Positions 1-64,000 of a DNA stretch of 64,000 nucleotides are shown in pieces (position 1 is the stretch's first letter; every line of letters begins with the position of its first letter). The stretch is from Rhodospirillales bacterium (GTDB lineage: Bacteria > Pseudomonadota > Alphaproteobacteria > Rhodospirillales > Defluviicoccaceae): assembly GCA_046348775.1 (NCBI GenBank), contig JAXMDO010000004.1, forward strand, positions 1,832 through 65,831, in the 5' to 3' direction. Below the pieces are notes generated by a model that saw nothing but the letters and a program-made list of their open reading frames with translations, was not told where the DNA came from and made no database searches. The position numbers were made by a program, and so were the translations under genes.

Positions 1-400
1 TCAGATAGGACGGGATGTTGACCCGGCGGCCGTTGACCCGCACATGCCCGTGGTTGATGAACTGGCGGGAGGCGAAGACGGTCGGCACCAGCTTCAGCCG
101 ATAGACGACGGCGTCCAGGCGCCGCTCGAGGATGCCGATCAGATTTTCCGAGGTGTCGCCGCGCCGGCGCACCGCCTCGGCGTAGTACTTGCGGAACTGC
201 TTTTCGCTGATGTTGCCGTAATAGCCCTTCAGCTTCTGCTTTGCCATCAACTGGGTGCCGAAGTCGGTGGGCTTCTTGCGCCGCTGGCCGTGCTCGCCCG
301 GTCCGTAGTCGCGATTGTTGAGCGGGCTCTTGGAACGGCCCCAGAGGTTGACGCCGAGGCGTCGGTTGATCTTGTATTTCGCTTCGATGCGCTTGGTCAT
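1..400 (-). CDS. rpsD: 30S ribosomal protein S4, N-terminal 133 codons (3' end lies beyond the window start)
   Basis: Hand translation of the minus strand from the ATG (cat at 398-400) gives [133 protein letters not shown]. The frame then runs off the window. This is a classic S4 N-terminus plus the start of the S4 RNA-binding domain. It is not in the ORF track because it is truncated by the edge. Confidence 0.9.
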
Positions 401-566
401 GTCAAACTCGCGATCATTTTCAGGATGTTATTGTCCCGGTAGGTCTGAGCCGCGGACACGGCCAGACGGGGCGCTCCTGCACCCACGTTCCCGGAAGTGG
501 CGGGCGATATAGCCGAAAGCCGCAGGTCATGTCAAATCGGCCGGATCAAAGGGGCAGGCGGCGGCA

Positions 567-1964
567 TTACGTCCCTTGGACACAAAACGCGGACTCGATC
601 TCGCCGCGCATCCGCCTCGCGTACGCGGGCCAGTCGGTGGGACGGAACCGCTCGCGGATGCGCTGGCTGCGGCTGGCGAGGAAGGCTTCGTGGAAGATGG
701 CTGTCTCGACCAGGGCGTAGGCTTGGCTGAGTTCATAGGGATCGAAGTAATCGACCAGATCGCCGCCCACCTCCGGGATCGATGCCTGATCGGAAGCGAG
801 GCACGGCTTGCCGAAACCGAGGCTTTCCGCCACCGGCAGTCCGAAGCCTTCGTAGAAGCTGGGAAAAACGGTGAACGCGCAGCGCCTGTAGGCGAGGGCG
901 AGGAGCGCGTCATCGGCCTCGGCAATCCAGGTGATCTTGCCGCCGAGGTACCCGGCATTGCTCAATTCCGAGAGAAAATCGTTGGACTGCCAGCCGCGTT
1001 TGCCGAGCAACACCAGATCGGGCACCGCCGCCGGCGGATGGCGGTCGAGCAGGCGCTTCCAGAGGTAGAAAAGCAGCCGATGGTTCTTGCGTGGTTCGAT
1101 CGTGCTGACGTACAAGGCGAAACGGCCGGGCAACGCAAAACGGTCGGGGAGCGCCGCCGCCGCGTCGGACGATACGGGCCACGGCCCGGGGCCGATGATG
1201 TCCGCTTTCGCCTCTTTGCCGCCATCCTCTTCGGCAACGGTGTCCGGGCGGCGGGGCAGGGTGTGCGGCAGCGGCACCGTCGCCAGCCGTCGGCAGGCGA
1301 TACCGGCGGCTCCGGCGAGTTGAGCCACGTCGGAGCAGGTATGGGCCGATGGCGTCAGGATGAGCGCCGCCCGCCGGGCGACGAACGCAAACCACCGTTC
1401 GAACGACTCGAACGTGCGAACCTTGCACCATTCGCGGAACTTGAGCGGGATGACGTCATGGATGACGACGATCACCGGCATGACCAGGCGCTCGACCGTC
1501 GCCTCCAGATGGCGGAGCTTCGCCTGATTGGTGACGATCCCGGCGTAGAACAGGGCGTCGCCGGGCGCGAAGGGGGCCTGCTCGCCCTTGAGCCGCCGCC
1601 GCAGCGGGCCGAGAACCCGGTGCCCTTTCGCTCGCACCAGCGGTGCACCACCGCCGCCGACCCGGGCGAGCAGGGCGCGAGTCGCCTCGTCCGGGAGCGC
1701 AAAGAACCCCTCGTGTCGCTTGTAGTAGCAGAAGCGGAGCCGCGGGTGCCCGTCCGCGTCCGCCTGCGCCCCTGCGGCGCCGCCAACTCCCCCGCGATCG
1801 GCGAGGAACTCCGCCGCGAGCCCGGCGATCACCCGCTGGATGCCGGTCAACGGACCGCTCCAGACGGCAAGATCGGTGAGATCGAACCAGAGCGTCGGCC
1901 TTGCGCCGACGGGATCGCGCGTATCGGTCACCACCACCACCTCGACCGGAAGCCCCGGCTTCAC
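567..1964 (-). CDS. Glycosyltransferase, GT-B fold (family 1/4 type)
   Basis: 465-aa ORF. The C-terminal half has the GT1/GT4 signature: EPRKNHRLL...LVLLGKRGW...FTVFPSFYEGFGLPVAESLGFGKPCLASDQASIPEVGGD (EX7E-type block). Confidence 0.8.
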   Translation of the reverse strand: MKPGLPVEVVVVTDTRDPVGARPTLWFDLTDLAVWSGPLTGIQRVIAGLAAEFLADRGGVGGAAGAQADADGHPRLRFCYYKRHEGFFALPDEATRALLARVGGGGAPLVRAKGHRVLGPLRRRLKGEQAPFAPGDALFYAGIVTNQAKLRHLEATVERLVMPVIVVIHDVIPLKFREWCKVRTFESFERWFAFVARRAALILTPSAHTCSDVAQLAGAAGIACRRLATVPLPHTLPRRPDTVAEEDGGKEAKADIIGPGPWPVSSDAAAALPDRFALPGRFALYVSTIEPRKNHRLLFYLWKRLLDRHPPAAVPDLVLLGKRGWQSNDFLSELSNAGYLGGKITWIAEADDALLALAYRRCAFTVFPSFYEGFGLPVAESLGFGKPCLASDQASIPEVGGDLVDYFDPYELSQAYALVETAIFHEAFLASRSQRIRERFRPTDWPAYARRMRGEIESAFCVQGT

Positions 1965-2111
1965 GGATTATCGTTCGACTTGCGGGCGGCCGGCGCTGGG
2001 CGTAAGCCCACAAACCTGACCCCCGGCAGATCCCACCCCTCCGCCTGCCGGTCCCGCCCGGCCCGCGTCAGTCCGCCGGCGCCGACCAAGGAGACAGTAG
2101 CCTTGCGGATC

Positions 2112-3170
2112 ATGGCACGGCCCGCGTTCAAGAACCGCGCGCGCAATCCCTACAACGATCTGCTCTATACCGCCATCCGTGAGGCGGGTGCCGAGGTGCG
2201 GGAATATGCGTCGTGGCCGCTGATCCTATCCGACTGGGACATTTTGCACATCCACTGGCCGGAAAGCCTGCTTGAGACCAAGTCGTGGCTGCACGCCCGC
2301 TGGTCGGAGATCAAGTATCTCAGCCTCCTCGACCGGGCCCGGCGCAAGGGCACGCGAATCGTCTGGACCGTCCATGATCTGAAGCCGCACGACCTGGTGT
2401 TCCCGGAGCTGGAGCGCCGCTTCTGGCAGGCCGTCCTCGATCGCATCGACGGCGTGATCGGTCTCACCCGGACCGGACTCGATCTTGCCCATCAGCGGTT
2501 CCCCCACCTGGCATCGCGGCCGTCATTCGTCGTTCCCCACGGTCACTATCGGGACCGTTATCCAAACGACATCGACAAGGCGGAGGCGCGGCGACGTCTG
2601 CGGGTGGCCGGCGAGGCGACGGTCATCACTTACTTCGGTCAGATCAGGCCTTACAAGAACGTACCCCGCCTGATCGCCTCGGTGCGGGAACTGGAGAAGC
2701 CGGTCACGCTGTTCGTCTGCGGGCGGCTGAGCAAGCGCGTCGATATGACGGAAGAACTTGTGCAGGCCGCCGGTGGCGATCCGAGAATTCGGCTGGAAAT
2801 CCGGTTCATTGCCGACGAAGACGTGCAATTGTATCTGAACGCTGCCGATCTGCTAGTATTCCCTTATCGCGATATCCTGAATTCGGGGAGTGCGTTGTTA
2901 GGACTCTCGTTCGATCGACCCGTTCTGGTACCGAAGCTGGGCGCCCTGGGCGAATTGCGGGATGCGGTCGGCGCGGACTGGGTGCGCACCTACGACGGCG
3001 ACCTTGACGCGGCCGTCCTGGCATCGGCGCTGGACTGGGCAGGCGGTTCGACGCGCGGATCGGCGCCGCTCGCCGGTTTCGGCTGGGACGCGATCGCCCG
3101 GCAGACGCTTGCCGCTTTCGGCGAAATTGCCCGTTCGCCATTCTCCGGCCGGCGGATACAGGCGGCATGA
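2112..3170 (+). CDS. Glycosyltransferase, GT-B fold (group 1-like)
   Basis: Only the 3' part of the 576..3170 ORF looks real. From the ATG at 2112 it reads MARPAFKNRARNPYNDLLYTAI...WTVHDLKPHD...YFGQIRPYKNVPRLI...LVFPYRDILNSGSALLGLSFDRPVLVPKLGALGEL. It is divergent from the GT at 567..1964. Confidence 0.7.
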   Translation: MARPAFKNRARNPYNDLLYTAIREAGAEVREYASWPLILSDWDILHIHWPESLLETKSWLHARWSEIKYLSLLDRARRKGTRIVWTVHDLKPHDLVFPELERRFWQAVLDRIDGVIGLTRTGLDLAHQRFPHLASRPSFVVPHGHYRDRYPNDIDKAEARRRLRVAGEATVITYFGQIRPYKNVPRLIASVRELEKPVTLFVCGRLSKRVDMTEELVQAAGGDPRIRLEIRFIADEDVQLYLNAADLLVFPYRDILNSGSALLGLSFDRPVLVPKLGALGELRDAVGADWVRTYDGDLDAAVLASALDWAGGSTRGSAPLAGFGWDAIARQTLAAFGEIARSPFSGRRIQAA

Positions 3171-4129
3171 ACGACGCGGGAGAGCCGTCGAAGGAGGAGT
3201 CGCTCGCCGACGTCGTGGCGCGCAATCGTGCTCATCATCTACCGGGCGCGGCGGCCGCGCCCGTCGGCGGTGCCCAGGGACGGACGTTTGCCGCCGTCAC
3301 CACCTGCCATGCCGAAGGCTGGCAACTTTACGGCCGCGACATGGTCGAGAGCTTCCTCCGCTACTGGCCGCCGTCGGTCTCCCTTTACCTTTACGCCGAA
3401 GGCTTCGCCCCCGATCTCACCGATCCGCGGGTGGTCTGGCTCGACCTGCTGGGTGAATGCCCGGAGCTGGTGGCGTTCAAGGAACGGCATCGGGAGAATC
3501 CGATGGCCCATGGCACCCAGGCGCGCCACCGCTGGGAGGTGAAGGTCCGCATCCGCAATCCGCTGTTCCGCGTGCGCAAGGTGGAAGACTGGGGGTGCGG
3601 CTACCGGTGGGATGCCGTCCGCTTCAGCCACAAGCCGTTCGCCATTTTCGATGCGGCCCGCCGGGCCACCACCGATGTGCTGTTCTGGATCGACGCCGAC
3701 ATTCGCGTCTTCGCCGATGTGCCGCTGAGCTTCCTCGAAGCGGTCATGCCGCCCGACTGCTTCATCAGCTATCTCCGGCGGCCGCGTTTCTCCGAGTGCG
3801 GCTTCGTCGGCTACAACCTGAGGCATCCGGGCACCCGCGTCTTTCTCGCCGAGTTCGAGCGGCTGTACACCACGGATGCCCTGTTCAAGGAGCGCGAGTT
3901 CCACGACTCGTTCCTGTTCGATGTCGTCCGCCGACGGCTGGAAGGGCGCCACTGCGCCGGTTACGACATCGGTCAGGGGATCGGCGACGAGGGCGGCCAC
4001 GTCTTCGTCAATTCGCCGCTCGGCCAGTACATGGATCACATGAAAGGCGAGCGGAAAGCGGAAGGCCGCAGCCGGGAAAGCGATCTGATCGTCACCCGCG
4101 ACGAAGATTACTGGCACAACGGCTCCTGA
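3167..4129 (+). CDS. Uncharacterised protein, possible GT-A-type (DXD) glycosyltransferase
   Basis: 320-aa ORF whose start overlaps the previous stop (ATGA). It contains a DXD-like block FWIDADIRVF and conserved-looking blocks YRWDAVRFSHKPFAI and ECGFVGYNL. I do not recognise a named family. Confidence 0.45.
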   Translation: MNDAGEPSKEESLADVVARNRAHHLPGAAAAPVGGAQGRTFAAVTTCHAEGWQLYGRDMVESFLRYWPPSVSLYLYAEGFAPDLTDPRVVWLDLLGECPELVAFKERHRENPMAHGTQARHRWEVKVRIRNPLFRVRKVEDWGCGYRWDAVRFSHKPFAIFDAARRATTDVLFWIDADIRVFADVPLSFLEAVMPPDCFISYLRRPRFSECGFVGYNLRHPGTRVFLAEFERLYTTDALFKEREFHDSFLFDVVRRRLEGRHCAGYDIGQGIGDEGGHVFVNSPLGQYMDHMKGERKAEGRSRESDLIVTRDEDYWHNGS

Positions 4130-4410
4130 CGCCGCGCCGGATCATCCGCCGTCGGCCGTAGTTGATCTTTCGTCTCCCCTTTGAGCGTCGTTTCTGCTTT
4201 AACACGGCTCCGACGGGTCGATGCAGGGACGGATGGCCCCATCTTTGCTCCGCATCGCCGATGGCTGGTGCTCGGAAGGCACGGCCCAAGAAACGCGAGG
4301 GGAGGCTGGACGTGATCGGGCGGGCCACCGGTGCCATCGGCATCGTGGCTGCGGCGCTTCACCCTCCTTCCCGAGCCCGTTCTTTCGTGGCGAGGAGAGA
4401 CGCCGTCGGC

Positions 4411-5325
4411 ATGTCGTACTTCCTGCAGCAACTGATCAACGGCGTCACTCTCGGCTCCATCTACGGGCTGATCGCCATCGGTTACACCATGGTCTACGGC
4501 ATTGTCGGCATGATCAATTTCGCCCACGGCGAGATCTTCATGATCGGCGCCTTCGTCGCCCTGATCACCTTCTTGTTCATCGGCTCTCTCGGCATTACCT
4601 GGCTGCCGCTCGCCATCCTCATCGTGTTGCTGTCGGCGATGCTATTTACCGCCGTCTACGGCTGGACGCTCGAGCGGATCGCCTATCGGCCCTTGCGTCG
4701 GGCGCCCCGCCTGGCGCCGCTCATCTCGGCGATCGGCATGTCCATCTTCCTGCAGAATTACGTGCAGATCCTGCAGGGCCCCCGCACCAAGTCGCTGCCG
4801 CCGGTTATCGAAGGCGGCATCCTGGTCTCCGATCCCGCGGAGTTCGTCGTCCGCATCAGCTACATGGAGATCATGACCGTCGCGACGACGGTGATCCTGA
4901 TGGTGGTGTTTTCCCTGATCATCGGCCGCACCGCCATCGGCCGGGCCCAGCGAGCCTGCCAGCAGGACCGGACGATGGCGGCGTTGGTCGGCATCAATGT
5001 CGATCGGACGATCTCCATCACCTTCGTCATCGGCGCCGCCCTCGCCGCGGTCGCCGGCATGATGTTCACCTTCCGCTACGGTGTCATTGACTTCTTCATC
5101 GGCTTTCTCGCCGGCATCAAGGCGTTCACCGCGGCGGTCCTGGGCGGCATCGGCTCGCTGCCCGGCGCCATGCTCGGCGGGCTGCTGATCGGCATGATCG
5201 AGGTCTTCTGGTCCGCCTACTTTACGATCGAATACAAGGACGTGGCAGCGTTCGCCATCCTCATCATGGTGCTCATCTTCCGGCCGACCGGACTCCTCGG
5301 TCGCCCCGAAATCGAGAAGGTGTGA
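4411..5325 (+). CDS. livH: Branched-chain amino-acid ABC transporter permease LivH
   Basis: From the ATG at 4411: MSYFLQQLINGVTLGSIYGLIAIGYTMVYGIVGMINFAHGEIFMIGAF, a typical LivH N-terminus. The upstream part of ORF 4162..5325 is arginine-rich and non-protein-like. Confidence 0.9.
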   Translation: MSYFLQQLINGVTLGSIYGLIAIGYTMVYGIVGMINFAHGEIFMIGAFVALITFLFIGSLGITWLPLAILIVLLSAMLFTAVYGWTLERIAYRPLRRAPRLAPLISAIGMSIFLQNYVQILQGPRTKSLPPVIEGGILVSDPAEFVVRISYMEIMTVATTVILMVVFSLIIGRTAIGRAQRACQQDRTMAALVGINVDRTISITFVIGAALAAVAGMMFTFRYGVIDFFIGFLAGIKAFTAAVLGGIGSLPGAMLGGLLIGMIEVFWSAYFTIEYKDVAAFAILIMVLIFRPTGLLGRPEIEKV

Positions 5326-5327
5326 GG

Positions 5328-6652
<1,325 letters not shown>

Positions 6653-6656
<4 letters not shown>

Positions 6657-7579
6657 GCACTGCGGAGGGGGCCGGCGCCGTCGCCGGAGCGGCCGGAGCA
6701 TCCTCGGTCCCGCTGCTTACCGTCGAGCATCTGACCATGCGCTTCGGCGGCCTGGTCGCCGTCGATGACGTGTCCTTCGTCGCCGAAGCCGGGGCAATCA
6801 CCGCCGTCATCGGTCCCAATGGGGCCGGCAAGACGACCATCTTCAACTGCCTGACCGGCTTCTATAAGCCGTCGGTAGGGCGGCTGACCCTCCACCATCC
6901 CGAGCACGGCCGTTTCCTTCTCGAGCGCATGGACGGTTTCCGCATCGCCCAACAGGCGAGGGTTGCCCGCACGTTCCAGAACATCCGCCTCTTCCCGGCG
7001 ATGACCGTCCTCGAAAACCTGATCGTCGCCCAGCACAACAAGCTGATGCACGCCTCCCAGTGGACCATCGGCGGCCTGTTCGGCCTCAGCCGCTATCGCA
7101 GGGCGGAGCGGGCGGCCGTCGATCTCGCCCGCTACTGGCTCGATCGCATGCAGCTGAGCAAACGGGCGGATCAGCCGGCGTCGGCGCTGTCCTACGGCGA
7201 GCAGCGGCGCGCCGAGATCGCGCGTGCCATGTGCATCGAGCCGGCGTTGCTCTGTCTCGATGAACCGGCCGCCGGGCTCAACCCGCGGGAAACGGCGGAA
7301 CTGAACCAGCTTCTGCTCTCCATTCGGGAGCGTCAGGGCATCGGCCTGCTGTTGATCGAGCACGACATGAGTGTCGTCATGGGCATCTCGGACCACGTCG
7401 TCGTCTTCGACTACGGCCGCAAGATTGCCGAGGGACCGCCGGCACAGATTCGCAACGATCCGCACGTCATCCGCGCCTATCTCGGCGAGGTCGACAGCGA
7501 CGAAGACGATGGCGAGGCCGAGAGCGCAGACGAGGGTAATCCGGCGGCCGCGGGGTCGGGTAAGGGCGGGGTCGGGTAA
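6653..7579 (+). CDS. livG: Branched-chain amino-acid ABC transporter ATP-binding protein LivG
   Basis: Walker A GPNGAGKTT, signature LSYGEQRR, Walker B LLCLDEPAAGL, and the LivG-type ending IRAYLGE. GTGA overlap with livM. It carries an extra roughly 29-aa acidic/Gly tail. Confidence 0.9.
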
Positions 7580-7581
7580 GG

Positions 7582-8316
7582 ATGAGCGCGGGGATCGCCG
7601 ATCCGGTCCTGGAAGTGACCGATGTCTACGCCTCCTACGGCAGCGTCGAGGCGCTGCGGGGGGTTTCGATCGCCGTCGGCCGCGGCGAGATCGTCACCCT
7701 GATCGGTGCCAACGGCGCCGGCAAGACGACGATCCTGATGAGCATCTGCGGCCAGCCCCGTCCGACCCACGGGCGGATCGTCTTCAACGGCCATGACATC
7801 ACCCGCATGCCGACCGAACGCATTATCGCATCCGGCATCGCCCATGCGCCGGAGGGCCGCCGCATCTTCTCGCGGATGAGCGTACTGGAAAACCTGAAGA
7901 TCGGCGCCACGGCGGCTCCCGGGGATACGTTCGAGACCGACCTCGCTCGCGTCTACGGGCTGTTCCCACTCCTGAAGGAGCGCTCCGACCAACGCGGCGG
8001 TACCCTGTCCGGCGGCGAGCAGCAGATGCTGGCGATCGGCCGGGCGCTGATGAGCCGGCCGCGGCTGTTGCTGCTGGACGAGCCGTCGCTGGGTCTGGCG
8101 CCGATGATGGTCAAGCAGATCTTCCGCATCATCAAGGACATCAATGAGAAGGAAGGGGTGACCGTGTTTCTGGTCGAGCAGAACGCCCACCACGCCCTGC
8201 GCATCGCCCATCGCGGCTATGTGCTGGTCAACGGCCGAGTGAGCCTCTCCGGGCGTTCCACCGACCTCCTCAACAACGAAGAGGTGCGCGCCGCCTATCT
8301 GGAGGGCGAGGGATGA
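7582..8316 (+). CDS. livF: Branched-chain amino-acid ABC transporter ATP-binding protein LivF
   Basis: Walker A GANGAGKTT, signature LSGGEQQML, Walker B LLLLDEPSLGLAP, and the ending VRAAYLEG. Confidence 0.9.
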   Translation: MSAGIADPVLEVTDVYASYGSVEALRGVSIAVGRGEIVTLIGANGAGKTTILMSICGQPRPTHGRIVFNGHDITRMPTERIIASGIAHAPEGRRIFSRMSVLENLKIGATAAPGDTFETDLARVYGLFPLLKERSDQRGGTLSGGEQQMLAIGRALMSRPRLLLLDEPSLGLAPMMVKQIFRIIKDINEKEGVTVFLVEQNAHHALRIAHRGYVLVNGRVSLSGRSTDLLNNEEVRAAYLEGEG

Positions 8317-8684
8317 TCGACATCAGCCTCACCGCCATTGTCGGCCCGTCGCTTGCTGCATTCCTGGGGGTGACGGTCGTCCTTGCCGGGGCGACGGCCT
8401 GGATCGCCGGCCACGCGCTCGCGTCGACCTGGAAGCCGGGTTGGCAGGTGGTGTTCTCCTGCCTACTGCTGGCCGCGGCGGCCCGCTTTCTTCTGTTCGC
8501 CCTGTTCGGGGGACGCTTGTTCTCGGTGACCGGCTACGTCGTCGCCGCGCTCATCCTTCTCGTCTTTGGCATCGTCTCGTTCAGAACCAATCGGGCGCGA
8601 AAGATGGTCAGCCAGTATCCGTGGTTGTACGAGCGCCGCGGTCTGTTCGGCTGGGCGGAGCGATCCGCGGAATCGGCTGGGTAG
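8313..8684 (+). CDS. Small integral membrane protein of unknown function, embedded in the liv operon
   Basis: 123-aa ORF overlapping the livF stop (ATGA). About three predicted hydrophobic helices, then a basic/aromatic tail (RTNRARKMVSQYPWLYERRGLFGW). Confidence 0.6.
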   Translation: MIDISLTAIVGPSLAAFLGVTVVLAGATAWIAGHALASTWKPGWQVVFSCLLLAAAARFLLFALFGGRLFSVTGYVVAALILLVFGIVSFRTNRARKMVSQYPWLYERRGLFGWAERSAESAG

Positions 8685-8779
8685 GCGGATATTTTTCAGA
8701 CCGAAGGTTGAAAGTCTTGCGAGACGATCACAGCCTCCGCTATGCGACATGCGAGCCTTGAGAGGCACCACAAAGGGAG

Positions 8780-9898
<1,119 letters not shown>

Positions 9899-9917
9899 TC
9901 CTGTCTTTGGCGCGGCA

Positions 9918-9940
9918 GGGCCCGGCTTTCGTCCGGGCCC
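9918..9940 (+). terminator. GC-rich hairpin downstream of livK (candidate intrinsic terminator, no clear U-tract)
   Basis: gggcccgg-ctttcgt-ccgggccc: a perfect 8-bp stem starting 20 nt after the livK stop. Confidence 0.35.
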
Positions 9941-10248
9941 CGTCCGCCCACTCCGGCCGGCCGCTCGCTCCGGCGACAGGAGATCGGCGCCCACCTTCCC
10001 AATTCCATTTTCATCGATCCCCGCGCGCCGACCGCATCCAAAGCGGGGCCTGATCCGTTCATCCTGGGAGGGCCCAGCAATCCCCTTGAGCCCGGCCGAT
10101 GGTCGGCGCACCATGGGGCGATTGACGGGTGCTTCCAAAGCGCCGCGGTCGCGTCGCGGGGGTGGGTGAAAGCTTGAATTTTCCGCGCCGAAGGGCAAGC
10201 TGCGTCCACTGAAACGCGCTGGCGATCCGGGTCAAGGGCTGCGAATAA

Positions 10249-12048
10249 ATGAATTCGCCGACGAGGAAAAAGAAACGGCGGAGCACGCCGAAAAAGGTGT
10301 GGCTCTGGATCAAGGCGCTGCGGCGCATTCTCCGCCTGGTCGATGGGCGGAGACGGGCGATCGTGGTCATCGGCCTGTTTATTGCCAGCATCCTGGAGTT
10401 GCTCGGGCTCACCATGATCCTGCCGTTGTTGGCGACGGCGGCCCACATGAAGGAGGCGAAGGGGGTCGGCATCGCCATCCAGAGCGCGCTGGAGGCCGTC
10501 GGGCTGTCCGCCGATCCGTTGTTTTTCCTGACGGTGATCGTCATCGGCCTCAGCCTTAAGGCGTTGCTCTCGGTCAACGTGACCCGTTACGTCAGCGACC
10601 TCGTCGGGGAGATCAGCTGTCGCTACCAGTTGGATCTGACTCGGGCGCTGATGCGCTCCCAGTGGAGCTATTTCATCCGCCAGCCCCTGGGTCGGTTGGT
10701 GCACGCGGTCGGACCGGAGGCGGCGGCTGTTGGCGAGAGCTTCTCTTACGCCACCACCATCCTCGCCAATGCGCTGCAGGCCATGCTGTTCATGGGCCTG
10801 GCTGCCTTCGTATCCTGGAAGCTGCTGGTGGTGACGCTCGTCATCACCTTCATCTTGATGTTCAGCTTCGGCAAGATGGTGCAGCAGGGCCGGGCCGCGT
10901 CGCGCCGCCACCGAGAGCACATGCGCAGCCACGCCGCTCACTTCACCGACGCGATGATCGGCATCAAGCAGATCCGCGCCATGGGTCGCACCGAGCATTT
11001 CAATCGCATCTTCGAGGATGAAGCGCGGATGCTGGCGTCGACGCTGCAGACGCGCATCCTCAGCGGTGATTATGCCGCCGACCTGCAGGAGCCGGTGATC
11101 GGCGGCCTGATCGCCGCCGGCTTTTTCCTCGCCCTGGGACCGCTGCAGCTCCCTTTGAACGACGTACTGATCATGGGCATCCTGCTGATCCGCACCTTCG
11201 GAGCGATCGCGCCCATGCAGCGCCAGTTGCACAAGTTCACGCAGACCTACGATCAATTCCAGGCGATCGAGGCCATGCTGCGGTCGACCCGCGCCGCCGC
11301 CGAGGTCTCCACCGGCCATCTGCAGCCGACGTTGAACGACGGCGTCCGCTTGGAGGACGTCAGCTTCGCCTATGGCGACAAGGTCGTCCTCGATAATCTA
11401 TCGATCTCGATCCCGCGCGGCCGGATCACCACCCTGGCCGGCCCGTCCGGAGTTGGCAAGTCGACCACCGTCGACCTCATCGTCGGCCTGCACCGGCCCC
11501 AGGATGGCCGTATCCTCGTCGACGGCGTCGATCTGATGGAAATCGATCTGGAGGCGTGGCGCAACACCCTCGGCTACGTCCCCCAGGAGATCACCCTCTT
11601 CCACGATACCATCTTCCGCAACGTCAGCCTGTGGGCGGAAGGCGTCTCCGAGGCGGATGTGGAGGCGGCGCTGCGCCTCGCTGGGGCCTGGGACTTCGTC
11701 AAGGAGAAGCCGGAGGGCGTCAACTGGGGAGTCGGCGAGCGCGGCAATCAGCTTTCGGGCGGGCAGCGGCAGCGGATCTCCCTCGCCCGGGCTCTTCTGC
11801 ATCACCCGAAGCTGCTGATCCTCGACGAGGCGACGACCGGTCTCGATCCGGAAACCGAGGCGGGCATCTGCGCCCACATCCGCTCGCTCTGCGACGATCA
11901 CGGGCTGACCGTCCTCGCCATTTCCCACCAGTCGGCGTGGCAGCATGTAGCCGATCGAGTCTACCTGTTCGGGGGCGGAACCGCCATCGAGCAGGAGCGG
12001 GGCGCCGTCGCCCGGCCTGCTCCGGTCGGCGCCGAGGCCACCGGGTGA
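10249..12048 (+). CDS. ABC exporter, fused transmembrane and ATPase domains (MsbA/ABCB-like)
   Basis: 599 aa. N-terminal six-helix-type TMD. C-terminal NBD with Walker A GPSGVGKST, signature LSGGQRQRISLARAL and Walker B LLILDEATTGLD. Confidence 0.85.
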   Translation: MNSPTRKKKRRSTPKKVWLWIKALRRILRLVDGRRRAIVVIGLFIASILELLGLTMILPLLATAAHMKEAKGVGIAIQSALEAVGLSADPLFFLTVIVIGLSLKALLSVNVTRYVSDLVGEISCRYQLDLTRALMRSQWSYFIRQPLGRLVHAVGPEAAAVGESFSYATTILANALQAMLFMGLAAFVSWKLLVVTLVITFILMFSFGKMVQQGRAASRRHREHMRSHAAHFTDAMIGIKQIRAMGRTEHFNRIFEDEARMLASTLQTRILSGDYAADLQEPVIGGLIAAGFFLALGPLQLPLNDVLIMGILLIRTFGAIAPMQRQLHKFTQTYDQFQAIEAMLRSTRAAAEVSTGHLQPTLNDGVRLEDVSFAYGDKVVLDNLSISIPRGRITTLAGPSGVGKSTTVDLIVGLHRPQDGRILVDGVDLMEIDLEAWRNTLGYVPQEITLFHDTIFRNVSLWAEGVSEADVEAALRLAGAWDFVKEKPEGVNWGVGERGNQLSGGQRQRISLARALLHHPKLLILDEATTGLDPETEAGICAHIRSLCDDHGLTVLAISHQSAWQHVADRVYLFGGGTAIEQERGAVARPAPVGAEATG

Positions 12049-12560
12049 ACGACGCTTCGTCCTCGGGATGGATCGCCACCTATCGGGCGACGATCGAGCC
12101 GGCCTGGATCGACTACAACGGTCACCTCAACGTCGCTTACTATCTCTTGCTCTTCGACCGCGCCCTCGACGCGGCGCTGGAAACCTTCGGCATCGGTCCC
12201 GCCTATCGGCAAGCGCACGGTTGCTCGGTGTTTGTCGGTGAGCACCATCTCGTCTACGACCGGGAGGTGCTGGCGCAGGCTTGCGTCCATATCGGCAGCC
12301 GTATCCTCGATGTGGACGAGCGGCGGCTGATCATCTTTCAGGAGATGCGGGTGGACGCGCCGGTGCCGGACGTGACCCCGCCGGCGGAGGCGGCGGCACC
12401 CGTCGCCACCTGCGAGACACTCTGCGTCCATGTGGATCTGGTGGCCCGGCGGTCGGTGGCGTGGCCGCCGGATATGGGCGAGCGCCTGAAGCGCAGTTGC
12501 GTCGGGCCGGCGGAACGGCCGGGTCGTGCGGGTCGCGCCATTCATCTCGCTCGTCGCTGA
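12045..12560 (+). CDS. Hotdog-fold acyl-CoA thioesterase (4HBT/YbgC-like)
   Basis: The GTG at 12045 overlaps the exporter stop (GTGA). Sequence WIATYRATIEPAWIDYNGHLNVAYYLLLFDRALDAALETFGIG...VFVGEHHLVYDREV resembles 4HBT-type thioesterases. Confidence 0.65.
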   Translation: MNDASSSGWIATYRATIEPAWIDYNGHLNVAYYLLLFDRALDAALETFGIGPAYRQAHGCSVFVGEHHLVYDREVLAQACVHIGSRILDVDERRLIIFQEMRVDAPVPDVTPPAEAAAPVATCETLCVHVDLVARRSVAWPPDMGERLKRSCVGPAERPGRAGRAIHLARR

Positions 12561-12618
12561 AATGGCGTGGTGACGGGTGTTTTTCCACTTAACGGCGAAT
12601 TAATGACCCCCGGCTAGA

Positions 12619-13776
12619 GTGACATCGTACACGCTCTCGACCGGGGGAACCGAAGTGGACTATTCCCACACTTGTGATCAGGCTCAGACGTTCGCATCCG
12701 CCGCCCTGCAGCGGATGCGCGAAATGGCGATCGCGCCCCACCCCAACAACTATGCTGTTTGGTACAGCTATTGTTCCGGCGAAGTTCCCGATCTCAATGC
12801 CGTTCTCGATGCCCTGGTGTGCGATCGACAGGAGTTCACTGACGAACGCAATCAGACGCTCTTCCGACGGTTCTTTGCCACGGCGGTGGACGTGCTGCCG
12901 GTGCATCTCATCGCCGAGAAGGTCGAGGCCGAGTTGACGGCGGTGCTGGGCGCCCTCGAAACGACCGTTGCCGTGCACGCCAAGTATGGCGAATCGCTGG
13001 AGCAGGTTGGGAAATTTGCCGAGGGAATCACCCAGCCGCTGGCGTTGCGCCGACTTCTCACCGCCATCATCGATAAGACGCGGGCCGTTGCCCGGCAGAG
13101 TTGCGAACTGGAGGGTCAGCTCCGCCAATCCTGTCAGGAGGTGGGCTCGCTGCGCGAACAGCTGGAAAGCGCCAAGCGCGAGGCGATGACCGACGCGCTG
13201 ACCGGACTTGCCAATCGCAAGATGCTGGACTTCGTCCTCAGAGAGGCGACGATGGAGGCGATGGAAACCGGCGATCCGCTGTCACTGCTGCTTCTCGACA
13301 TCGATCATTTCAAGCAGTTCAACGACTCCTACGGTCACATCATCGGCGATCACGTCCTGAAGCTGCTGGCGGTAACGTTGCGCGATTCCATCAAGGGCCA
13401 GGACACGGCGGCGCGCTACGGCGGCGAGGAGTTCGCCGTCATTCTTCCCAGGACGAACGCCACCGATGCATGCAAGCTGGCGGAGAACATCCGGCAGCGG
13501 ATCGCCAACAAGGCGGTCATCAACCGCAAGACCGGCGGCACCCTGGGTCGCGTCTGCGTCTCCGTCGGCGTCGGGCAGATGCGCATGGGCGAGTCGATTC
13601 GCCACTTCGTCGAGCGCACCGACAAGGCGCTGTATACGGCGAAACGGACCGGCCGCAATCGGGTCATTGCGGCGACCGACGACCTGGCCGAGTTGTCCCC
13701 CGTCTCCGATCCGCCGGAGGCGCGAGTGCTCCCGGGGGAAAAGAACCGTTTGAGTGATTCCCCTCATTTCGGCTAG
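12619..13776 (+). CDS. Diguanylate cyclase (GGDEF domain) with an N-terminal sensor/coiled-coil region
   Basis: DALTGLANRKML...LLLLDIDHFKQFNDSYGHIIGDHVLK...ARYGGEEFAVILP...DKALYTAKRTGRNRV. The GGEEF active site and an RxxD-like I-site context are present. Confidence 0.85.
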   Translation: MTSYTLSTGGTEVDYSHTCDQAQTFASAALQRMREMAIAPHPNNYAVWYSYCSGEVPDLNAVLDALVCDRQEFTDERNQTLFRRFFATAVDVLPVHLIAEKVEAELTAVLGALETTVAVHAKYGESLEQVGKFAEGITQPLALRRLLTAIIDKTRAVARQSCELEGQLRQSCQEVGSLREQLESAKREAMTDALTGLANRKMLDFVLREATMEAMETGDPLSLLLLDIDHFKQFNDSYGHIIGDHVLKLLAVTLRDSIKGQDTAARYGGEEFAVILPRTNATDACKLAENIRQRIANKAVINRKTGGTLGRVCVSVGVGQMRMGESIRHFVERTDKALYTAKRTGRNRVIAATDDLAELSPVSDPPEARVLPGEKNRLSDSPHFG

Positions 13777-13792
13777 AGGGTAACCGCAGAGT

Positions 13793-15190
13793 TTGATCAC
13801 CGGGAGTTGGACCGACCCCACGGTTCGGCTTCCCATGCCGATGACCGCGAGCGCAAGGTGCACGGCACGAGGGCCGAAATCCGTGGCGCCATCTGACAGG
13901 CTCCGTCAAGCCCTCGTCGGCACGGCACTGCCCGCGGCGGCGACCGCGGCCGGCATTGCTGCCGGTGCCGTGTCCTGGCCGGCGGCGCTGGCCATCCTCG
14001 CCACCCTGGTGGTGGCATTCTTCGTCCTCGTGCGTAAAGACCGCTCGCCGCAACCGGTGGCGCCCCCAGCCGACGGTGACGCCGCCGTCGCACCTCCCCT
14101 CGATCTCATCGAGTTCCTGCCCGATCCGGTCATCCTGGTTAACGGCCGCCGCGAGATCGTCGTCAGCAACCGGGCGGCGCGCGAGGCCCTCGGGGTCGGT
14201 CCCGCCGGTCGAGATCTGGCCATATCGCTTCGCCATCCGGACATTCTGGCCGCCGCCGACGCGGTGATCAGCGCCGGCGGCCCACTCAGCGGGGAGATAA
14301 CCCTCGCCGCGCCCATCACCCGTACGTTCGGCCTGCTTGCGACGGGGCTGCCGGTGGCGGCTGATAAAGGGGCGCCGCGCGTTCTCCTCGTGCTGCGCGA
14401 CGAGACCCGGGTCAGACGCGCCGAGCAAAGCCGCGCCGACTTCGTGGCCAATGCCTCCCATGAATTGCGATCGCCGCTGTCGGCGATCATCGGCTTTATC
14501 GAGACGCTGCGGGGTCCCGCCCGCGACGATGAGGAGGCGCGCAACCGTTTCCTGCAACTGATGCACGGCGAGGCCCAGCGCATGGCCCGTCTCGTCGACG
14601 ACCTGATGTCGTTGTCGCGGGTCGAGATCAATGAGCACGTGCTGCCGCGGGTGTCGGTGGATGTGGGCGCGATCGTCACCAGTGTCGCTAGCACGCTCGC
14701 CGTGCGCGCGCAGGCGAAATCGATGACCGTCGAAGTGGACATCGAGGATGATCTTCCCGGCGTTACCGGGGATGCCGACCAGCTGACACAAGTGTTTCAC
14801 AATCTGGTGGAGAACGCGATCAAGTACGGGCGCCCGGAGACGGCGATCCGGGTCATTGTTCGCCTTATGGATCGCTCCCCCGGCGCCAGCAGTGCGGGAA
14901 TTTCGGTGGCGGTGGTCGACCAGGGGGAGGGGATTCCGGCAGTGCATGTCCCGCGTCTGACCGAACGCTTTTACCGGGTGGACCAGGGGCGCTCCCGGCG
15001 CCTGGGCGGCACCGGCCTCGGTCTCGCCATCGTCAAGCATATCGTCAACCGCCATCGCGGGCGCCTCGCCATCGAAAGCAAGGTCGGCCAGGGCAGCGTC
15101 TTCACCGTCTTCCTCCCCCTGGGTGGCGAGCGGCCACGCAAGCGGCGATCGACAGCTTCCAGACCGGCGGCTGATTTCACAAAACCGTAA
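13793..15190 (+). CDS. phoR: Phosphate regulon sensor histidine kinase PhoR
   Basis: TM segment, a PAS-like region, H-box FVANASHELRSPLSAIIGFIETL, N-box NLVENAIKYG and G-boxes DQGEGI/GTGLGLAIVKHIV. It lies directly upstream of pstSCAB-phoU-phoB. The exact start is uncertain. Confidence 0.85.
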   Translation: MITGSWTDPTVRLPMPMTASARCTARGPKSVAPSDRLRQALVGTALPAAATAAGIAAGAVSWPAALAILATLVVAFFVLVRKDRSPQPVAPPADGDAAVAPPLDLIEFLPDPVILVNGRREIVVSNRAAREALGVGPAGRDLAISLRHPDILAAADAVISAGGPLSGEITLAAPITRTFGLLATGLPVAADKGAPRVLLVLRDETRVRRAEQSRADFVANASHELRSPLSAIIGFIETLRGPARDDEEARNRFLQLMHGEAQRMARLVDDLMSLSRVEINEHVLPRVSVDVGAIVTSVASTLAVRAQAKSMTVEVDIEDDLPGVTGDADQLTQVFHNLVENAIKYGRPETAIRVIVRLMDRSPGASSAGISVAVVDQGEGIPAVHVPRLTERFYRVDQGRSRRLGGTGLGLAIVKHIVNRHRGRLAIESKVGQGSVFTVFLPLGGERPRKRRSTASRPAADFTKP

Positions 15191-15213
15191 CCAAACTGTC
15201 ACATGACCGTCCC
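15185..15213 (+). promoter_or_regulatory. Candidate Pho box (three 7-nt half-sites phased at 11 bp) upstream of pstS
   Basis: ccgtaac-caaa-ctgtcac-atga-ccgtccc. The half-sites start at 15185, 15196 and 15207. The central site matches the CTGTCAY PhoB consensus. The element lies about 130 nt upstream of the pstS ATG. Confidence 0.45.
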
Positions 15214-15344
15214 CGACCCCGGCTAAAGTCGCGCGAGGCGAGCCGGAGGCCGCCGCGGTAAGCTAGCCGGGACATCTCGCCGGTCGTTCCGCGTGATGGC
15301 GGCCGTGCGTGCATTGGACCGCCGGTCTGGATAGGGAGAAAATC

Positions 15345-16382
15345 ATGAAGAAGGCATCACTGGCGGCTGCGCTGGTGGTAAGCGTCGCCTGCGCGAGCGC
15401 GGCGGAGGCCCGCGACCAGATCCGGATGGTCGGATCGTCGACGGTGTTTCCGTTTTCCACCCGCGTCGCCGAGGAGTTCGGCAAGACCACCAACTTCAAG
15501 ACGCCGGTGGTCGAGAGCACCGGCACCGGTGGCGGCTTCAAGCTGTTCTGCTCCGGCATCGGCGTCGATACCGCCGATTTTTCCAACGCGTCGCGCGCTA
15601 TCAAGAAGTCCGAGATCGACAACTGCGTCCAGAACGGCGTGACCGAAATAACCGAGGTCAAGATCGGCTATGACGGCATCGTCTTCGCCAACTCCAAGAA
15701 ATCGCCGCAACTCAACATCACCCTCGAACAGATCTTCCTCGCCCTCGCCAAGGAAGTGCCTGACGGCAAAGGCGGTCTGCAGGCCAATCCCAACACCATG
15801 TGGAACCAGATCGATCCGTCGTTGCCGGCGACGAAGATCGAGGTCCTCGGTCCGCCACCCACATCCGGGACCCGCGACGCCTTCAATGAGCTGGCGATGG
15901 AAGGCGGTTGCGAGAAGATTCCGGCGCTGGCGGAAATGAAGAAGACGGACGAAAAGAAGCTGAAGGCGGTCTGCCAGAGCATCCGTGAAGATGGAGTGTT
16001 CGTCGAAGCCGGTGAGAATGATGTGCTCATCGTCCGCAAGCTGGAGGCGAATCCAGCGGCGTTCGGCATTTTCGGCTACAGCTTCCTCGATCAAAATCGC
16101 GACAAGATTCAGGGCAGCAAGGTCAACGGCATCGAAGACAGCTACGAAAACATTTCGTCCGGTGCCTATCCCATTTCGCGCTCGCTGTTCGTCTACGTGA
16201 AGAAGGCGCACGTGGGCGTCATCCCCGGCATCAAGGAATATCTGGCCGAGTATACGGCCGAGAAGGCATGGGGTCCGGAGGGGTATCTGGCTGACAAGGG
16301 CCTCATTGCGCTGCCGGATGCGGAGCGCAAGAAGTTCCGCGAGGTCGCCCTGCAACTGCCGAATAACGTCGGTGGTAAGTAA
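15345..16382 (+). CDS. pstS: Phosphate ABC transporter substrate-binding protein PstS
   Basis: From the ATG at 15345: signal peptide MKKASLAAALVVSVACASAAEA, then RDQIRMVGSSTVFPFSTRVAEEF...STGTGGGFKLFC, a PstS-family (PBP-like 2) sequence. Confidence 0.9.
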   Translation: MKKASLAAALVVSVACASAAEARDQIRMVGSSTVFPFSTRVAEEFGKTTNFKTPVVESTGTGGGFKLFCSGIGVDTADFSNASRAIKKSEIDNCVQNGVTEITEVKIGYDGIVFANSKKSPQLNITLEQIFLALAKEVPDGKGGLQANPNTMWNQIDPSLPATKIEVLGPPPTSGTRDAFNELAMEGGCEKIPALAEMKKTDEKKLKAVCQSIREDGVFVEAGENDVLIVRKLEANPAAFGIFGYSFLDQNRDKIQGSKVNGIEDSYENISSGAYPISRSLFVYVKKAHVGVIPGIKEYLAEYTAEKAWGPEGYLADKGLIALPDAERKKFREVALQLPNNVGGK

Positions 16383-16418
16383 TTACAATCTGAAACGACC
16401 CTTTATGCCGGCTTCGTC

Positions 16419-17798
16419 ATGTCCATAACTCTTATCGTCGGCGTTCTTTTTGCCCTGACCGTCTTTGGCTTTTTCTTCGGAAGGTCGCGGGCGGTTGCGG
16501 TGGCAGGGCGGGATGGTGACCGACTGCATTCCCGCCCCAAGTACTACGGCTACTACGTGGCCCTGTGGTGCGGGCTTCCGGCGCTGATCCTGGTCGTTCT
16601 CTGGCTGGTGCTGGAGCCGCGCATCCTCGAGATGGTCCTCATCAACAGCCTGACGCCCGAGCAGCAGGCCCTGCCACCGGCACAGCTGGGCCTGCTGGTC
16701 AACGACGTCCGCAACCTGGCGAACGGCAACGTCTTCGGAGCGCCGGCGCCGGAGACGGTGGCCGCGGCGGAGCGTTTCGCCTCCGTGCGCAGCCTCAGCC
16801 ACATGGCGCTGGGGGTTGCCGTCCTCGCCGCCGCCATTGCCGGTCTGGCGTTCGCCCGTCAGCGGATCGTTCCCCGGCTGCGGGCGCGCAATCAGGTGGA
16901 AAGTGCCGTCCAGGGGCTGCTGCTGATCTGTTCGGTGATCGCCATCCTGACGACGATCGGCATCATTCTTTCGCTGATCGTCGAAAGCAGTCGCTTTTTC
17001 ATGCGGGTGCCGGTGACCGAGTTCCTGTTCGGCACCCACTGGAGCCCGCAGATGGCGCTGCGCGCCGATCAGGTGGGGGCGTCCGGCGCCTTCGGAGCGA
17101 TTCCGCTGTTCGTGGGCACGCTGCTGATCTCCGCCATCGCCATGAGCGTGGCGATGCCGGTTGGCCTGTTGTCGGCCATCTATATGGCGGAATACGCCCA
17201 CCCGCGGGTGCGCTCGGTGGCCAAGCCGATGCTGGAAATCCTCGCCGGCATCCCGACGGTGGTCTACGGGTTCTTCGCCGCACTAACGGTTGCGCCCTTG
17301 TTCCGCGCCGCCGGGCAAGCGGTCGGCCTCTCCATCTCGTCGGAGAGCGCGCTTGCCGCCGGGGTGGTCATGGGGATCATGCTGGTGCCGTTCGTCTCGT
17401 CCTTGTCGGACGACGTAATCACCGCCGTTCCCCAATCTATGCGCGACGGCTCCCTCGGTTTGGGGGCCACGCGCTCGGAGACCATTCGCAAGGTGATCCT
17501 GCCGGCGGCGCTGCCCGGCATCGTCGGCGGCTTCATGCTTGCCATCTCGCGCGCGATCGGGGAGACGATGATCGTCGTCATGGCCGCCGGCCTTGCCGCC
17601 AACATGACCGCCAATCCATTCCAGGCGGTGACGACGGTGACGGTGCAGATCGCCACCCTTCTCGTCGGCGATCAGGAATTCGACAGTCCGAAAACGCTGG
17701 CGGCGTTCGCCCTCGGCCTCGTCCTCTTCTGCGTGACCCTGATCCTGAACGTCATCGCCCTGCGCATCGTCCAGAAGTATCGGGAACAGTATGACTGA
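16419..17798 (+). CDS. pstC: Phosphate ABC transporter permease PstC
   Basis: 459-aa polytopic membrane protein with the EAA-type loop SRAIGETMIVVMAAG. It sits between pstS and pstA. Confidence 0.9.
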   Translation: MSITLIVGVLFALTVFGFFFGRSRAVAVAGRDGDRLHSRPKYYGYYVALWCGLPALILVVLWLVLEPRILEMVLINSLTPEQQALPPAQLGLLVNDVRNLANGNVFGAPAPETVAAAERFASVRSLSHMALGVAVLAAAIAGLAFARQRIVPRLRARNQVESAVQGLLLICSVIAILTTIGIILSLIVESSRFFMRVPVTEFLFGTHWSPQMALRADQVGASGAFGAIPLFVGTLLISAIAMSVAMPVGLLSAIYMAEYAHPRVRSVAKPMLEILAGIPTVVYGFFAALTVAPLFRAAGQAVGLSISSESALAAGVVMGIMLVPFVSSLSDDVITAVPQSMRDGSLGLGATRSETIRKVILPAALPGIVGGFMLAISRAIGETMIVVMAAGLAANMTANPFQAVTTVTVQIATLLVGDQEFDSPKTLAAFALGLVLFCVTLILNVIALRIVQKYREQYD

Positions 17799-19107
17799 GA
17801 TGCTGACGACCGCGACGCCCCCGCGAGACGGCCGCGCGGTCTCGGAGGCGATCGCCCGCAGCCTGCGGCGTCGCTATGCCGCCGAGCGCCGGTTCAAGGC
17901 TTACGGCGTCATTGCCATCGGTCTGTCGATGATCGCGCTGGCGACGCTGCTGTTCACGGTGATCTCGACCGGTTTGCCGGCGTTCACCCAGACCCAGATC
18001 CGCCTCGACGTCACCCTTTATCCCCAGGATATCGATCCGGAGGGGACGCGCGATCCGCAGACGCTCGCCACCGCCGATTACGAGAAGCTCATCCGTGATG
18101 CGATGAGCGACCTGTTCCCGGAGGTGACCGGCCGCCAGGATCGTCGCGAGCTGTTCGCGATGATCAGCCCCGGCGCCACCTACGTGATCCGGGAGAAGGT
18201 GATCGCCGATCCGTCGTTGATCGGTCAGCGGGTGCAGTTGCTGATCCCGGTCGCCGACGACATGGATCAGTTTGCCAAAGGGACCATCGCCGCCGCCGGC
18301 GGTGAGGAAACGCGGCGGGTTTCGGACAGACAGATCGCCTGGTTCGAACGGCTGCAAGGCCGGGGGATGATCAAATCGGCCTTCAATTGGACGCTGTTCA
18401 CCGCCGGCGATTCCCGCTCGCCCGAGCTGGCCGGCATCAGGGGTGCCCTCGTCGGCTCCCTGTGGACGATGTCGCTGACGTTGCTGATGGCCTTTCCGCT
18501 GGGCGTCGGTGCTGCCATCTTCCTGGAGGAGTTTGCCAAGAAGAACCGGTGGACCAGCCTGATCGAGGTCAACATCAACAATCTGGCGGCGGTGCCTTCG
18601 ATCGTCTTCGGTCTGCTCGGTCTCGCCGTCTTCCTGAACTTCTTCGGCCTGCCCCGGTCGTCTCCCCTTGTCGGCGCCATGGTGCTGACGCTGATGACGC
18701 TGCCGATCATCATCATCGCCAGTCGGGCGGCGCTGAAGGCGGTGCCGCCGTCGATCCGCGAGGCGGCGCTCGGGATCGGCGCGTCGAAGATGCAGGCGGT
18801 GTTCCAGCACGTGGTGCCGCTGGCGATGCCGGGCATGCTCACCGGCACCATCCTCGGCCTTGCCCACGCGCTCGGCGAGACGGCACCTTTGCTGATGATC
18901 GGCATGGTCGCCTTTATCGTCGATATCCCCACCGGTCCGCTCGATGCGGCGACGGTGATGCCGGTTCAGATCTATCTGTGGGCGGATGCACCGGAGCGGG
19001 CCTTCGTCGAGCGGTCGTCGGCGGCGATCATGGTCTTGCTCGCTTTCCTGATCGTGATGAATGCGGTGGCTGTCGTCTTGCGCAAGCGGTTTGAACGGAA
19101 ATGGTAG
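17791..19107 (+). CDS. pstA: Phosphate ABC transporter permease PstA
   Basis: 438 aa with blocks [17 protein letters not shown] and [14 protein letters not shown]. It overlaps the pstC stop. Confidence 0.9.
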
Positions 19108-19145
19108 AAGCAAGCGCTAAAAAGCCGGCACGGGAACGGAGCCGG

Positions 19146-19979
19146 ATGGGGAGTGATCGGATGAGCAACATCGAAATGGACACGGTGCGGCCGAGCGAGG
19201 TGAAGGCGAGCGGCGTGCGTCCGGCGCCGAAGATGACCTCGTTGGATGTGAACGTTTTCTACGGCGACAAGCATGCGTTGAAGGGCATCAACCTCGACAT
19301 CGGCGAGAACGAGGTCACGGCGTTGATCGGGCCCTCCGGCTGCGGCAAATCCACCTATCTGCGTTGCCTCAACCGGATGAACGATACCATCGACAGTTGT
19401 CGGGTGACCGGCCAAATCACCCTCGACGGCAATGACATCTACGACGGCGACATGGACGTGGTTTACCTGCGAGCTCGCGTCGGCATGGTGTTTCAGAAGC
19501 CGAACCCGTTCCCGAAGGCCATCTATGAGAACGTGGCCTACGGTCCCCGTATCCACGGCATCGCCAGGGACAAGACGGATCTGGATCGCATCGTTCAGGA
19601 GAGCCTGGAGAAGGCCGGCCTGTGGGGCGAGGTGAAGGATCGTCTCGGCGACCCCGGCACCGGTCTCTCCGGCGGCCAGCAGCAGCGCCTCTGTATCGCC
19701 CGGGCGATCGCCGTGCAGCCGGAGGTCATCCTCATGGACGAGCCGTGTTCGGCGCTGGATCCGATCGCGACGGCGAGGATCGAGGAACTGATCGACGAAT
19801 TGCGGGCCAACTACACCATCGTCATCGTCACCCATTCCATGCAGCAGGCCGCCCGCGTCTCGCAGCGGACCGGCTTTTTCCACCTGGGCTATCTGGTGGA
19901 GACCGGCGATACCGAGCAGATCTTCACCAACCCCAAGGACACGCGCACCCACGACTACATCACCGGGCGCTTCGGCTGA
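19146..19979 (+). CDS. pstB: Phosphate ABC transporter ATP-binding protein PstB
   Basis: [13 protein letters not shown], Walker [20 protein letters not shown], signature [14 protein letters not shown], Walker [13 protein letters not shown] and the ending [12 protein letters not shown]. The start could be 19101, 19146 or 19161. Confidence 0.9.
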
Positions 19980-20036
19980 GCCCGACGGCCTTTTGGGCAT
20001 CGAGGGCCCCCGCCGGGGCAGCAGGGAGACCACGCT

Positions 20037-20750
20037 ATGAGTTCGAACCACATCGTCAGGTCGTTCGATGAGCAGTTGCGGCGGCTCGACAATCTGATCG
20101 CCGAGATGGGCGGTCTCGCCGAAGTCCAGCTTTCGGAAGCAATCGAGGCGCTGGTCCGCCGCGACGTGGATCGCGCGGCGGAAGTCGCCGCCGCCGATAG
20201 CCGTCTCGATGAGATGGAGGTGGAGATCGACCGCCATGCCATCAATCTGCTGGCGCTGCGGCAGCCGATGGCGAAGGATCTGCGCGAGATCGTCGGCGCG
20301 CTCAAGGTTTCCGGGATGATCGAGCGGATCGGCGACTACGCCAAGAATGTCGCCAAACGGACGGTGTCCCTGGTCGAGATGGCGCCGGTGCCGTCCAATC
20401 AGACCGTCGCCCGTCTCGGTCAACTGGCTCAGGAGATGGTCAAGGACGTGCTCGACGCCTACGTGGAGCGCGACATTGAAAAGGCGGCCTCGGTCCGTCA
20501 TCGCGACAAGGACGTGGACGCCCTTTACACCAGCATCTTTCGCGAGTTGCTGACCTACATGATGGAGGATGCGCGCAGCATCAGCGCCTGCACCCACCTT
20601 CTGTTCGCGGCGAAGAACTTCGAGCGGGTCGGCGACCATGCCACCAACATCGCCGAGATCGTCGAATTCCTCGTCGAAGGGCGGGTCGAGTTCGACGAGC
20701 GGCCGAAGGAGGACACCTCCAGCTTCGCCATCGTCGAGCCCCATGCATGA
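20037..20750 (+). CDS. phoU: Phosphate signalling complex protein PhoU
   Basis: 237 aa with two PhoU repeats (ERIGDYAKNVAKR and ERVGDHATNIAEI). Confidence 0.9.
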   Translation: MSSNHIVRSFDEQLRRLDNLIAEMGGLAEVQLSEAIEALVRRDVDRAAEVAAADSRLDEMEVEIDRHAINLLALRQPMAKDLREIVGALKVSGMIERIGDYAKNVAKRTVSLVEMAPVPSNQTVARLGQLAQEMVKDVLDAYVERDIEKAASVRHRDKDVDALYTSIFRELLTYMMEDARSISACTHLLFAAKNFERVGDHATNIAEIVEFLVEGRVEFDERPKEDTSSFAIVEPHA

Positions 20751-21508
20751 TCCCGTTGGCAAGCCCCGCAGCCGGCAAGGATGACGCGACCGTGAAACCC
20801 AGCGTACTGATCATCGAGGACGAGCAGGCGCAGGCGGAGATGCTGCGCTACAACTTCGATCGCGCCGGCTTCGACGTAGCCCTGTCAGGGGACGGCGAGG
20901 AGGCGCTGCTGGCGGTGGACCATCGGCCGCCCGACCTCATCCTCCTCGATTGGATGCTGCCCGGCATTTCGGGTGTTGCGCTTTGTCAGCGGCTGCGGGC
21001 GCGGCCGGAGACGCGCTCGATCCCCATCATCATGCTGACCGCCCGCAGTGAGGAGACCGACCGCATACGCGGCTTCGACTCGGGTGCCGACGACTATGTG
21101 GTGAAGCCGTTTTCGCCGACGGAACTCATCGCCCGGGTGCGCGCCGTGCTCCGCCGGGCGCGGCCGGCGCTGGGCGAGGACACCCTCGTCTGCGACGACA
21201 TCGTCATGGATCTGGGCAGCCACCGGGTGAGCCGCAGCCACATGCCGATCCATCTCGGTCCGACCGAATATCGCATCCTCAGGTTGTTCATGGAGCGGCC
21301 GAACCGGGTGTTCACCCGCGAGCAGCTTCTCGACAAAGTGTGGGGACGGGATATTCATGTGGAGCTGCGCACGGTCGACGTGCACATCCGCCGCCTGAGG
21401 AAGGCACTGGCCGAGCATGGCGGCGACGATGTCATCCGCACCGTCCGCGGCACCGGCTACGCCCTCGATGGCACTTCCGTGAACCGAGGCGTGACCGCAA
21501 CCGCGTAG
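20747..21508 (+). CDS. phoB: Phosphate regulon response regulator PhoB (OmpR family)
   Basis: Receiver domain LIIEDE...DLILLDWMLPGISG...MLTAR, plus a winged-helix domain LGPTEYRILRLFMERPNRVFTREQLLDKVWG...VDVHIRRLRKAL...IRTVRGTGYAL. The real start may be the GTG at 20792. Confidence 0.9.
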   Translation: MIPLASPAAGKDDATVKPSVLIIEDEQAQAEMLRYNFDRAGFDVALSGDGEEALLAVDHRPPDLILLDWMLPGISGVALCQRLRARPETRSIPIIMLTARSEETDRIRGFDSGADDYVVKPFSPTELIARVRAVLRRARPALGEDTLVCDDIVMDLGSHRVSRSHMPIHLGPTEYRILRLFMERPNRVFTREQLLDKVWGRDIHVELRTVDVHIRRLRKALAEHGGDDVIRTVRGTGYALDGTSVNRGVTATA

Positions 21509-21509
21509 C

Positions 21510-22655
21510 CTAGCGTGGTGGTGGCGTGATCCCGGACACCAGCAAGCGAACCAGGTCCGCCTGGCTGCGGCAGTCGGTCTTGGCCAGAACCTGCTTCATC
21601 TGGAAGCGGACGGTGTGAATGGAGACGCCGCGGCGCTCTGCGTACTCGCGCAGCGAGACGCCGGCGGCGACGGCGACGGCGAGCGACGCTTCGGCCGCGG
21701 TCAGCCGGTATCGAGTGCGCAGCACCGTCTCCGGCAGCGGCTCGATCAGCGCCGGGTCGTGGATGATGGCGAGCACCGCGGCCGATCCGTCCTCGCGACT
21801 GATGCCGCTCCAGCGCGGCAGCGGCCGGAATTCCATGCGGTAATCGGGCTTGCCGGAGGGCCGGCCGAGGGTGATGACGGTGCCATCTGCTTCCCCGGGG
21901 ACGACGACCGTTGCCGGCAGCGTCTGGCGGATCGCCTGTTCGATGCGAACGGCGCCCTGACTGTGGGTGGCGGTCAGCTTGCCGGCGGTCATGGCGAGGC
22001 CGTCAGCGGCGGCGATGACCCGCCGCGCGGCGGCGTTGGCGAAGAGAACCTCGCCACTCGCATCGAGGATCAATCCCGCCGTCGGCAGCTCTTCGAACGC
22101 CGCCGACATCAGGGCTGCCTGACCGCCAAGCTGTCTCATCCGCAGGCGAAGCGCACCCGATCGCTCGAAATGCGGCAGATAGACGCCGAAGGTCTGGTGC
22201 TGGGACTGCTCGAACTCGTCGCGCGGCCGGCCTTGGGCGCACGTGACGATGGTGCCGAAGCGGGGTGCGGGGGAGATATTGACGTGCAGCAGATGGGCGA
22301 GCCCATACCGCGGCAGAAACTCGTTGTGAAAGGCGCTGCGGCGGCGCTCGGTGGTGGTGATGAGGCTGCGATCGTCGAGAATGAGCCGCCGATGCGCCCG
22401 GTTGACCCGTGGCACCCGCACATCTGACGCCAGATAGTTATCGAGGTAGTCCTGGTCGGAACCTTCCGGTATGCCGCCGCCGACACCGACGACCACCTCG
22501 CCACTGGTCTGATCGATCATCTTGAAGTAGGCAGCATCGCAACCCATGACGCCGGCAAACCGGGTCATCACCTCGCGCAGCTGGAATGGATCGGCGATCG
22601 CGTCGTAAATGGCGGCGATCAGCTCCGGATCCGGTGCGTTTCCCCCTGCGAGCAT
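21510..22655 (-). CDS. LuxR-family transcriptional regulator with an N-terminal sensor region
   Basis: C-terminal HTH: LTAAEASLAVAVAAGVSLREYAERRGVSIHTVRFQMKQVLAKTDCRSQADLVRLL. The N-terminal roughly 300 aa has no motif I recognise. Confidence 0.75.
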   Translation of the reverse strand: MLAGGNAPDPELIAAIYDAIADPFQLREVMTRFAGVMGCDAAYFKMIDQTSGEVVVGVGGGIPEGSDQDYLDNYLASDVRVPRVNRAHRRLILDDRSLITTTERRRSAFHNEFLPRYGLAHLLHVNISPAPRFGTIVTCAQGRPRDEFEQSQHQTFGVYLPHFERSGALRLRMRQLGGQAALMSAAFEELPTAGLILDASGEVLFANAAARRVIAAADGLAMTAGKLTATHSQGAVRIEQAIRQTLPATVVVPGEADGTVITLGRPSGKPDYRMEFRPLPRWSGISREDGSAAVLAIIHDPALIEPLPETVLRTRYRLTAAEASLAVAVAAGVSLREYAERRGVSIHTVRFQMKQVLAKTDCRSQADLVRLLVSGITPPPR

Positions 22656-22927
22656 CCCGGAAACACGCTTGTTGGCGACACAATCCCCACGGGTAACGCC
22701 CTGGCGGCCAATTCTACCGTGACCATAATCCAGATGGGAGATGAAAAGTGTCCGTTCGGCGCTTTCTATCGGTGCCGGCCGCCGGGGTTCCGGTGGCGAC
22801 CACCAGGATACCGCGAAATCCGCGGCTTTCTGGCTCCTGGTATCGGCACGGGCGCGGCACGCCGTGGGGGGCGGTAGCCGCGCCCCATTCCGCGCCGGCC
22901 CCTATTCTGCGCTGATACGGCGGTAGT

Positions 22928-23482
22928 TCAGAAGCTGTCGTCCGTATCGAAGCCGGTGTCCGACTCTTCCTCGTAGTGGGTATCCTCGAACAGCCGTTCG
23001 TCGTCGCCGATCTCGCTCGCCGCCGCATCGGCGGCAAACAGCTCGGCGAGAGCGCTGCCGAGAAGCACCCCGCCGGCGACGCCCACCGCCGTCTGCGCGG
23101 CGCCGGCGAGAAAGCCGCCGCCCTGGCGATGACGGGGATCGGCGTAGGCAGAAACGCGTGCATCCCAACCGGATGTGGAGGGGGATGGCGTCTGCCGGCG
23201 GACGCCGGTCGGCGGGGAGCCGCCGAACAGACCGGTCAGAAAGCTGTTGGACGCTCGCTCGCTGGCTTGCCGTTCCAGCTCATCGATGCGGGCCTCGGCG
23301 GCGGCCAGGGCCTGCTGCTGGACGAGGATCGTCTGCGCCATGTAATAGGGTGCGGCTGGCTGGCGACCGAGATGGTCACAGATGCGCCTCTCAGCCTCGT
23401 CGTCACGACCACCGGAGCGCTCCTCGACGGCGCGGATCTTCTCGAACAGCTCGTCGATGACCTGTCGTTCGTTGTCGTCCAT
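22928..23482 (-). CDS. DUF2076-like protein of unknown function
   Basis: N-terminus MDDNERQVIDELFEKIRAVEERSG, a coiled-coil, a Gly-rich segment and an acidic tail. This resembles my memory of the DUF2076 family. Confidence 0.55.
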   Translation of the reverse strand: MDDNERQVIDELFEKIRAVEERSGGRDDEAERRICDHLGRQPAAPYYMAQTILVQQQALAAAEARIDELERQASERASNSFLTGLFGGSPPTGVRRQTPSPSTSGWDARVSAYADPRHRQGGGFLAGAAQTAVGVAGGVLLGSALAELFAADAAASEIGDDERLFEDTHYEEESDTGFDTDDSF

Positions 23483-23622
23483 GAACTTCCCCTATCGGCT
23501 GGTGGCCGATCGCAAAATCAAACTCTACTGGTATTGCCTGCGGGTCGATGCGGTCAAGCGCGGCGCATGCCGGTGCTTGAGCCCGATCTATTCTATCGAG
23601 GCTTGTCGGCGGCAGTGGCGAC

Positions 23623-26600
23623 TCACCCGTCGACGACGTCGCGGACGCCGGGAATGGCGCGCAGTCGGGCCGCGGCATCGGCGGTCACCGACCGACGCAG
23701 CGGCAACAGGACCGTCGCCTCGATCCCCTCATCCAGCCAGGTGACGAGGCGGATGACGTCGCTCCCGTTAGGCTGCCGGGTGAGCAGCGTGTGCACGGCG
23801 GCAACGGCATCGGTCGAATCGATGTGGATGGCCAGTGTCCCGCCCAGCTTGGCCAGCGCCTGATCCACGGGCTCGATCTCCTGGGCGGTGATGCGGAGGC
23901 TTTCTGCCTCCACCTGGACGGCGCCGCGGACGAGGATCGCCGATCCAGGCTCCAGCAACGGGCGGCGGGCGGCGAGGATTTCGGAGAAAACGGTGATCTC
24001 GAAGACGCCGGTGGGATCGGAGAGTTGGACGAAGGCGTAGCGGGTCCCCTTCGCCGACGATCGCTCTCGCTTGGCGAGCACGGTGCCGGCGAGGATGACC
24101 GCTCCCGAATCGGTGCGTGTCGCAAGATCGGCCGACCGGGTCACCCCCAGGCGTTTCAGCTTCGCCTGATAGCCATCCAGCGGATGCGCCGAAAGGTAGA
24201 AGCCGACGGCATCCAGTTCCTCCTTCAGCCGCTCCGCCGGTGACCAGTCATCGACGCGGGCGAGTCGCAGCCCCTCTTCACCGCCGCTGGCGCCGCCACC
24301 GAACAGACCCATCTGCCCACTCTCCCGGTCCTCGGCGAGCAGGCTGGCGCGGCGCAGCATGGCATCGACGCTGGCGACGACCCGGCGGCGGTTGCCGTCC
24401 AGCCGGTCGAAGGCGCCGGCGCGGGCCAGGTTTTCCAGCTGTCGCTTGTTGGCATGGCGGCAGTCGAGGCGGCCGGCGAAGTCGTCCAGCGATCGGAAGC
24501 GGCCGTTGCGCCGCCGCTCATCCACCAGCGCCTGCACCGCCGTCAGCCCCACCGTCTTGATCGCCGCTAGGCCGTAACGGACGGCGCCGCCGCTCGCATC
24601 GCCCCCAGCGCCGACATCACCGCCGTATTCGACGGTGAAGGTTTCCGCCGAGGCGTTGATGTCGGGCGGCAGCAGGCGGATGCCGAGCCGGTCCAGTTCG
24701 CGTCGAAAGCCGTTGAGCTTGTCAGTGTTGCCGAGGTCGAGGGTCATCGACGCGGCGAAGAACTCGACGGGGAAGTTCGCTTTCAGATACGCGGTCTGGT
24801 AGGCGATCAGGGCGTATGCGGCCGCATGAGACTTGTTGAAGCCGTAGCCGGCGAACTTGTTGACGTGCTCGAAGATGCGCGCCGCCGTCGCCTCGGACAC
24901 CTTGCGGGCCCGAGCGCCGCCGATGAAGGTCTCCCGTTGCTGGTCCATCTCCGACTGGATCTTCTTGCCCATGGCCCGCCGCAAGATATCGGCGCCGCCG
25001 AGCGTGTAGCCGCAGAGCACCTGCGCGATCTGCATGACCTGCTCTTGGTAGATCATGATCCCGTAGGTTTCCTTCAGGATCGGCTCCAGCAGCGGGTGCA
25101 GGTAGTCGGGCTTTTCCTCCCCGTGCTTGCGGTGGATGTAGCTCGGGATGTTGGCCATCGGCCCCGGCCGGTAGAGGGCGACGACGGCGATGATGTCCTC
25201 GAAGCTGTCGGGCTTCAGCTTGCGGAGCGCGTCGCGCATGCCGGCACTTTCCAGCTGGAAGACGCCGACGGTGTCGCCGCGGCCGAGCATGTCGTAGGTG
25301 CCGGGGTCATCGAGGGGCAGGCGCGACAGATCGAGGTCGATGTTCCGGCCCCGCTTCAGCAGCGCAAGCGTTTCCGCCAGTACCGTCAGCGTCTTCAGGC
25401 CGAGGAAGTCGAACTTCACCAGTCCCGCCTGTTCCACCCACTTCATGTTGAAGCCGGAAACCAGCAGAGACGAGCGCGGGTCGCGGTAGAGGGGGATCAT
25501 CTCCTGCAGCGGCCGATCGGCGATGACGACGCCCGCCGCATGGGTGGAGGCGTGGCGATACAATCCCTCCAACTGGCGGGCGATGCCCACCAGCCGCGCC
25601 ACCGTTTCGTCTTCGGCGATCATCGCCTGCAATTGCGGCTCGCCGTTGATGGCCTGGGCGAGGGTGACCGGGTTGGCCGGGTTGTTGGGCACCAGCTTGC
25701 ACAGCTTGTCCACGTGGCCGTAGGCCATGCCCAGGACCCGGCCTACGTCGCGCAGCACGGCGCGCGCCTGCAGCTTGCCGAAGGTGATGATCTGCGCCAC
25801 CCGGTCGGCGCCGTAGCGCTCGATGACGTGGCGGATTACCTCGTCGCGCCGGTCCTGGCAGAAGTCGATGTCGAAGTCCGGCATCGAGATGCGCTCCGGG
25901 TTGAGGAAGCGCTCGAACAGGAGGCCGAAGCGGATCGGATCGAGGTCGGTGATGGTCAGCGCCCAGGCGACGACCGAACCGGCGCCGGAACCGCGGCCGG
26001 GGCCGACGGGAATCCCGGCTTCCTTGGCCCACTGGATGAATTCGGCTACGACGAGGAAGTAGCCGGCGAATCCCATCTTGCAGATGACGTCCAGTTCGAA
26101 GGCGAGCCGGTCGCGGTACTGGCGGAACAGCTGTTCCGCGGCGGCACCGTCTTGTCCCGCCGTCGCCACGTGGTCGGCCAGCCGTCGCTCCAGGCCGCCG
26201 GCGGCCTCGCCGCGCAGCACGTCCTCTTCGCTCTTCCCCGGACCGCAGTCGTAGTGGGGCAGCATCGGCTTCACCGACCGGACGAGGAAGGCGGTGCGGC
26301 GGGCGATCAGGCCGGTGTTGGCGATGGCATCCGGCAGATCGGCGAACAGCTCGCTCATCATCGCCGGCGTCTTCAGGTAATGCTCGGGGCTGAGGCGACG
26401 GCGCTCGGGGTCGGCGAGAGTGGTTCCCTCGGCGATGCACAGGAGCGCGTCCTGCGCCTCGTACATCTCTGGGCCGGGAAAGTAGGCGTCGTTGGTGGCG
26501 ACGATGGGCAGGCCGCGGTGTTCGGCGAGCTCGATCAGTCCTCCCTCGATCGCCTGCTCGTCCGCCAGGCCGTGCCGCTGCAGCTCCACGTAAAGGTGAT

Positions 26601-27120
26601 CGCCGAAACCATCGGCAAGGCGAGCGAGGAGATTGGCGGCGAGGTCCCGCTTGCCGTCCAGGAGTAGTCGGCCGAGAGGGCCGCCGGCGCCGCCGGTCAG
26701 CAAGATCAGGCCGGCGCCGTGGGCGATCAGCGTCTCCACCGACACCTGCGGCGTCTGCTCGGCCATGGGGTCGAGCTGGGCGCGGGCGACCAGCGACAGG
26801 AGATTGGCATAGCCGGTCGGCGACTGAACGAGGAGGACGACGGAATCGACGGCGGTCGATGCACGCGGTCGCAGCCCGGTGCCGCCATTGCCGACGGTGC
26901 CGGTGAGACCGAGCTGGCAGCCGATGATCGGCTGAATGCCCTTGTCGCCCAGCGTCGCCGAGAACTCCATGGCACCAAACAGATTGTTGGTGTCGGTGAT
27001 GGCGATCGCCGGCATCCCCATCCCCCGGCAGAGGCCGGGGAGCTCCTTGATGCGGACCGCCCCTTCCGAGAGGGAGTATTGGGTATGGACGCGGAGATGG
27101 ACGAAGACGGGCTCGGTCAT
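23623..27120 (-). CDS. dnaE: DNA polymerase III alpha subunit
   Basis: 1165 aa. PHP domain FVHLRVHTQYSLSEGA, palm/fingers blocks GPGRGSGAGSVVAWALTITDLDP and FERFLNPERISMPDFDIDF, plus YGFNKSHAAAYA. Confidence 0.95.
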   Translation of the reverse strand: MTEPVFVHLRVHTQYSLSEGAVRIKELPGLCRGMGMPAIAITDTNNLFGAMEFSATLGDKGIQPIIGCQLGLTGTVGNGGTGLRPRASTAVDSVVLLVQSPTGYANLLSLVARAQLDPMAEQTPQVSVETLIAHGAGLILLTGGAGGPLGRLLLDGKRDLAANLLARLADGFGDHLYVELQRHGLADEQAIEGGLIELAEHRGLPIVATNDAYFPGPEMYEAQDALLCIAEGTTLADPERRRLSPEHYLKTPAMMSELFADLPDAIANTGLIARRTAFLVRSVKPMLPHYDCGPGKSEEDVLRGEAAGGLERRLADHVATAGQDGAAAEQLFRQYRDRLAFELDVICKMGFAGYFLVVAEFIQWAKEAGIPVGPGRGSGAGSVVAWALTITDLDPIRFGLLFERFLNPERISMPDFDIDFCQDRRDEVIRHVIERYGADRVAQIITFGKLQARAVLRDVGRVLGMAYGHVDKLCKLVPNNPANPVTLAQAINGEPQLQAMIAEDETVARLVGIARQLEGLYRHASTHAAGVVIADRPLQEMIPLYRDPRSSLLVSGFNMKWVEQAGLVKFDFLGLKTLTVLAETLALLKRGRNIDLDLSRLPLDDPGTYDMLGRGDTVGVFQLESAGMRDALRKLKPDSFEDIIAVVALYRPGPMANIPSYIHRKHGEEKPDYLHPLLEPILKETYGIMIYQEQVMQIAQVLCGYTLGGADILRRAMGKKIQSEMDQQRETFIGGARARKVSEATAARIFEHVNKFAGYGFNKSHAAAYALIAYQTAYLKANFPVEFFAASMTLDLGNTDKLNGFRRELDRLGIRLLPPDINASAETFTVEYGGDVGAGGDASGGAVRYGLAAIKTVGLTAVQALVDERRRNGRFRSLDDFAGRLDCRHANKRQLENLARAGAFDRLDGNRRRVVASVDAMLRRASLLAEDRESGQMGLFGGGASGGEEGLRLARVDDWSPAERLKEELDAVGFYLSAHPLDGYQAKLKRLGVTRSADLATRTDSGAVILAGTVLAKRERSSAKGTRYAFVQLSDPTGVFEITVFSEILAARRPLLEPGSAILVRGAVQVEAESLRITAQEIEPVDQALAKLGGTLAIHIDSTDAVAAVHTLLTRQPNGSDVIRLVTWLDEGIEATVLLPLRRSVTADAAARLRAIPGVRDVVDG

Positions 27121-27133
27121 CGGCGCCCCCGTC

Positions 27134-27814
27134 TCACGCCGCCCGCAGGAGGCCGTCTTTGAGGGTGACGGTCCGGTCCATCCGGGCCGCCAGCAGCGGA
27201 TTGTGGGTGGCGATCACCGCTGCCAGCTGGGCGCCACGCGCCAGCCGGATGAGGAGATCGAAGACATCCTCGGCGGTGTGGGGGTCGAGGTTGCCGGTGG
27301 GCTCGTCGGCGAGCAGCAGTTGTGGCGCGTTGGCCAGGGCGCGGGCGATGGCCACCCGCTGCTGTTCGCCGCCGGAGAGCTGTCCCGGTCGATGGTGCAG
27401 GCGTTCGGCCAGCCCCAGTTCCGCCAGCAACTCGCCGCTGCGGGCGTCGCTGGCCCGTCGGCCGCGGCCGGCGATCAGCTGCGGCAGGCTGACGTTCTCC
27501 AGCGCCGAGAACTCCGGCAGCAGGTGGTGATACTGGTAGACGAAGCCGATGCCCAGGCGACGGATCAACGTCCGGGCGCGGTCGTCGAGGGCGCCGCACG
27601 CCCGGCCGTCGATGGCCACCTCGCCGCCGTCGGGCCGCTCGAGAAGCCCCGCGATGTGCAGCAGCGTCGACTTGCCGGCGCCGGACGGGCCGACCAGGGC
27701 CACCAGTTCGCCCCTGGCGACGCTGAGATCGACCCCTCGCAGCACCTCCAGCGAGGCTCGGCCTTGCGCATAGCGGCGAACGATGCCGGAGAGCCGGAAC
27801 AGCGGCTCATTCAT
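27134..27814 (-). CDS. lolD: Lipoprotein-releasing ABC transporter ATP-binding protein LolD
   Basis: Walker [10 protein letters not shown], signature [15 protein letters not shown] and Walker [13 protein letters not shown]. It overlaps the upstream LolC/E-type permease gene. Confidence 0.85.
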
Positions 27815-29051
27815 ACCGGAGCGCTTCCGCCGGCTCGATCCGCGCCGCCCGCCAGGACGGGTAGAGGGTGGCGAGGAAGGAGAGCACCAGCGCCATGATG
27901 GTGACCACCGCCACCTCCGAGGCGTCCACCTTGGCCGGCAGCTTCGACAGGAAGTAGATCTCGGAGGCGAACAGATCGGTGCCGGTGAACCCCTGGATCC
28001 ACTGGCGGATCGACTCGATGTTGCGTGCGAACGTGAGCCCGATGACGAACCCCAAGAGCGTGCCGACGACGCCGACGCTGGAGCCGGCGATGAAGAAGAT
28101 GCGGGTGATCGACCCCTTGGTCGCCCCCATCGTTCTGAGGATGGCGATCGCCCGCCCCTTTTCCTTCACCAGCATGATAAGGCTGGAGATAATGTTGAAG
28201 GCGGCAACGACGATGATCAGGGTCAGGATCAGGAACATGACGTTGCGTTCCACCTGGATCGCATTGAAGAACCCCGCGTTCAGCCGCTGCCAATCGGTGA
28301 CACGGAGCGGCTGGTCGGTCTCCCGCCAGATCAGCTTGGTCACCTCGGCGGCGCGGTCCGGATCGTCGAGAAAGACCTCCAGCGTCGTCACCGCCCCCGG
28401 CATGTTGAAGTAGGTCTGCGCCGCCTCAAGCGGCATGAAAACAAAGCTGGAATCGTATTCGTACATGCCGACGTCGAAGAGGGCGACGATCCGGTAGGCG
28501 CGCACCCGCGGCACGGTACCGAAGGCGGTCACGGTGCCGGCGGGGGAGATCAAGGTCAGCCGGTCGCCGACGGTGAGGCCAAGGCGTTCGGCGAGACGAT
28601 CGCCGATGGCGATGGCGTCGTTGCCGTCGAATGCGTCGAGGCTGCCGGCGGTGATGGCGCTGGCGATCAGGCTGCGCTGCCGCATGTCCTGGGGACTGAG
28701 GCCGCGGACGACGGCGCCGCGGGCGACGCCGGAGGCGGAGACCATCACCTGGTTCTCGATCATCGGATCGGCGAACCGCACGCCCGGCAGGCGGGCGACC
28801 TGCGCCCGGAGGCCCTCGTAGTCGGTGATGCCACCGACCTGGCCCTGGATGTTGATGTGGCCGTTGAGGCCGAGGATGCGGCCCAGGAGTTCGGCGCGGA
28901 AGCCGTTCATCACCGACATGACGATGATCAGGGTGGCGACGCCGAGCGCGATGCCGAGAAAGGAGAGCAGCGCGATCAGCGAGATGAAGCCCTCCTGTCG
29001 GCGCGGCTTCAGATAGCGCATGGCCACGTGCCATTCGAAACGCGAGAACAA
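27807..29051 (-). CDS. lolC: Lipoprotein-releasing system permease LolC/LolE family
   Basis: The conserved N-terminus [38 protein letters not shown] requires the TTG start at 29051, which has GGAG 10 nt upstream. That gives 414 aa. The remainder of ORF 27807..29975 overlaps proS out of frame and is an artefact. Confidence 0.8.
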
Positions 29052-29068
29052 GCGGGTGGGGCTCCTTG

Positions 29069-30382
29069 CTAGCCGGCCAGGCGTGCCAGCGCCGCCTCGA
29101 CGGACATCTCGTCGCGCGCACCGGTGCGACGGTCCTTGATCTCGACCCGGTCGGCGGCGGCGCCCCGTGGGCCGACGATGACCTGCAGCGGCAGCCCGAT
29201 CAGATCCATCTCCGAGAACTTGACCCCGGCGCGCTCGTTGCGGTCGTCCCACAGAATGGCGACGCCGGCGGTGGTGCAGCCGTCGTACAGGCGGGCGCAG
29301 ACGGCGCCGGTCGCCGCGTCGCCGGCCTTCAGGTCGACCAGCCCGGCGGCGAAGGGAGCGACGCTCGCCGGCCAGACGATCCCGGCGTCGTCGTGGGAGG
29401 CCTCGATGATGGCGCCGACCAGCCGCGAGACACCGATGCCGTAGGAGCCCATCTCGATGGCCACCGGCTCGCCTTCCGGGCCGGCGACGACGGCGCCCAG
29501 CGGCTTCGAGTATTTGGTTCCGAAGTAGAAGATGTGGCCGACCTCGATCCCGCGCCCGGTGACCAGGTCGGCTCCCAGCGCCGCCTCGACGGCGGCATCG
29601 CGGCGTTCGTCGGTGGCGGCGTAGCGCCTCGTGTACTCGTCGACGATGGGAGAGAGGTCGCCGTCGAAATCGAGGGTGCGGCCGGCCAGCGAGAGCGCGG
29701 CGAAGTCCCGGTGATAGGCGATCTCGCTCTCGCCGGTGTCGGCGAGGATGACGAACTCGTGGCTGAGATCGCCGCCGATCGGCCCGGTGTCGGCCTGCAT
29801 GGGGATCGCCTTCAGCCCCATGCGCTCGAAGGTGCGCAGATAGCAGACGAACATCTTGTGGTAGGCGCGGACGGCGCCGGCGCGGTCGAGATCGAACGAG
29901 TACGAATCCTTCATTAGGAATTCGCGGCCGCGCATGACGCCGAAACGCGGCCGGATCTCGTCGCGGAATTTCCACTGGATGTGATAGAGCAGCCGCGGCA
30001 GCTGCCGGTAGCTCTTCACCGTGGCGCGGACGATCTCGGTGATCAGTTCCTCGTTGGTCGGGCCGTACAGCAGCTCCCGCTCGTGGCGATCGAGAATGCG
30101 CAGCATCTCAGGGCCGTAGGCGTCGTAGCGGCCGCTCTCCCGCCACAGCTCCGCCGGCTGGATGGTCGGCATCAGCATCTCGAGGCAGCCGGCACGGTCC
30201 TGTTCCTCGCGGACGATCCGCTCGATGTTGCGCAGCACTCTGAGGCCAAGCGGCAGCCACGAGTAGATGCCGGCGCTCGACTGGCGGACGAGGCCGGCGC
30301 GCAGCATCAGCCGATGCGAGGCGATCTGGGCCTCGGACGGCGTCTCCTTCAGCGTCGGCAGAAGGTAGCGGGATAGCCGCAT
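29069..30382 (-). CDS. proS: Prolyl-tRNA synthetase (short form without the editing insertion)
   Basis: 437 aa starting [34 protein letters not shown]. Class II motifs are present ([25 protein letters not shown]; [10 protein letters not shown]). Confidence 0.95.
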
Positions 30383-30600
30383 GATATGGCGTCGGAACCC
30401 TGGTCAGGCCGACCGCGGCGCGGCCGGGAAGGACGGCATTCCCGCCGACCCGGCGGCGACATTAGGGCAACCCCGTCCCGGCATCAACCGCCAGCGTCGG
30501 GACTTGTGTCCGTTCCCCTCGCGTGCCAGCTGACACGGGACCGCCCGCGTTTTGCCTTGTTTCGTTTCGTCTGGCCTCCTCTCTCCTTCGGCACCCGATC

Positions 30601-31362
30601 ATGGATCCCTACCACGTTGCCCTTCTCGTCGGCGCCGGCATTCTCGGCGGCAGCATCAATGCCATCGCCGGCGGTGCCACCTTTTTCACCTTTCCGGCGA
30701 TGATGGCCGCCGGGCTGGGGCCAGTCGCCGCCAATGCCTCCAACACGGTGGCCCTGGCGCCGGCCAGTTTCGCCGCCTTCATCGCCATGCGGCGGCACCT
30801 TCCCGGCGCCCGCCATCTCCTCGTCTCGTTCCTCATCCTGGGCGTCGTCGGCGGTGCCCTCGGTGCCTGGCTGGTGCTATGGCTCGGCGACGCCCGCTTT
30901 CGCGCCTGCGTTCCCTGGCTGCTCCTCGTCGCCACGGTGATGTTCGCGGCGGGCCCGTGGCTGGTCGGGCTGATGAAGCGGGCCAACCTGCACCACGAGC
31001 GCCCCGCGGTGCGGGGGGCTGGGCTCGTCCTGCAGGCGGCGATCGGCGTCTACGGCGGCTTTTTCGGCGCCGGCATGGGAATGGTGACCCTGGCCGGGCT
31101 GAACCTGCTCGGTCTCGACGACATCCGGGTGATGAACGCGCTGAAAAACCTGTTCACCTCGCTTTGCAACGGCGTCGCCATCATCGTCTTCGTCGTCGCC
31201 GGCGCGGTGAGCTGGCCGCATGCCCTGATCATGATGAGCGGCGGCCTCATCGGCGGCTACATCGGCGGCCACGCCGGCAACCGGCTTCCGGCCAAGTACG
31301 CGCGGATGATCGTCACCGCCGTCGGCACCGTGCTCACCATCGCCTACTTCATCAAGGACTGA
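30601..31362 (+). CDS. TSUP-family (TauE/SafE) anion exporter membrane protein
   Basis: From the ATG at 30601: MDPYHVALLVGAGILGGSINAIAGGATFFTFPAMMAAGL. About eight hydrophobic helices with an internal repeat. Confidence 0.8.
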   Translation: MDPYHVALLVGAGILGGSINAIAGGATFFTFPAMMAAGLGPVAANASNTVALAPASFAAFIAMRRHLPGARHLLVSFLILGVVGGALGAWLVLWLGDARFRACVPWLLLVATVMFAAGPWLVGLMKRANLHHERPAVRGAGLVLQAAIGVYGGFFGAGMGMVTLAGLNLLGLDDIRVMNALKNLFTSLCNGVAIIVFVVAGAVSWPHALIMMSGGLIGGYIGGHAGNRLPAKYARMIVTAVGTVLTIAYFIKD

Positions 31363-31576
31363 CACCCGGGATCAGGGGCTGACGCCCGGGGCGGGAGAGG
31401 CGCGCGGACGGCCCGGCGCCTTGCAATCGGCCGGTTTCGGGAGTATGTAGCCGGCATCTCTCACGCGGCCTTGCGGGGAGAGGGTGTTCGTTCGCTCTCT
31501 TTTCGCTCCGGTCCCGAACCCGCTACGGGGGAGGGAGACGCCGCGGCGGTGCAACCGGAACAGGATTGATTTCACC

Positions 31577-32416
31577 ATGACCATGCCGACGTTCACCATG
31601 CGCCAGCTCCTGGAAGCGGGCGTGCATTTCGGCCATACCACGCGCCGCTGGAACCCGAAGATGGGACCGTTCCTCTTCGGCGTCCGCAACGGCACCCACA
31701 TCATCGACCTGGAACAGACGGTGCCGATGCTCTATCGGGCGCTCACCGCCGTTCGGGACGTGGTCGCCGCCGGCGGCCGGGTGCTGATCGTCGGCACCAA
31801 GCGGCAGGCGAGCGAACTGGTCGCCGACGGGGCCAAGCGCTGCGGCCAGTACTACGTCAACCACCGCTGGCTCGGCGGCATGCTCACCAACTGGCGGACG
31901 ATCTCCATCTCCATCAAGCGGTTGCGCGACCTGGACAATCGCCTGTCCGGCGACAACGTGGGGCTGACCAAGAAGGAACTTCTGCAGTTGACCCGCGAGC
32001 GGGACAAGCTGGAGCGCGCGCTGGGCGGCATCAAGGAGATGGGCGGGCTGCCGGCGCTATTGTTCGTCATCGACACCAACAAGGAAGCGATCGCCGTTGC
32101 CGAGGCCAATAAGCTGGGCATTCCGGTGGTTGCCGTCGTCGATTCCAATTCCGATCCGCAAGGGGTCGATTTCCCGATCCCCGGCAACGACGATGCACTG
32201 CGGGCGATCGGTCTCTACTGCGATCTGATCGTCGAGTCGGTGCTCGACGGCATTCAGCGGGAGATGACGGCCTCCGGCATCGATCTCGGCGCCCAGGCGG
32301 AACCCCTTGAGAGCGCACTGCCGGCGGATGGCGGCGACAGCGAGGTTGCCGGCGATAGCCTTGCCGTCGGCGGTGGCGAGCCGGGCGAAGGCGCCTCGGC
32401 GACGCCTGCTGCCTGA
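31577..32416 (+). CDS. rpsB: 30S ribosomal protein S2
   Basis: From the ATG at 31577: [48 protein letters not shown]. Confidence 0.95.
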
Positions 32417-32438
32417 ACCAAGCAGTTTGAACCCCCAT

Positions 32439-32462
32439 ACAGCCCGCCCTCCCGCGGGCTGT
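32439..32462 (+). terminator. Perfect 9-bp hairpin in the rpsB-tsf spacer (candidate attenuator or partial terminator)
   Basis: acagcccgc-cctccc-gcgggctgt, starting 23 nt after the rpsB stop. An rpsB-tsf intergenic attenuator is known in E. coli. No U-tract here. Confidence 0.4.
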
Positions 32463-32531
32463 AAGCCCGATCAAACCAACCCCACGCGACGCATTGGCTC
32501 GACCGGACGTCGCTGCCGGAGACTTTAGACG

Positions 32532-33458
32532 ATGACGGAAATCACCGCCGGGATGGTCAAGGACCTGCGCGAGAAGACCGGCGCCGGAATGATGGATTGC
32601 AAAAAGGCGCTGACCGAGAGCGGCGGTGATATCGAGGCCGCCGTCGACTGGCTGCGCAAGAAGGGACTGGCGGCGGCGGCGAAGAAGGCCGGACGGGTCG
32701 CCGCCGAGGGGCTGATCGGGGTGGCGGTCGACGGCCGCCGCGGGGCGCTGGTCGAGGTCAATGCCGAGACCGATTTCGTTGCCCGCAATGCGGACTTCCA
32801 GGCGTTCGTTACCACCGTCGCCCGGCTGGCCTTGCAGGCGGACAGCGATGTGGAGCGGCTGCAGGGGCTTCCCTATCTGGGCAGCGAGCGGACCGTCGCC
32901 GAGGAACTGACCCACCTGATCGCCAAGATCGGTGAGAACATGGCGCTCCGGCGGACGGCGGTGGTCGCCGTCGGCGCGGGCGTCATCGGCGTCTACCTGC
33001 ACGAAAAGCAGGGCGAGGGGCTCGGCCGCATCGGCTGCCTCGTCGGCGTCGAGACCGAGGCGTCGGGACCGGCGATCGAGGGCCTGGCGAAGAAGCTCGC
33101 CATGCACGTGGCGGCGGCGGCACCGCAGGCGGTGTCCCGCGCCGACGTGGACCAGAAGGCGCTGGAGCGGGAGCGGGCGGTGCTCAGCGAACAGGCGCGG
33201 GCGACCGGCAAGCCGGAGGCGATCATCGCCAAGATGGTGGAAGGCCGTCTCTCCAAGTATTACGAGGACGTCTGCCTGTTGGAGCAGACGTGGGTCATCG
33301 ACGGCGAGAGCAAGGTGAAGGCCGTCGTCGAGGCGGTCGCCAAGGAGAGCGGCAAGCCGGTGACGGTGACCGGGTTCGTTCGCTTTGCCCGTGGCGAGGG
33401 CATCGAGAAGCGACAGGACGATTTCGCCGCCGAGGTGGCGAGCACCGCCGGTCGATGA
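32532..33458 (+). CDS. tsf: Elongation factor Ts
   Basis: [45 protein letters not shown], a UBA-like N-terminus followed by a dimerisation core. Confidence 0.95.
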
Positions 33459-34171
33459 GCCAATCGCCGCGCTACCGCCGGGTTCTGCTCAAGCTCTCGG
33501 GCGAGGCGCTCGCCGGGGATCAGGCGGTCGGCTGGAATGCGCCGACCCTCGCCCGGATCGCCGACGAAATTGCCGCCGTGCGTCGCCTCGGCGTCGAGGT
33601 GGCGGTGGTGGTGGGCGGCGGCAACATCTTTCGCGGCGCCAGGAGCGTGGGCAACGGCCTCGATCGTGCCACCGCCGACTATATGGGCATGCTGGCGACG
33701 GTGATGAACGCGCTGGCGGTGGCGAGCGCGGTGGGGGCGACCGGTTTCTCTGCCCGCGTGCAGTCGGCGATTCCCATGGGACCGGTCTGCGAGGCCTACG
33801 ATCGCCGGCGGGCGTTGGCAGAGCTGGCGGCCGGGCACGTGGTCGTCTTCGGCGGCGGCACCGGCAATCCGTTCTTTACGACCGATACCGCCGCCGCGCT
33901 GCGTGCGGTCGAGATCGATGCCAACGTCTTGTGCAAGGGTACCCAGGTGGACGGCGTCTATTCGGCGGACCCGAAGGTGGACGCGTCTGCCGTTCGCTAC
34001 CAGCAGTTGACGCACCAGGAGGTGCTCGCCCGCGATTTGAAGGTGATGGATGCGGCGGCCATCGCCATCGCCCGCGAAAACGCGCTGCCGGTGATCGTCT
34101 TTTCCATGCACCAGCCGGGCTCATTTGCCGATATCGTCCACGGTGCCGGCACCTTTACCATCGTTTCCTGA
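33455..34171 (+). CDS. pyrH: UMP kinase
   Basis: The ATG at 33455 overlaps the tsf stop (ATGA). Sequence: [15 protein letters not shown]...[11 protein letters not shown]...[15 protein letters not shown]...[17 protein letters not shown]. Confidence 0.95.
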
Positions 34172-34208
34172 CGAAGCGCGGGAGCGGGAGCAAGCGGGAG
34201 GAACGCGC

Positions 34209-34778
34209 GTGGCCAATGCCGAAATCGAAAAATTGAAGAAGGACGTGGTCCGGCGCATGGGCGCCGCCGTCGAGGTGTTGCAGAAGGAGCTGGGAGGCCT
34301 GCGGACCGGCCGCGCCTCCACCAGCCTGCTGGAGCCGCTCATCGTCCATGCCTACGGCGCCGACATGCCGATGACGCAGGTGGCGACCGTCAGCGCGCCC
34401 GAGCCGAGGATGCTGTCGGTGCAGGTCTGGGACCGCGGCCTGATCAAGGCGGTGGAGAAGGCGATCCAGGAATCCGGGCTGGGACTGAACCCGGTCGGCG
34501 AGGGTCAGGTGATCCGGGTGCCGATCCCGGCGCTGACCGAGGAACGTCGCCACGAGCTGGGGAAGGTGGCCGCCCGCTATGCCGAGGAGGCCCGCGTCGC
34601 CGTCCGCAATGTCCGCCGCCACGCCATGGAGGAACTGAAGAAGGCCGACAAGGATGGCAGCATTTCCCAGGACGAGCACCGCGACTATTCGAAGCAGGTG
34701 CAGGACATGACCGATCAGCACATCAAGCGGCTCGACGAGGTCCTCGCCAAAAAGGAAAGCGAGATTCTGCAGGTCTGA
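34209..34778 (+). CDS. frr: Ribosome recycling factor
   Basis: GTG at 34209, preceded by GGGAGGA. Sequence: [28 protein letters not shown]...[29 protein letters not shown]...[15 protein letters not shown]. Confidence 0.9.
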
Positions 34779-34783
34779 AGCCG

Positions 34784-35518
34784 ATGCAACCGCTCCCGAT
34801 GGCGCAGGAGAGGGTACCGCCGCCGGTTCACGTCGCCATCATCATGGACGGCAACGGCCGCTGGGCGACGTCGCGGGGGCTGCCGCGGACGGCGGGTCAC
34901 AAGCGGGGCGGCGAGGCGGTGAAGCGGACGGTGGAGAGCGCCGGCCGCATGGGTATCCGCTACCTGACCCTGTTCGGATTCTCGTCGGAGAACTGGAAGC
35001 GTCCGACCTCCGAGGTCTCGGACCTGATGGGTCTGCTCCGCTACTACCTTCGCAACGAGCTGCGCTTCCTGAAGGAAAATAACATCCGCCTGCGCGTCAT
35101 CGGCGATCGCTCGCGGCTGGATGCCGACATCGTCCGGCTGATCGGCCAAGCGGAAGAGGAGACCGGCGACAACACCCAGCTTACGGTGGTCGTCGCCCTC
35201 AGCTACGGCGGTCGCGCCGAGATCGTGCGCGCCAGCCGCCAACTGGCCGAACGGGTGCGCGACGGCGCGATGGCGGCGGCCGATATCGATGAGGCGACCT
35301 TCGCCGGCCATCTCTACACCGCCGATATTCCCGATCCCGACCTGCTGATTCGAACCAGCGGCGAGAAGCGGATCAGCAATTTCCTCCTCTGGCAGCTCGC
35401 CTATGCGGAGCTGATCTTCACCGACACCCTGTGGCCCGACTTTGCCAAGGAGGACCTGGAGCAGGCGGTCGCCGAATTCCACCGGCGCGAACGCCGCTAC
35501 GGCGCCGCCAGTGTCTGA
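34784..35518 (+). CDS. uppS: Undecaprenyl-diphosphate synthase (cis-prenyltransferase)
   Basis: HVAIIMDGNGRWA...LTLFGFSSENWKRP...DLLIRTSGEKRISNFLLWQLAYAEL. Confidence 0.9.
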   Translation: MQPLPMAQERVPPPVHVAIIMDGNGRWATSRGLPRTAGHKRGGEAVKRTVESAGRMGIRYLTLFGFSSENWKRPTSEVSDLMGLLRYYLRNELRFLKENNIRLRVIGDRSRLDADIVRLIGQAEEETGDNTQLTVVVALSYGGRAEIVRASRQLAERVRDGAMAAADIDEATFAGHLYTADIPDPDLLIRTSGEKRISNFLLWQLAYAELIFTDTLWPDFAKEDLEQAVAEFHRRERRYGAASV

Positions 35519-36317
35519 TCCGGTGGCCGCGCCGTCATCCCTGCGTTTGCGCGTCATCTCGGGACTGATTCTCGGCCCGCTCGTCCTTTTCATCGTCTGG
35601 ATCGGCGCCCCGGCCTTTCCGCTGCTGGTGACCGCCGCCCTGGCGATCCTGGCCTGGGAATGGTCACGGCTGTCGGACGCGACGCCGCCGCGGCCGGCGG
35701 GAGTGGTCCTCATCGCCGGTCTCGTCGCCGCGGCGGGCGTCGACACCGGCTATGGGCTCTGGCCGGGCGTCGGGCTGCTGGTGGTTACCGGTGTCGTCAT
35801 CTACTTCCTCGATCGTCGGCCATGGTTGGCGATGGGGAGCCTGTATCTGGGATTGCCCGGCCTGCTACTATTGGAGTTGCGGGCGGATGCGGACTGCGGG
35901 CGGATCACCCTGTTCTGGCTGCTCGCCATCGTCTGGGCGTCGGACATCGGCGCCTTCCTTGCCGGCAAGACCCTCGGCGGCCCGAAGCTGGCGCCGTCCA
36001 TCAGCCCCAACAAGACCTGGTCTGGGTTCGTCGGTGGCCTCGCGGCCGCCGCTCTCGCCGGGGGCGCCGTTGCGTCCCTCGCCTCGGGCTGGGCCGCCTG
36101 GCGCCTCGCCTTGGTGGCCGCCGGCGTCGGTCTGGCGACTCAAGCGGGCGATCTGGCCGAATCCTGGATGAAGCGGCGCTTCGGCGTCAAGGATACGGGC
36201 GGATTGATCCCCGGTCATGGTGGCCTTCTCGACCGGGTTGACGGCTTACTTGCGGCGACGTTGGTTACAGCGTTGATCGTCGCTTGGCTCGGCGGCAGTA
36301 TATGCACATGGCAATGA
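35511..36317 (+). CDS. cdsA: Phosphatidate cytidylyltransferase
   Basis: GTG at 35511. Membrane protein with the CdsA signature SPNKTWSGFVGG...GDLAESWMKRRFGVKDTGGLIPGHGGLLDRVD. Confidence 0.85.
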   Translation: MSDPVAAPSSLRLRVISGLILGPLVLFIVWIGAPAFPLLVTAALAILAWEWSRLSDATPPRPAGVVLIAGLVAAAGVDTGYGLWPGVGLLVVTGVVIYFLDRRPWLAMGSLYLGLPGLLLLELRADADCGRITLFWLLAIVWASDIGAFLAGKTLGGPKLAPSISPNKTWSGFVGGLAAAALAGGAVASLASGWAAWRLALVAAGVGLATQAGDLAESWMKRRFGVKDTGGLIPGHGGLLDRVDGLLAATLVTALIVAWLGGSICTWQ

Positions 36318-37519
36318 GAACCGCAGTGAAGCCGAAGCAGGACCGGCGCAGCGTCACCATCCTCGGGTCAACCGGGTCCGTCGGCGCCAATACCGTCGAG
36401 TTGATCGAACATTACTCGTCAGCTTTCGATGTCGTCGCCATCACCGCCAATCGAAATGTCGAACTTCTGGCCCGGCAAGCCCGCAAGCTCGGCGCTCGGC
36501 GCGCGGTGGTCGCCGACCCGGCGGGTTATCGGGCGCTGAAGGAGGCGTTGGCCGGCAGCGGTATCGAGGTCGCCGCCGGTGCCGATGCCATCATCGATGC
36601 GGCGAGCCTGCCGTCCGACTGGGTCATGGCGGCGATCGTCGGCGCCGCCGGCCTGGCGCCGACCATGGCCGCGATCCGCCGCGGCGCCGTCGTCGGTCTC
36701 GCCAACAAGGAGTGCCTGGTCTGCGCCGGCGATCTGATGATGGCGGAAATCACCCGCTGCGGCGCCAAGCTGGTGCCGGTCGATTCCGAGCACAGCGCCA
36801 TCTACCAGGTGTTCGATTTCGATCATGCGGACAAGGTCGAGCAGATCATCCTCACCGCCTCCGGCGGCCCGTTCCGCTCCTTTACGCGCGACCAGATGGT
36901 CGGGGTCACCCCGGCGCAGGCGGTCGCCCATCCCAACTGGGATATGGGGGCGAAAATCTCCGTCGACTCGGCGACGATGATGAACAAGGGGCTGGAGCTG
37001 ATCGAGGCGTACCACCTGTTTCCGGTGGAGGCCGGCCAGATCGAGATCGTCGTCCATCCCCAGTCGGTGATCCACAGTCTCGTCTCCTACGTGGACGGCT
37101 CCATCCTGGCTCAGCTCGGCCTTCCCGACATGAAGACACCGATTGCCTATGCGCTCGGCTGGCCGGATCGGCTGGGGGTGCCGGCGGCCCGCCTGCGTCT
37201 CACCGAAATCGCCCAGCTGACCTTCGAAGCGCCGGATGAGGTGCGATTCCCGGCTCTGCGCCTGGCGCGCGAGGCGCTGACGGCCAGGGGCTCGGCTCCC
37301 ATCGTCCTCAATGCCGCGAACGAAGTGGCCGTCGCCGGTTTTCTCAGCGGTGCCATCGGCTTTCTCGACATTCCGGCGGTGGTGGAAGCGACACTGGAGA
37401 GCGTGCCGGTGCAGCCGGTTGCCGACCTCGACGACGTCGTCCACATCGATGGCGAGGCGCGTCGCGCCGCCAACGAACATATGGCCGCTCCCCGTCCGGC
37501 CAGTGCCCGTTGCGCCTGA
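36314..37519 (+). CDS. dxr: 1-deoxy-D-xylulose-5-phosphate reductoisomerase
   Basis: The ATG at 36314 overlaps the cdsA stop. Sequence: VTILGSTGSVGANT...LANKECLV...PVDSEHSAIYQ...LTASGGPF...HPNWDMGAKISVDSATMMNKGLE. Confidence 0.9.
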   Translation: MRTAVKPKQDRRSVTILGSTGSVGANTVELIEHYSSAFDVVAITANRNVELLARQARKLGARRAVVADPAGYRALKEALAGSGIEVAAGADAIIDAASLPSDWVMAAIVGAAGLAPTMAAIRRGAVVGLANKECLVCAGDLMMAEITRCGAKLVPVDSEHSAIYQVFDFDHADKVEQIILTASGGPFRSFTRDQMVGVTPAQAVAHPNWDMGAKISVDSATMMNKGLELIEAYHLFPVEAGQIEIVVHPQSVIHSLVSYVDGSILAQLGLPDMKTPIAYALGWPDRLGVPAARLRLTEIAQLTFEAPDEVRFPALRLAREALTARGSAPIVLNAANEVAVAGFLSGAIGFLDIPAVVEATLESVPVQPVADLDDVVHIDGEARRAANEHMAAPRPASARCA

Positions 37520-37615
37520 GCGTGGCGCGAATCTCCGGCCAGACGGTCACCGCTGCCGGACGACGCTGCGGCTTATGAGAGGAGCGAACTGTTGGACGTG
37601 TGGCATTCCTGATCG

Positions 37616-38719
37616 ATGTTTGACTGGGTAATTCCGTTTCTTGTCGTGCTGACCGTGCTCGTTTTCGTGCACGAGCTCGGCCACTATCTGGTGGCGCGGC
37701 GCTGCGGCGTTCGCGTCGAAACCTTCTCCATCGGCTTCGGGCCGGAGCTTTTCGGCTGGAACGACCGCCATGGCACCCGCTGGAAGTTCAGCGCCGTCCC
37801 GCTCGGCGGCTACGTCAAGATGTTCGGGGAGATGGACTTCACCGAAGAGGAGGAGCGGCCGGCGCTGACCGAGGAGGAGCGCCGTGTCTCCTTCCACCAC
37901 AAGACACTGAAGCAGAAGTCGGCCATCGTCGCCGCCGGTCCCGCCGCCAACTTCCTGTTTGCCATCGTCGCTTTGCTCTGCGTGTTCACCTTTGTCGGCG
38001 AGCCGGCCCCGTTGCCGGTCGTCGGCACCGTACAGGCGGGCAGTGCCGCCGAGCAGGCCGGCATTCGCGTCGGTGATGAGGTCAAGGCGATCGATGACGA
38101 ACCGGTCGTCTGGTTCGAGGATATCCGCCGCATTGTCTCCCAACGGCCAAACGAACAGCTACGGATCGCCCTCGAGCGGGAGGGCGAATCGCTGGCGTTG
38201 ACGGCGACGCCGCACGCGAAAATGACTGGCAACGGCAAGACCGTCGGCTTGTTGGGGGTGACCCCCGATCTGAAGCGGGTCGGCTACAACACCTTGTCCC
38301 TGGGAGGCGCCGTCGGTGCCGCTTTCGAGCGCACCCTTGGTCTGACGATGCAGATCCTGGGGTCCTTGGGTGAGATCATCACCGGCGATCGCAGCGCCAA
38401 CGAACTCGGCGGACCGATCCGGATCGCCCAGATTTCGGGCGAAATCGCCAAGGACGGCCTGATCAACCTGGTTTTTTTCATGGCGGCGCTGTCGGTCAAC
38501 CTGGGGCTGATCAATCTGTTCCCGGTACCGATGCTGGATGGCGGCCACCTGATGTTCTATGGAATCGAGGCGATCCGCGGTAAACCCATCAGCCAGCGGG
38601 TCCTTGAGTATTGCTTCAGGTTCGGCATCGCCGTCGTCCTGCTGCTGATGGTCTTTGCCACCTGGAACGATATCGTTAATCTCAAAGTCATCGAGTTCTT
38701 CAAACAACTCGTCAGCTAA
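37616..38719 (+). CDS. rseP: Site-2 zinc metalloprotease RseP (M50 family, PDZ domain)
   Basis: An HELGH motif at the N-terminus, a PDZ region (GSAAEQAGIRVGDEV), and NLGLINLFPVPMLDGGH. Confidence 0.9.
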   Translation: MFDWVIPFLVVLTVLVFVHELGHYLVARRCGVRVETFSIGFGPELFGWNDRHGTRWKFSAVPLGGYVKMFGEMDFTEEEERPALTEEERRVSFHHKTLKQKSAIVAAGPAANFLFAIVALLCVFTFVGEPAPLPVVGTVQAGSAAEQAGIRVGDEVKAIDDEPVVWFEDIRRIVSQRPNEQLRIALEREGESLALTATPHAKMTGNGKTVGLLGVTPDLKRVGYNTLSLGGAVGAAFERTLGLTMQILGSLGEIITGDRSANELGGPIRIAQISGEIAKDGLINLVFFMAALSVNLGLINLFPVPMLDGGHLMFYGIEAIRGKPISQRVLEYCFRFGIAVVLLLMVFATWNDIVNLKVIEFFKQLVS

Positions 38720-38742
38720 TCACCAATCTATGGGGAGGGGGC

Positions 38743-41037
38743 GTGGTACTGCCGTCGTTGCTGCGCGCAAACCTGTGTCGCCAGGTCGTGCTGGTCGTGT
38801 GTCTGATGTTCACGCTCATCGGCTCGGCGGCGGCGCAGTCGACCATCCGCGAAATCGATGTGGTCGGTGTGCAGCGAACGGAAGCGAGCACCGTCAAGTC
38901 CTATCTCCTAGTGCAGCCGGGGGATCCCTTCGACGATGCACGGATCGACCGATCGCTGAAAAGCCTGTTCGCCACCGGGCTGTTCGCCGATGTGTCGATC
39001 AATCGCGACGGGGACCGGCTGGTCGTCACCGTCGTCGAGAACCCGATCGTCAATCGGGTCGCCTTCGAGGGCAACCGGAAGATCGACGACAAGACGCTGG
39101 AAGCGGAGGTGGCACTCAAGCCGCGCAGCATCTTCACCCGTGCCAAGGTGCAGAGCGACGTCACCCGCATCCTCACCCTCTATCGTCGTGGCGGGCGATT
39201 TGCGGCGACGGTCGATCCGAAGATCGTCGAACTGCCGCAGAACCGGGTCGATGTGATCTTCGAGATTCAGGAAGGTGACGTCACCTCCGTCGAGACCATT
39301 CACTTCATCGGCAACGAGAATTTCTCCGACTCGGAGCTACGCGGCGTCATCCGGACAAAGGAGACGGCGTGGTGGCGGTTCCTTTCGTCGGACGATACCT
39401 ACGATCCGGACCGCCTGGCGCTGGATCGCGAACTGCTCCGCCGTTTCTACCTGTCCAACGGCTACGTGGATTTTCGCGTCGTCTCCGCCGTCGCCGAACT
39501 GGCGCCCGACCGCTCGGGCTTCGTTCTCACCTTCACCGTCGATGAAGGCGAGCGCTACAAGGTGGGCACGGTCAATGTGACCACCACCTTGCGCGGCCTC
39601 GATCCGGAGACGGTGGCCGATGCCGTGCGGCTGGAGGAGGGCGACTGGTACGACGCCGACCTGGTGGAGAAATCCATCGAGAGGCTGACCGAGGCGGTCG
39701 GCACCGAGGGCTTCGCCTTCGTGGAGGTGCGACCGCGGCTGGAGCGCAACAAAGAGAAGAAGACCCTCAACATCACCTTCGAGATCAACGAAGGGCCACG
39801 GGTGTTCGTCGAGCGGATCGACATCACCGGTAACATCCGCACCATGGACAAGGTCATCCGCCGGGAGTTCCGGCTGGTGGAGGGCGATGCCTTCGACGCC
39901 GCCAAGCTCCGGCGGTCCCGCCAGCGCATCCAGGACCTGGACTTCTTTGAAAAGGTGAACGTCGAGCAGGTTCCCGGCAGTGCTCCCGATCGTGCCGTCG
40001 TCAAGGTCAACGTAGAGGAGAAATCAACCGGCTCGCTGTCAGTGGGTGCCGGTTTCTCCACCGGTGCCGGCGTTCTTGGCGACTTGAGCGTGCGGGAGCG
40101 CAACTTCCTCGGCCGCGGGCAGGACGTTCTGCTGTCGTTGCTCCTCGGCACCCAACGTAAGCAGGCCGAGCTGTCTTTCACCGAGCCGTACTTCCTCGAC
40201 CGTGAGGTCGCCGCCGGCTTCGATGTCTTCTACACCGAGACCGATCGGCAGTCGGAGAGCTCGTTCGATACCCGCACCTTTGGCGGCGACCTGCGTGTGG
40301 GCTATCCATGGACCGAGCACCTGACCCAGTCCTGGAAGTACACGCTGAAGCAGTCCGAAATCTTCAATGTGCCCAGTGATGCGTCGGTTTACGTCGCCGA
40401 GGCCGAGGGCACCGAGGTGTACTCGGAACTGTCTCATATCCTGACCTATGACCGGCGCAACAGTAAGATCGACCCGCGTTCCGGCTACCTCGGCCGCCTG
40501 GTCACCGATGTCGCCGGTCTCGGCGGCACCGTCGCCTATCTGCGCAATCGCGGCCAGGCCGAGTACTACTATCCGCTCACCGACGACGTGGTGCTGTCCG
40601 TCATCGGCCAAGCCGGAACCATTGTTGGCCTTGGTGAAAGCGTCAATCTGCTGGATCGCTTCTTCATCGGCGGCAACGAGGTGCGCGGTTTCAAGGTCGA
40701 CGGTCTGGGTCCCCGCGACGCGACCACCCGTGATTCCCTCGGTGGCCAGTACTTTTATTCCGGATCGCTGCAGCTCAGCTTCCCGCTGGGGTTGCCGGAA
40801 GAGCTGCAGATCCGCGGCCGGGTTTTCAACGACGTGGGCAGCTCGTGGCACTTGCACGAAAACGAGGTTGCCTCCAATCCGATCGACGACTCCTCGGCGC
40901 TGCGCTCGTCCGCGGGCTTCGGCTTCACCTGGGTATCGCCGTTCGGCCCGCTCGGGATCGACATCGGCTATCCCTATATCAAAGAGAGTTTTGACCGGAC
41001 TGAGTGGTTTCGCCTGAACTTCGGGACGCGGTTCTAG
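38743..41037 (+). CDS. bamA: Outer-membrane protein assembly factor BamA
   Basis: 764 aa. Signal peptide, POTRA repeats (IREIDVVGVQRTE..., VNRVAFEGNRKI...) and a C-terminal beta-barrel ending RLNFGTRF. Confidence 0.95.
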   Translation: MVLPSLLRANLCRQVVLVVCLMFTLIGSAAAQSTIREIDVVGVQRTEASTVKSYLLVQPGDPFDDARIDRSLKSLFATGLFADVSINRDGDRLVVTVVENPIVNRVAFEGNRKIDDKTLEAEVALKPRSIFTRAKVQSDVTRILTLYRRGGRFAATVDPKIVELPQNRVDVIFEIQEGDVTSVETIHFIGNENFSDSELRGVIRTKETAWWRFLSSDDTYDPDRLALDRELLRRFYLSNGYVDFRVVSAVAELAPDRSGFVLTFTVDEGERYKVGTVNVTTTLRGLDPETVADAVRLEEGDWYDADLVEKSIERLTEAVGTEGFAFVEVRPRLERNKEKKTLNITFEINEGPRVFVERIDITGNIRTMDKVIRREFRLVEGDAFDAAKLRRSRQRIQDLDFFEKVNVEQVPGSAPDRAVVKVNVEEKSTGSLSVGAGFSTGAGVLGDLSVRERNFLGRGQDVLLSLLLGTQRKQAELSFTEPYFLDREVAAGFDVFYTETDRQSESSFDTRTFGGDLRVGYPWTEHLTQSWKYTLKQSEIFNVPSDASVYVAEAEGTEVYSELSHILTYDRRNSKIDPRSGYLGRLVTDVAGLGGTVAYLRNRGQAEYYYPLTDDVVLSVIGQAGTIVGLGESVNLLDRFFIGGNEVRGFKVDGLGPRDATTRDSLGGQYFYSGSLQLSFPLGLPEELQIRGRVFNDVGSSWHLHENEVASNPIDDSSALRSSAGFGFTWVSPFGPLGIDIGYPYIKESFDRTEWFRLNFGTRF

Positions 41038-41616
41038 ATGGGCCGACGGCCCGGCCTGAGGGGGATGGCGAGGGGTGTCGTTGCGCTTGCGGTGCTGGTC
41101 CTCGCCGGGGAAGCCGTGGTGCCGGCGAAGGCGGCCGATGCGGCGGAGATGCGGATTGCGGTTCTCGACGTCGAGCGGGTCCGGCGCAGCGCTCAGGCGG
41201 TGAAGACCATCCACGCCCAGCTGGGAACCTTTGTCGATGCCTATCGCAACGAGACCCAGAAGGAGGAACAGGAGATCCGCACGGCGCAGGAGGAACTGGC
41301 CCGCAAACGGCTGATCGTCACCCCGGAAGCCTATGCGGACGAGCGCCGAAAGCTGGAGGAACAGCTGATCCAGGCCCAGACAAGGGTGCAGGAGCGTCGC
41401 CAATCACTGGAGCGGGTGAACGCGGAGGCCATGCAGCAGGTGCAAGACGTCCTCAGCCGGATCGTCGGCGATGTTGCGAATGAACAGCAGCTCACCTTGA
41501 TCCTGCGCAAGGATCAGGTGGTTTTTCTCAAACCGGATCTGGAGATCACCGATCAGGTCTTGCAGCGACTGGACCGCCAGCTGCCGAGTGTGAGCATCAG
41601 CAATCCCGGTCGCTGA
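41038..41616 (+). CDS. skp: OmpH/Skp-family periplasmic chaperone
   Basis: 192 aa. Signal peptide followed by a long charged coiled-coil (QKEEQEIRTAQEELARKR...). It occupies the canonical position after bamA. Confidence 0.8.
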   Translation: MGRRPGLRGMARGVVALAVLVLAGEAVVPAKAADAAEMRIAVLDVERVRRSAQAVKTIHAQLGTFVDAYRNETQKEEQEIRTAQEELARKRLIVTPEAYADERRKLEEQLIQAQTRVQERRQSLERVNAEAMQQVQDVLSRIVGDVANEQQLTLILRKDQVVFLKPDLEITDQVLQRLDRQLPSVSISNPGR

Positions 41617-41755
41617 CGACGCCCGTCTGACAGCGCCGTTCCGACACCGGCGTCCCCATCTTGGCCGTCCCCGGCAAGCGCCCATCGCCCCTCGCTGGAA
41701 CCGCGGGGAGCGTCGCCCCGTTTCCTGCTCACGAGGCCACCCGAAAGGATCCCCC

Positions 41756-42298
41756 ATGCGACATTTGCGGACGTTCGTTCCCGTCATTGCCCTTGGGCTC
41801 GCCGTCGGTGGGTTCGGTGCCGCGGCGTCGGCCGACGAGGTAAATGTTCCCATGTCGCTGATCGCCGCCGACGGCACACAGACGCCGATCGGCGAAATTC
41901 GGGCCGTCGATACCCCGGCCGGCCTCGTTCTCGAGCCGAGCCTCTCGGGGCTGCCGGCGGGTGAGCGCGGCTTCCATCTGCACGAGCATGGCGATTGCGC
42001 CCCGCAGGACAAGGACGACAAGCACGTGGCCGGCCTGGCCGCCGGCGGCCATTGGGACCCCGATGCCACCGGCCAGCATCTGGGACCGCAAGGTGCTGGC
42101 CATCGCGGCGATCTGCCCGTCCTCGTCGTCGGTGCCGACGGCAAGGCGACGACGCCGACGCCGCCGGCGCCGCGCCTGCAGGTGGCCGACCTGCACGGTC
42201 GTGCGCTGATGATCCATGCCGGCGGCGACAATTATGCGGACACCCCGCAGCCGCTCGGCGGTGGTGGCGGGCGGATCGCCTGTGGCGTCGTTCCCTGA
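41756..42298 (+). CDS. sodC: Periplasmic Cu/Zn superoxide dismutase
   Basis: Signal peptide, then GFHLHEHGDC...AGGHWDP...GHRGDLP...ALMIHAGGDNYADTPQPLGGGGGRIACGVV. Confidence 0.9.
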   Translation: MRHLRTFVPVIALGLAVGGFGAAASADEVNVPMSLIAADGTQTPIGEIRAVDTPAGLVLEPSLSGLPAGERGFHLHEHGDCAPQDKDDKHVAGLAAGGHWDPDATGQHLGPQGAGHRGDLPVLVVGADGKATTPTPPAPRLQVADLHGRALMIHAGGDNYADTPQPLGGGGGRIACGVVP

Positions 42299-42538
42299 GG
42301 GGAGCAGGAGCCTTGCGGCGTCGAACACCACGCTGCGACGGCCCATAATCGTTTACATCACCCGGTAGTATGATAAAGACCGCGAGCGGCGATCCCGGTC
42401 GGGGCCACCTGCGCAGGCGGCGCCGTACGAGTGCTTACGCTGAACGCCGAGGGCGGAGGGGCGGCACGGCTGCCCGCTCCCCGCACGACTAACGCCGGCT
42501 CCGTCCTGTCGCTGGGGCGGAGACCAGGGAAGAAAGCG

Positions 42539-43021
42539 ATGGAAGAAGAAGGTCACGAGACCATGGATACGGAGGCGCCAACGGTCGGTGAAACCCTCAC
42601 CATAGACCGTATCCAGGAAATGATTCCGCACCGTTATCCGATGCTGATGATCGATCGCGTCGTTGATGTGGTGCGCGGCGAGCGGGCGACCGGGATCAAG
42701 AACGTCACCATCAATGAGTTCTATTTCCAGGGCCATTTCCCCGCCGAGCCGGTGATGCCGGGGGTACTGATCATCGAGGCGATGGCGCAGACGGCGGCGG
42801 TGCTGGTGGTCGCCACCCTTGGCGCCGAAAAGGAAGGCCGTCTCGTCTATTTCATGACCATCGACGAGGCGCGCTTTCGCAAGCCGGTCGTTCCCGGCGA
42901 CACCGTGTTCATCCATGTGGTCAAGCAGCAGCGGCGGACGAGCGTCTGGAAGTTCCGGGCGGAGGCGAAGGTGCAGGACGTGCTGGTTGCCGAGGCCACC
43001 TACGCGGCGATGATCCGCTAG
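42539..43021 (+). CDS. fabZ: 3-hydroxyacyl-ACP dehydratase FabZ
   Basis: IQEMIPHRYPMLMIDRVVDV...GIKNVTINEFYFQGHFPAEPVMPGVLIIEAMAQ. The start is either ATG 42539 or ATG 42563. Confidence 0.9.
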   Translation: MEEEGHETMDTEAPTVGETLTIDRIQEMIPHRYPMLMIDRVVDVVRGERATGIKNVTINEFYFQGHFPAEPVMPGVLIIEAMAQTAAVLVVATLGAEKEGRLVYFMTIDEARFRKPVVPGDTVFIHVVKQQRRTSVWKFRAEAKVQDVLVAEATYAAMIR

Positions 43022-43051
43022 ACCGCCGGCGGCGCAGGGCGTGCGGATCTG

Positions 43052-43450
43052 ATGACGATCGGAATTATTGCAGCGGGCGGTGACGAACCGCAGCGGGTGA
43101 TCGATGCCTGCCGGATGCGCGGCCTCGCTATCTTTGTCGTCGCGCTGGAAGGGGTCGCCGATCCGGCGGTGGTCGGGGAGAGCCCCCACGTCTGGGTGCG
43201 ATTGGGCGCCGGCGGTCAGATGCTGAAGGCCTTGCGCAAGGCCGGAGTGAGCGAGATCGCGTTCTGCGGTCGGATCAAGAATTTCTCCCTAGCAAGCCTG
43301 CGGCCGGACCTGTGGACGATCAAGTTCATCGCCCGCCACGGCACCGGCCTCCTCCAGGACGAAGCCAAGCTGACGGCCGCTCTCGTCCACGACATCGAGC
43401 GGAGCGAGGGCTTCCGCGTCGTTGATGCGAAGACGCTGCTGACGGCGTGA
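43052..43450 (+). pseudogene. LpxI (UDP-2,3-diacylglucosamine pyrophosphatase) N-terminal-domain-only ORF, probably a truncated remnant
   Basis: The 132-aa sequence MTIGIIAAGGDEPQRVIDACRMRGLAIFVVALEGVADPAVVGESPHVWVRLGAGGQMLKALRKAGVSEIAFCGRIK...FRVVDAKTLL matches my memory of the N-terminal half of LpxI, which is roughly 270-290 aa. No C-terminal catalytic domain follows in any frame before the next gene at 43542. Confidence 0.5.
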
Positions 43451-43541
43451 GAAGAGCTTCCGCCCGCGCGAAGCGGCTAGGCAAAGCCGATCGGAATTGC
43501 TATCGGAAGCACTAACGAAAATCAGATCGGCGAACGCACCG

Positions 43542-44036
43542 ATGGCGATCATCAGGTGGTCGGAAGCAATGAGTGTCGGCGTGCCGCGGCTCGATCGCGA
43601 TCACCGGGTTTTGATCGGTTTGATCAATCGGCTGGGCGGCGAGCGGGCGGCGCAACCGGATGACCCGGTTATCGGCGAGGTCCTGCAGGCCCTCGTCGCC
43701 TACACCGCCTTTCACTTCGCTCGCGAAGAGCAGGTGATGGAGGCGTGCGGCTTCGCCGAGCTGGAGACCCATCGCGAAGAGCACAAGCTGCTGGCGGCCG
43801 AGGTCTCCGGGCTGCACAGCCGCTTTCTGCGCGCTCGGCAGAGCGTCAGCCATGACGACCTGCTGCGGTTCCTCACCGACTGGCTCAATCACCACATTCT
43901 GTTGCAGGACATGGCCTATCGCCCGCTGGTGGGGGATGGCCGTGACGCGGAGCGGGTGGCGTTGGCGTTCGGCGAATTCAACGTCGAAGGCATAGCCAGC
44001 CGCGCCGGCGTCGGCGATCTGATCAAGGCCGACTGA
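43542..44036 (+). CDS. Bacteriohemerythrin-like protein
   Basis: MAIIRWSEAMSVGVPRLDRDHRVLIGLIN...AYTAFHFAREEQVME...THREEHKLL...WLNHHILLQD. This gives the hemerythrin H / HxxxE / HxxxH / HxxxxD ligand pattern. Confidence 0.8.
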   Translation: MAIIRWSEAMSVGVPRLDRDHRVLIGLINRLGGERAAQPDDPVIGEVLQALVAYTAFHFAREEQVMEACGFAELETHREEHKLLAAEVSGLHSRFLRARQSVSHDDLLRFLTDWLNHHILLQDMAYRPLVGDGRDAERVALAFGEFNVEGIASRAGVGDLIKAD

Positions 44037-44124
44037 GCCGGGTCATGGCGGAGGGCGACCCGGTTGTCGCCCGCGACCCGGAACGTCCAGCCGTCAGCAA
44101 CCCCGTCCGCAGCGGGCAACGGTG

Positions 44125-44796
44125 TCAGGAGCGCACGGCCGCCGGTTCGCTGGTGATGCGGCGAACCTCCTCCAGCACATCGATCGGCGCCGGACGACGC
44201 GTATAGTCGGCGTCGGCGGAGGCGAAGGTAACCCGCCCGTCCGGGGCGATGACGAAGGTCGCCGGAATGGGCAGCTCGAACGAGTGATTGCCGTTGCGAT
44301 CGGGAAGATCGATGGCGAGCAGCTCGTAGGCTTCGCGAAAGGCTTCCGGCAGCCGGTAGACGAGGCCGAACGCCCTGGACACTTTATTGTCCGGATCGCT
44401 GAGGACGTAATAGTCGAGGCCGAGGCGCTCCGCTGTTTCCCGTGACCAGGCGAGCGTCTGCGGCGAGACGGCGACGATGCTGGCACCACATTCTGCCAGG
44501 TCGCCGAGAGTCCGCTGCAACGCCGCCAGGTAGGCGGAGCAATGGCCACACCAGCCGCCGCGGAAGAAGGTCAGCACCACCGGTCCCGCCCGGCGCAACT
44601 GGGCCAGCCCGATCATCTGCCCGTCCGCATGGGCGAGGGTGAAGTCCTCCACCCGTTCGCCCGGTTGCAGCGTCAACAGCGCCCGATTGTCATCGAGCAG
44701 GTCGCGGGCGGCGGTGGTGAGAGCCTCCATGTGGGCGCGCCCCAGGCCCGGATGCCGCCGGTGGAGGGTTTCCAGCAAGCCGTGGATCATTTGCAT
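44125..44796 (-). CDS. Peroxiredoxin-like (AhpC/TSA, thioredoxin-fold) protein
   Basis: PVVLTFFRGGWCGHCSAYLAALQ...IVAVSPQ...YYVLSDPDNKVSRAFGL...PATFVIAPDGRV. Confidence 0.75.
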   Translation of the reverse strand: MQMIHGLLETLHRRHPGLGRAHMEALTTAARDLLDDNRALLTLQPGERVEDFTLAHADGQMIGLAQLRRAGPVVLTFFRGGWCGHCSAYLAALQRTLGDLAECGASIVAVSPQTLAWSRETAERLGLDYYVLSDPDNKVSRAFGLVYRLPEAFREAYELLAIDLPDRNGNHSFELPIPATFVIAPDGRVTFASADADYTRRPAPIDVLEEVRRITSEPAAVRS

Positions 44797-44951
44797 TTGT
44801 TATTCCCCTGCCGAAGAGGGTGGAACGGTCGGCAGCGCCGCGCGGCGACGATCAGGCCGGACGCTCCGATGTCCTTCATAAACTTATTCCGCCCCTGCCG
44901 TCCCGCAAGGCGGCTGCCCGGCGCTTGGCAACAGCCGGGCTTTCTGTATGA

Positions 44952-46457
<1,506 letters not shown>

Positions 46458-46516
46458 AGGGCGACCGCGCCGAGCGCGCGCGGCGCCCGTTCCCAGGGGT
46501 GCGCTCGTCTTCGTTC

Positions 46517-46957
46517 TCAGCCGCCCGTCGACCGGAAGGCCGGCTTCGCCTCCAGCTCGTCCTCGCTGGCGTTGATTAGGATGCGGCCGCGCGGATCGAC
46601 TTCCAGGCTGGAGAGGGGCACCGCCACCTCCTTTCTGCCGAACCCCAGGACGCCGCCGACGGCGAGCACCGCCACCCGGCCCTGATCGGGCGTCGTCGTC
46701 ACCATCGTCACGTTGGCGACGTCGCGATTCTCGAAGTTCACCACCGGCTGGTTGACCAGGTCCCGCTCGTTCAGCGGACCGACTGCCTTCGCCGCCGAGG
46801 AGGCGGGCTTGCCGTTGACCACCACGGTGCCGCCGTCGGTAGTGGTCGGGTCGGCGAGGGCGTCGCCGGCCGTCGCCATCGCGATCGTGAGCGCCATCAG
46901 CCCGACCCGCAGCAGGCCGGCCCGTGGAAGCATGAGCCGTGGAAGCATGAGCCCCAT
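46517..46957 (-). CDS. Secreted PRC-barrel-domain-like protein
   Basis: From the ATG at 46957: signal peptide MGLMLPRLMLPRAGLLRVGLMALTIAMATAGDALA. The C-terminal block VVNFENRDVANVTMVTT...GRVAVLAVGGVLGFGRKEVAVPLSSLEVD resembles PRC-barrel proteins. Confidence 0.5.
   Translation of the reverse strand: MGLMLPRLMLPRAGLLRVGLMALTIAMATAGDALADPTTTDGGTVVVNGKPASSAAKAVGPLNERDLVNQPVVNFENRDVANVTMVTTTPDQGRVAVLAVGGVLGFGRKEVAVPLSSLEVDPRGRILINASEDELEAKPAFRSTGG
46923..46952. repeat. Perfect 15-bp tandem duplication inside the signal-peptide coding region
   Basis: cgtggaagcatgagc appears twice (46923-46937 and 46938-46952). On the minus strand this encodes LMLPR-LMLPR. Confidence 0.9.
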
Positions 46958-47181
46958 CCGTGCTTCTCCCGTCGCTATCCCGGCGCAGCCACACGTGCGC
47001 GCTGCGGCGCCTCCTGCGGCCACTCTGCGAATGATATTGAAAGCGAATGTGACGTCTTTCTGATGGTTGTGTGGGGATTTTGGGGCAGAGCACCTTCGCC
47101 GTCGGGGCGTGAGCGGGGCGTGTGCGAACCCGGGCGGCGACCGCTGGTCGCGCTGCCCTGCATCGGCTAATGTCCGCCGCC

Positions 47182-48747
47182 ATGACCGGCCCCAACCTCA
47201 GCGACCGCATCCTCATCGTCGATTTCGGCAGCCAGGTGACGCAGCTGATCGCCCGGCGCGTCCGCGAAGCCGGCGTCTATTCCGAGATCCATCCCTTCCA
47301 CAAGGTGGACGGGGCGTTCCTCGCCGACTTCTCTCCCCGCGCCATCGTCCTGTCCGGCGGCCCCGCCTCGGTCACCGAGGCCGAGGGTCCGCGCGCCGAT
47401 CCGGCGGTGTTTGCGGCCGGGGTGCCGGTGCTCGGCATCTGTTACGGCGAGCAGACGATGGTCGCCCAGTTGGGCGGCCGCGTCGAGGGAGGCCACGCCC
47501 GCGAATTCGGCCGTGCCCACGTGGAGGTGGTCGACGACTGCCGGCTGTTCGAGGGCGTATGGGGGAAGGGGCGCAGCGCGCCGGTGTGGATGAGCCACGG
47601 CGACCGGGTGACGGCGCTGCCGCCGGGTTTCCGCTCCGTCGCCGTCTCCGGGGGGGCGCCGTTCGCCGCCATCGCCGATGACGAGCGCCGCTTCTATGGC
47701 GTGCAGTTCCACCCGGAGGTGGTGCACACGCCGGACGGGGCGCGGCTGATCGAGAACTTCGCCCACAAGGTGGCCGGCTGCGGCGGCGACTGGACGATGG
47801 CCACCTTCCGCGAGCACGCCATCGCCCGTGTCCGCGAGCGCGTCGGCGCCGAGCGGGTCGTCTGCGGCCTGTCGGGCGGGGTCGATTCCTCGGTGACCGC
47901 CGTTCTCCTGCACGAGGCGATCGGCGATGCACTCACCTGCATCTTCGTCGACAACGGCCTCCTGCGCCTCGCCGAGGCGGACGAGGTGGTGCAGCTGTTT
48001 CGCGACCACTACAACATCCCGCTCGTCCATCGCGACGCATCGGACGTCTTTCTGGGGCGCCTCGCCGGGGTCGTCGACCCGGAACAGAAGCGCAAGATCA
48101 TCGGCGCCGCCTTCATCGACGTCTTCGAGGAGGAGGCCAACAGGCTGGGCGGCGCGCGCTTTCTGGCGCAGGGCACCCTCTATCCCGACGTGGTCGAGTC
48201 GGTCGCCCCCCACGGCGGGCCGCAGGCGACGATCAAGTCGCACCACAACGTCGGCGGCCTGCCGGAACGCATGAACATGGCGCTGGTAGAGCCGCTGCGG
48301 GAGCTGTTCAAGGACGAGGTGCGGGCGCTCGGCCTGGATCTGGGGCTGCCGGAGCGGCTGATCCGCCGCCATCCATTCCCCGGGCCGGGCCTCGCGGTGC
48401 GGATCCCGGGCGAGGTCACCCGTGAGCGGTGCGATCTGTTGCGGCGGGCGGATGCCATCTTCATCGAGGAGCTGCGCGCGGCCGGGCTCTACGACGCCAT
48501 CTGGCAGGCGTTTGCGGTGCTGTTGCCGGTGCGCACCGTCGGCGTCATGGGCGACGCCCGCACCTACGACCACGTCTGCGGCCTGCGTGCGGTCACCTCC
48601 ACCGACGGGATGACCGCCGAGGCGTTCCCCTTCGACGCCGGCTTCCTCGCCCGCGTCGCCGCCCGCATCGTCAACGAGGTCCCCGGCCTCAGCCGCGTCG
48701 TCTACGACATCACCTCCAAACCCCCTGGCACCATCGAGTGGGAGTGA
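47182..48747 (+). CDS. guaA: GMP synthase (glutamine-hydrolysing)
   Basis: From the ATG at 47182: [20 protein letters not shown]...GICYGEQ (GATase), the ATP-PPase P-loop [10 protein letters not shown], and the ending KPPGTIEWE. Confidence 0.95.
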
Positions 48748-48759
48748 AGGAGTTTTAGG

Positions 48760-49167
48760 TCAAGGCGCAGCGCGAAAGGGATCGACGACGCGCAAGCCTC
48801 CATTGAATACCATGCCGTGCTGCAGGTCCTCCGACCACAATGTATCGCAACCGGCGTGAAGCGCTGAAGCAGCGATCATGGCATCATAGGTGGAAAGTCC
48901 GTATCGCTCGGCGAGGTCCAGTCCGGTTTCGTGGGTTTCAATGGTGAGAGGATGAATCGTCAGCAGGCCGCGTAGGATGGTCAGAAACGCATGCGTATCG
49001 GCCCAAGACATCTGCATCTTCCGACGCGCGACATTGGTCAGTTCATTGAGAACCTGCACACTGATCGCGCCGCCCGCCGCAACAACCGCCTCCGCCCGAT
49101 CAGCCTTCGCCGCATCGCCTGATGCCATATAGACGAGGACATTGGTGTCGAAAAAGCTAGCGGGCAT
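48760..49167 (-). CDS. vapC: PIN-domain toxin VapC (module 1)
   Basis: MPASFFDTNVLVYMASGD...VQVLNELTNVARRK...YDAMIAASALHAGCDTLWSEDLQHG. PIN acidic residues are present. It overlaps the upstream antitoxin gene by 11 nt. Confidence 0.8.
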   Translation of the reverse strand: MPASFFDTNVLVYMASGDAAKADRAEAVVAAGGAISVQVLNELTNVARRKMQMSWADTHAFLTILRGLLTIHPLTIETHETGLDLAERYGLSTYDAMIAASALHAGCDTLWSEDLQHGMVFNGGLRVVDPFRAAP

Positions 49168-49387
49168 TCGCCTCGTCTCTGTCGAACTTAAAATCAGCAG
49201 GAAGGCGACCACGGAAGGCGTGAAGGCGCCTCAATAGCTCCTCACGTCCCGGCTTTCGCGCAACACCGAACTGCCGGGCGTTAGCGATACGAATTTCAAC
49301 CTCATCGCCTTCTTTGAGCCCAAGCGCTTCGACCACGGCGGCAGGAAGGCGGAGAGCGAGGCTGTTTCCCCACTTGGCGACCCGCAT
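49157..49387 (-). CDS. vapB: AbrB/SpoVT-type antitoxin VapB (module 1)
   Basis: From the ATG at 49387: MRVAKWGNSLALRLPAAVVEALGLKEGDEVEIRI, a swapped-hairpin AbrB/MazE fold signature. Confidence 0.8.
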   Translation of the reverse strand: MRVAKWGNSLALRLPAAVVEALGLKEGDEVEIRIANARQFGVARKPGREELLRRLHAFRGRLPADFKFDRDEANAR

Positions 49388-49402
49388 GTTTCGGCTCTCC
49401 GT

Positions 49403-49432
49403 TGGATATACGCTGAACCAGCTGTATATCCA
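49403..49432. promoter_or_regulatory. Perfect 9-bp inverted repeat just upstream of vapB (module 1), a candidate autoregulatory operator
   Basis: tggatatac-N12-gtatatcca. It lies 16 nt upstream of the vapB ATG on the minus strand. Confidence 0.4.
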
Positions 49433-49627
49433 GGACAAGTCGAGGTCAACGATCGCGGTGGTAGGGGCGGACGATGCCGGCCAGTCGCTCTTCGATGGCG
49501 ACGCGAAAACACCGTCCGGTCTGTCGGGCCGAAGGGAGGCTGTCGGGCGACGGCAATTACAACATTCTCGTCCTTATCGAAGATCGCCTAAAGGTCCCGT
49601 TCGCCCTCAGATCGGAAGGCGCGATGT

Positions 49628-50029
49628 TCATCCGTACGGCAGTCGGTGCTGCGGGATATCGAGTTGTTCGAACTCGGGGTCCTTGTGGACGAGAATCGCC
49701 GGGCAGAGGGACGCCGCAGCGGCGATCCAGGCATCGGCAACGGACAAGCGGTGCATTGCCTTGATCTCCGCCGCCTTCTCGAGCAGCGCCGTGTCCTCGT
49801 GGACGACGACCAGCGGCAGTGAAAGGCATTGCTCATAGGCCAAGCGTGCCCGCACCCGACCTTCATCCTGCCAGACCCGGTAGAGCACCTCCATCAGGGA
49901 GATGAAACAGACCCGACAGGGCGTGCCGTTTTGCCTGCCGGCATCCAGTTGGGCAGCGACATCATCGGCGCCCGCCTCGTCATCGCGTAACGTCAGTAGC
50001 GCCGACGTGTCGAGCAGGTAAATACTCAC
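49628..50029 (-). CDS. vapC: PIN-domain toxin VapC (module 2)
   Basis: MSIYLLDTSALLTLRDDEAG...SLMEVLY...LSVADAWIAAAASLCPAILVHKDPEFE. There is a 4-nt overlap with the upstream antitoxin gene. Confidence 0.8.
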   Translation of the reverse strand: MSIYLLDTSALLTLRDDEAGADDVAAQLDAGRQNGTPCRVCFISLMEVLYRVWQDEGRVRARLAYEQCLSLPLVVVHEDTALLEKAAEIKAMHRLSVADAWIAAAASLCPAILVHKDPEFEQLDIPQHRLPYG

Positions 50030-50262
50030 CCCCGACGCTCATCGACCGCCAGCTCGCGGCGACGGTCGTCGAGCAGGCGGTCGGTGCTGCCTCCCGTTCC
50101 CTGACCGCGGAAGGCCGAGATCGGATCGGATTTCACCGGCACGACGACGATACGATCGCCCTCCATAACCCATTCAAGTCGGTCCGCCGGCCCGAGATGG
50201 AAGCGCTTGCGGACCGGTGCAGGAATGACGGTTTGTCCACGTGCGGTGATTGTGCTGCGCAT
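50026..50262 (-). CDS. AbrB/MazE-type antitoxin (module 2)
   Basis: From the ATG at 50262: MRSTITARGQTVIPAPVRKRFHLGPADRLEWVMEGDRIVVVP, a SpoVT/AbrB-like domain. Confidence 0.75.
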   Translation of the reverse strand: MRSTITARGQTVIPAPVRKRFHLGPADRLEWVMEGDRIVVVPVKSDPISAFRGQGTGGSTDRLLDDRRRELAVDERRG

Positions 50263-50497
50263 CTGCTTCTCCGGCCGGTACGAATTGCATTTTATTAAGA
50301 AAGATAATTCACTGACAGTGCCGACGCAATCTGAGGTCGTGCCGACACGCTGTTCCACCGACAGGGCGGGGAACTCCCGTTGCTATTCCCGTCCGACCGC
50401 CGCCTGTCCCTCGGCGTGGCCGATCCCCATATCAGCTTCCATCCGCAACAGAGGGGTGGTCGGGCGAGGGCATCGATCGCCTTGGGGATACAACAGC

Positions 50498-51379
50498 ATG
50501 CGCAAGGCGATCATCGGCCGCTACGGCACCAGCCGTCGCCACTGGGTGGGCGATGGATTCTCGGTCCGCTCGCTGTTCTCCTACGACGCGCTCGACGCGC
50601 GGATCAGTCCTTTCCTGCTCCTGGACTACGCCGGGCCGCACGTGTTCGCGCCGACCCGGCAGCGTCGCGGCGTCGGCCAGCATCCCCATCGGGGCTTCGA
50701 GACGGTCACCATTGTCTACGACGGCGAGGTGGAACACCGGGATTCCGCCGGCAACGGCGGCATCATCGGGCCGGGCGACGTCCAGTGGATGACCGCCGGC
50801 GGCGGCATCCTGCACGAGGAGTACCATTCGCCGGCGTTCGCCAAGACCGGCGGCCCGTTCCGCATGCTGCAGCTCTGGGTCAATCTGCCGGCCAAGGACA
50901 AGGGGACGCCCGGCGCCTATCAGGGGATCACCGCGGCGGAGATCCCGGTGGTCGACCTGCCGGGCGGCGGCGGCCGTGCCCGCATCATCGCCGGAGAGTG
51001 GCTCGGCGCCCACGGTCCGGCGCGGACGTTCACCCCCATCAACGTCTGGGACATCCGTCTCCATGCGGACGCGGACATCGGCATTCCGTTGCCTGAGGGG
51101 CACACCGCCCTGCTGGTCGGGCTCACCGGCCACGTGACGGTGAACGGCGACGAAGGGATGGGCGAGGCCGACGTGCTGCTGCTGGATCGGGAAGCGGGCT
51201 CGGTCCGTATCCATGCCGACGGCGATAGCCTGCTCCTGGTCTTGACCGGGGAGCCGATCGACGAGCCGATCGTTGGCTACGGCCTCTTCGTCATGAACAG
51301 CGAGGCCGAGATCAGGCAGGCGATCGACGACTTCAGCCACGGTCGCATCGGTCGGCCGGCGCCGGCCGAGATGGGGTAA
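50498..51379 (+). CDS. Pirin-family protein
   Basis: From the ATG at 50498: HWVGDGFSVRSLFS...SPFLLLDYAGP...GVGQHPHRGFETVTIVYDGEVEHRDSAGNGG...DVQWMTAGGGILHEE. This is a bicupin with the His metal site. Confidence 0.9.
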   Translation: MRKAIIGRYGTSRRHWVGDGFSVRSLFSYDALDARISPFLLLDYAGPHVFAPTRQRRGVGQHPHRGFETVTIVYDGEVEHRDSAGNGGIIGPGDVQWMTAGGGILHEEYHSPAFAKTGGPFRMLQLWVNLPAKDKGTPGAYQGITAAEIPVVDLPGGGGRARIIAGEWLGAHGPARTFTPINVWDIRLHADADIGIPLPEGHTALLVGLTGHVTVNGDEGMGEADVLLLDREAGSVRIHADGDSLLLVLTGEPIDEPIVGYGLFVMNSEAEIRQAIDDFSHGRIGRPAPAEMG

Positions 51380-51444
51380 CTCAGGCAAACGATCCCCGGC
51401 GGACGACTGCCCGGGGGGACGAATGCCGAACGAGGGGGACGCCG

Positions 51445-51858
51445 ATGATGGTGCGAGGGCAGAGGTGGATCGGGGGGTACGTCGCCGGCACCCTCGTTGC
51501 CGGGATGATGGCCGTCGGGGCGGCCGGGCTGGCGTCGGCGCAAGGGACGTTCGCCGAGCACCGAGTCCGCTTCGCGCCCGGTGCGCATGCGGCGACGGTG
51601 GAAGGGGTGGTGTCGCGGGAAGCGGCGGCGCTCTACAAGGTGGGGGCCCGGGGCGGCCAGTCGATGACCGTCAGCCTGGACGGCGATGCGAAGACGGTGT
51701 TCGACCTGTCCGGGCCCAAGGACAAGAGCGGCCAGGCGATGGCATCGAGCGCCACCGAGTGGGAAGGGACGCTGCCGGACAACGGCGACTACACCATCTT
51801 CGTCTTCACCCAGAATCGCAGCAAGTCGCCGTTCACCCTGAAGATCAGCATCCAGTAG
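51445..51858 (+). CDS. Small secreted protein of unknown function
   Basis: 137 aa. Signal peptide ...AGLASAQG, then beta-rich sequence (YKVGARGGQSMTVSLDGD...WEGTLPDNGDYTIFVF). No family recognised. Confidence 0.5.
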   Translation: MMVRGQRWIGGYVAGTLVAGMMAVGAAGLASAQGTFAEHRVRFAPGAHAATVEGVVSREAAALYKVGARGGQSMTVSLDGDAKTVFDLSGPKDKSGQAMASSATEWEGTLPDNGDYTIFVFTQNRSKSPFTLKISIQ

Positions 51859-51886
51859 CGAGACGGCTGGCGAGCCAATCGGCAGG

Positions 51887-52225
51887 CTATTGGGGCGCCG
51901 GGTCGCCGGTGCTGTTCGCCGCGGCGACGGCGGTCGACGGACGGAGGCCGTCGGGGGCGACGTTGCAGGCGAAGACGAACGCCTTCTGCTGGCAGGCGGG
52001 GACGTTCTTGGCATCGACGCAGCGGTAGCTCAGCGGCCCGAAGCTCTTGCGGCCGCGGGCGGCGCACGCCTGCTCGGCGGCGGCGAGCGTCTCCGGCCCC
52101 GCCTCGCGGGCCTGGACGGCGATGGTGTCGGGAGCGGTCTCGGCGACCAGCGGGGCGCAGCCGGCGGCGACGATACCGGCGGCGAGAACCAAACTGAAAA
52201 CGGCAATTCTGTACGACATGGCCAT
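51887..52225 (-). CDS. Putative lipoprotein of unknown function
   Basis: 112 aa. Signal peptide with a lipobox-like IVAAGC, plus four further Cys residues. It is convergent with the previous ORF. Confidence 0.45.
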   Translation of the reverse strand: MAMSYRIAVFSLVLAAGIVAAGCAPLVAETAPDTIAVQAREAGPETLAAAEQACAARGRKSFGPLSYRCVDAKNVPACQQKAFVFACNVAPDGLRPSTAVAAANSTGDPAPQ

Positions 52226-52371
52226 TCGATAAGTGGCAGTGACCGCGCCACGTTATCGGCTTCGCCCCCGGCCGGCAGTGATCGCCGTTACTCGGCCGCC
52301 CTTGACTCGTTCGTCTCGCCTGCCGTCAGCCAAGTGTCGATGGCGTTATGGGATCTTGGACCTGAGCGACC

Positions 52372-53904
52372 CTAATTTGTCTCGGTGGCGTTCATGGCGA
52401 GAAAGGCCGCGTAAGCCGGATTTTCGCTCTCGTTCCAGTAGGGATACCCCAACGCATCCAATCGCATCCTCAACTGATCGCGATCCGTCTGCGGGATCTG
52501 GATGCCGGCGAGCACTCGGCCGTAATCGCTGCCGTGGTTGCGATAATGGAACAGGGAGATGTTCCAATCGGGCGAAAGACTATTCAGAAACTTTAACAGC
52601 GCTCCCGGCCGCTCCGGGAACTGGAAGCGGAAGAGCAGCTCGTTATCGAGCCCCGGAGCTTTGCCGCCGACCATGTAACGGATATGGAGCTTGGCAAGCT
52701 CGTTGTCGCTCATGTCCAGCACCGGATAGCCATGCTCGGCCAGCATGGCGATGATCTGGCGCTTTTCCGCCTCGCCCGCGGCGAGCTGCACGCCGACGAA
52801 GATGCGGGCGGCCTTGGCATCGGCATAGCGGTAGTTGAACTCGGTGATCGCGCGCCCGCCCAGGAGCTGGATGAAGCTCCGATAGCTGCCCGGCTTTTCC
52901 GGGATCGTCACCGCAAGCAGCGCCTCACGCTGCTCACCGATCTCGGCCCGCTCGGCGATGTGGCGCAATCGGTCGAAATTCATGTTGGCGCCGCTGTTGA
53001 TGGCGACCAGGGCGCCGGCCCTCGCGCCCTGGCGTGCGGCGTACGCCTTCAACCCAGCGAGACTGACGGCACCGGCGGGTTCGGCGATGGCACGCGTGTC
53101 CTCGAAGATGTCTTTGATCGCCGCGCAAATCTCGTCCGTCGACACGGTGACGACCTCGGCGAGCAGGTCGCGGCAGAGCCGGAAGGTTTCCTCCCCGGCC
53201 TGCCGCACCGCCACGCCGTCGGCAAAGATGCCCACCTGTTCGAGGACGATGCGCTCGCCGGCGGCGATGGCGCCGGCCATGGAGGCGGCTTCCTCAGGCT
53301 CGACCCCGATGATCTTGGTTTCGGGCCGCAGGAATTTGCAGAAGACGGCGATCCCCGCCGCCAGCCCGCCACCGCCGATGGGTACGAAGATCGCCTCGAT
53401 CGGATCGGGATGCTGGTGCAGGATCTCCATGCCCACCGTTCCCTGACCGGCGATGACCTCGGGATCGTCGTAAGGGTGGACGAAGACCAGCCCCTTCTCC
53501 GTTTCAAGCTTGCGGGCGTGGATGTAGGCCTCGTCGAAATTCTCGCCGTGCAGCGTCACCCGTCCGCCAAGGGCGCGCACCGCCTGCACCTTGATGTCAG
53601 GCGTCGTCCGCGGCATGACGATGGTCGCTTTGATGCCGAGATTGCGCGCCGCCAGCGCCACGCCCTGGGCATGGTTGCCGGCCGAGGCGCAGATCACGCC
53701 GCGTCTGGTTGCCTCGGCGGAGAGCCCGACGATCTTGTTATAGGCGCCCCGCAGCTTGAACGAGAAGACCGGCTGCAGATCCTCACGTTTCAGGAGAACC
53801 CGGGCGTCGAGACGGGCGGAGAGCCGGGGCAGCGGCTCCAGCGGGCTTTCGATCGCCACGTCGTAGACGCGCGCCCCCAGAATCTTACGAATGTAATCGT
53901 ACAC
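52372..53904 (-). CDS. ilvA: Biosynthetic threonine ammonia-lyase (threonine deaminase)
   Basis: 510 aa. PLP site LQPVFSFKLRGAYN, SAGNHAQGVA, and two C-terminal ACT-like regulatory domains. Confidence 0.95.
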   Translation of the reverse strand: MYDYIRKILGARVYDVAIESPLEPLPRLSARLDARVLLKREDLQPVFSFKLRGAYNKIVGLSAEATRRGVICASAGNHAQGVALAARNLGIKATIVMPRTTPDIKVQAVRALGGRVTLHGENFDEAYIHARKLETEKGLVFVHPYDDPEVIAGQGTVGMEILHQHPDPIEAIFVPIGGGGLAAGIAVFCKFLRPETKIIGVEPEEAASMAGAIAAGERIVLEQVGIFADGVAVRQAGEETFRLCRDLLAEVVTVSTDEICAAIKDIFEDTRAIAEPAGAVSLAGLKAYAARQGARAGALVAINSGANMNFDRLRHIAERAEIGEQREALLAVTIPEKPGSYRSFIQLLGGRAITEFNYRYADAKAARIFVGVQLAAGEAEKRQIIAMLAEHGYPVLDMSDNELAKLHIRYMVGGKAPGLDNELLFRFQFPERPGALLKFLNSLSPDWNISLFHYRNHGSDYGRVLAGIQIPQTDRDQLRMRLDALGYPYWNESENPAYAAFLAMNATETN

Positions 53905-54047
53905 GGCAGATATCTTGACGGATTGATCGAACGGCTATTGCCAATCTTCGGTAACGGCAAGATGCGCGCCACACGAGGATTAAAGCGCTCTTGTGATGTA
54001 GCGGTGAGGTTGGCGGTTGCCGGGTTTGGCTAAGTTGTTGGTGTCGT

Positions 54048-54123
<76 letters not shown>

Positions 54124-54291
54124 CGCGGTGTTTGCGTCGCAGACGATAGCGGCAGGCGCCTTCGGGAGCAAGCCAAGGCTCCGCACCTCGATGATGGAAG
54201 CCGGTTCATTGCCGCCGCGAAGAGGGGCTCTCCTGGAGGCCCACCGCACCCAATATCATAGGGCGCACGGGATAGGAAAGGGACAACGACC

Positions 54292-54993
54292 ATGGGTGCG
54301 ACCCAGAAAATCCTGATCATCGTCACCAATGTCTCAGAATACGAAAAGGTCGGTTACCGCACCGGCTTGTGGCTGGGGGAGCTGACCCACTTTTACGACG
54401 TGGCCGAGGAAGCGGGGTACACCATGGACATCGCCTCGCCCAGTGGCGGCACCGTTCCCATCGATGCGGAGAGCCTCACCAACAAGGTCCTCGACGATCT
54501 GGGGACCGGCGAGCGCTACAAGGATCGGGCGTTCATGGACCGCCTCAAGAATACGATGAAGGTCGAGGATGCGAAGCTGGAAGACTACGACGCCATCTAC
54601 ATGACGGGTGGTCACGGTGTTTCGTTCGACTTCCCCCGCTGCCGGGCCCTTGCCGGTCTCACGGCGCGGTTCTACGAAAGCAGACGCGTCGTCGCCGCCG
54701 TCTGCCATGGCCCCGCCGGTCTGCTGGAGGTAAAGACGAGTGACGGCGAGTACCTAATCAAGGGAAAGAAGCTGACCGCATTCTCCTGGAAGGAGGAAGA
54801 GCTGGCCGATCGCGCCGAGGCCGTGCCCTTTAGCCTGGAGGACGAACTGAAAAAACGCGGAGCCCTCTACGAGAAAGCGTCGCTGCCGTTTGTCGAGCAC
54901 GTGGTCAAAGACGGACTGCTGATTACCGGCCAAAACCCGGGCAGTGCACGACCCGTCGCCGAAGCGGTCGTCAAGTGCCTGACGACCGGCTGA
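54292..54993 (+). CDS. DJ-1/PfpI-family (type 1 glutamine amidotransferase-like) protein
   Basis: KILIIVTN...YDAIYMTGGHG...VAAVCHGPAGLL...GKKLTAFS. The nucleophile-elbow Cys-His context is typical of the Hsp31/DJ-1 class. Confidence 0.8.
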   Translation: MGATQKILIIVTNVSEYEKVGYRTGLWLGELTHFYDVAEEAGYTMDIASPSGGTVPIDAESLTNKVLDDLGTGERYKDRAFMDRLKNTMKVEDAKLEDYDAIYMTGGHGVSFDFPRCRALAGLTARFYESRRVVAAVCHGPAGLLEVKTSDGEYLIKGKKLTAFSWKEEELADRAEAVPFSLEDELKKRGALYEKASLPFVEHVVKDGLLITGQNPGSARPVAEAVVKCLTTG

Positions 54994-55030
54994 CGTGCGG
55001 TTCTCCTGTCGATGATAACGGTCTCGCTCG

Positions 55031-55675
55031 TCATGGCTTGGTGGGATCCGCATCGCGGCCGCGATCGACCCGGTAGCGGGGTAGCGACCAGTCCCAACGC
55101 AGCGCGGCGAGGCGGATCGCCGCCCCGGCGACGAACCCGCATGTCAACCCGATCTCCCGTGAGGCCCCACATGCCAGCAGCGCGATGAAGACCGCCGCTC
55201 CCGCCAGGGCGGCCGAAACGTAGATCTCCCGGCTGAGAATAAGCGGGCTTTCACCACCGAAGATATCGCGGATGATGCCGCCGAATGTGGCCGTAATCAC
55301 TCCCATGGCAGCGGCCACGACGGGCCCACTTCCGGCGAGCAGCGCCTTTTCTGCACCGGTTACGGCAAAGACGGCCATTCCGATGGCATCGAAGCGGAGG
55401 AGCAGCCTTTGTCGTGACTGGGGAATGTGGGCGAGAAAGAACATCGCGGTGGATACGACGACACAGGTGACGAGGTAGCCAGGCTCCGTCACCCAGAAGA
55501 CCGGAAGCGTTCCCAGCAACGTATCGCGGATGGTGCCGCCGCCGATCCCGGTTGCCGTCCCCAAGAGGATAAATCCGACGATATCCATCTCCTTGCGGGA
55601 TGCGACAAGGGCGCCGGTTATGGCGAATATGACGATGCCGAACCAGTCGAGAGCCGCCGCAAAGGTGTTGACCAT
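55031..55675 (-). CDS. UPF0126/YadS-type (TRIC-like) membrane protein
   Basis: From the ATG at 55675: LDWFGIVIFAITGALVASRKEMDIVGFILLGTATGIGGGTIRDTLLG, and the repeated half ...AVTGAEKAL...VITATFGGIIRDIFGG. This is the duplicated UPF0126 motif. Confidence 0.8.
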   Translation of the reverse strand: MVNTFAAALDWFGIVIFAITGALVASRKEMDIVGFILLGTATGIGGGTIRDTLLGTLPVFWVTEPGYLVTCVVVSTAMFFLAHIPQSRQRLLLRFDAIGMAVFAVTGAEKALLAGSGPVVAAAMGVITATFGGIIRDIFGGESPLILSREIYVSAALAGAAVFIALLACGASREIGLTCGFVAGAAIRLAALRWDWSLPRYRVDRGRDADPTKP

Positions 55676-55758
55676 GCTTGCTCCTCCGTCCGCGATCCTC
55701 TCGCCTCTGGCTGCGGAGGGCAGCGCTTGACCGCGGAGTCCCTTGCCGCGGCCGGCCG

Positions 55759-56721
55759 TTAATGCTTCGCCTTTGCCGGCCCGACCAGCCGCTTCGCGCC
55801 ACTGACGACGGCGAGGACGATGGCGCCGGCAACGATGCCGGCAAGGCCGGTCAGCAGCAACGGGGCCAGTGATTCCAGGATACTGCCGGCGCCGGGAAGC
55901 GTCGCCAGTCGGTGCGCGAGATCTTCGATCCAATGATGGACGAAGGGGATGCCGTGGACGAGGATGCCGCCGCCGACGAGGAACATCGCCGCCGTTCCGG
56001 CGACCGACAGCCCTTTCATCAGCCAGGGGGCGGCGCTGAGGATGCCGAAGCCGAGGCCCCGCTGCATCCGGGCGAACAGGCCGCCACCGGGGCGCTGGCT
56101 GAGGTAGAGGCCGCCGTCGTCCAGCTTGACGATGGCGGCGACAGCCCCGTAGACGCCAATGGTCATGATGACGGCGACGCCGGCGAGGACCGCCACCTGG
56201 GTGGTGAAGGCGGCGCCGGCGACGGTGCCGAGCGTGATGGCGATGATCTCGGCGGAGAGGACGAAGTCGGTGCGGATGGCACCCTTGACCTTGTCCTTCT
56301 CCATCGCGACCAAGTCGGCGGGTGCCATCGGCTCGATGGGCGTTGCCGCCGCCGCCAGCCTTTCTTCCGGAGTATGCGCGGCCTTCTTGTGGAACAGCTT
56401 GTGTGCCAGCTTTTCGGCGCCCTCGTAGCAGAGAAAGGCGCCGCCCACCATCAGCAGCGGCGTCACCGCCCATGGCGCGAAGGCGCTGATGGCGAGCGCC
56501 GCCGGCACCAGGATCAGCTTGTTGCGAAACGAGCCCTTGGCTACCGCCCAGACGACCGGCAATTCCCGCTCTGCCTTGACGCCGGCCACCTGCTGGGCGT
56601 TCAGGGCCAGATCGTCACCCAGCACGCCCGCGGTCTTGCGGGCGGCGACCTTGGTCAGCACCGCCACGTCGTCGAGGACGGTGGTGATATCGTCGAGCAG
56701 GACAAGCAGGCTCGATGCCAT
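55759..56721 (-). CDS. DUF808-family inner-membrane protein (YedI-like)
   Basis: From the ATG at 56721: MASSLLVLLDDITTVLDDVAVLTKVAARKTAGVLGDDLALNAQQV, which I recognise as the characteristic DUF808 N-terminus. Confidence 0.75.
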   Translation of the reverse strand: MASSLLVLLDDITTVLDDVAVLTKVAARKTAGVLGDDLALNAQQVAGVKAERELPVVWAVAKGSFRNKLILVPAALAISAFAPWAVTPLLMVGGAFLCYEGAEKLAHKLFHKKAAHTPEERLAAAATPIEPMAPADLVAMEKDKVKGAIRTDFVLSAEIIAITLGTVAGAAFTTQVAVLAGVAVIMTIGVYGAVAAIVKLDDGGLYLSQRPGGGLFARMQRGLGFGILSAAPWLMKGLSVAGTAAMFLVGGGILVHGIPFVHHWIEDLAHRLATLPGAGSILESLAPLLLTGLAGIVAGAIVLAVVSGAKRLVGPAKAKH

Positions 56722-57344
56722 CGACGATTCCCTTTCACCCATGCAGCTTGCCGGCTACCGGTCCTGGTCCCTGCTGTCAAGCCGCCGGTCGGCAAGGTTC
56801 GTACGGGGATCGAGGGTGGCGTTGCCGGCTCACAGACGGCCCGCAAAGGGTCGGGAAATGAAATACAGTCGGCGCACCAAGCGACAAAGAACCAGGAAAA
56901 CGGCCGAAGGCGGTTCTCGAGCCAAGGTGCGGTCGCGGGTTAGATTCAGTCCGTCTTCCCACTTTGAAACGGGGAGGCGCTTTGTTAAGGTGATCAAAAC
57001 GCGGCCCCATCGATCAATCCCACAAAAATTCGATGGAAGGCCGTCAATAACAAATACCGGGCCGCCCGGTTTCCATGCGCGTGGATATTGGGCCGGCTGA
57101 CGGTGCAAGGGAGGAGCCACGCGATGTTGCATCGCCAAGCAAGCCATGTTTGCCGGCCGTTGCCGGCCTGTCTCAGGCCGGGGGACGCGTCTGAGACATG
57201 GGGGACCGCCCCGTGAGAAGGACCCCCCTAACGGTCCCGCCGGCCGTGCTCCAATCCCGCCGAAACCGCGTGTGAGACCCCGGCCGTGTCGGCCATCGCG
57301 CCGTCGTGGCGCATCCAAACCAGCTAGCGGAGGAGGTGAGAAAG

Positions 57345-59060
57345 ATGCCCACGTGGCCACAAGTCTACGCGCCGATCGGCGGCAATCTCTGGCTATCGGC
57401 GCTGGTGGCGGTGATCCCGATCGTCTTTTTCTTCGTTGCCCTCGCCGGATTGCGCATGAAGGGACATGTCGCCGCGCTGATCACGGTGGCGCTCGCCGTC
57501 CTCGTCGCCGTCATCGCCTACGGGATGCCGGTCGGCATGGCGATCGCCGCCACCATCTACGGCTTCCTTTACGGATTGTGGCCGATCGCCTGGATCATCG
57601 TCGCCGCCGTGTTTCTTTATAAGCTCACGGTGAAGACCGGCCAGTTCGAGGTCATCCGCGCCTCGGTGCTGTCGATCACCGCCGACCAGCGGCTGCAGAT
57701 GGTGCTCGTCGGCTTCTGCTTCGGCGCCTTCCTGGAAGGCGCGGCGGGGTTCGGGGCGCCGGTGGCGATCACCGCCGCGCTTCTCGTCGGCCTCGGCTTC
57801 AATCCGCTTTACGCCGCCGGCCTCTGCCTGATCGCCAACACCGCCCCGGTTGCGTTCGGCGCCCTCGGCATTCCGATCACCGTCGCCGGCAAGGTAACCA
57901 ACATCGATCCGTTCATCATCGGTCAGATGGCCGGCCGCCAGCTACCGCTGCTGGCGTTTTTCGTGCCGTTCTGGCTGGTCTTCATCATGGACGGTCGCCG
58001 TGGGGTTATCGAGACACTTCCTGCGGTGGCCGTCGCCGGTGGCGCCTTCGCTATCACCCAGTTCTTCACCTCCAATTTCTGGGCCTACGAGCTGCCGGAC
58101 ATCACCTCCGCCCTGGTCAGTCTCATCGCCCTTTCCCTGTTCCTGAAAGTCTGGCAGCCGGCGCACAGTTTCTCCTTCCAGACCAGCACCGGCCAGAAGA
58201 GCACCGGATTTGCCCCCGGCGGCTCCGCCGGCGCGGCGGCGATGCCGACGGCACCGGCCTCGGGCCAGTACTCGCTGGGCGAAATCATCAAGGCCTGGTC
58301 GCCGTTCATCATCCTGACGATCATGGTGACCATCTGGACGCTTCCCTCGTTCAAGGCGCTGTTCGCTCCCGACGCCAGCCTCGGCGCCTGGGTGCTGTCC
58401 CTGCACATCCCCGGCCTCGACAATCTCGTCATCCGCGGCGAGCCCATCGTGCCGAAGCCGACCCCCTACGCCGCCGTCTACAAGTTCGACATCCTCGCCG
58501 CCACCGGCACTTCCATTCTTGCCGCCGCCGCCGTCTCGGCGTTCATCCTCAAGGTGCGTCCGGGGATGTTCTTCAGCACCCTCGGCGAGACGTTCGTCGA
58601 ACTGGTGAAGCCGATCTTCACCATCGGCCTGGTGCTGGGCTTCGCCTTCATCGCCAACTATTCGGGGATCTCGTCGACGCTCGGCCTGGCGTTCGCCGCC
58701 ACCGGCCATCTGTTCCCCTTCTTCTCGCCGTTCCTCGGCTGGCTCGGCGTCTTCCTCACCGGCTCCGATACCGCCAGCAACGCGCTGTTCGCCAACCTGC
58801 AGAACGTCACCGCCATGCAGATCGGCGTCAATCCGGTGCTCACCGTCGCCGCCAACACCACCGGCGGCGTCACCGGCAAGATGATCTCGCCGCAGTCGAT
58901 CGCCGTCGCCTGCGCCGCGGTCGGTCTCGTCGGCAAGGAGTCCGATCTGTTTCGCTTCACCCTCAAGCACAGCCTGTTTTTCGCGGTGATCGTCGGCATC
59001 ATCACCTACATCCAAGCGTACATTCTGCCGGGGATGGTGCCGATCGCGGCCGGTCACTGA
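57345..59060 (+). CDS. lctP: L-lactate permease (LctP family)
   Basis: From the ATG at 57345, preceded by GGAGGAGG: [30 protein letters not shown]...[24 protein letters not shown]...[18 protein letters not shown]. Confidence 0.9.
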
Positions 59061-59218
59061 GCCGCTTTCGCCCGAAGTCCGGTCGGCCGGGGGAGCGGCC
59101 GGCCGGGTTCCGTCGGCCGGGCCCACCGCCCGGGGCTTCACCGGGCCGCGAACCCGGCAACGGACGGGGCGGGCACAAGAGACAAGCTCGCCCGCTTCGC
59201 TCATGAGGAGGCAACGCC

Positions 59219-62122
59219 GTGGCACAGGCCATCACCGCAAAGGCGATTACCAACGAAGACTTCGCGCCCGCCACGCCCCACGCGGCGCTGATCCGGACCC
59301 TGGAGACGCTGCTGCCGCGCTCGCGCATCGTCACCGATCCGCTGCGCCGCCTCGCCTATGGCACCGATGCCAGCTTCTACCGGCTGGTGCCGGAGGTGGT
59401 CGCCATCGTCGACACCGAGGCGGAGGTGCAGGGGCTGTTGCGCATGTGCCGCATGTACGGGACGCCGGTGACCTTCCGCGCCGCCGGGACCAGCCTCTCC
59501 GGCCAGGCGGTCACCGATTCCGTTCTTTGTCTCATGGGCGACGGCTGGGGCGGCGTCGCCGTCGCCGATGATGCGGCGACGATCCGCCTGAAGCCGGGCG
59601 TCATCGGCAGCGAGGCGAACCGCCATCTGGCGCGCTTCGGCCGCAAGATCGGCCCCGACCCGGCGTCGATCAACGCCTGCAAGGTCGGCGGCATCGCCGC
59701 CAACAATGCGTCCGGCATGTGCTGCGGCACCGCCCAGAACAGCTACAACACGCTCGCCGCCATGCGCATCATCTTCGCCGACGGGTCGCTCCTCGATACC
59801 GGCGATGCCGGCAATCGCGACGCCTTCCGCCAGACCCACCGCTACCTGGTCGACGGCATCGCCGCGCTGCGCAGCGAGATCCTGGCCGAGCCCGAACTGG
59901 CCGCCCGCATCCGCCGCAAGTTCGCCATCAAGAACACCACCGGCTACAGCCTCAACGCGCTGGTCGATTTCGACGATCCCATCGACATCCTGCAGCACCT
60001 GATGATCGGCTCCGAGGGGACCCTGGGGTTCATCTCCGAGATCACCTACCGGACGGTGCCCGAATACGCCCACAAGGCGACGTCGCTGATGATGTTCGAC
60101 GGCGTGGTTTCCGCCTGCGAGGCGGTGATCGCCCTGAAGCGCACCCCGGTCGCCGCCGTCGAGCTCATCGATCGCGAGGGTCTGCGCTCGGTGGAGACCA
60201 AGCCGGGGCTGCCGACCTTCATCCGCGAGCTGCCGCCGGGTGCCACCGCCCTCCTCGTCGAGACCCGCGCCGAAGACGCCGCCACCCTGGCGGCCAACAT
60301 CGCCGCCATCGGCCAGGCCGTCGCCGGCGCGCGGACGCTGCGGCCGATCCAGTTCACCACCGATCCGGCCGAGTTCGAGCGTCTGTGGAACATCCGCAAG
60401 GGCCTGTTCCCGTCGGTGGCGGCGATGCGGCAGACGGGCACGCCGGTGATCATCGAGGACGTGGCGTTTCCCATCGAGAGCCTTGCCGCCGCTACCGCCG
60501 ACCTGCAGGGGCTGTTTGGCGAGTACGGCTTCGCCGACACCTTCATCTTCGGCCACGCGCTGGAAGGCAACCTGCACTTCGTCATCACCCCCGACCTGTC
60601 GTCGCCGGCCGAGATCGACCGCTATCGCCGCTTCATGGATGCGGTCACCCATATGGTCGTCGAGGGCTACGACGGCTCGCTGAAGGCCGAGCACGGCACC
60701 GGCCGCAACATGGCGCCCTTCGTCGAACTGGAGTGGGGTGCCCAGGCCTACGATCTGATGCGCCGGATCAAGCTGCTGCTGGATCCGGACGGGCTGCTCA
60801 ATCCGGGCGTCATCCTCAACGACGACCCGGAGGTCTACATCAAGAACGTCAAGCCGATGGCCGCCGCCGACCCCCTGGTCGACGGCTGCATGGAGTGCGG
60901 CTTCTGCGAGAAGATGTGTCCATCGCAGGGGATGACCTTCACCCCCCGCCAGCGCATCGTCGGCTGGCGGGAGATATCCCGGCTGGCCGGCCCTGGCGCC
61001 GACCCTGGCGACGCGGCGACGCGGGCCGCCTACCTGGACACCTATGCCTACCAGGGCCTGGAGACCTGCGCCGCCTGTGGCTTGTGCGCGCTCGCCTGTC
61101 CGGTCGGCATCGAGACCGGCCTGTTGACCAAGAAGCTGCGCGGGGCGGGGCAGACCGCCGTCTCCCGGCGGGTCGCCGGCTTCTTCGGCGACCACTACGG
61201 CACCGCCATGGCCGGCGTCCGCGAGGGATTGCGCCTGGTCGATCTGGCCGCGCGGGCGTTCGGTTCGGCGCGCATGGAGAGCATGGGCGGGGCGGCCCGC
61301 CAGTGGTCCGGCGGCCGGTTGCCGGCGTGGCGGCCGTCGATGCCGCGCGCCGCGGCGCTGCGGACGCAGGCCCCCGCCAACGGCGCTGGCCTTGCCGCCG
61401 ATGCGCCTACCGTCGTCTACCTGCCGGCCTGCACGTCGCGGACGATGGGCCCCGCCGGCAACGAGCCCGACGCCACCCCCTTGCCGCAGAAGACGATGGC
61501 GTTGCTGCAGAAGGCGGGCTTCCGCGTCGTCCTGCCGGATGGCCTCGGCAATCTCTGCTGCGGCCAGCCGTTCGAGAGCCGCGGCCTCTACGACGTCGCT
61601 GACACCAAGTCGAGGGAAGTGGAGGAAGCGCTGCGAACGGCCAGCGAGGACGGCCGGCTGCCCATCGTCTGCGACACCAGCCCATGCACCTTGCGCCTGA
61701 AGCAGAAGCTGGCGGAGTCGTTGCGGCCGGTCGACATCGTCGAGTTCATCCACGATCAGGTGCTGCCCCGGCTCGAGATCGAAAAGCAGGCGACGGCGGT
61801 GGCGCTGCACCTCACCTGTTCCGGCCGCCGGATGGGGCTGGAGGGCAAGCTGCAGGCGATCGGCCGCGCCTGCGCCGCGGAGGTGGTGATGCCGGCGGGC
61901 GTGCTCTGCTGCGGCTTCGCCGGCGACAAGGGCTTCAACACCCCGGAGCTGAAGGCGCACGCCCTGCGGACGCTGAAGGCGGAGGTGCCGGCGGGATGCG
62001 CCGGCGGCTATTCCCACAGCCGCACCTGCGAGATCGGCCTCTCCGACGAGTCCGGCGTCCCTTACCGCTCCATCGTCTACCTGGTCGACCAAGCCAGCCG
62101 ACGGAAGCAGAGCGCGGGGTAA
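59219..62122 (+). CDS. Large FAD-binding plus Fe-S oxidoreductase, D-lactate dehydrogenase-like (FAD-oxidase N-terminus, 2x[4Fe-4S], CCG domains)
   Basis: 967 aa. FAD PCMH-type N-terminus (RAAGTSLSGQA), FAD-oxidase C region (HALEGNLHF, KAEHGTGRNMAPF), ferredoxin motifs CMECGFCEKMCP and CAACGLCALACP, and cysteine-rich CCG-type repeats at the C-terminus (NLCCGQPF, VLCCGFAGDKG). It lies directly downstream of lctP. Confidence 0.8.
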   Translation: MAQAITAKAITNEDFAPATPHAALIRTLETLLPRSRIVTDPLRRLAYGTDASFYRLVPEVVAIVDTEAEVQGLLRMCRMYGTPVTFRAAGTSLSGQAVTDSVLCLMGDGWGGVAVADDAATIRLKPGVIGSEANRHLARFGRKIGPDPASINACKVGGIAANNASGMCCGTAQNSYNTLAAMRIIFADGSLLDTGDAGNRDAFRQTHRYLVDGIAALRSEILAEPELAARIRRKFAIKNTTGYSLNALVDFDDPIDILQHLMIGSEGTLGFISEITYRTVPEYAHKATSLMMFDGVVSACEAVIALKRTPVAAVELIDREGLRSVETKPGLPTFIRELPPGATALLVETRAEDAATLAANIAAIGQAVAGARTLRPIQFTTDPAEFERLWNIRKGLFPSVAAMRQTGTPVIIEDVAFPIESLAAATADLQGLFGEYGFADTFIFGHALEGNLHFVITPDLSSPAEIDRYRRFMDAVTHMVVEGYDGSLKAEHGTGRNMAPFVELEWGAQAYDLMRRIKLLLDPDGLLNPGVILNDDPEVYIKNVKPMAAADPLVDGCMECGFCEKMCPSQGMTFTPRQRIVGWREISRLAGPGADPGDAATRAAYLDTYAYQGLETCAACGLCALACPVGIETGLLTKKLRGAGQTAVSRRVAGFFGDHYGTAMAGVREGLRLVDLAARAFGSARMESMGGAARQWSGGRLPAWRPSMPRAAALRTQAPANGAGLAADAPTVVYLPACTSRTMGPAGNEPDATPLPQKTMALLQKAGFRVVLPDGLGNLCCGQPFESRGLYDVADTKSREVEEALRTASEDGRLPIVCDTSPCTLRLKQKLAESLRPVDIVEFIHDQVLPRLEIEKQATAVALHLTCSGRRMGLEGKLQAIGRACAAEVVMPAGVLCCGFAGDKGFNTPELKAHALRTLKAEVPAGCAGGYSHSRTCEIGLSDESGVPYRSIVYLVDQASRRKQSAG

Positions 62123-62196
62123 CCGCATTTGGGTTCGGGCTGACCTTCCGCCATAATGGACCCCATTGAGCGGGGAAGGCGAGGGACGGGCCGCCG

Positions 62197-64000
62197 ATGC
62201 CGGAAGCCGGGGGAACGAAAGAGACTTTAGCGCCAAGCCCGGCGCGCGACCTGATCTTCGTGAGCTACAGCCACCGCGACAAGCTTCACCTGGAAGACTT
62301 TTTGCTGGTGGGAAAGCCCTATTTCGCGCCCGACCGGCTGGTCGTGTGGTCCGATCGGGAGATCCGAACAGGATACAAGTGGCTGCCGGCGATTGAAGAG
62401 GCGCTGGCTCGCGCTCGCTTGAGCATCTTACTGATAAGCCCTCACTTTTTCGCCTCCTCGTTCATTCAAGATAGCGAGCTGCCGCCCATCTTTAGTGCGG
62501 CGGATCAGGGCGCCTGCGCCGTAATTCCCATCCATGTCAGCGCGTCCGGCTATCGACGTACGCGCCTTTGCGATTACCAGTCTCCCCACGATCCAGCCCG
62601 TCCCCTCGATCTCATCTCGCCGAAGTCGAGACGAAATCCCATCTGGGTGAGGATCTGGGACAAAATCAGGGCCGAGGCCGAGGCGGCGTGGGGGGCGGAT
62701 TTCGACCGGGTAGCACCCGCTGTTGCCACCTATTCAGCGCCGGTCGCACCGCTTATGGAGGCCGACCGCTTCGGCCCTTTGCACGGCGTGCCCGACCACA
62801 AGCCTCATTTTCTCGCCCGCGATGAGCTGGAGCCGCTGGTGGCGGCACTCCTCGGCTCGACCACCGGTGCGGTGGGGTTGATAGGCGCGCCGATCGGCCT
62901 GCACGGCATGGGCGGCATCGGCAAGACCGAACTGGCCATCGCCCTCTGCCACGACGCTCGCGTCTGTCGCGCTTTCCCGGATGGCCTCTATTGGCTCACC
63001 CTCGGGCAAAGTCCCGACCCGCTGCGCCTTCTCTCCGACCTCGCCGCGTTGTCCGGCGAGACCCCCGCCTTCGCCAGTGTCGTCCAGGCCCAGGAGGCCC
63101 TGCGCCAGCGTTTTCGCGACCGGGCGGTCCTCCTCGTTATCGATGACCTGTGGCGGCTTTCGGACGCTCGCGACCTCGCCGTGCTCGGTCCAAAAAGCCG
63201 GATGCTGATTACGACGCGCGATGCCAGCCTGCTCACGGCACTCGCCGCGCGGGAGATCTCGCTTGGCGTGCTCGGCCTGGATCTGTCGCTCAGGCTGCTC
63301 GGCAAGTGGAGCGGGCAGTCGCCGCCTCTGCCCGAAGCCGCTGGCGCCGTTGCCGAAGAGTGCGGCCGACTGCCGCTGGCGCTCGCCCTCGCCGGCGCCC
63401 GCGTCCACGACGGGGCGTCATGGGAGCAGGTCGTGGCGGCGTTGAAGGAGGGCGATCTCGAGTTCCTTGATCATCCGCACGGCAGCGTCCTCAAGGCGCT
63501 CCGGATGAGCGTCGCCGCCCTGCCGCCCGACAACGCGGCGCGTTACGGCGAACTGGCGGTATTCCCGGAGGACGTGCCGGTGCCGGTGGCCACCGTCGCC
63601 CGGCTGTGGGCGCACACCGGTGGTCTCGCACCGCGTGACACCGGCCGGCTGCTCGACGATCTCGCCCGCACGAGCCTGCTGTCGCGCACGACCGATCAGG
63701 CCGGTCGCCCGGCCCTCAGCTTCCACGACCTGCAGCGGGATTTCCTCAAGCTCGATGCGGCCGACCTTCCGCAGTTCCACCGCCGCCTCCTCGACGCGCA
63801 TCGCCCGGCGGCCGGCTGGGCCGATCTTCCGTCCGATGAGCCTTACCTCTGGACCTGGCTCGCCTGGCATCTCGCCGAGGCCGAACAAGAAACCGAGCTG
63901 AAAGCTCTATTGATGGATCCGGCTTGGCTCAAGGCGAAGCTGGCCAACACCGACATCAACGCTCTCATCGCCGATTATAATTACTTGCCGGCCGACGAAG
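62197..64000 (+). CDS. TIR-domain / NB-ARC (APAF-1-like STAND NTPase) fusion protein, 5' 601 codons (continues beyond the window end)
   Basis: Hand translation from the ATG at 62197 shows no stop through 64000.
- TIR block: DLIFVSYSHRD...VVWSDREIRTGYKW...RLSILLISPHFFASSFIQDSEL.
- NB-ARC motifs: P-loop GMGGIGKT (62905-62928), Walker B LLVIDDLW (63130-63153), MLITTRD, GRLPLALALAG (63364-63396) and MHD-like FHDL (63721-63732).
- APAF-1-type helical region: LWTWLAWHLAEAE...DINALIADY.
It is absent from the supplied ORF track because it has no in-window stop. Confidence 0.85.
   Translation, partial: MPEAGGTKETLAPSPARDLIFVSYSHRDKLHLEDFLLVGKPYFAPDRLVVWSDREIRTGYKWLPAIEEALARARLSILLISPHFFASSFIQDSELPPIFSAADQGACAVIPIHVSASGYRRTRLCDYQSPHDPARPLDLISPKSRRNPIWVRIWDKIRAEAEAAWGADFDRVAPAVATYSAPVAPLMEADRFGPLHGVPDHKPHFLARDELEPLVAALLGSTTGAVGLIGAPIGLHGMGGIGKTELAIALCHDARVCRAFPDGLYWLTLGQSPDPLRLLSDLAALSGETPAFASVVQAQEALRQRFRDRAVLLVIDDLWRLSDARDLAVLGPKSRMLITTRDASLLTALAAREISLGVLGLDLSLRLLGKWSGQSPPLPEAAGAVAEECGRLPLALALAGARVHDGASWEQVVAALKEGDLEFLDHPHGSVLKALRMSVAALPPDNAARYGELAVFPEDVPVPVATVARLWAHTGGLAPRDTGRLLDDLARTSLLSRTTDQAGRPALSFHDLQRDFLKLDAADLPQFHRRLLDAHRPAAGWADLPSDEPYLWTWLAWHLAEAEQETELKALLMDPAWLKAKLANTDINALIADYNYLPADE

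Follow-up and report, generated by a model that had tools for sequence, protein, structure and literature searches.

The window, i.e., the whole stretch of 64,000 nucleotides analysed here, ends within a gene for a protein that, judged by sequence and structure comparisons, unites an N-terminal TIR domain with a nucleotide-binding module closest to that of Apaf-1, not to those of plant TNLs, and with a C-terminal half for which two WD40 beta-propellers with about 14 blades in total are predicted. The product is in effect a bacterial Apaf-1 orthologue in which a TIR domain replaces the CARD. By analogy, we consider it rather probable that it acts as a self-contained NLR-type receptor-effector, in which a ligand sensed by the propellers would lead to ring formation, TIR NADase activity and growth arrest or death. 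The gene is intact and resides in the chromosome of an uncultured member of the Rhodospirillales (Alphaproteobacteria).

In agreement with the original prediction, re-reading of the sequence gave a frame that begins with ATG 62197 and remains without a stop for 601 codons, up to the window end at base 64000. It is indeed missing from the list of closed ORFs, because it runs past the end of the window. The frame and the spacer that precedes it are located as follows.

62123 to 62196, + strand: spacer of 74 nt that separates the ATG from the preceding dld-like gene's stop (from the sequence)
62197 to 64000, + strand: open frame, first 601 of the 1293 codons for a TIR/NB-ARC (NBD-HD1-WHD-HD2)/double WD40-propeller protein

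With regard to extension past base 64000, scanning metagenome contigs for exact 51-mers yielded 0 matches and no record was found of the adjoining dld-like protein, through which the sequence might have been extended. The 1293-codon ORF was recovered by a search of representative proteins together with exact look-up. The representative protein P0068 (1293 aa) is 100% identical to the frame over residues 1-601, and two contigs from public read assemblies (Logan; L083 and L084), identical to each other and originating from two sequencing runs (SRR26348419 and SRR26348420), agree with window positions 62020-64000 without mismatch (0 in 1981 nt) and take the ORF to a stop that ends at the window-equivalent coordinate 66078, outside the window, which results in a protein of 1293 residues. 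The window holds the 5' 46% of the gene. A downstream disruption, as expected for a pseudogene, was not seen on either contig. The previously described spacer of 74 nt follows an upstream stop at 62122; a scan of it revealed neither a consensus promoter nor an intrinsic terminator. A purine-rich GAGGGA is situated about 13 nt 5' of ATG 62197, and the start MPEAGGTKE is common to P0068 and a 76%-identical orthologue, P0069. Two antisense ORFs, 62734-63408 and 63418-63888, were rejected as shadows, with lower GC3 and a location inside a frame with strong homology.

The complete product is ordered TIR, NBD, HD1, WHD, HD2 and two WD40 beta-propellers. Profile searches retrieved the predicted TIR, NB-ARC and APAF-1-type helical regions above the respective Pfam cut-offs, namely TIR_2 (31.8 bits vs. 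28), NB-ARC (PF00931; 70.8 bits vs. 23.5; E = 1.4e-19) and APAF1_C (PF17908; 35.8 bits vs. 22.8); APAF-1-like_WHD scored 21.2 bits, under its cut-off of 27. Homologues of the frame product were found with E-values down to 1e-183, and at the level of sequence these and the domain matches are far beyond chance. All motifs quoted in the original prediction were found at their given positions. Domains and motifs are distributed over the frame as follows, with nucleotide coordinates or residue numbers.

62245 to 62706, + strand: TIR domain, residues 17-170 (TIR_2, family TIR profile, AF2 model)
62254 to 62544, + strand: Pfam TIR_2 match, residues 20-116
Residues 18-28: motif DLIFVSYSHRD
Residues 77-95: motif ILLISPHFFASSFIQDSEL
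62476 to 62478, + strand: GAG codon of Glu94, putative TIR catalytic glutamate (alignment, conservation)
62707 to 62784, + strand: linker (residues 171-196) that joins TIR and NOD, partly of low confidence (AF2 pLDDT, length variation)
62893 to 63513, + strand: NB-ARC nucleotide-binding domain and HD1 (Pfam NB-ARC, motif conservation, Apaf-1 match)
62905 to 62928, + strand: GMGGIGKT, residues 237-244, Walker A
63130 to 63153, + strand: LLVIDDLW, residues 312-319, Walker B
63202 to 63222, + strand: MLITTRD, residues 336-342, holding the sensor-1 TTRD (339-342)
63364 to 63396, + strand: GRLPLALALAG, residues 390-400, GLPL-type motif
63544 to 63747, + strand: winged-helix domain, residues 450-517 (sub-cut-off Pfam WHD match, conservation of H510/D511, Apaf-1 alignment)
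63721 to 63729, + strand: FHD, residues 509-511, MHD-type motif within FHDL (residues 509-512)
63766 to 64000, + strand: HD2 (APAF-1 helical domain), residue 524 to window end (APAF1_C, Apaf-1 alignment to residue 583)
Residues 551-559: motif LWTWLAWHL
Residues 586-594: motif DINALIADY

By its sequence, the NTPase belongs to the AP-ATPase/NB-ARC clade of STAND proteins. Both Walker patterns are present, GxxxxGK[TS] as GMGGIGKT at residues 237-244 with Lys243 as the P-loop lysine and hhhhDD as LLVIDD at residues 312-317. Conservation among homologues is high in the NB-ARC part (K243 in 58/59, D316 and R341 each in 61/61, P393 in 58/59) as well as in the WHD (H510 in 44/45, D511 in 43/45). The linker between TIR and NOD, in which the AF2 pLDDT falls to 57 near residues 171-180, differs in length between homologues, two of which (P0001 and P0013) carry long insertions at this site.

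In the AF2 model of the TIR domain strands and helices alternate with high pLDDT, and the family TIR profile matches PdTIR (3h16), AtTIR, BtpA, AbTir, the latter annotated as 'NAD(+) hydrolase', and TIR-SAVED. Glu94, which had been put forward as the catalytic glutamate, aligns with the Glu of 'LDEL' in AtTIR, 'KELDGL' in PdTIR and 'YELDGL' in AbTir, a motif position that we take to be the catalytic residue in these proteins. It is retained in all 29 full-length family members (29/29) and in 37/44 of a broader set, some of whose members are fragments, in support of the original assignment. With the fold and the conserved Glu both present, the TIR domain is putatively NADase-competent; its action could consist in NAD+ depletion, formation of a cADPR-type signal or cleavage of nucleic acids. 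PADLOC responded to the TIR part only, with matches to SAVED_TIR (2.5e-8), ThsB and PDC-S66.

The protein had been described as plant-TNL-like. This holds true for the domain order; the NOD, on the other hand, is closest to Apaf-1 by phmmer as well as by Foldseek, and the sensor consists of WD40 repeats, not LRRs. In phmmer comparisons residues 197-583 matched residues 118-515 of Apaf-1 (1z6t), i.e., through HD2, with E = 3e-27, and plant NLRs were retrieved with values from 1e-10 to 1e-4 (Roq1, 7e-5). A structure prediction, compared with plant TNLs and Apaf-1 as had been suggested, likewise pointed to Apaf-1: ADP-bound Apaf-1 (1z6t) was the top Foldseek match of the AF2 model of residues 1-601 (pLDDT 89.8), with E = 1.3e-18 over 435 columns and an rmsd of 3.9. 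WD40 or TPR repeats had been expected beyond base 64000, and WD40 repeats were found there, both as Pfam WD40/beta-propeller matches in residues 690-1290 of P0068, outside the window, and in the AF2 model of residues 600-1293 (pLDDT 85.4), which features three helices and 56 beta-strands arranged in about 14 blades. The best query-normalised TM-scores of this sensor model, 0.55-0.62, were those to Apaf-1.

Compared with Apaf-1 (1z6t, 3sfz, 3j2t), which is the top match among solved structures by sequence as well as by fold, the protein has the same succession of NBD, HD1, WHD, HD2 and two WD40 beta-propellers and conserves the P-loop and the MHD-type His-Asp pair. Overall identity amounts to only about 25%, and a strand count of the predicted model gives about 7+7 blades, whereas the propellers of Apaf-1 have 7+8 blades. 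The N-terminal effector is a CARD in Apaf-1 and a TIR domain here. Since the N-terminus matches TIR_2 and the Pfam search gave no CARD match, the protein would represent an Apaf-1-like chassis and not a caspase-activating apoptosome, and no recruitment of caspases is implied. 'Bacterial orthologues of Apaf-1' with propeller sensors have been noted and grouped among defence-associated STANDs; the variants highlighted there, unlike the protein described here, bear caspase-like proteases (PMC13581612).

Plant TNLs (RPP1, ROQ1; 7crc, 7jlv) share the N-terminal TIR domain with a catalytic-type Glu, the NB-ARC and a repeat sensor, and the expected logic, oligomerisation turning on a TIR enzyme, would by analogy be alike. 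They differ in their sensor, which consists of LRRs and a C-JID and not of WD40 repeats; no LRR family was found in full-length P0068 among the 25 of 31 Pfam matches listed. The window protein possesses HD2, which to our knowledge is lacking in plant NLRs, and its sequence similarity to Roq1 is far weaker than that to Apaf-1. An EDS1-type downstream pathway is, as far as we know, not to be expected in bacteria. Fungal HET-E/HNWD proteins, NLRs of the NB-ARC/NACHT-WD40 type, resemble the window protein in NOD and WD40 sensor. HNWD repeats are near-identical within one protein, a trait also seen in the WD40 blades of several bacterial relatives; the blades of the window protein, however, are divergent and, instead of HET, a true TIR forms its N-terminal domain.

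The arrangement of N-terminal effector, STAND NTPase and C-terminal sensor in one polypeptide is common to Avs/AVAST and bNACHT proteins, and some Avs proteins have TIR effectors (10.64898/2025.12.03.692087). Nevertheless, the window protein falls into the AP-ATPase/NB-ARC clade and not into Avs1-5 or NACHT, its sensor is a WD40 propeller instead of TPR-like, and its gene lies outside a defence island. Avs3 was a distant Foldseek match (1e-6); the protein matched neither Avs/bNACHT nor any other whole-system model of PADLOC, and the Pfam matches of the frame product comprise NB-ARC as the NTPase family, NACHT being absent. In Thoeris, the TIR gene (ThsB) lies next to that of its effector (ThsA or another Ths effector); no such effector gene adjoins here. 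The animal proteins TEP1, NWD1 and NWD2 combine a TIR-like N-terminus with a STAND ATPase, a helical domain of the APAF-1 type and WD40 repeats (10.64898/2026.05.01.722283), and Pfam TEP1 propeller models match the sensor described here weakly. They carry DUF4062 and NACHT, in contrast to the classical TIR_2 and NB-ARC of the window protein, for which no DUF4062 match was obtained. A regulator of the SARP/AfsR type was also considered and rejected: matches to the NCBIfam models FxSxx_TPR, AfsR and HaaT are far under their cut-offs and reflect the shared NB-ARC alone, and no DNA-binding family is found among the Pfam matches. Neither NCBIfam nor PADLOC provided a family-level assignment of the frame product.

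By sequence comparison the window gene is a typical, well-classified member of an already catalogued family. Among the 150 best representative clusters, at least 84 have the same architecture, and bacterial TIR-NBD-WD40 proteins have been listed in earlier surveys (PMC9153377, PMC7159879, PMC13581612). The statement that bacterial TIR-NB-ARC fusions are known from comparative genomics and not from mechanistic work is borne out by the literature, in which no experimental study of a bacterial TIR-NB-ARC-WD40 protein was found. The family occurs in Planctomycetota, Acidobacteriota, Chloroflexota, Cyanobacteria, Actinomycetes and floc-forming Defluviicoccus. The identical protein was missed by a word-indexed protein search, in which the best match had 50% identity by BLASTP and 55% in a MAFFT alignment. 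In a plasmid collection only the NOD part was matched, with at most 44% identity and no TIR, so that there is no evidence of a plasmid-borne form of the window protein. Frame changes interrupt the gene in close relatives (D. vanus, L081, L017 and L056), which could mean that the family is often dispensable or could stem from sequencing error.

The gene follows lctP and dld, as originally described: Pfam identified a lactate permease and an FAD-oxidase/4Fe-4S protein resembling D-lactate dehydrogenase. Together with a 4HBT thioesterase downstream, these two genes form its flanks in the window lineage. It was also correctly noted that no defence island is visible. The window is otherwise made up of housekeeping genes, without adjoining mobile-element genes, the only exception being two VapBC-like pairs 12 kb from the gene. 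PADLOC matches to mad3, mad8 and AriA elsewhere in the window were set aside as probable ABC-ATPase cross-matches, their count being equal to that of the five ABC-transporter proteins of the window. Several relatives are likewise placed in housekeeping surroundings, one (L082) lies in an integrase/transposase region and another (L017) beside a NACHT-FGE-sulfatase gene. Since the neighbours differ among six loci examined, without a recurrent partner gene, the protein is taken to be a single-gene system. Counted against the proposed immune receptor-effector were the lack of a matching PADLOC system model, the housekeeping setting, the interruptions in close relatives and the several actions conceivable for the TIR domain.

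The TIR domain and the NOD are under purifying selection, with dN/dS values against the L085 orthologue of about 0.14 and 0.20, respectively. Compared with its syntenic counterpart in a related genome, the protein has 69-81% identity in TIR-NOD (NOD 81%) but only 20-27% in the sensor; by these identities the sensor is the fastest-changing part of the protein, as in receptor-like evolution. DNA similarity to the orthologue ends near codon 593 and returns only for the last 54 nt. The last blade, like the gene downstream, can again be aligned to the orthologous locus. Within the sensor DNA, GC3 drops from about 0.8 to 0.28, an anomalous composition with a stretch of 28-47% GC3, and a search for the donor of this low-GC part found nothing nearer than 27% identity. 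A diversity-generating retroelement or shuffling of internal repeats was rejected, as no significant direct or inverted repeats occur in the 4.5 kb that were available and covered by the search, a template repeat farther off being possible. Tentatively, and with some doubt, we propose that a vertically inherited TIR-NOD 'engine' stays at a fixed lctP-dld-X-4HBT position and that its sensor may have been swapped wholesale from lower-GC foreign donors, the exchanged unit of about 2 kb, replaced by recombination, comprising the end of HD2 and both propellers. If true, a receptor would be retargeted without the gene moving, similar to allelic series of plant R genes or fungal NLRs.

For the proposed receptor-effector, the activation sequence, the NAD+ substrate and the phage trigger are inferred by analogy with what is established for Apaf-1, the resistosomes of plant TNLs, Avs proteins and TIR NADases. 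In its resting state the protein would be a closed, ADP-bound monomer. Once the propellers bind a ligand, for which a phage protein is the most probable candidate, the NOD would be free to exchange nucleotides at the Walker A/B site and to assemble into a ring in an ATP-dependent manner, and the TIR domains clustered in this way would form active NADase sites around Glu94. Destruction of NAD+ would then cause the infected cell to arrest growth or die. TIR domains within Avs as well as standalone TIR proteins are regarded as NAD+-depleting effectors (10.64898/2025.12.03.692087).

Unlikely in our view is a function as sensor-signaller, in which the TIR domain would make a small nucleotide signal, either an isomer of cADPR or a conjugate of ADPR as known from Thoeris or plant TNLs, for an effector encoded elsewhere. 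The weak match of the TIR part to the Thoeris ThsB model (3.7e-7) and the position of AbTir, a producer of a cADPR isomer, among the nearest solved TIR relatives point in this direction, as do the many known Thoeris types with varied effectors, but the same Thoeris survey leaves out TIRs that are fused to STAND proteins or stand alone, as these probably deplete NAD+ (10.64898/2025.12.03.692087). Moreover, no conserved effector gene neighbours the loci examined, and the downstream 4HBT thioesterase is an ordinary neighbour, found at the orthologous locus as well.

We likewise regard it as improbable that the protein senses an endogenous or community signal (stress, damage, non-kin cells) instead of phage and triggers regulated cell death or dormancy. 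Such a ligand would be expected to conserve the sensor, which has diverged to the 20-27% given above against 81% for the NOD; fast change fits receptors that track variable foreign targets, and in every related STAND family for which ligands were tested, phage proteins are what is sensed (PMC13581612). On the other hand, the idea follows proposals of apoptosis-like 'conflict systems' in aggregating or multicellular bacteria, and AP-ATPase/TIR systems have been tied to multicellular prokaryotes (Kaur et al., PMC7159879). It is also consistent with the chromosomal syntenic locus and its housekeeping flanks in two related genomes, with the spread of the family over the taxa named above and with Apaf-1, which responds to an endogenous protein, too. 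That the gene represents a relic, decaying or inactive and without present function, or its low-GC downstream part an assembly chimera, is very improbable: frame changes in relatives, the anomalous 3' half and a full length known from two short contigs only are set against a frame of 3882 nt that keeps open through AT-rich DNA, where stops come often, identical contigs from two sequencing runs, a final blade and downstream gene that realign with the orthologous locus, intact catalytic motifs, the low dN/dS of TIR and NOD and a predicted sensor fold of about 14 regular blades (pLDDT 85).

As an annotation of the window the result is ordinary. Bacterial TIR-NB-ARC-WD40 proteins unite the chassis of the animal apoptosome with the TIR executioner of plant TNLs and constitute a natural test of the idea that the NLR and apoptosome machinery of eukaryotes goes back to single-gene immune receptors of prokaryotes. 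The intact, motif-complete gene and its syntenic orthologue, which differs mainly in the sensor, form a convenient experimental pair, suited for finding the ligand, for testing if the TIR NADase is turned on by ring assembly, and for swapping sensors.

The frame described in the original prediction, which runs on the plus strand from an ATG at 62197 over 601 codons to the final base of the window, is open throughout, and its absence from the ORF track was confirmed, that list containing closed frames only. All quoted motifs were found, each at the residue assigned to it, with Glu94 encoded by GAG at 62476-62478 and Lys243 as the P-loop lysine. DNA of 66% GC contains many long open frames, e.g., one of 1011 codons at 59201-62236 (minus strand, antisense to the neighboring dld-like gene), and openness alone is therefore weak proof; unlike mere openness, profile matches support the reality of the TIR gene. 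Extension past base 64000 by protein search and exact look-up recovered the entire gene without disruption. Among 1.84 billion representative proteins, the search retrieved P0068, a product of 1293 amino acids that matches the 601 residues encoded in the window at 100% identity, and exact look-up located it on two short Logan contigs, L083 and L084, from runs SRR26348420 and SRR26348419. Bases 1-1981 of both contigs equal window positions 62020-64000 with 0 mismatches, so that the TIR gene reaches window-equivalent position 66078 with an intact ORF.

The predicted TIR, NB-ARC and APAF-1 helical domains were all detected in the 601 residues above Pfam cut-offs (TIR_2, 31.8 bits, cut-off 28; NB-ARC, 70.8 bits, cut-off 23.5; APAF1_C, 35.8 bits, cut-off 22.8), and an APAF-1-like winged helix scored slightly below its own (21.2 bits, cut-off 27). 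NCBIfam gave no family-level assignment, its matches falling far under the cut-offs. We regard the domain identification as practically certain. The top sequence match among solved structures was human Apaf-1 (1z6t, E = 3e-27; residues 197-583 aligned with Apaf-1 118-515, covering NBD, HD1, WHD and HD2); in the same search, plant NLRs of the helper and sensor types ranged from 1e-12 to 1e-4, and the TNL Roq1 reached only 7e-5. Foldseek with an AlphaFold2 model of residues 1-601 (pLDDT 89.8, pTM 0.85) also placed ADP-bound Apaf-1 first (E = 1.3e-18, 435 columns, rmsd 3.9 Å), followed by NRC, RPP1, ZAR1, CED-4, Dark and Avs3. As Apaf-1 ranks best in both searches, the description 'plant-TNL-like' holds for the domain order only, whereas the chassis, which includes HD2 and two propellers, is Apaf-1-like. 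The ATPase motifs are near-invariant in an alignment of 61 relatives (K243 58/59, D316 61/61, R341 61/61, P393 58/59, H510 44/45).

WD40 or TPR sensor repeats had been predicted beyond base 64000, and WD40/beta-propeller Pfam matches occupy residues 690-1290 of P0068. An AlphaFold2 model of residues 600-1293 (pLDDT 85.4, pTM 0.79) predicts three helices followed by 56 beta-strands, i.e., about 14 four-stranded blades. Ranked by E-value, Foldseek of this sensor model returned generic tandem propellers, and the top query-normalised TM-scores belonged to Apaf-1 (3j2t 0.62, 3shf 0.57, 3sfz 0.55). Near-identical WD40 blades, a feature of fungal HNWD NLRs, occur in relatives (L081:5448-7289, L001:12330-14083, P0002 and P0006; e.g., ...TLEGHT..V.AVAVLADGRRALSGS.D.TLRLWDL...), whereas the blades of P0068 itself are divergent.

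The locus comprises a single intact gene for a motif-complete TIR, an Apaf-1-type STAND ATPase and two propellers. The propellers would keep the NOD closed at rest; ligand binding by the propellers would lead to nucleotide exchange and ring assembly of the NOD, upon which the clustered TIRs would become active and cleave NAD+, with cell arrest or death as the outcome. By analogy with Apaf-1, TNL, Avs and TIR enzymes, this course from ligand via ring and NAD+ cleavage to arrest appears reasonably probable. The TIR enzymes used as models are SARM1, TIR-SAVED, TIR-STING and SPARTA. Such architecture was reportedly first described by Koonin and Aravind in 2002 and by Leipe et al. in 2004, both of which the cataloguing papers cite. 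It has since been catalogued, in agreement with the earlier view that bacterial TIR-NB-ARC fusions are known chiefly from comparative genomics: plant and bacterial proteins with an N-terminal TIR on an NBD and then LRR, WD40 or TPR repeats (2022 review, PMC9153377), TIR domains 'fused to AP-ATPase domains' (PMC7159879) and 'Bacterial orthologues of Apaf-1' with beta-propeller sensors (PMC13581612). No experimental study of a bacterial TIR-NB-ARC-WD40 protein emerged from the literature searched, in which subscription journals are incompletely covered. The TIR gene is real, correctly read and from a catalogued family.

The TIR profile of the family matches the Paracoccus TIR protein 3h16 (4e-7), AtTIR (4e-6) and Acinetobacter AbTir (1.5e-5), deposited as 'NAD(+) hydrolase', as well as Brucella BtpA/TcpB, one TIR-SAVED effector and plant RPP1, ROQ1 and RUN1. 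The family's invariant glutamate aligns with the Glu of 'LDEL' (AtTIR), 'KELDGL' (PdTIR) and 'YELDGL' (AbTir), which we take to be the catalytic glutamate of TIR NADases. This alignment and the conservation of Glu94 in 29 of 29 full-length relatives, shared by S23, Y24, D53, G59, W62 and S87, agree with its proposed role as putative catalytic residue. PADLOC matches of the TIR gene were at TIR level only (SAVED_TIR, ThsB, PDC-S66), and no whole-system model matched. A signalling TIR acting through a distant effector seems rather unlikely.

As originally noted, the TIR gene lies outside any visible defence island. The whole window consists of housekeeping genes, including rpsB, tsf, frr, cdsA, dxr, rseP, bamA, fabZ, dnaE, ABC transporters, guaB, guaA, ilvA and genes for pirin, a DJ-1 family protein and DUF808; proteins labelled 'Rhodospirillales bacterium' and 'Defluviicoccus sp.' share 80-82% identity with GuaB, and the host is therefore taken to be an uncultured alphaproteobacterium of the Rhodospirillales. 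The lctP-dld pair upstream was verified as a lactate permease (Pfam E = 2.7e-203) and a dld-like protein of 967 amino acids (FAD-oxidase/4Fe-4S/CCG, D-lactate-dehydrogenase type), and the preceding stop at 62122 leaves the 74-nt spacer before the TIR gene. PADLOC across the window gave only matches such as mad3 and mad8, five members each; these counts equal the five ABC-transporter proteins and are interpreted as ABC-ATPase cross-matches. About 12 kb upstream of the TIR gene, between guaA and the pirin gene, two tandem VapBC-like toxin-antitoxin pairs occupy window 48760-50358 (minus strand):

48760-49212, minus strand, pair 1, PIN-like ORF of 150 amino acids (by eye)
49157-49438, minus strand, pair 1, AbrB/SpoVT-like ORF (by eye)
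49628-50029, minus strand, pair 2, PIN ORF (Pfam 9.8e-16)
50026-50358, minus strand, pair 2, AbrB-like ORF (by eye)

Neighbors are housekeeping genes also at the loci of the relatives P0001, P0005, Defluviicoccus vanus and L056, and that of P0046 is an integrase/transposase region. In an Actinomycetes MAG (L017:6690-8435) the TIR-NOD gene directly follows a NACHT and FGE-sulfatase STAND gene, two NLR-like genes thus adjoining each other. No recurring partner gene was found across these six loci. Sensing of an endogenous or social signal by the protein seems rather unlikely.

Relatives occur in D. vanus, Acidobacteriota, Planctomycetota, Chloroflexota, Gemmatimonadales, Actinomycetes and WS1, and NOD-only relatives in Cyanobacteria, Methanotrichaceae archaea and others. 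TIR-through-NOD colinearity is found in at least 84 of the 150 best representatives (50% identity clusters), most of them with 1200-1350 amino acids, and the TIR-NB-ARC-WD40 family is neither rare nor new. Close relatives are frequently interrupted (L001, L081, L017, L056 and the P0001 locus). D. vanus Ben 114 (L001:9971-14083) requires three frame changes, with about 14 WD40 blades divided between two frames, L081:3383-7289 has a frame change within the first blade and then 14 further blades, and P0001 is followed after 86 nt by a separate WD40 ORF of 426 amino acids. Such interruptions may mark pseudogenes, arise from errors in sequencing nearly identical repeats or represent true gene splits; for the intact TIR gene itself, a dead gene or chimera is a very remote prospect.

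A syntenic orthologue, P0069 (1289 amino acids), resides on the 146-kb metagenome contig L085 in the order lctP, dld-like, an additional DHOR gene, TIR gene and 4HBT thioesterase. The DHOR-family gene (L085:8504-9757, 417 amino acids) lies where the window has the 74-nt spacer (62123-62196), in which tblastn detected no trace of it; downstream on L083, 74 readable residues are 73% identical to the L085 thioesterase. Identity between window and L085 amounts to 87% for LctP and 83% for the dld-like protein, and between P0068 and P0069 to 69% for TIR, 72% for the linker, 81% for NOD, 54% for the HD2 region, 20-27% for the propellers and 47% for the last blade. Sliding identity is still 80% at residues 526-570 and has dropped to 23% by residue 661; DNA similarity is 76% up to nt 1794 of the gene, absent for about 2 kb, and resumes for the final 54 nt and the downstream gene. 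The dN/dS values (TIR 0.19/1.36, NOD 0.15/0.75; flanking lctP 0.08/0.48, dld 0.10/0.45; sensor saturated) establish that effector and switch, i.e., TIR and NOD, are under purifying selection.

A composition break occurs within the TIR gene, just outside the window (L083:1978-4059, window-equivalent 63997-66078). GC3 of P0068 is 0.78-0.86 at codons 201-600 and then 0.54-0.61, 0.47-0.53 and 0.28 (codons 1101-1200), the drop coinciding with the loss of similarity to the orthologue. In P0069 the drop is milder (0.84 to 0.59-0.73), and total GC of three other relatives shows none across the WD40 part. The TIR-NOD part (62197-63999) has a GC3 of 0.78 vs. 0.89 for lctP and 0.92 for dld (57306-62122) and a higher dS against the orthologue (0.75-1.36 vs. 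0.45-0.48), which may point to a history unlike theirs or to weaker selection on codon usage. No protein more than 27% identical to the P0068 sensor was found as a donor, nor were repeats suggestive of a retroelement template or blade shuffling within the 4.5 kb available. We interpret the sensor divergence as either cassette replacement from foreign DNA or very fast evolution in situ; beyond this mosaic sensor at a syntenic position, nothing about the TIR gene exceeds expectation.
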